Source: Candidatus Heimdallarchaeota archaeon
Lineage (GTDB): Archaea; Asgardarchaeota; Heimdallarchaeia; Heimdallarchaeales; Heimdallarchaeaceae
Assembly: GCA_030668825.1 (NCBI GenBank)
Contig: DAOVET010000090.1
Span: 1 to 10,519 of the forward strand
Direction: 5' to 3'
DNA length: 10,519 nt
Shown: positions 1 to 10,519 of the stretch, piece after piece
Position numbering within the stretch: the first letter of the stretch is position 1
Layout: every line of letters starts with the position of its first letter
The notes under the pieces: generated by a model
What the model saw: only the letters and a program-made list of their open reading frames with translations
The model's database searches: none
What the model was told of the DNA's origin: nothing
Program-made: the position numbers and the translations under genes

Positions 1-797
1 TGGTTGTAACTTATGTTATTAAAAGAAATGGTGCTTAAATGAAGGTTGGTTGCATCTATACCCATTCTATTGTTTTCTGAAATAGTATTATTTAGTATTT
101 CCAAATGATAACCATCGTGAATTTCTATTCCAATACCGTTATTGAGAGGGTCTACTTCCCACCATTTCGAACTCTTAAAGAAATGATTCTCTACTATATT
201 TGAATGATTAGATTCTCTAAGAACAAGTCCCCATAGATTTTCACTACAATTATTTTTGCTAACATCTACAAAATGTGAATTAATTAAATCAACACCCACA
301 TAGTTACGATAAATTGTGTTATTCCAGATAGTTGAATTATCGCTTCTGCTTAACGATATTGCAAATTCAGATTGTATTATTGTGTTATTAGCAATAGTGA
401 CTTGATTCGAATTATCAACACTTAATCCCTCAAAGCTATCACATTTGTAAATATAATTGTTAATTATTTTCGCTGTTCCATTTGCATTCTGCGATAAGGA
501 TATTCCTCCATGGTACTCTTCTATTCTACAATTCTGAATCACAAAGTGCTTAGCTGTGTTGAAAATCTTAATTGCATACATATACTCACCTTTGGGTTCT
601 TTAGTGATTTTTAGATCTTCAATTAAAAAAGGGTCTTCAGCTGTTCCAGATCCAGCAAAATCGTAATTGTCAAAATCATAATCAGAAAGGATCAAAATTG
701 CTTTATCTGGATAATCAATTGTAAGAATAATAGGAACAATAGCTGCTAGCATTAAAAGTAGTATCAATGAAGTAAAATTGATATTGGATTGTTTCAT
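1..797 (-). CDS. Right-handed parallel beta-helix (NosD/PbH1-like) membrane-anchored or secreted protein, paralog of 929..2092; 3' end runs off the window
   Basis: Not in the ORF track. Manual translation from ATG at 797 is open to position 1 (265 full codons): MKQSNINFTSLILLLMLAAIVPIILTIDYPDKAILILSDYDFDNYDFAGSGTAEDPFLIEDLKI...IFNTAKHFVIQNCRI...FFKSSKWWEVDPLNNGIGIEIHDG...ISFNNISYN. It has a hydrophobic N-terminal helix and Asn-ladder repeats and is colinear with the 387-aa neighbour. Confidence 0.92.
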   Translation of the reverse strand, partial: MKQSNINFTSLILLLMLAAIVPIILTIDYPDKAILILSDYDFDNYDFAGSGTAEDPFLIEDLKITKEPKGEYMYAIKIFNTAKHFVIQNCRIEEYHGGISLSQNANGTAKIINNYIYKCDSFEGLSVDNSNQVTIANNTIIQSEFAISLSRSDNSTIWNNTIYRNYVGVDLINSHFVDVSKNNCSENLWGLVLRESNHSNIVENHFFKSSKWWEVDPLNNGIGIEIHDGYHLEILNNTISENNRMGIDATNLHLSTISFNNISYN

Positions 798-819
798 CAC
801 AAACAATAAGCTTTGAGTA

Positions 820-827
820 TATTTAAA
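820..827 (-). promoter_or_regulatory. Archaeal-type TATA box (TTTAAATA) for the beta-helix gene starting at 797
   Basis: TATTTAAA on + (TTTAAATA on -) lies 23-30 nt upstream of the ATG. The same sequence and spacing occur in the paralogous promoter. Confidence 0.65.
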
Positions 828-859
828 ATATTGTTAAATTAAACTAATCAACAATATTT
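826..859. repeat. 10-bp perfect inverted repeat AAATATTGTT-N14-AACAATATTT, a possible operator
   Basis: 826-835 is the reverse complement of 850-859 and abuts the TATA box. The TTGT-N16-ACAA core is retained in the paralogous promoter (2126-2149). Confidence 0.5.
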
Positions 860-928
860 AGTCAAATGTAAGTTTTCATTGTGAAGAAATAGAATGACAT
901 CTTTGAAGTGAATCTTAGTTCTTATATT

Positions 929-2092
929 TTATCTCTCTAGTACGATGAAGTAAAGTTCTAATTCAACTGGATTTTCTTCAAGAGGATAAGGATCTACTGT
1001 TGTTTCACCTTGAATTGCAAAAGGAATACTTGTGTTCCATCCTTCCCAATAGTTCCCTTCCATATTCGCTATATCGAACCAGGTGTTGTTTGAATAATAT
1101 GTTGATATTACATTTGCACTGGGCTGCTGACTGTTTTGTATGAAAGCATTATGGTGAATTATGTTATCTATTGATTGATCTATAAATATTCCATATTTTC
1201 TATTTTTTTCAATTAGATTATAGGTAATATTGTTATAATTTGAACCCTCTAGCCTAATTCCATTTCCAAATGTTGTAGATATATGATTGAAGCTTATGTT
1301 ATTAAACGATATAGAACTCAAATAAAGAAAAACCGCATAAATACCAAATCTGTTGTTTTCTGATATAGTGTTGTTACAGATATTCAAGTTAAATCCAAAA
1401 TGAATTTCTATTCCAGTTCCAACATTAGAAGGATCAACTTCCCACCAACGTGAATTCTTAAAGAAATGATTTAGAACAATATTCGTGAAATTAGAATCAG
1501 AAATATAAAACCCCCACTTGTTTTCGCTACAATTATTCTTCATAACATCCACAAAATGAGAGTAATCTATCATGATTCCAATATCGTTTCTGCAAACTAT
1601 ATTATTAGAAATTTCTGAATTATGGCTTTTATATAATGATATACCTACATCAGTGTACATTATTGTATTATTTTCTATTGTAATGTGATTTGAATAATAA
1701 ATATCAATTCCTGAAAACCAATCAAAAGTGTTAGAAATATTGTTGTTAATTATTTTCCCTGTTCCATTTGTTATTTTGTAAAGGAAAATTCCCCCAAGAT
1801 AACCTATGATTCTACAATTCTGAATAACAAAGTGTTTAGAAGTGTTATATATCCTAATACCTATTCCAGAGTCAGGATCGAATTCCTCAGTATTTCGGGT
1901 AATTTGAAGATTTTCAATCAGAAATGGATCAGTAACGGTTCCTGTTCCTGCAAAATTATATCTATCAAAATCCTCATCAGAATAAATAACAATTGGTTTA
2001 TCTGGATGATCTCTTGTTAGAATAACTGGGATAATTACTGATATTGAAATAAGAAGTATCAAATAAATAACGTGGAATTTTGAAATTTTCAT
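929..2092 (-). CDS. Right-handed parallel beta-helix (NosD/PbH1-like) membrane-anchored or secreted protein, 387 aa
   Basis: N-terminal hydrophobic helix, GTGTVTDPFLIE cap motif, many repeats of the type I-x-N-N-x-I-x-x-N-x-x-G-I, and C-terminal IHHNAFIQN...GNYW...DPYPL motifs typical of archaeal NosD-domain surface proteins. Confidence 0.93.
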   Translation of the reverse strand: MKISKFHVIYLILLISISVIIPVILTRDHPDKPIVIYSDEDFDRYNFAGTGTVTDPFLIENLQITRNTEEFDPDSGIGIRIYNTSKHFVIQNCRIIGYLGGIFLYKITNGTGKIINNNISNTFDWFSGIDIYYSNHITIENNTIMYTDVGISLYKSHNSEISNNIVCRNDIGIMIDYSHFVDVMKNNCSENKWGFYISDSNFTNIVLNHFFKNSRWWEVDPSNVGTGIEIHFGFNLNICNNTISENNRFGIYAVFLYLSSISFNNISFNHISTTFGNGIRLEGSNYNNITYNLIEKNRKYGIFIDQSIDNIIHHNAFIQNSQQPSANVISTYYSNNTWFDIANMEGNYWEGWNTSIPFAIQGETTVDPYPLEENPVELELYFIVLER

Positions 2093-2114
2093 CGAAAGTA
2101 CTATCTTCGAGAAT

Positions 2115-2122
2115 TATTTAAA
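2115..2122 (-). promoter_or_regulatory. Archaeal-type TATA box (TTTAAATA) for 929..2092
   Basis: TATTTAAA on + at 2115-2122 lies 23-30 nt upstream of ATG 2092, the same offset as 820-827 relative to ATG 797. Confidence 0.65.
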
Positions 2123-2194
2123 GTATTGTCAAGTTAAACCATCAAACAAGCTTTAGTCAAATAGAAGTATTCAAACTAAGGAAATAAAATGGCA
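2116..2194. repeat. Diverged duplicate of upstream region 821..899 (offset 1295 bp)
   Basis: Ungapped manual alignment of 821-899 with 2116-2194 gives about 60/79 identical bases. The offset equals the distance between the two ATGs (2092-797=1295). Confidence 0.85.
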
Positions 2195-2302
2195 GAATGA
2201 GAAAATGTTTTTTCAGATATCAAAATGGGAAAAAATATTGAATTTTTCTCTTCTACAAAAACTGAGATTCCATATTATACTAAATGATAATATATAAAGT
2301 CC

Positions 2303-2408
2303 ACAAATCCCCCCAAACGTCAGAATTATCGAAAAATTCGGCTTTAAATAGTCAAATAAGTATACTCTTCTTGATGAGATATGAGTACAAAAAAGACAAA
2401 TCCCCCCA
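2303..2408 (+). repeat. 13-bp direct repeat ACAAATCCCCCCA (2303-2315 and 2396-2408)
   Basis: Two exact copies 93 bp apart flank the ATPase promoter and start codon. Confidence 0.7.
2343..2350 (+). promoter_or_regulatory. Archaeal-type TATA box (TTTAAATA) for the MoxR operon
   Basis: Same octamer as the two minus-strand promoters, ending 30 nt before ATG 2381, with a purine-rich GAAAAA stretch shortly upstream. Confidence 0.55.
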
Positions 2409-3367
2409 GAAAAAAATCACCTAAGTCTACTTCTACAACTGGATCATCAAGTTCTAAGAAAACTCCCATTAAAGAGCTATCTGAAGATACATTTTATGAT
2501 AAAATAGATACACTGTTTGTTAAAGATAATACGCCAGATGTAGAACTAGTTAATAAAGGACAATACAAAGATGCATTCGAACTGTTGGAAGATTCAATGG
2601 CATGTCAATTAACGCCAATGTTAGTAGGGCCCCCAGGAACCGGCAAAACATTGTTAGCACGTAGTTTCGCTTCTTCCCAAGAAAGAGATTTTGAGTGGAT
2701 GACAATGGATGAATCCACAAAACCTGCACACTTTATAGGCTCTTTTGACCCCGCTGAAACAATTCGAAGAGGGTTTTCGAAAAAATCATTCATCCCTGGT
2801 GCATTAACTAAGATGATGGTATCAGGTGGACTTTTCTTAGCAAACGAGCTTAATAGAGCTACAGAGTTTGCACAAAACACTTTTCTCGAACCATTAGAAG
2901 AGAGAAGCATTTTACTTCCAAGGTTAGGGAGAATAAAAGCTGACGAGTCATTTTTCTTGATCTGCGCCGCAAACCCCGGAGACATGGCCGGAACCCATAG
3001 AATCTCGGAAGCGCTTAAAGACAGAATCAAGGTTTGGATCAAGCTAGATTATCCATCAAGGTCTGTTGAAATGGAAATCATTCATGCTAATATTCCACAA
3101 AGTAAACTATCTAAAGACTTCCTTAATTTGACACATGAATTGATTGCAGCTACTCGTTCAAGTAGAGAGATTGAGAGGCCTGCTTCTGTCAGATCCGCTA
3201 TAGCCATTGTTAAACTTGCAGGAATGAAGGAGAAGAAAGAAAAATTACTCACTATTAGTGACTTTAAGTCAATTTCAAAGATGGTTTTAGCGGGAGGAAT
3301 CAAGGCTAGACCCGGTTTTGAAGAGGACAAACTGGTCAGTAAGATTGTTGACAATGTGGTGAAGTAA
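2381..3367 (+). CDS. MoxR-family AAA+ ATPase (AAA_5 / CoxD-GvpN-CbbQ-like clade), 328 aa
   Basis: Walker A GPPGTGKT (2627-2650); helix-2-insert region HFIGSFDP...FIPGAL; Walker B-like GGLFLANELNRA; QNTFLEPLEER; sensor I ICAANP; arginine finger SEALKDR; LDYP; lid with sensor-II-like SVRSAIAI. It has a K/S/T-rich low-complexity N-terminal tail. Confidence 0.95.
   Translation: MSTKKTNPPRKKSPKSTSTTGSSSSKKTPIKELSEDTFYDKIDTLFVKDNTPDVELVNKGQYKDAFELLEDSMACQLTPMLVGPPGTGKTLLARSFASSQERDFEWMTMDESTKPAHFIGSFDPAETIRRGFSKKSFIPGALTKMMVSGGLFLANELNRATEFAQNTFLEPLEERSILLPRLGRIKADESFFLICAANPGDMAGTHRISEALKDRIKVWIKLDYPSRSVEMEIIHANIPQSKLSKDFLNLTHELIAATRSSREIERPASVRSAIAIVKLAGMKEKKEKLLTISDFKSISKMVLAGGIKARPGFEEDKLVSKIVDNVVK
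3358..3362 (+). promoter_or_regulatory. Shine-Dalgarno-like GGTGA before TTG 3370
   Basis: GGTGA ends 7 nt before the TTG and lies inside the end of the ATPase gene, supporting the TTG start and translational coupling. Confidence 0.5.
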
Positions 3368-3369
3368 CC

Positions 3370-5943
3370 TTGACAATAAGTCTTGTAGACTTTGGAGCTT
3401 TGTTTGTTGAAGAAGCTAGAAATGCTGTCCATGAAGTACCCGGAATCAAGAGAACAGTTTTTACTAGCAGACAATCACAAGCAATAGTTTCACTAGGAAT
3501 TACTAAATTAATAAGAACCCAAGAAGAACTAGGAGCTGACGATTTAGTTAACCTCTCCGTGATAACGTCTCCACCGGAAGCTCAAAAATACTCTGAAATG
3601 ATTGCTTTGAGAATTCTTTTTGGAGATGTAAGAGACGTTTTAACTCCAACTTTTGATGTTCCAACAGCTGATGGAGCTTACGAAGAAGAACCTGAAATGG
3701 ATCCTCAAATCAAAGCCCAACACTTGCTGTTAAATGAAGTACTGAGCTTTTTGGAACTACAGAAATCTGTCGATTTAAGTAAAGGTCTAGAAGAGCTTCG
3801 CTTTGCTGAATTCGCTGAGGAGGAAATCTATTCCTCTGATCCCAGCAAATACGATAAATTCAACTATGACCAGAAGCTGGACTTAGCCAGGAAAAGAATA
3901 GCTTATAATCAGATTGGTGGTCGATCTGGTATTTTACAAAATCATCAAACTAATTGGGAACAAGTATTTGATTCTGCGAAGAAAAACATTCAGAAATCTG
4001 TTCCCCATATAGATAACTCTGGGATGATTAATTCGGAATTTTTAGATGCTAGCAAAGATGTTAGGAAATTAACCAGAGAACAATCCATACGCAATTTATC
4101 TGAGCTCTTTGAAGGTGTTAAACAACCTGAAACAGAGGATATGAGTCATTATGAAGGAATTATAGATAACATGACACAAAGAGAGATTTTCAATTCACTA
4201 AAAGCAATGAATGAGCTTGAATCCCAACTAAGAAGGATGGGTCTACCTCAAAGTAAGTTCGCTCCATCACTCCAAAAAATCCAAGATTATCTTGGTCAGA
4301 AGTATAGAGATGAAGCCTCAACATTAGATGATATTCTCAACCAACCTAATCTCTTCGATGATCATCTTACACGAGAGAATCTTGAGGAATTCGTGGAAAA
4401 TTCCATGAAATATAGTTCACCGATGGAGTTGTTAGATAAAGCTAAGAAGGTTGATGATCTCTTTGGAACTAATCTTTCAAGTTATGCTTATGATAAATAT
4501 CAAGAAGAGTTTAGAGAATTGGAGATGGAAGATTTCATCGACAATCCTATTTCTTCAGCTGAATGGTTTGATTCTTTTAACCAGAAATTAGACGAATTCA
4601 AAGAGGATGAAACTCTGAATTGGGAAGATCAACATCAAATGGCTCAAGATTTACTTTCTCTAAAAGATCAAATAGGTAACGAGTTTATCTCAAATCAACT
4701 TGATGAGGAGCTTGAGCATTTTGTTGACCGAATGATATCAAGTGCAACCACTCCTGAACAATTGGTAGATTCTGTAGATTTTGCTCGTGATTATGACATC
4801 AAGTTCAACCCTCAGAAAGTGAAAGAGAAAGGTCAAGAAATCGGTATGTCCAATGAAGAAATAGCCAGATTACTAGGTGGAGCTTTTGAATATGTAAAAA
4901 CAATGATTCAAAACAAAGAAGCGACCTTTGAAAAAACTCATGTTATTCTAGATAAAGCACAACTTTCTCAACAACAGATTCAAGAACTAATTGACCTTTC
5001 AATAAATGAACAATCTGAGGGGGCTTTAGGAGCTTTAGCAACCATTGATTTAAAACAAGTAACTGATTCAATTCCTAATACACCAGAAGGACATGAGCTT
5101 CTAGAAAAGGCCTTAGGGGCTGGAGGAGGAGAGAATTTGCTCCATCAGTGGTTCGAACATGCAAATACTTTAGCTCCCTGGTTACGTCAAATTGTTAAGG
5201 ATCATGCTAAGAGAATAATGATTGATCTTGCTAAGAAGAAAGCTGCAAGTTTGATTGGATCAAGTGAGGCTGGTCCTTTACCTGAAGGAAGTACTCGACC
5301 ATATTTTCTTGGAGATGACTTGGATACAATAGATTTGGATGAAACAATCGATAACATTCTAGACCAAGGCAAGAGAATAGAAGATGTAATAATTGATGAC
5401 TTCATTGTTAGAAAAACAATTACTGGAAGACGATGTGTAATTTTTCTTGTAGATATTAGTGGATCAATGAGTGGTCCCCCCTTAGCCAGTGCCTCTATTG
5501 CAACTGCTATGCTTTTGATAACTTTTTCACGAGACGAACTAGGTGTAGCTCTTTTCGAATCTAATACTCATGTCCTATGTGAGATTGATGAAAAAGTAGA
5601 TCTTGATGAAATCGTTGACCAAGTCCTTGATCTGGAAGCACGAGGTGGAACCCAAATGCAATCTGCTCTTGAATGGGCTGAAAAGCAATTTGACCTATCT
5701 AGAAGTGAAGATAAGATGTTCATAATGGTTTCTGATGCTGGTCTTGGTGATTTCAATCGCTGCCAACCTCACTTAGAAAAGATAGCTGATTTAGGAGCAA
5801 CATGTACACTGATTGTTCCTCATACTATGTTTGGCATGGGAAATATTCAAAGTATTCTTAATGCCGCTCAAGCTGAACTTGTAACTGTCAAAGATTGGAA
5901 AGATTTTCCTGAAATAGTGAGTGAGATATTATCGAGGGTGTAA
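3370..5943 (+). CDS. Large acidic vWA (MIDAS) domain protein, CoxE-like MoxR partner, 857 aa
   Basis: C-terminal vWA domain: VIFLVDISGSM (DxSxS at 5452-5466), GGT and FIMVSD, preceded by a CoxE-like IDLDETID motif. Long D/E-rich helical middle region. TTG start lies 2 nt after the ATPase stop. Confidence 0.93.
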   Translation: MTISLVDFGALFVEEARNAVHEVPGIKRTVFTSRQSQAIVSLGITKLIRTQEELGADDLVNLSVITSPPEAQKYSEMIALRILFGDVRDVLTPTFDVPTADGAYEEEPEMDPQIKAQHLLLNEVLSFLELQKSVDLSKGLEELRFAEFAEEEIYSSDPSKYDKFNYDQKLDLARKRIAYNQIGGRSGILQNHQTNWEQVFDSAKKNIQKSVPHIDNSGMINSEFLDASKDVRKLTREQSIRNLSELFEGVKQPETEDMSHYEGIIDNMTQREIFNSLKAMNELESQLRRMGLPQSKFAPSLQKIQDYLGQKYRDEASTLDDILNQPNLFDDHLTRENLEEFVENSMKYSSPMELLDKAKKVDDLFGTNLSSYAYDKYQEEFRELEMEDFIDNPISSAEWFDSFNQKLDEFKEDETLNWEDQHQMAQDLLSLKDQIGNEFISNQLDEELEHFVDRMISSATTPEQLVDSVDFARDYDIKFNPQKVKEKGQEIGMSNEEIARLLGGAFEYVKTMIQNKEATFEKTHVILDKAQLSQQQIQELIDLSINEQSEGALGALATIDLKQVTDSIPNTPEGHELLEKALGAGGGENLLHQWFEHANTLAPWLRQIVKDHAKRIMIDLAKKKAASLIGSSEAGPLPEGSTRPYFLGDDLDTIDLDETIDNILDQGKRIEDVIIDDFIVRKTITGRRCVIFLVDISGSMSGPPLASASIATAMLLITFSRDELGVALFESNTHVLCEIDEKVDLDEIVDQVLDLEARGGTQMQSALEWAEKQFDLSRSEDKMFIMVSDAGLGDFNRCQPHLEKIADLGATCTLIVPHTMFGMGNIQSILNAAQAELVTVKDWKDFPEIVSEILSRV
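5934..5940 (+). promoter_or_regulatory. Shine-Dalgarno-like GAGGGTG before ATG 5945
   Basis: The motif is within the last codons of the vWA gene, 4 nt before the ATG. Confidence 0.45.
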
Positions 5944-5944
5944 A

Positions 5945-8900
5945 ATGATCAGCAATATGGTAAAAGGATCAAGATACTCCCGTGCTCGAGCTATTTCTGA
6001 CAGAAGTGTTGTCGAATTTAAGATTCTGAATCAGAAACCTCTCGTCACTTATTGTTTAATTCAAGGAAGTGCTCCTGAGCCATACATAGTTTTTATTGAC
6101 TTGAAGAAGAATGTTGTAGGTCATTATTGTCCCGATTTTGCTAAAGGGAGAGGATGGTGTAAACATCTTGGAAAATTACTCCTTATGTTAGATGAAAAAC
6201 ATGTCAAAGCTATTAACGATAATTTCAGAAATTTTACTATAATTAATATACAAAGCAATGTCAACAATCAAATCGACAAATATAAACAACATTTACTCAA
6301 AACAAACGGTGCTGATGAAGATATTACTCTGGAAAAACAACTAAAAATTCTTGACAATATGATGATGCAGAACCAGAAAATAGACGACATCATCCCTGCT
6401 ATCCTTTCTTCCATCAAGAAGGAGTTTTCGAAGATTGCTGATAATCTTATCCTTTTTAGATTAAATCTTTTGATTTCAGGAATTCCGAGTACATCACGAA
6501 AACTCACTTTCGAAAAAATACAAAAGCCATTATTAAGAGCTTTTTCTAAAGCAACAGCTTATTTCACAAAAAACTTCTGGATACAATCAACACCAAAGAG
6601 ACTAGAACAAGCATATATGATTAACGATGTTTCTTATGCTTTAACAAAACCATTTTCGATTAGCAAAATAACCTTTCCTGATAATATAGTTGAACAGGAA
6701 AAAATCGATGCATCCTTAATTTTGAAAGTATTATTTCGAGATGATCAAAAAGCGTATTTTGATGCTGCTAAGAAACTGGGTTTAGATTTTACCAATGAAG
6801 TTTTAGGTAAAAGAGCTGAACGAATTCTCTCTTCAATAAAAATATCCTCAACTGTTGTACCTCAATTAGAATCATGGTTGCAAACACAAGTGATAAGGAA
6901 ATATTCTTCTTTAACTCGTTATCGAAATTATGATGATTTTCTCATTTATCTGATGAAAACAGCTGGAGAAACAGTTAATTACCATCTTAAATCTGGAAAT
7001 AGAAGTGGTGGGATGACTTCTTTTCCTGTAACCCTTTTAGAAGAAAATCCTTGTTTAAACTTCATAATTGAACATATTAAGGAAAGTGAACGAGAATATC
7101 TTTTAAGTAGAGAAATACAAAATTCAAGTAAATTCTTCGATTGGTTAGCTGGTAAGAAAGTTGATTCTGTTTATGTTGAAAAACCTCGTTCTCGAGCATT
7201 GGAATCTTCTCTCAAGAAAAATGGTATTATTATTCAATGGGATATCAGCTTAAATAGAAAATTCAGAGAGCAGTTTCAAGCGTATCAAGGATCCCAGAGA
7301 TTTATCATAGATCCAACATCCCCAATTAATTCTATAATTCAACCTTTTGATTATACGCTCTGTATCCCACAGATGAAAAAACAGAGTAATGGCACAAAGA
7401 CTACCTATCCACAACAAATCTTGCTTCCTGATCAGGTAATTAAGCTTGTACTACAAGGAGTTCCTATTATTTCGAATGTACTTCGTTGGGAGGTTATCTC
7501 AAAATTCGTTAATGAAGGATACTTGTCAGGTGGGGATGTTTTAGCTTCTATAGCTCATTCTGAAAAAATGAACTTTATCTATGGTAGTTTTGAGCTAGTA
7601 AAAGCTCTTGAGGAAATTGTAATTCTGGGAAAAGCAGGTTTAACTGACAATCAATTTTTAGATTATCAGAAGAAACTTAAAAAAGAATCTTCGAGAGTAA
7701 ATGTTGCAGTACGTGATATTTGCAGAGAATTTGTTCAATCTGAAGGCAAACAACTACAAGCAGTTTTAGACCTGCTAAAACTAGATGAAAACGAAAAACT
7801 AAGATTAGTAGTTAATGGTATAAGAAACACAAACTCTATAGCTGTTTTCCGTAAGTATATTGTAAGATCAATAACTAAAAGCTACTTCAATGGAACTAGT
7901 CTTGAAAAAACATTTTTTAATCAAATAGAAACTCTCCATCACAGTCATTATTATACTGCGATGGATGTTGTTTCTGATCAGCTTTCTGTATATTATATTA
8001 ATATGGAAAATGTCCTTCTAGGAAAAATTCCAACTAGGAAACAAGTGTATGAGAATCCACTAGGGAAGATACTGATTGAGAAATTAAATTTCCAAAAAGT
8101 AGGCGATTTTACTGATACAGAGAAATTTGAAATATACTTAAATCTAATTAAAATCCGTTCTTATTTCGTTGTAGAAGAAGAAAAGAAATCAGATCCCAAG
8201 ACACAGAAACAGCTTCTTACTGATCTCATTTATCAGAGCTCTGAAGGAGAGTTTAGAGAAAGAATTCGGATAATTACTCAAATTTGCCTCTTTAATAACA
8301 ACAGGTCTTTAGATTTTCTAAGAGATTTACTAGCTGATAAAGATGAGAAAATTCGTGATATAGCATTTATTGCTTTACAATTCAGAAATGACAAAGAACT
8401 GAAGAATCATCTTAAGGAATTATTAGAACATCAACAAGAACCAGTTAGAGAGAGCTCAATAACTAATATGCTGAAACTGAGAGAATCAAAAGTATTTGAT
8501 TATGTCCTTAATGCAATGAAAAATGAATCAACTATGGTGAGAAGAATAGCTCTCAGATCTCTCGTTCAGTCGAAATTTAATCAAGAGAAAAAATTAGTCG
8601 GATCTGATGATGATAAAATATACAATTGCTTCATTTCTTGTCTGGAAGATCAAGATGAAAACATCAAAAATACAGCTATTGATAACATTATACGCGAACC
8701 TTTTGAGATTATAAAAGATATTCTCTTTAAGGCACTGGATAATGATTCCCAGCATGTTAGAAAAGTCGCAAGCGAGCAGCTTAATGAAAAAGGAGATAGT
8801 AAGTTAATAAAAAATACTCTGATGAAAGCTAAAGATGATATCGATACTGGAATCAGATCTTTTGCTTTAAAAAATATAGCTGTAAGAAAATATACTGAGG

Positions 8901-10519
8901 CTCCAAAGCTGATAGAAACTGCTGTTCTAGAGAAAAATACTGAGTTCATAAAGGATCTCATTGGATATCTTCTTATTCATGATATTCCAAAACAAAATTT
9001 GACATCTAAAACTATCCAGAAAATTATTGAATATCATGTAGCAAATAACTTAGAATTCAACAAAGCAGTCACAGAAACCTTGAAGGATTATGGAGATGAT
9101 ATTGTCCCTTTTTTAATTGAAGCTCTAAATAACAAGGGTTACACGAACAAGGGTTCTGTTGTAAGATTTCTCGAATTTCTAAATACTAAGAAAGCAGTAG
9201 AACAGATAATTAAACTTAAAGATCACGATAATCATAAACTTCGAATTTTTAATTTAGATTATATTCAAAGAAACAGAATACAGGATGATATCAAAGAGAT
9301 TGTTGAAAATGCTCTTAATGATAAGAATCCAGAAGTTGCTTTCAAAGCTGTTCAAGTATATTTAGTTGGAAACATCACAATTAAGAACTATTCAAAGGAT
9401 TTTGTCAAAGCGGCACTACGAACTTATGCTGAAAGAAATATGAGTTTCGCAGGAATTATTTTTGAAACACTTAGTAAACTAGGTGACCAAGTAATTGATA
9501 ATATTGATATAATCTTAAATTCCAACTCTATTAATACTAAACTTACTTCAATCAAACTTTTAGTAGAGATTGGTTCTAAAGATGCAATTAATAAGATTAT
9601 AGAATTACTTAATCATGATGATGAGGTCGTAAAACGAGAAGCTTATGACTACATTATCTGGATTGACCATCCTGAAGCAAGGAGTATAATCAATAAAGCA
9701 TTGAAAGAAAAAGATCAGACGATAAGGAGGATGGCTATACAAAAATTTCTCAAAGGGAAAATAGCTAAAGCAAATATCACTGATAACCTGATTAAGGCAT
9801 TAGTAACTACTCCAATAACAGGAGAGGAGTATACAAAAACTGTCACTCTCACACTCTTAAAAGTACATGATAAGGCGCTTCCTATTATCGAATCTGCATT
9901 CAAAACACAACCACTCGAAACTAAACGGTTTCTTACTGGAATACTTGCTCAATATGATACCAAAGAATCTAAAAACCTTATATCCAAACTCTTCAAAGAT
10001 AAAGATCAAGAGATAAGGCTATATTCTATGAATTTTACAAGAGCGAATAACAAAACCAAATTGAAAGAAGTTTTAGATAAGGCTGTAGAAGACAAAGATC
10101 CCAAAATCAGAGATGTTGCTCTTAGAAGTTTAACTGATAACATCCCTGTATTAAGTTATAGTGACAAACTTATCCGTTTATTAGTTCAAAACTTTTTACA
10201 GAAAAATGATCTCCCAGCTTCTAGAGCACAAGCTGCTTTGAGGAAAATTGGTAAAAAAACTATTCCATTCTTATTAGAAGGTTTAGCTAGTGATCACGCT
10301 TATGTTATAAGATATTCAGCAGAGATTCTAGGTGATTTAAAAGCAACAGAAGCTACAGACTTAATTGTACCCTTATTAACAAACTCAGAAGTACAGTTAC
10401 GACGAAGTGCTGCATATTCATTAAGAAAAATTAAGAATAAGAAAGCAGAAAAAATTATGATAGATTCATTGCATGATAACGACCTTTATGTCCGAAGAAG
10501 CTTGATTAAAGGGCTTGGA
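5945..10519 (+). CDS. Giant SWIM-like Zn-finger + HEAT-repeat protein (at least 1525 aa; 3' end runs off the window)
   Basis: Missing from the ORF track because there is no stop in the window. The frame was read manually and is open from ATG 5945 (1 nt after the vWA stop) to 10519. It begins MISNMVKGSRYSRARAI...PYIVFIDLKKNVVGHYCPDFAKGRGWCKHLGKLLL (H-x-C-x9-C-x-H, 6122-6166). HEAT/PBS-lyase-like repeats run from about 8250 (LRDLLADKDEKIRDIAFIAL, ALDNDSQHVRKVA, LLTNSEVQLRRSAAYSLRKI, SLHDNDLYVRRSLIKGLG). Confidence 0.93.
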   Translation, partial: MISNMVKGSRYSRARAISDRSVVEFKILNQKPLVTYCLIQGSAPEPYIVFIDLKKNVVGHYCPDFAKGRGWCKHLGKLLLMLDEKHVKAINDNFRNFTIINIQSNVNNQIDKYKQHLLKTNGADEDITLEKQLKILDNMMMQNQKIDDIIPAILSSIKKEFSKIADNLILFRLNLLISGIPSTSRKLTFEKIQKPLLRAFSKATAYFTKNFWIQSTPKRLEQAYMINDVSYALTKPFSISKITFPDNIVEQEKIDASLILKVLFRDDQKAYFDAAKKLGLDFTNEVLGKRAERILSSIKISSTVVPQLESWLQTQVIRKYSSLTRYRNYDDFLIYLMKTAGETVNYHLKSGNRSGGMTSFPVTLLEENPCLNFIIEHIKESEREYLLSREIQNSSKFFDWLAGKKVDSVYVEKPRSRALESSLKKNGIIIQWDISLNRKFREQFQAYQGSQRFIIDPTSPINSIIQPFDYTLCIPQMKKQSNGTKTTYPQQILLPDQVIKLVLQGVPIISNVLRWEVISKFVNEGYLSGGDVLASIAHSEKMNFIYGSFELVKALEEIVILGKAGLTDNQFLDYQKKLKKESSRVNVAVRDICREFVQSEGKQLQAVLDLLKLDENEKLRLVVNGIRNTNSIAVFRKYIVRSITKSYFNGTSLEKTFFNQIETLHHSHYYTAMDVVSDQLSVYYINMENVLLGKIPTRKQVYENPLGKILIEKLNFQKVGDFTDTEKFEIYLNLIKIRSYFVVEEEKKSDPKTQKQLLTDLIYQSSEGEFRERIRIITQICLFNNNRSLDFLRDLLADKDEKIRDIAFIALQFRNDKELKNHLKELLEHQQEPVRESSITNMLKLRESKVFDYVLNAMKNESTMVRRIALRSLVQSKFNQEKKLVGSDDDKIYNCFISCLEDQDENIKNTAIDNIIREPFEIIKDILFKALDNDSQHVRKVASEQLNEKGDSKLIKNTLMKAKDDIDTGIRSFALKNIAVRKYTEAPKLIETAVLEKNTEFIKDLIGYLLIHDIPKQNLTSKTIQKIIEYHVANNLEFNKAVTETLKDYGDDIVPFLIEALNNKGYTNKGSVVRFLEFLNTKKAVEQIIKLKDHDNHKLRIFNLDYIQRNRIQDDIKEIVENALNDKNPEVAFKAVQVYLVGNITIKNYSKDFVKAALRTYAERNMSFAGIIFETLSKLGDQVIDNIDIILNSNSINTKLTSIKLLVEIGSKDAINKIIELLNHDDEVVKREAYDYIIWIDHPEARSIINKALKEKDQTIRRMAIQKFLKGKIAKANITDNLIKALVTTPITGEEYTKTVTLTLLKVHDKALPIIESAFKTQPLETKRFLTGILAQYDTKESKNLISKLFKDKDQEIRLYSMNFTRANNKTKLKEVLDKAVEDKDPKIRDVALRSLTDNIPVLSYSDKLIRLLVQNFLQKNDLPASRAQAALRKIGKKTIPFLLEGLASDHAYVIRYSAEILGDLKATEATDLIVPLLTNSEVQLRRSAAYSLRKIKNKKAEKIMIDSLHDNDLYVRRSLIKGLG

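Follow-up and report, generated by a model that had tools for sequence, protein, structure and literature searches.

The window analysed here, the 10,519 nt of one entire contig (C19) of a Heimdallarchaeial MAG, carries a three-gene cassette that, in a reading we hold with about even confidence, most likely encodes a putative self-contained, ATP-driven remodelling machine of AAA+ and vWA proteins that includes its own adaptor or client. The order of the genes (MoxR ATPase, long vWA protein, third protein) is the same in every complete locus examined, whether the genome is of Heimdall, Loki, Thor or Hel type. The ATPase keeps about 70% identity across these groups; the obligate third protein matches no solved fold.

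Asgard archaea are the closest known prokaryotic relatives of eukaryotes. To our knowledge, MoxR-vWA pairs are widespread, but a mechanism has been worked out in just a handful of cases, all of them with a known client; to identify the client of the present cassette would close a gap in our picture of the Asgard cell.

Organisation of the cassette

The features of the window are as follows.

3..2092, minus strand: two NosD/right-handed beta-helix paralogs (Pfam NosD and Beta_helix)
2343..2350, plus strand: TTTAAATA, about 31 nt 5' of the MoxR ATG, read from the sequence
2381..3367, plus strand: gene 1, MoxR-class AAA+ ATPase, 328 aa, ATG start (Pfam AAA_5, AAA_3)
3358..3362, plus strand: GGTGA, SD-like, 8-12 nt before the gene 2 TTG, read from the sequence
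3370..5943, plus strand: gene 2, long putative vWA adaptor, 857 aa, TTG start (Pfam VWA_2, VWA_CoxE)
5287..5940, plus strand: C-terminal vWA/MIDAS domain of gene 2, aa 640-857 (Pfam; alignment)
5934..5940, plus strand: GAGGGTG, SD-like, 5-11 nt before the gene 3 ATG, read from the sequence
5945..10519 and beyond, plus strand: gene 3, about 1565 aa, ATG 1 nt past the gene 2 stop, running off the window end
5945..6244, plus strand: SWIM-like zinc-knuckle domain of gene 3, aa 1-100 (alignments; AF2; sub-threshold Pfam SWIM)
6245..8284, plus strand: core body of gene 3, aa 101-780, without a Pfam family
8285..10519, plus strand: HEAT-repeat solenoid of gene 3, aa 781-1525, with 40 aa more on contig C64 (Pfam HEAT_2)

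The three cassette genes share one orientation and nearly abut, with gaps of 2 nt (genes 1 and 2) and 1 nt (genes 2 and 3) and with SD-like motifs, as the preliminary description had reported; the motifs are GGTGA and GAGGGTG. The AT-rich intergenic region of 288 nt ahead of them (2093-2380) contains TTTAAATA, which we take, from the archaeal promoter consensus, to be a TATA-box-like element. An alternative GTG start of gene 3 at 5921 would overlap gene 2. At the other end, contig C64 overlaps the last 141 nt of the window at 100% identity and extends the gene 3 frame by 40 codons to a stop; the full protein is therefore 1565 aa long, which equals the length of its homologs P0001 and P0002. 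On sequence evidence the three genes are real and under purifying selection, since dN/dS against a sister MAG is 0.05 for gene 1, 0.05 for gene 2 and 0.14 for gene 3 (0.17 within the HEAT solenoid). The NosD paralogs (3-806, cut by the window start, and 929-2092), both with hydrophobic N-termini, are divergent from the cassette and are flanking genes only, not kept beside the trio at other loci.

Distribution and inheritance

At nine of nine Heimdall loci the vWA gene lies immediately 5' of the third gene, with a MoxR gene in all six whose contigs reach that far. An ATPase-based search yielded six more complete trios, among them those of MK-D1, Harpocratesius, Thor and Hel, while loci chosen by third-protein matches carried the trio in 20 of 20 cases, two of them on the same contigs as two loci of the ATPase-based set. 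The arrangement is also kept at divergent-paralog loci (6/6; one with a 2.4-kb gap, one without a detectable ATPase). Third-protein homologs were found directly after the MoxR/vWA pair wherever the contig lets the locus be seen; the trio is a conserved unit, and the three-component system put forward in the preliminary description therefore stands on this point. Neither a characterised operon matching the trio nor a paper describing it was found, which agrees with its having been proposed as undescribed.

One Loki-type family has a match in 130 of 135 genomes (E<=1e-10, partial matches counted), often with two paralogs, a spread like that of a housekeeping module. In the window's own class the cassette occurs in 11 of 83 genomes and in its own genus in 4 of 24 other genomes, most of the MAGs behind these counts being 70-90% complete. 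The trio is present in the cultured Promethearchaeum syntrophicum MK-D1, where RNA-library contigs cover all three genes and one spans the ATPase/vWA junction; these are assembled contigs from a single run, for which DNA carry-over is possible. Because of this presence and coverage, the cassette should be experimentally reachable.

The genes flanking the trio are mostly metabolic or housekeeping and differ between lineages, and no client gene was recognisable in the window or in the flanking ORFs of the other loci fetched. One trio sits 3' of an HNH-Mre11-Rad50-HerA operon, and DNA methylases occur near two paralog loci.

In a MoxR tree, a check suggested in the preliminary description, 37 of 37 trio-linked ATPases fall on the same side of one branch (support 98/97). 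Judged by this tree, the trio-linked ATPases are one clade of single origin, and the three-gene version of the MoxR-vWA system is monophyletic and, as far as named records show, Asgard-restricted. Patristic distances of the three genes correlate across 31 cassettes (r 0.95-0.97), as expected under co-inheritance, such a correlation being no proof of binding. The ATPase of the window's lineage clusters with Loki-type and not with other Heimdall copies (AU test against Heimdall monophyly, p 0.005, for a group named after the tree had been seen). Because of this grouping and the patchy spread in class and genus, an accessory, transferable module would fit as well as a housekeeping one.

The MoxR-class ATPase

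Gene 1 matches Pfam AAA_5 (72.3 bits, cut-off 22) and AAA_3 (51.9 bits, cut-off 27) and lies just below the cut-off for bpMoxR (PF20030; 24.9 against 27 bits); in a PDB search with the ATPase profile, the top single-module match is MoxR 2r44 (59.1 bits). The protein has an N-terminal tail rich in Lys and Ser (aa 1-35), the Walker A motif GPPGTGKT (aa 83-90) and the Walker B motif LFLANELNRA (aa 151-160), in which Asn-Glu stands in place of Asp-Glu with the catalytic Glu retained. This N-E form is found in 118 of 120 ATPase homologs and in all 37 trio-linked copies, so that the ATPase cycle of the trio may be atypical or slow. The vWA partner gene begins 2 nt past the ATPase stop, an adjacency kept in all complete loci.

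The long vWA protein

Gene 2 matches Pfam VWA_2 (41 bits) and VWA_CoxE (26.7 bits, cut-off 26.4) within aa 650-815 only. The remainder up to aa 630 is all-alpha and acidic, belongs to no Pfam family and includes a disordered acidic linker (aa 87-138), and the whole protein carries a net charge of -71. Its N-terminus coincides with homolog starts in the alignment. The AF2 model has a pLDDT of 82.4, with a loop at about aa 630-650 that is conserved and of low confidence. All 13 of 13 sequences share the MIDAS residues D695-x-S697-x-S699, T761 and D789/D794. The protein ends in an intact vWA domain of MIDAS type, a type that couples to MoxR-class AAA+ ATPases. Among the structural matches, those aligned over the longest stretches were two AAA-coupled vWA domains, NorD and the Rea1/MDN1 MIDAS, NorD being the top Foldseek match.

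In an Asgard host, an acidic stretch with a MIDAS domain behind it, the latter matching the MIDAS structures of Rea1 and MDN1, brings to mind a prokaryotic relative of midasin (Rea1/MDN1), in which an AAA_5 motor, an acidic linker and a MIDAS domain would act on ribosome-like particles. Midasin also ranks first (112 bits) when the ATPase profile is searched against PDB sequences, but this score is the sum over six AAA modules, of which the best single one reaches 25.6 bits against the 59.1 bits of MoxR 2r44. The lead from the PDB search was rejected as a score-summing artefact, and we consider such kinship extremely improbable.

The third protein

The first 100 residues of gene 3, predicted by AF2 to form four beta-strands and then helices, contain the motif H60-x-C62...C72-x-H74 (HxCx9CxH), which is invariant in 14 of 14 aligned relatives. 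The zinc-ligand signature of SWIM zinc fingers is CxCxnCxH; relative to this, the first Cys is replaced by His, and the CPDF...CKH context resembles SWIM. Against a cut-off of 19.6 bits, Pfam SWIM (PF04434) reached 13.4 bits with the N-terminal 780 aa and 17.1 bits with residues 1-120 alone, and it was the top family in 6 of 14 relatives (E<=1; best E 1.5e-4), while the nearest ESM Atlas clusters are SWIM at 0.84, which is a lead only. By these profile matches the knuckle is SWIM-like, an HxC..CxH variant under the Pfam threshold. The preliminary description had named a MoxR ATPase, a long vWA protein and a SWIM/HEAT protein of more than 1500 aa, and all of this holds except that the SWIM assignment stands in part. 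In other proteins, the SWIM-like domain is fused to HerA, Hypoth_Ymh, RNase H-like and phospholipase C domains.

The core comprises helical repeats (about aa 84-340), a novel alpha/beta domain (about aa 357-500), which is its best-conserved part, and a helical domain (about aa 495-780); between about aa 101 and 780 it gave no Pfam family and no convincing match among solved structures. In all, the core third protein has about 750 aa, with the SWIM-like knuckle followed by domains without a solved-structure match. Pfam and structure matching revealed no recognisable enzyme domain in the third protein.

Pfam places HEAT_2 (160 bits) and HEAT (66 bits) over aa 790-1532. This solenoid of about 780 aa was found only in the Heimdall homologs P0003, P0128, P0004 and P0006; elsewhere the third protein is 620-940 aa long and lacks HEAT. 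Going by the homologs, the solenoid is a lineage-specific C-terminal extension of Heimdall relatives and not part of the core system, contrary to the initial view of it as a system component. The HEAT-fused form would be an example of a machine gaining a large protein-binding platform by gene extension.

Comparison with known systems

NorQ-NorD, CbbQ-CbbO, CoxD-CoxE and RavA-ViaA consist, like the trio, of a MoxR AAA+ ATPase with a vWA partner. The trio differs from this group in that it has no nearby metabolic client gene, an obligate third gene, a vWA partner that is 857 aa long and all-alpha and acidic over its first 630 aa, and a Walker B motif with N-E instead of D-E, and its ATPases form their own clade. 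Might the cassette nevertheless be a metal-cofactor insertion chaperone (NorQD, CoxDE, CbbQO or CobST type), with the third protein as the matured metalloprotein or a His/Cys metal-delivery factor? The vWA domain is of CoxE/NorD type (VWA_CoxE at 26.7 against 26.4; NorD first in Foldseek), the third protein has the invariant H/C/C/H site, and metal insertion is the usual task of MoxR-vWA pairs, as stated in PMC13036017. Genes for NOR, Rubisco, CODH or chelatase were, however, not found in the window or in the scanned flanks of other loci, and Pfam bore out the earlier statement that the window holds no metabolic client (Rubisco, CODH, NO reductase). The four ligands of the SWIM-like knuckle, moreover, would sooner hold structural zinc than form a catalytic centre, and the third protein has no recognisable enzyme domain. 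We regard this role as unlikely.

The E. coli K-12 locus of the MoxR protein YehL, the 759-aa YehM, the vWA protein YehP and the SWIM protein YehQ, with 1210-aa DUF4132 proteins upstream, has the module order of the trio (ATPase, large helical protein, vWA, SWIM-bearing protein). That the trio is the archaeal ortholog of this locus, with gene 2 a fusion of YehM and YehP and gene 3 a lengthened YehQ, is suggested by the parallel gene order and by alignments of the ATPase with YehL (96% probability) and of the vWA domain with YehP (88%). Such AAA and vWA matches are, however, generic to all MoxR-vWA pairs, and homology was detected in these domains only: hhalign gave 0.1% for the long vWA protein and YehM, 0.06% for the third protein and YehQ and 3% for the SWIM-like profile and YehQ, with a sensitivity that is limited because the Yeh templates were single sequences, distant homology thus being possible. 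The trio components are fused differently, have no DUF4132 partner and carry HxC..CxH; in the tree, YehL sits on a very long branch apart from the clade of trio ATPases, and the Yeh system is itself uncharacterised. The yehL-yehP-yehQ parallel drawn at the outset therefore survives as architecture, not as detectable homology to YehM and YehQ, and we judge orthology very unlikely.

The ternary conflict systems of Kaur, Burroughs, Iyer and Aravind (2020) also combine MoxR, vWA and a large third protein, and this MoxR-vWA-X resemblance suggests a conflict or defence system in which the third protein would be a sensor or a superstructure-forming scaffold, activated upon infection by the ATPase and vWA proteins. 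In PMC7159879, repeats such as HEAT and TPR are described as frequent at the effector position of such systems, bpMoxR comes near its cut-off (24.9 against 27 bits), and PADLOC-DB 2.0 returned HEAT-ARM_XIII at 88 bits. The patchy Heimdall distribution, the evidence of transfer within Asgard, the frequent two paralogs of Loki genomes, the fusion partners of the SWIM-like domain and the methylases near two paralog loci point the same way. Nevertheless, Pfam and PADLOC found no beta-propeller, VMAP or effector domain (nuclease, protease, TIR, pore former) in any component, and bpMoxR remains sub-threshold. The HEAT-ARM_XIII hit is a repeat match, accompanied by weak IetA/TRIP13 P-loop matches and a 25-bit ThsB-like match inside HEAT, and no component set of a known anti-phage system was found in PADLOC-DB 2.0. 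The trio lies outside defence islands, amid mostly metabolic and housekeeping genes, is Asgard-restricted, near-universal in one Loki-type family and very highly conserved (ATPase about 70% identical between Heimdall and Loki; dN/dS 0.05), and a term search of the main text of PMC7159879 returned neither 'SWIM' nor 'Lokiarchae' nor 'YehL'. Hence the defence reading offered earlier gained no positive support, and we hold it to be rather unlikely.

A model for the proposed remodelling machine

For the self-contained remodelling machine that we favour, the mechanism of NorQ-NorD, as given in PMC13036017, is the source of analogy. The gene 1 ATPase would assemble as a hexamer, on which the vWA end of the 857-aa adaptor would dock, probably via the loop at about aa 630-650 and the C-terminus. 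ATP turnover would then pull the long acidic helical arm of the adaptor, and this arm or the MIDAS site would hold the basic third protein, which may be a substrate-recruiting scaffold or the remodelled object itself. The HEAT solenoid fused on in the Heimdall lineage would add a large protein-binding surface, and any external client would be encoded elsewhere than beside the cassette.

Related pairs and small SWIM-like proteins

Simple archaeal pairs of MoxR and a short CoxE-like vWA protein, two copies of which occur in the same genome, have the ATPase class and vWA type of the trio, and their vWA proteins align with its vWA part (profile positions about 517-781). They differ in that the vWA protein is 318-365 aa long, no third gene is linked and the ATPases lie outside the trio clade. 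Further relatives are small archaeal proteins (about 191 aa) that combine DUF2240 with a SWIM-like part and whose genes lie between Orc1/Cdc6 and PolD DP1. Their C-terminal halves are homologs of the third protein's N-terminal domain and keep its invariant H, C, C and H; the rest of the third protein is absent from them.

It is conceivable, if improbable, that the cassette encodes an AAA+ machine peculiar to Asgard archaea, whose third subunit is structurally new and which works on a core cellular assembly, possibly one linked to chromatin or replication. Indirect leads in this direction are the recurrence of the zinc-knuckle domain in the small protein between Orc1/Cdc6 and PolD DP1, the related simple MoxR-vWA pairs that adjoin PolD DP2 and MCM, the one trio behind HNH-Mre11-Rad50-HerA, the near-universal presence of the cassette in one Loki-type family and its presence in MK-D1. 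Were this so, the archaea closest to eukaryotes would have a remodelling system that defines their lineage and works in a midasin-like manner (AAA motor, acidic linker, MIDAS) without orthology to midasin. In three of four loci, a simple MoxR-vWA pair lies 2-3 kb from the DUF2240 + SWIM-like gene, near it and not adjacent.

Organisation of the cassette

The window comprises all of contig C19 of a 2.76 Mb metagenome-assembled genome (138 contigs, completeness 90.6%), and its features are the following:

Features of the window
3-806 (off the window start), - strand: NosD/beta-helix paralog (Pfam), upstream of the cassette
929-2092, - strand: second NosD/beta-helix paralog, in tandem with the first (Pfam)
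2381-3367, + strand: gene 1, MoxR-class ATPase, ORF of 328 aa
3370-5943, + strand: gene 2, long vWA protein, ORF of 857 aa with a TTG start
5945-10519 (off the window end), + strand: gene 3, third protein, long ORF

The cassette reported in the preliminary description is real and was correctly observed: three plus-strand ORFs are separated by gaps of 2 nt (genes 1 and 2) and 1 nt (genes 2 and 3), with GGTGA closely preceding gene 2 and GAGGGTG closely preceding gene 3. The 288-nt AT-rich spacer before gene 1 contains a TTTAAATA element, 31 nt 5' of the first ATG. A second contig, C64, overlaps the 3'-terminal 141 nt of the window at 100% identity and keeps the gene 3 frame open for 40 more codons before a stop; the full gene 3 product therefore measures 1565 aa, which is the exact length of its closest homologs. 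Further 3' on C64 (locus L003, 3138-5435, + strand) lies a large open-ended ORF with subtilisin-like Asp/His/Ser motifs, as read by eye, and small zinc-ribbon and membrane proteins are encoded on the opposite strand between it and the cassette.

The NosD/right-handed beta-helix paralogs, which have hydrophobic N-termini, are probably secreted or surface proteins. Rfam and tRNA scans of the window revealed no RNA gene, a tandem-repeat scan gave nothing relevant, and the sigma-70/terminator scan relied on models that are not applicable to archaea. The G+C content is 35-40% at 2001-6000 (ATPase and vWA genes) versus 29-32% at 1-2000 and 6001-10519 (flanks and third gene), a rise which fits either strong coding constraint or a foreign origin.

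Domain architecture of the three proteins

Pfam analysis identifies the gene 1 product as a MoxR-class AAA+ ATPase (AAA_5, 72 bits; AAA_3, 52 bits), in agreement with the initial assignment. Its Walker A motif is canonical, while the Walker B Asp is replaced by Asn (ANELNRA). Asn occupies this position in all 37 of the trio-linked copies that were collected and, among database homologs, in 118 of 120; a D-E Walker B is retained by two ordinary MoxR-like genes from this genome. Residues 1-35 (window 2381-2485) form a Lys/Ser/Thr-rich low-complexity tail that is absent or of another length in other lineages; overall, the ATPases measure 299-409 aa. Members of the subfamily number at least 120 (identity 46% or higher), and all those with names are Asgard, bar one labelled Methanobacteriota. 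The top PDB match of the ATPase was midasin, at 112 bits, which would make midasin its closest solved relative. This score is a sum over six modules, none of which exceeds 25.6 bits, against 59.1 bits for the single-module MoxR 2r44 when the ATPase profile is compared domain by domain; the match was therefore rejected as specific evidence, and kinship with midasin is very improbable.

The unusually long vWA protein was also correctly recognised. Its family matches are confined to the C-terminus (VWA_2, 41 bits; VWA_CoxE, 26.7 bits; aa 650-815, Pfam), and the MIDAS is intact, with D695, S697, S699, T761 and D789/D794 invariant in 13 of 13 sequences. In the AF2 model (pLDDT 82.4), aa 1-630 are all-alpha, broken by a disordered acidic stretch (aa 87-138), and are followed by the vWA fold; the protein carries a net charge of -71. 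Foldseek returned the NorD VWA domain in NorQD complexes as its top match (E 1.7e-6), followed by the MIDAS domains of Rea1 and MDN1. The loop at aa 630-650 (SSEAGPLPEG..RPY.LGDD) is strongly conserved and modelled with low confidence. For the helical arm, 18 relatives were found, and those with names are all Asgard.

Gene 3 had been presented as a giant SWIM-finger/HEAT protein, a view that holds for its size and for the HEAT solenoid, which starts at about aa 790 (Pfam), and less so for the SWIM finger. The N-terminal domain of some 100 aa is predicted to form four beta-strands followed by helices, and its H60-x-C62...C72-x-H74 residues are invariant in every alignment. SWIM is its best Pfam family and matches 6 of 14 relatives (E<=1), but the scores of 13.4 and 17.1 bits fall below the cut-off of 19.6; hence, we call the domain SWIM-like. 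The confident model of residues 100-780 (pLDDT 84.4) comprises helical repeats, an alpha/beta domain (~aa 357-500) in which conservation is highest, and further helices. This region has no Pfam family and no convincing PDB match; searching PDB sequences with the profile of the third protein gave nothing under E 0.15. An ESM Atlas query with aa 300-640 returned no usable match. Since all third proteins from outside the Heimdall lineage are 620-940 aa long and lack HEAT, the solenoid is a lineage-specific extension outside the core. The giant protein is a core subunit of ~750 aa that has been enlarged in this lineage. Its records are all named 'hypothetical protein' or 'HEAT repeat' in their sources.

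Conservation and distribution of the trio

A search with aa 1-780 of the gene 3 product found six database relatives; all four with source names are Heimdallarchaeial, and two of these four carry HEAT (1713 aa and 1381 aa). In the window's class, 11 of 83 genomes have a third-protein match, 4 of them among the 24 other members of the window's genus. Nine loci were fetched for gene 3, and in all nine a long vWA gene lies directly upstream; the ATPase precedes it in six, namely in every one whose contig reaches far enough. An ATPase-started scan of 185,579 species genomes yielded 21 loci, nearly all labelled Heimdall-, Prometh-/Loki-, Thor- or Helarchaeota. ORFs were scanned in 13 of these, of which six hold complete trios (the cultured Promethearchaeum syntrophicum MK-D1, Harpocratesius repetitus, one Thor, one Hel and two Promethearchaeota) and three reach a contig edge. 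In one Promethearchaeota locus (L029, PPR_0005, 12462-12704), the ATPase and vWA genes are intact and the third gene is detectable only for its first ~80 aa, the SWIM-like part, so that it is either degraded or strongly diverged. Another locus (L036, 436-1332), on a 7.3-kb contig with the bacterial label Abditibacteriales, has an Asgard-type, trio-clade ATPase alone (54% identity, N-E Walker B), followed by DUF2961 and adenylosuccinate synthetase in place of vWA or third genes; this ATPase could be a product of mis-binning or a transferred orphan.

All 20 further loci picked via third-protein matches, two of them on already-seen contigs, have the order ATPase, vWA, third gene. The arrangement is retained in six loci with a divergent paralog of ~785 aa, of which one has a gap of 2.4 kb and another is truncated. 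The gene order is thus conserved in trios from the Heimdall, Prometh-/Loki-, Thor and Hel lineages. Against 1.84 billion cluster representatives, the third-protein profile gave 191 matches at E<=1e-3 and 45 at E<=1e-30. It matches 180 of 400 genomes of the phylum (E<=1e-10) and 130 of 135 in one family, often in two copies, counts that take in divergent paralogs and small proteins with the N-terminal domain only. As far as named records show, the cassette is so far restricted to Asgard archaea, and it represents a new, three-component form of the MoxR-vWA systems. The trio is not described in the literature searched; the supplements of Kaur et al. 2020 or of Asgard gene-family surveys might list the family.

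Evolutionary signals and expression

The MoxR subfamily tree (maximum likelihood, 46 ATPases) separates all 37 trio-linked ATPases, by a long branch (98/97), from the simple-pair MoxRs (those with a short vWA protein and no linked third gene), the genome's other AAA_5 genes and E. coli YehL. In this tree, the ATPase of the window's genus clusters with two copies from Promethearchaeota (99/94) and not with the other Heimdall family. The log-likelihood drops by 36 units when the Heimdall copies are constrained to be monophyletic (AU p 0.005), a group defined post hoc with the tree already seen. Combined with the patchy occurrence of the cassette and a G+C content that is raised in genes 1 and 2 (35-40% versus 29-31% in the flanks), this suggests that the cassette was transferred within Asgard.

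The three genes are co-inherited, as the patristic distances of their trees correlate at r 0.95-0.97 (31 cassettes). Relative to the sister MAG, dN/dS is 0.05 for genes 1 and 2 and 0.14 for gene 3, with 0.17 in the HEAT part. For the MK-D1 locus, 77% of sampled words are present in one public RNA-library run, whose contigs cover all three genes and in one case bridge the ATPase/vWA junction; strand and level are not readable from contigs, and DNA carry-over is possible.

Comparison with known systems and proposed mechanism

The parallel drawn with the E. coli yehL-yehM-yehP-yehQ locus stands for the order of modules, but homology is detectable for the AAA and vWA domains only. An hhalign comparison with the single sequences of E. 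coli YehM and YehQ gave nothing, and that the cassette is a Yeh ortholog sharing this order is most unlikely.

In NorQD, the VWA domain inserts a finger into the ATPase pore, and a linker in NorD is twisted and stretched by the motor (PMC13036017). By analogy, we infer a machine of ATPase, adaptor and third protein, which we consider the best reading and hold with about even confidence. The data establish the gene structure, its conservation, the co-inheritance and the identities of the domains, whereas each step of binding and force transmission in this scheme is a proposal. The ATPase hexamer would engage the vWA end of the gene 2 adaptor, whose loop at aa 630-650 is a candidate counterpart of the NorD finger. 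Force would then pass via the long acidic helical arm of the adaptor to the basic third protein, which may recruit a client or may itself be remodelled. The parts involved would be the zinc knuckle and the novel alpha/beta domain, plus the HEAT platform in the window's lineage. A chaperone for metal insertion is a doubtful alternative to this machine, slightly more so than the conflict system considered below.

Genomic context

The flanks of the trio vary by lineage and are mostly metabolic or housekeeping (e.g., glutamine synthetase, RNase III, ABC transporter, alpha/beta hydrolases, radical SAM enzymes, pyruvate formate-lyase). No recurring client enzyme, effector or defence island was found in the flanks of the fetched trio loci. 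A role in defence had been raised with reference to proposed MoxR-vWA ternary conflict systems; such systems are the subject of Kaur et al. 2020 (PMC7159879). The bpMoxR family of those systems remains under its cut-off for the window ATPase, PADLOC detected no defence system in the window, and the main text of that paper contains neither 'SWIM' nor 'Lokiarchae' nor 'YehL'. We thus regard a conflict system as unlikely, and favor the NorQD-like machine.

Weak profile matches cover the first ~95 residues only, in small proteins of 100-250 aa or in fusions to DUF72, HerA, Hypoth_Ymh, RNase H-like, phospholipase C or HEAT domains. In one Asgard family (f12; loci L083-L086, e.g. L083:5743-12332), a conserved block places a 191-195-aa protein between ORFs of 411-432 aa and 513-515 aa. 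The 191-aa protein combines an N-terminal DUF2240 (29.9 bits) with a C-terminus homologous to the SWIM-like domain of gene 3. In L083, the sole locus of this family scanned with Pfam, the flanking ORFs are Orc1/Cdc6 and PolD DP1, and the block also includes a PhoU protein. In three of the four loci, the DUF2240/SWIM-like gene has a simple MoxR-vWA pair at a distance of 2-3 kb. The position of this protein between Orc1/Cdc6 and PolD DP1 is the only pointer to a cellular process, and an indirect hint.

Two simple MoxR and short-vWA pairs occur in the window's genome; one adjoins PolD DP2, and the second is close to an MCM gene that carries an intein. In the first (L055, contig C91, 5968-9945, - strand), the pair is followed after 4 nt by a PUA/PAPS-reductase/4Fe-4S protein and then by an Lsm protein and an archaeosine TGT, divergent from PolD DP2. 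In the second (L056, contig C69, 4628-8512), the MCM gene is broken by intein and LAGLIDADG homing-endonuclease domains and adjoins the pair and a Hel308-like helicase.

At L040 (contig C25 of genome G146, 2-8618), and at no other locus, an HNH protein, a Mre11-like phosphoesterase, a Rad50-like ATPase, a HerA-like ATPase and a 387-aa ORF are encoded directly upstream of the trio on the same strand. In MK-D1 (L030, 5530-7044), the trio is preceded at a distance of ~1.9 kb, past an ABC-transporter pair, by a gene for a 505-aa protein that contains a deaminase toxin domain of the BURPS668_1122 type.

Follow-up and report, generated by a model that had tools for sequence, protein, structure and literature searches.

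The window analysed here is a stretch of 10,519 nucleotides from a Candidatus Heimdallarchaeota archaeon (contig DAOVET010000090.1). It carries a forward-strand cassette in which the gene of a MoxR-class AAA+ ATPase is followed by that of a VWA protein and by a third gene. The TTG start of the VWA gene lies 2 nt past the ATPase stop, and the reading frame of the third gene is open from 5921, so that it overlaps the VWA stop, and continues beyond the end of the window. The features are:

2381..3367, +, MoxR-class AAA+ ATPase (P0001), 328 aa, N-terminal tail rich in Lys and Ser, alpha/beta core near aa 66-222
3053..3364, +, the ATPase's own lid (small alpha-helical subdomain), aa 225-328
3116..3277, +, part of the ATPase lid aligned with its VWA-protein counterpart, aa 246-299
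3191..3193, +, ATPase sensor-2 Arg, R271
3370..5943, +, VWA protein (P0002), 857 aa, TTG start
3370..3642, +, lid-like domain at the N-terminus of the VWA protein (N-domain), aa 1-91, helices 5-18, 33-50, 56-65 and 69-84
3379..3558, +, part of the N-domain aligned with the lid, aa 4-63
3469..3471, +, VWA-protein R34
3643..3702, +, acidic/Pro-rich variable linker, aa 92-111, least conserved and with indels in the 11-sequence alignment
3703..5436, +, long middle region of the VWA protein, aa 112-689, without a Pfam match that reaches the curated cut-off
5437..5814, +, VWA/MIDAS domain, aa 690-815 (Pfam VWA_2, VWA_CoxE, VWA)
5896..5940, +, conserved C-terminal tail of the VWA protein, W843..FPEIVSEILSR, invariant columns in the alignment
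5945..10519, +, third cassette gene; SWIM-like zinc finger at the N-terminus of the product, besides a helical region and an extended array of HEAT repeats

The window holds no chelatase H/N subunit gene, Rubisco gene or gas-vesicle gene, and no nor genes are found near the ATPase/VWA cassette.

The ATPase matches AAA_5 (5e-20), AAA_3 (9e-14) and Mg_chelatase (1e-7) in Pfam and has the Walker A, Walker B, sensor 1, Arg finger and sensor 2 of the MoxR class. We found GPPGxGK(T), the NE with E156, sensor-1 N198, R215 and sensor-2 R271 to be invariant in 23/23 aligned homologues. The Walker B of all 23 reads NE, not DE (Asp to Asn), a difference from the CbbQ/CbbO Rubisco activase and the GvpN/CGN MoxR group. 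Among NCBIfam models GvpN matches best (2.6e-17), and an assignment as GvpN equivalog was rejected because the 63 bits are far under the cut-off of 266.8 bits. TIGR02031 BchD-ChlD matches the ATPase and not the VWA protein in the same database. We also rejected the idea that the ATPase has lost its own lid and that the VWA protein supplies the replacement, since every complete homologue carries a lid; the short homologues are N-terminally truncated or fragments.

The VWA protein matches VWA_2 (3.3e-10, aa 690-789), VWA_CoxE (4.5e-6) and VWA (8.8e-6) in Pfam. Its MIDAS is complete, with D695-x-S697-x-S699, T761 and D789 all invariant in the alignment of 11 sequences, as are the tail residues W843, F846, P847, E848, V850, S851, I853, L854, S855 and R856. 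The middle region ends in an invariant motif, LIGSSEAGPLPEGxTRPY (aa 628-645), which might form a pore 'finger'. With an N-domain, a linker and a C-terminal VWA domain, all encoded next to an ATPase gene, the protein matches the build of a MoxR partner. The linker PTFDVPTADGAYEEEPEMDP corresponds to residues 92-111, where the initial annotation had seen an acidic/Pro stretch; the two strings that it had quoted for comparison also lie where it put them, from residue 247 of the ATPase and residue 5 of the VWA protein.

Because residues 5-88 are highly conserved across 10 full-length homologues (855-858 aa), the N-terminus of the VWA protein is, judged from sequence, truly translated. The first ATG (M77) as the true start, which would leave the N-domain untranslated, was rejected on the grounds that all homologues show protein-level conservation of residues 5-76.

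The similarity between the N-domain and the ATPase lid had been proposed from an alignment by eye. As a pairwise similarity this alignment is no better than shuffles: BLASTP of the ATPase against the VWA protein did not find it, and the local Smith-Waterman score is 23 compared to a mean of 26.4 (sd 4.5) for 2000 shuffles, 81 % of which score at least 23. What stands is its register, which was recovered by profile-profile comparison. In the hhalign alignment VWA residues 4-63 lie on ATPase lid residues 246-299, with R17 on R259 and R34 on R271, and the signal grows with alignment depth while the register is unchanged. An N-domain profile of 11 sequences gives P=0.06, one of 33 sequences P=7.8e-5 (probability 62 %, score 29.6) and one of 41 sequences, against a lid profile of 116, P=1.3e-6 (probability 90.6 %, 54 columns). 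Compared to a profile of the whole ATPase, the sole match is VWA 4-64 to ATPase 246-300 (P=1.2e-5). For the 33-sequence profile, the observed score of 29.6 contrasts with a mean of 11.3 (sd 2.4, maximum 18.8) for 150 column shuffles of the lid and with 12.8 for the reversed lid; 14 other VWA-family windows score at most 16.7 against the lid profile.

R17 is the counterpart of R259 in the 'ATR' motif of the lid, and R34 that of R271, the sensor-2 Arg, in 'PASxR'. R17 is kept in 40/41 N-domain sequences, R34 in 41/41 and Q35 in 38/41. The alignment of R34 with R271 supports the earlier suggestion that the arginine of TSRQ occupies a sensor-2-like position. The local profile alignment spans the first three helices only, and the fourth helix together with the invariant T66/P69/Q72 motif has no counterpart in the lid. 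The closest detectable relative of the N-domain is the lid of the ATPase encoded immediately upstream.

Mg-chelatase BchD/ChlD and cobaltochelatase CobT are among the nearest known systems. In BchD the AAA+ module is complete but degenerate. The VWA protein differs in having the lid part only: hhalign matches ATPase residues 246-300 alone, and neither Pfam nor NCBIfam finds an AAA domain in it. The analogy with BchD/ChlD drawn in the initial annotation is sound for the architecture and fails for the full AAA module, since the alpha/beta AAA core is absent. The N-domain begins at residue 1 of the protein with no P-loop core preceding it, which makes it an orphan lid homologue and not a canonical AAA+ module.

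Searches at the HMMER level detect no lid match for the N-domain. Pfam at E<=10 gave no family for the N-domain fragment, and no AAA lid family for 15 members of the N-domain family. The ATPase's own lid fragment gave no Pfam match either, indicating that this test is insensitive to lids of this clade. HMMER searches of PDB sequences with N-domain profiles returned no lid; a designed repeat protein (E 0.022) and an apolipophorin (E 0.12) were judged spurious as relatives. A feature search of the ESM Atlas with the N-domain yielded only phage-like hypothetical clusters, at a recognition value of 1401 that is under the useful range. The N-domain is a domain family outside Pfam coverage.

To describe its distribution, we ran hmmsearch with the 11-sequence profile over 1.84 billion representative proteins and obtained 22 matches, none of them an ATPase of about 300 aa. 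The N-domain is at the very N-terminus in 21 of the 22, and a C-terminal VWA domain was found in 8 of the 10 matches scanned with Pfam. One 1281-aa acidic repeat protein (P0151), matched at residues 545-603, was set aside as compositional. In 10/10 further Asgard loci, taken from across the phylum, the N-domain opens the gene directly downstream of an ATPase homologue (E 1e-18 to 1e-27), and it opens the next gene in all five loci of divergent relatives that were inspected. So far all known occurrences of the family are N-terminal in VWA proteins that partner a single ATPase subfamily, and most come from Asgard archaea. It sits within a conserved cassette of ATPase, VWA and SWIM-like protein. 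The third gene matches HEAT_2 in Pfam (1.8e-47) and has a sub-threshold SWIM match (0.055) at aa 70-90, a region shared with one distant-locus counterpart (BLASTP 2e-16). A co-directional third gene lies directly downstream of the VWA gene in 3/4 distant loci; at locus L025 the ATPase and VWA genes are present and such a third gene is missing.

The AF2 model of the N-domain is a four-helix bundle (pLDDT 91.1, pTM 0.80), with pLDDT falling to 57 at the model's C-terminus. Foldseek against the PDB gave nothing at E<=0.001, and no AAA+ lid was among the matches listed. With VIA-align over 48,161 chains, AAA+ proteins account for 14/50 of the matches listed. The segments matched by the N-domain model and, in brackets, by the model of the true ATPase lid are 269-350 (267-350) in BchI, 195-269 (179-269) in NorQ, 1237-1319 (1222-1318) in Rea1, 615-691 (611-692) in MCM5 and 701-761 (682-761) in ORC1. 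Among the matches listed, 20/50 entries are common to both models, and both draw the same background of cyclin, TFIIB, DUF507 and HAD-cap folds. The two arginines occupy equivalent positions in the two models: one where the first long helix ends, the other where the following helix starts. As predicted, the N-domain folds into a compact bundle, roughly four helices in all, which can be superposed on AAA+ lids of known structure. The initial annotation had named a failure to superpose on lid bundles, together with the lack of a profile match, as what would speak against its proposal; we looked for both and found superposition and a profile match. Its view of the N-terminal 90 or so residues as a lid-like module is supported by the profile-profile alignment and by the lid neighbours that the predicted model shares with the true lid.

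Conservation, fold, profile-level homology and gene coupling identify the N-domain as a diverged, free-standing AAA+ lid homologue that keeps both signature arginines of a lid without the nucleotide-binding core. We estimate a probability of about 0.6 that this orphan lid homologue serves as the peripheral anchor of a MoxR-VWA machine resembling NorQD and CobST.

NorQ/NorD is a MoxR AAA+/VWA chaperone for nitric oxide reductase. Its cryo-EM description, as far as the available portion goes, has the NorD N-terminal domain binding NorQ's small alpha-helical subdomain (Nat Commun 2026, PMC13036017), and the accessible part of a preprint has the CobT N-terminal domain binding the small AAA+ domain of CobS (bioRxiv 10.64898/2026.10.09.757910). 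The adaptor N-terminal domains of such machines are described, in the portions of the literature available, as mutually unrelated. That of NorD, about 224 aa long, is called unrelated and unconserved among VWA partners in the accessible text of PMC9976466, and is not reported as lid-like in the corresponding portions of PMC13036017 and PMC9976466. In contrast, the N-domain described here is about 90 aa long and lid-homologous, and the middle region that follows spans about 580 aa. In the literature searched we found no description of a lid-only module on a VWA partner.

The binding site, stoichiometry, client and origin that we infer for the system can be outlined as follows. A tandem duplication long ago, spanning the junction of the two genes, may have placed a copy of the lid at the start of the VWA gene, the simplest origin because the 3' end of the ATPase gene, which encodes the lid, lies directly against the 5' copy in the VWA gene. 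Direct repeats at nt 3050-3700 are only chance matches of 12-17 nt, and the DNA holds no trace of a duplication. By analogy with NorQD and CobST as solved by cryo-EM, the lid-like domain would act as a peripheral anchor or stator that fixes the adaptor to the small-subdomain region of one ATPase protomer, while the C-terminal VWA/MIDAS domain and the conserved tail would engage the ATPase ring. ATP-driven movement, on the same analogy, would put strain on the acidic linker as well as on the long middle region and so remodel the client, for which the SWIM/HEAT protein encoded next may be a candidate.

A single complex prediction hints that the N-domain binds the ATPase. For ATPase residues 58-328 with the N-domain the ipSAE is 0.60 (runs 0.60, 0.62 and 0.60), with 0.02 for the best control, a value that lies low among true complexes, as only 18 of 157 solved complexes score 0.60 or less, together with both mismatched pairs that passed. 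The mark itself is reached by 116/157 solved complexes and 2/215 mismatched pairs. Agreement between the runs is at least 95 % of contacts, and partner pLDDT is at least 83.

MoxR-VWA machines are widespread, and it is only with NorQD and CobST that the attachment of an adaptor to its ring has lately come into view. With an orphan lid as anchor, the anchoring domain would gain a recognisable origin in the motor's own lid. The two near-invariant arginines, R17 and R34, are targets for mutation that make the 'stator' idea directly testable.

It is conceivable, if unlikely, that the lid-derived fold has been re-used to recognise a client or partner, the SWIM/HEAT protein or another, instead of tethering the ATPase. 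The N-domain of NorD was originally proposed to give target specificity (available part of PMC9976466), the third gene is co-directional in three of the four distant loci, and true lids lack the fourth helix and the T66-P69-Q72 motif, both of which are invariant in the N-domain. Against this, the N-domain strictly co-occurs with this ATPase subfamily, L025 has no co-directional third gene, and the N-domains of NorQD and CobST were later seen on the ATPase (accessible portions of PMC13036017 and bioRxiv 10.64898/2026.10.09.757910).

We regard as improbable a pseudo-subunit role, in which the orphan lid would sit at the spiral seam and insert R34 in trans as a sensor-2-like Arg gating hydrolysis. 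That a domain lacking a nucleotide site conserves R34, aligned with sensor-2 R271 (41/41), R17 (40/41) and Q35 (38/41) suggests a role beyond the structural one, and NorQ operates as a spiral with a seam according to the available part of PMC13036017. However, the ATPase retains a complete lid of its own, with the sensor-2 Arg invariant in 23/23 homologues, and a lid is present in all complete short-listed homologues, so that no ATPase site lacks an arginine to complement. In the accessible accounts of the solved precedents, NorQD and CobST, the N-domains of the partners sit on the outer side of the small subdomain and not in the nucleotide pocket. Similarly doubtful is a regulatory 'lid in trans' that competes with or replaces a protomer's lid at the seam, bringing R34-Q35 beside the nucleotide. 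If true, the adaptor would sense or dictate how far hydrolysis in the ring has gone, and MoxR adaptors could arise by copying a piece of the motor across a gene boundary.

An unrelated four-helix bundle, ATP-cone-like or cyclin-box-like, that resembles a lid by convergence or chance is a poor prospect given an hhalign P of 1.3e-6 that grows in significance with depth and, across the whole ATPase, singles out the lid segment, far lower scores in the shuffle, reversal and natural-window controls, arginines at equivalent structural positions, and a cyclin/TFIIB/DUF507/HAD-cap background that is no argument against a lid because the true lid model draws it too.

The window carries three closely packed plus-strand genes. 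The VWA gene opens at a TTG 2 nt past the ATPase stop, and the third ORF opens at 5921, overlapping the VWA stop, while its other end runs beyond the window. Two genes upstream are oriented divergently from this cassette. The best homologues, going by database source names, are Heimdallarchaeota, Lokiarchaeota and Promethearchaeum proteins, which places the DNA in an Asgard archaeon.

Genes of the window, with Pfam matches
3-806 and 929-2092, minus strand: two adjoining NosD/right-handed beta-helix proteins (NosD 1.9e-30 and 2.5e-19)
2381-3367, plus strand: AAA+ ATPase, 328 aa (AAA_5 5e-20, AAA_3 9e-14, Mg_chelatase 1e-7; MoxR-type families)
3370-5943, plus strand: VWA protein, 857 aa (C-terminal VWA domain, aa 690-815)
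5921-10519, plus strand: third gene, a very long ORF of at least 1533 aa (HEAT_2 1.8e-47; SWIM E 0.055)

The N-terminus of the VWA protein is genuinely coding, and aa 5-88 are among its best conserved parts in an alignment of 10 full-length homologues (855-858 aa). In the same alignment aa 92-111 are variable, indel-rich and rich in acidic residues and proline. The initial annotation described aa ~5-67, within the first ~90 residues (N-domain), as an apparent copy of the lid, the adjacent ATPase's small alpha-helical subdomain, and it placed both segments and the acidic/Pro linker correctly. The proposed alignment does not stand at the pairwise level, where BLASTP of the ATPase against the VWA protein gives no lid/N-terminus match and the best local alignment scores 23, short of the shuffle average (26.4, sd 4.5, n=2000), but it does hold at the family level in profile-profile comparison. 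HMMER-level methods see no lid in Pfam, PDB sequences or a library of 1.84 billion representative proteins. When every filter is switched off, 9 ATPase ORFs from the 10 loci searched match the N-domain HMM in their lid region, all of them sub-threshold (E 0.06-2.2).

We collected N-domain homologues by word-indexed search (10), by exhaustive hmmsearch (22) and as divergent copies from relatives' genomes. All but one of the 22 matches among the 1.84 billion representatives sit at the extreme N-terminus of their protein (16 of these 21 proteins have 791-997 aa and 5 are short fragments). None of the 22 is an ATPase, and 8 of the 10 scanned with Pfam have a C-terminal VWA domain.

N-domain profiles of growing depth were compared by hhalign to a 116-sequence lid profile. 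The match strengthens from P=0.06 with 11 sequences to P=7.8e-5 (probability 62 %) with 33 and P=1.3e-6 (probability 90.6 %, 54 columns) with 41, the last pairing N-domain residues 4-63 with ATPase residues 246-299. The register originally proposed is recovered at each depth. Against the whole ATPase profile, residues 246-300 are the sole match (P=1.2e-5). The observed score of 29.6, from the 33-sequence profile, lies far above those of the controls: a mean of 11.3 (sd 2.4, maximum 18.8) for 150 column shuffles of the lid, 12.8 for the reversed lid, and at most 16.7 for 14 further VWA-family windows of 104 columns (natural and mostly helical) compared to the lid profile. A signal that rises as the alignment deepens and is limited to the right ATPase segment looks like distant homology. 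R17 ('AR', end of the first helix) pairs with R259 of the lid 'ATR', and R34 ('TSRQ') with R271, the sensor-2 arginine in 'PASVR'; they are kept in 40/41 and 41/41 N-domain sequences respectively, conservation of the TSRQ arginine having been a check put forward with the lid proposal.

A confident AlphaFold2 model of the N-domain from a 14-sequence alignment (pLDDT 91.1, pTM 0.80) has helices at 5-18, 33-50, 56-65 and 69-84. AAA+ proteins make up 14 of the 50 structural matches listed for it; cyclin/TFIIB folds, ATP-cones and Doc are among the remaining 36. Among 50 matches listed, 20 entries are common to the N-domain and the true lid, and both models land on one chain segment in BchI, NorQ, Rea1, MCM5 and ORC1. 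Nothing in the lid corresponds to the fourth helix or to the invariant T66-x-x-P69-x-x-Q72; both are presumably a later specialisation.

The N-domain begins the next gene after the ATPase at 10/10 phylum-wide loci and at all 5 divergent relatives' loci inspected. A search of 61 related genomes, the window's own included, finds it in 10; of 24 other genomes of the genus, many of them incomplete, 3 have it. The ATPase subfamily turns up in 20 of the 81 genomes sampled phylum-wide. That the N-domain is a free-standing lid homologue heading the VWA adaptor, as the initial annotation had it, is supported by the profile signal, by the neighbours of its fold, by R17 and R34 sitting at equivalent positions and by the strict coupling to one ATPase subfamily. 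Substitution for a lost ATPase lid is ruled out, since every complete ATPase homologue keeps the lid and the sensor-2 arginine. Unlike BchD, the VWA protein has no alpha/beta core, so the N-domain does not amount to a BchD-like module. The 3' part of the ATPase gene, which encodes the lid, adjoins the copy at the VWA gene 5' end, and this makes an old tandem duplication across the gene junction the most economical origin; we infer it, as no DNA similarity is left between the two.

Two recent structural studies serve as the model. The NorQD partner is laid out as N-domain, linker and VWA, with the NorD N-domain bound to NorQ's small subdomain and the linker twisted and stretched by ring activity (PMC13036017), and the CobT N-domain is likewise placed on the CobS small AAA+ domain (bioRxiv 10.64898/2026.10.09.757910). 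Partner N-domains are described as not conserved in an earlier NorQD paper (PMC9976466). The archaeal VWA protein has the same layout as the NorQD partner, a complete and invariant MIDAS (D695, S697, S699, T761, D789) and a C-terminal tail that is likewise invariant. For these reasons the lid-like N-domain is, by analogy, probably the peripheral anchor of a NorQD/CobST-like machine, where it may pack on the ATPase lid. That it instead reaches a nucleotide site, as first suggested, has a low probability, which we retain because its arginines are near-invariant. Library searches turned up no paper that describes a VWA partner carrying a lid-only module; the supplementary figures of the NorQD and CobST papers could bear on whether the N-domains there are lid-like. 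The adaptor-motor pair adds a variant to the known MoxR-VWA partner systems.

The third protein combines a SWIM-like N-terminus, CxxxxxxxxxxCxH (aa 70-90; Pfam SWIM sub-threshold), with a very long HEAT array, and could serve the ATPase-VWA pair as client or scaffold. A co-directional third gene lies immediately downstream at 3 of 4 distant loci and is absent at the other; one distant third gene shares the SWIM-like N-terminus (BLASTP 2e-16). These counterparts have just 631-793 aa, and thus the HEAT extension has the look of a fusion specific to one lineage. The ATPase-VWA-SWIM order may have a parallel in E. coli yehL-yehP-yehQ.

Just upstream of the VWA domain, LIGSSEAGPLPEGxTRPY (aa 628-645, window 5251-5304) is invariant in 11/11 close homologues and may be the equivalent of the NorD pore 'finger'. 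At a relative's locus (L008, G040:C320) the frame of the VWA homologue is interrupted by one in-frame TAA: the gene could be a pseudogene, the stop could be a sequencing error, or two genes could be present. The window's own genome (G000) also has two far shorter VWA-domain paralogues (contigs C91:28170-28922 and C69:2172-3119; open frames of 348-365 aa, 22-24 % identity) that match aa 519-854 only, leaving out the lid-like N-domain. The ATPase starts with a Lys/Ser/Thr-rich low-complexity tail (aa 1-30, window 2381-2470) that is hypervariable but present in Heimdall-type homologues and absent from Loki-type ones. Its Walker B reads hhhh-N-E (LFLANELNRA; aa 150-160, window 2828-2860) where D-E is usual. 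Both N155 and E156 are kept without exception across the 23 aligned ATPase homologues, and therefore the whole subfamily has Asn where the Mg-coordinating Asp usually sits.
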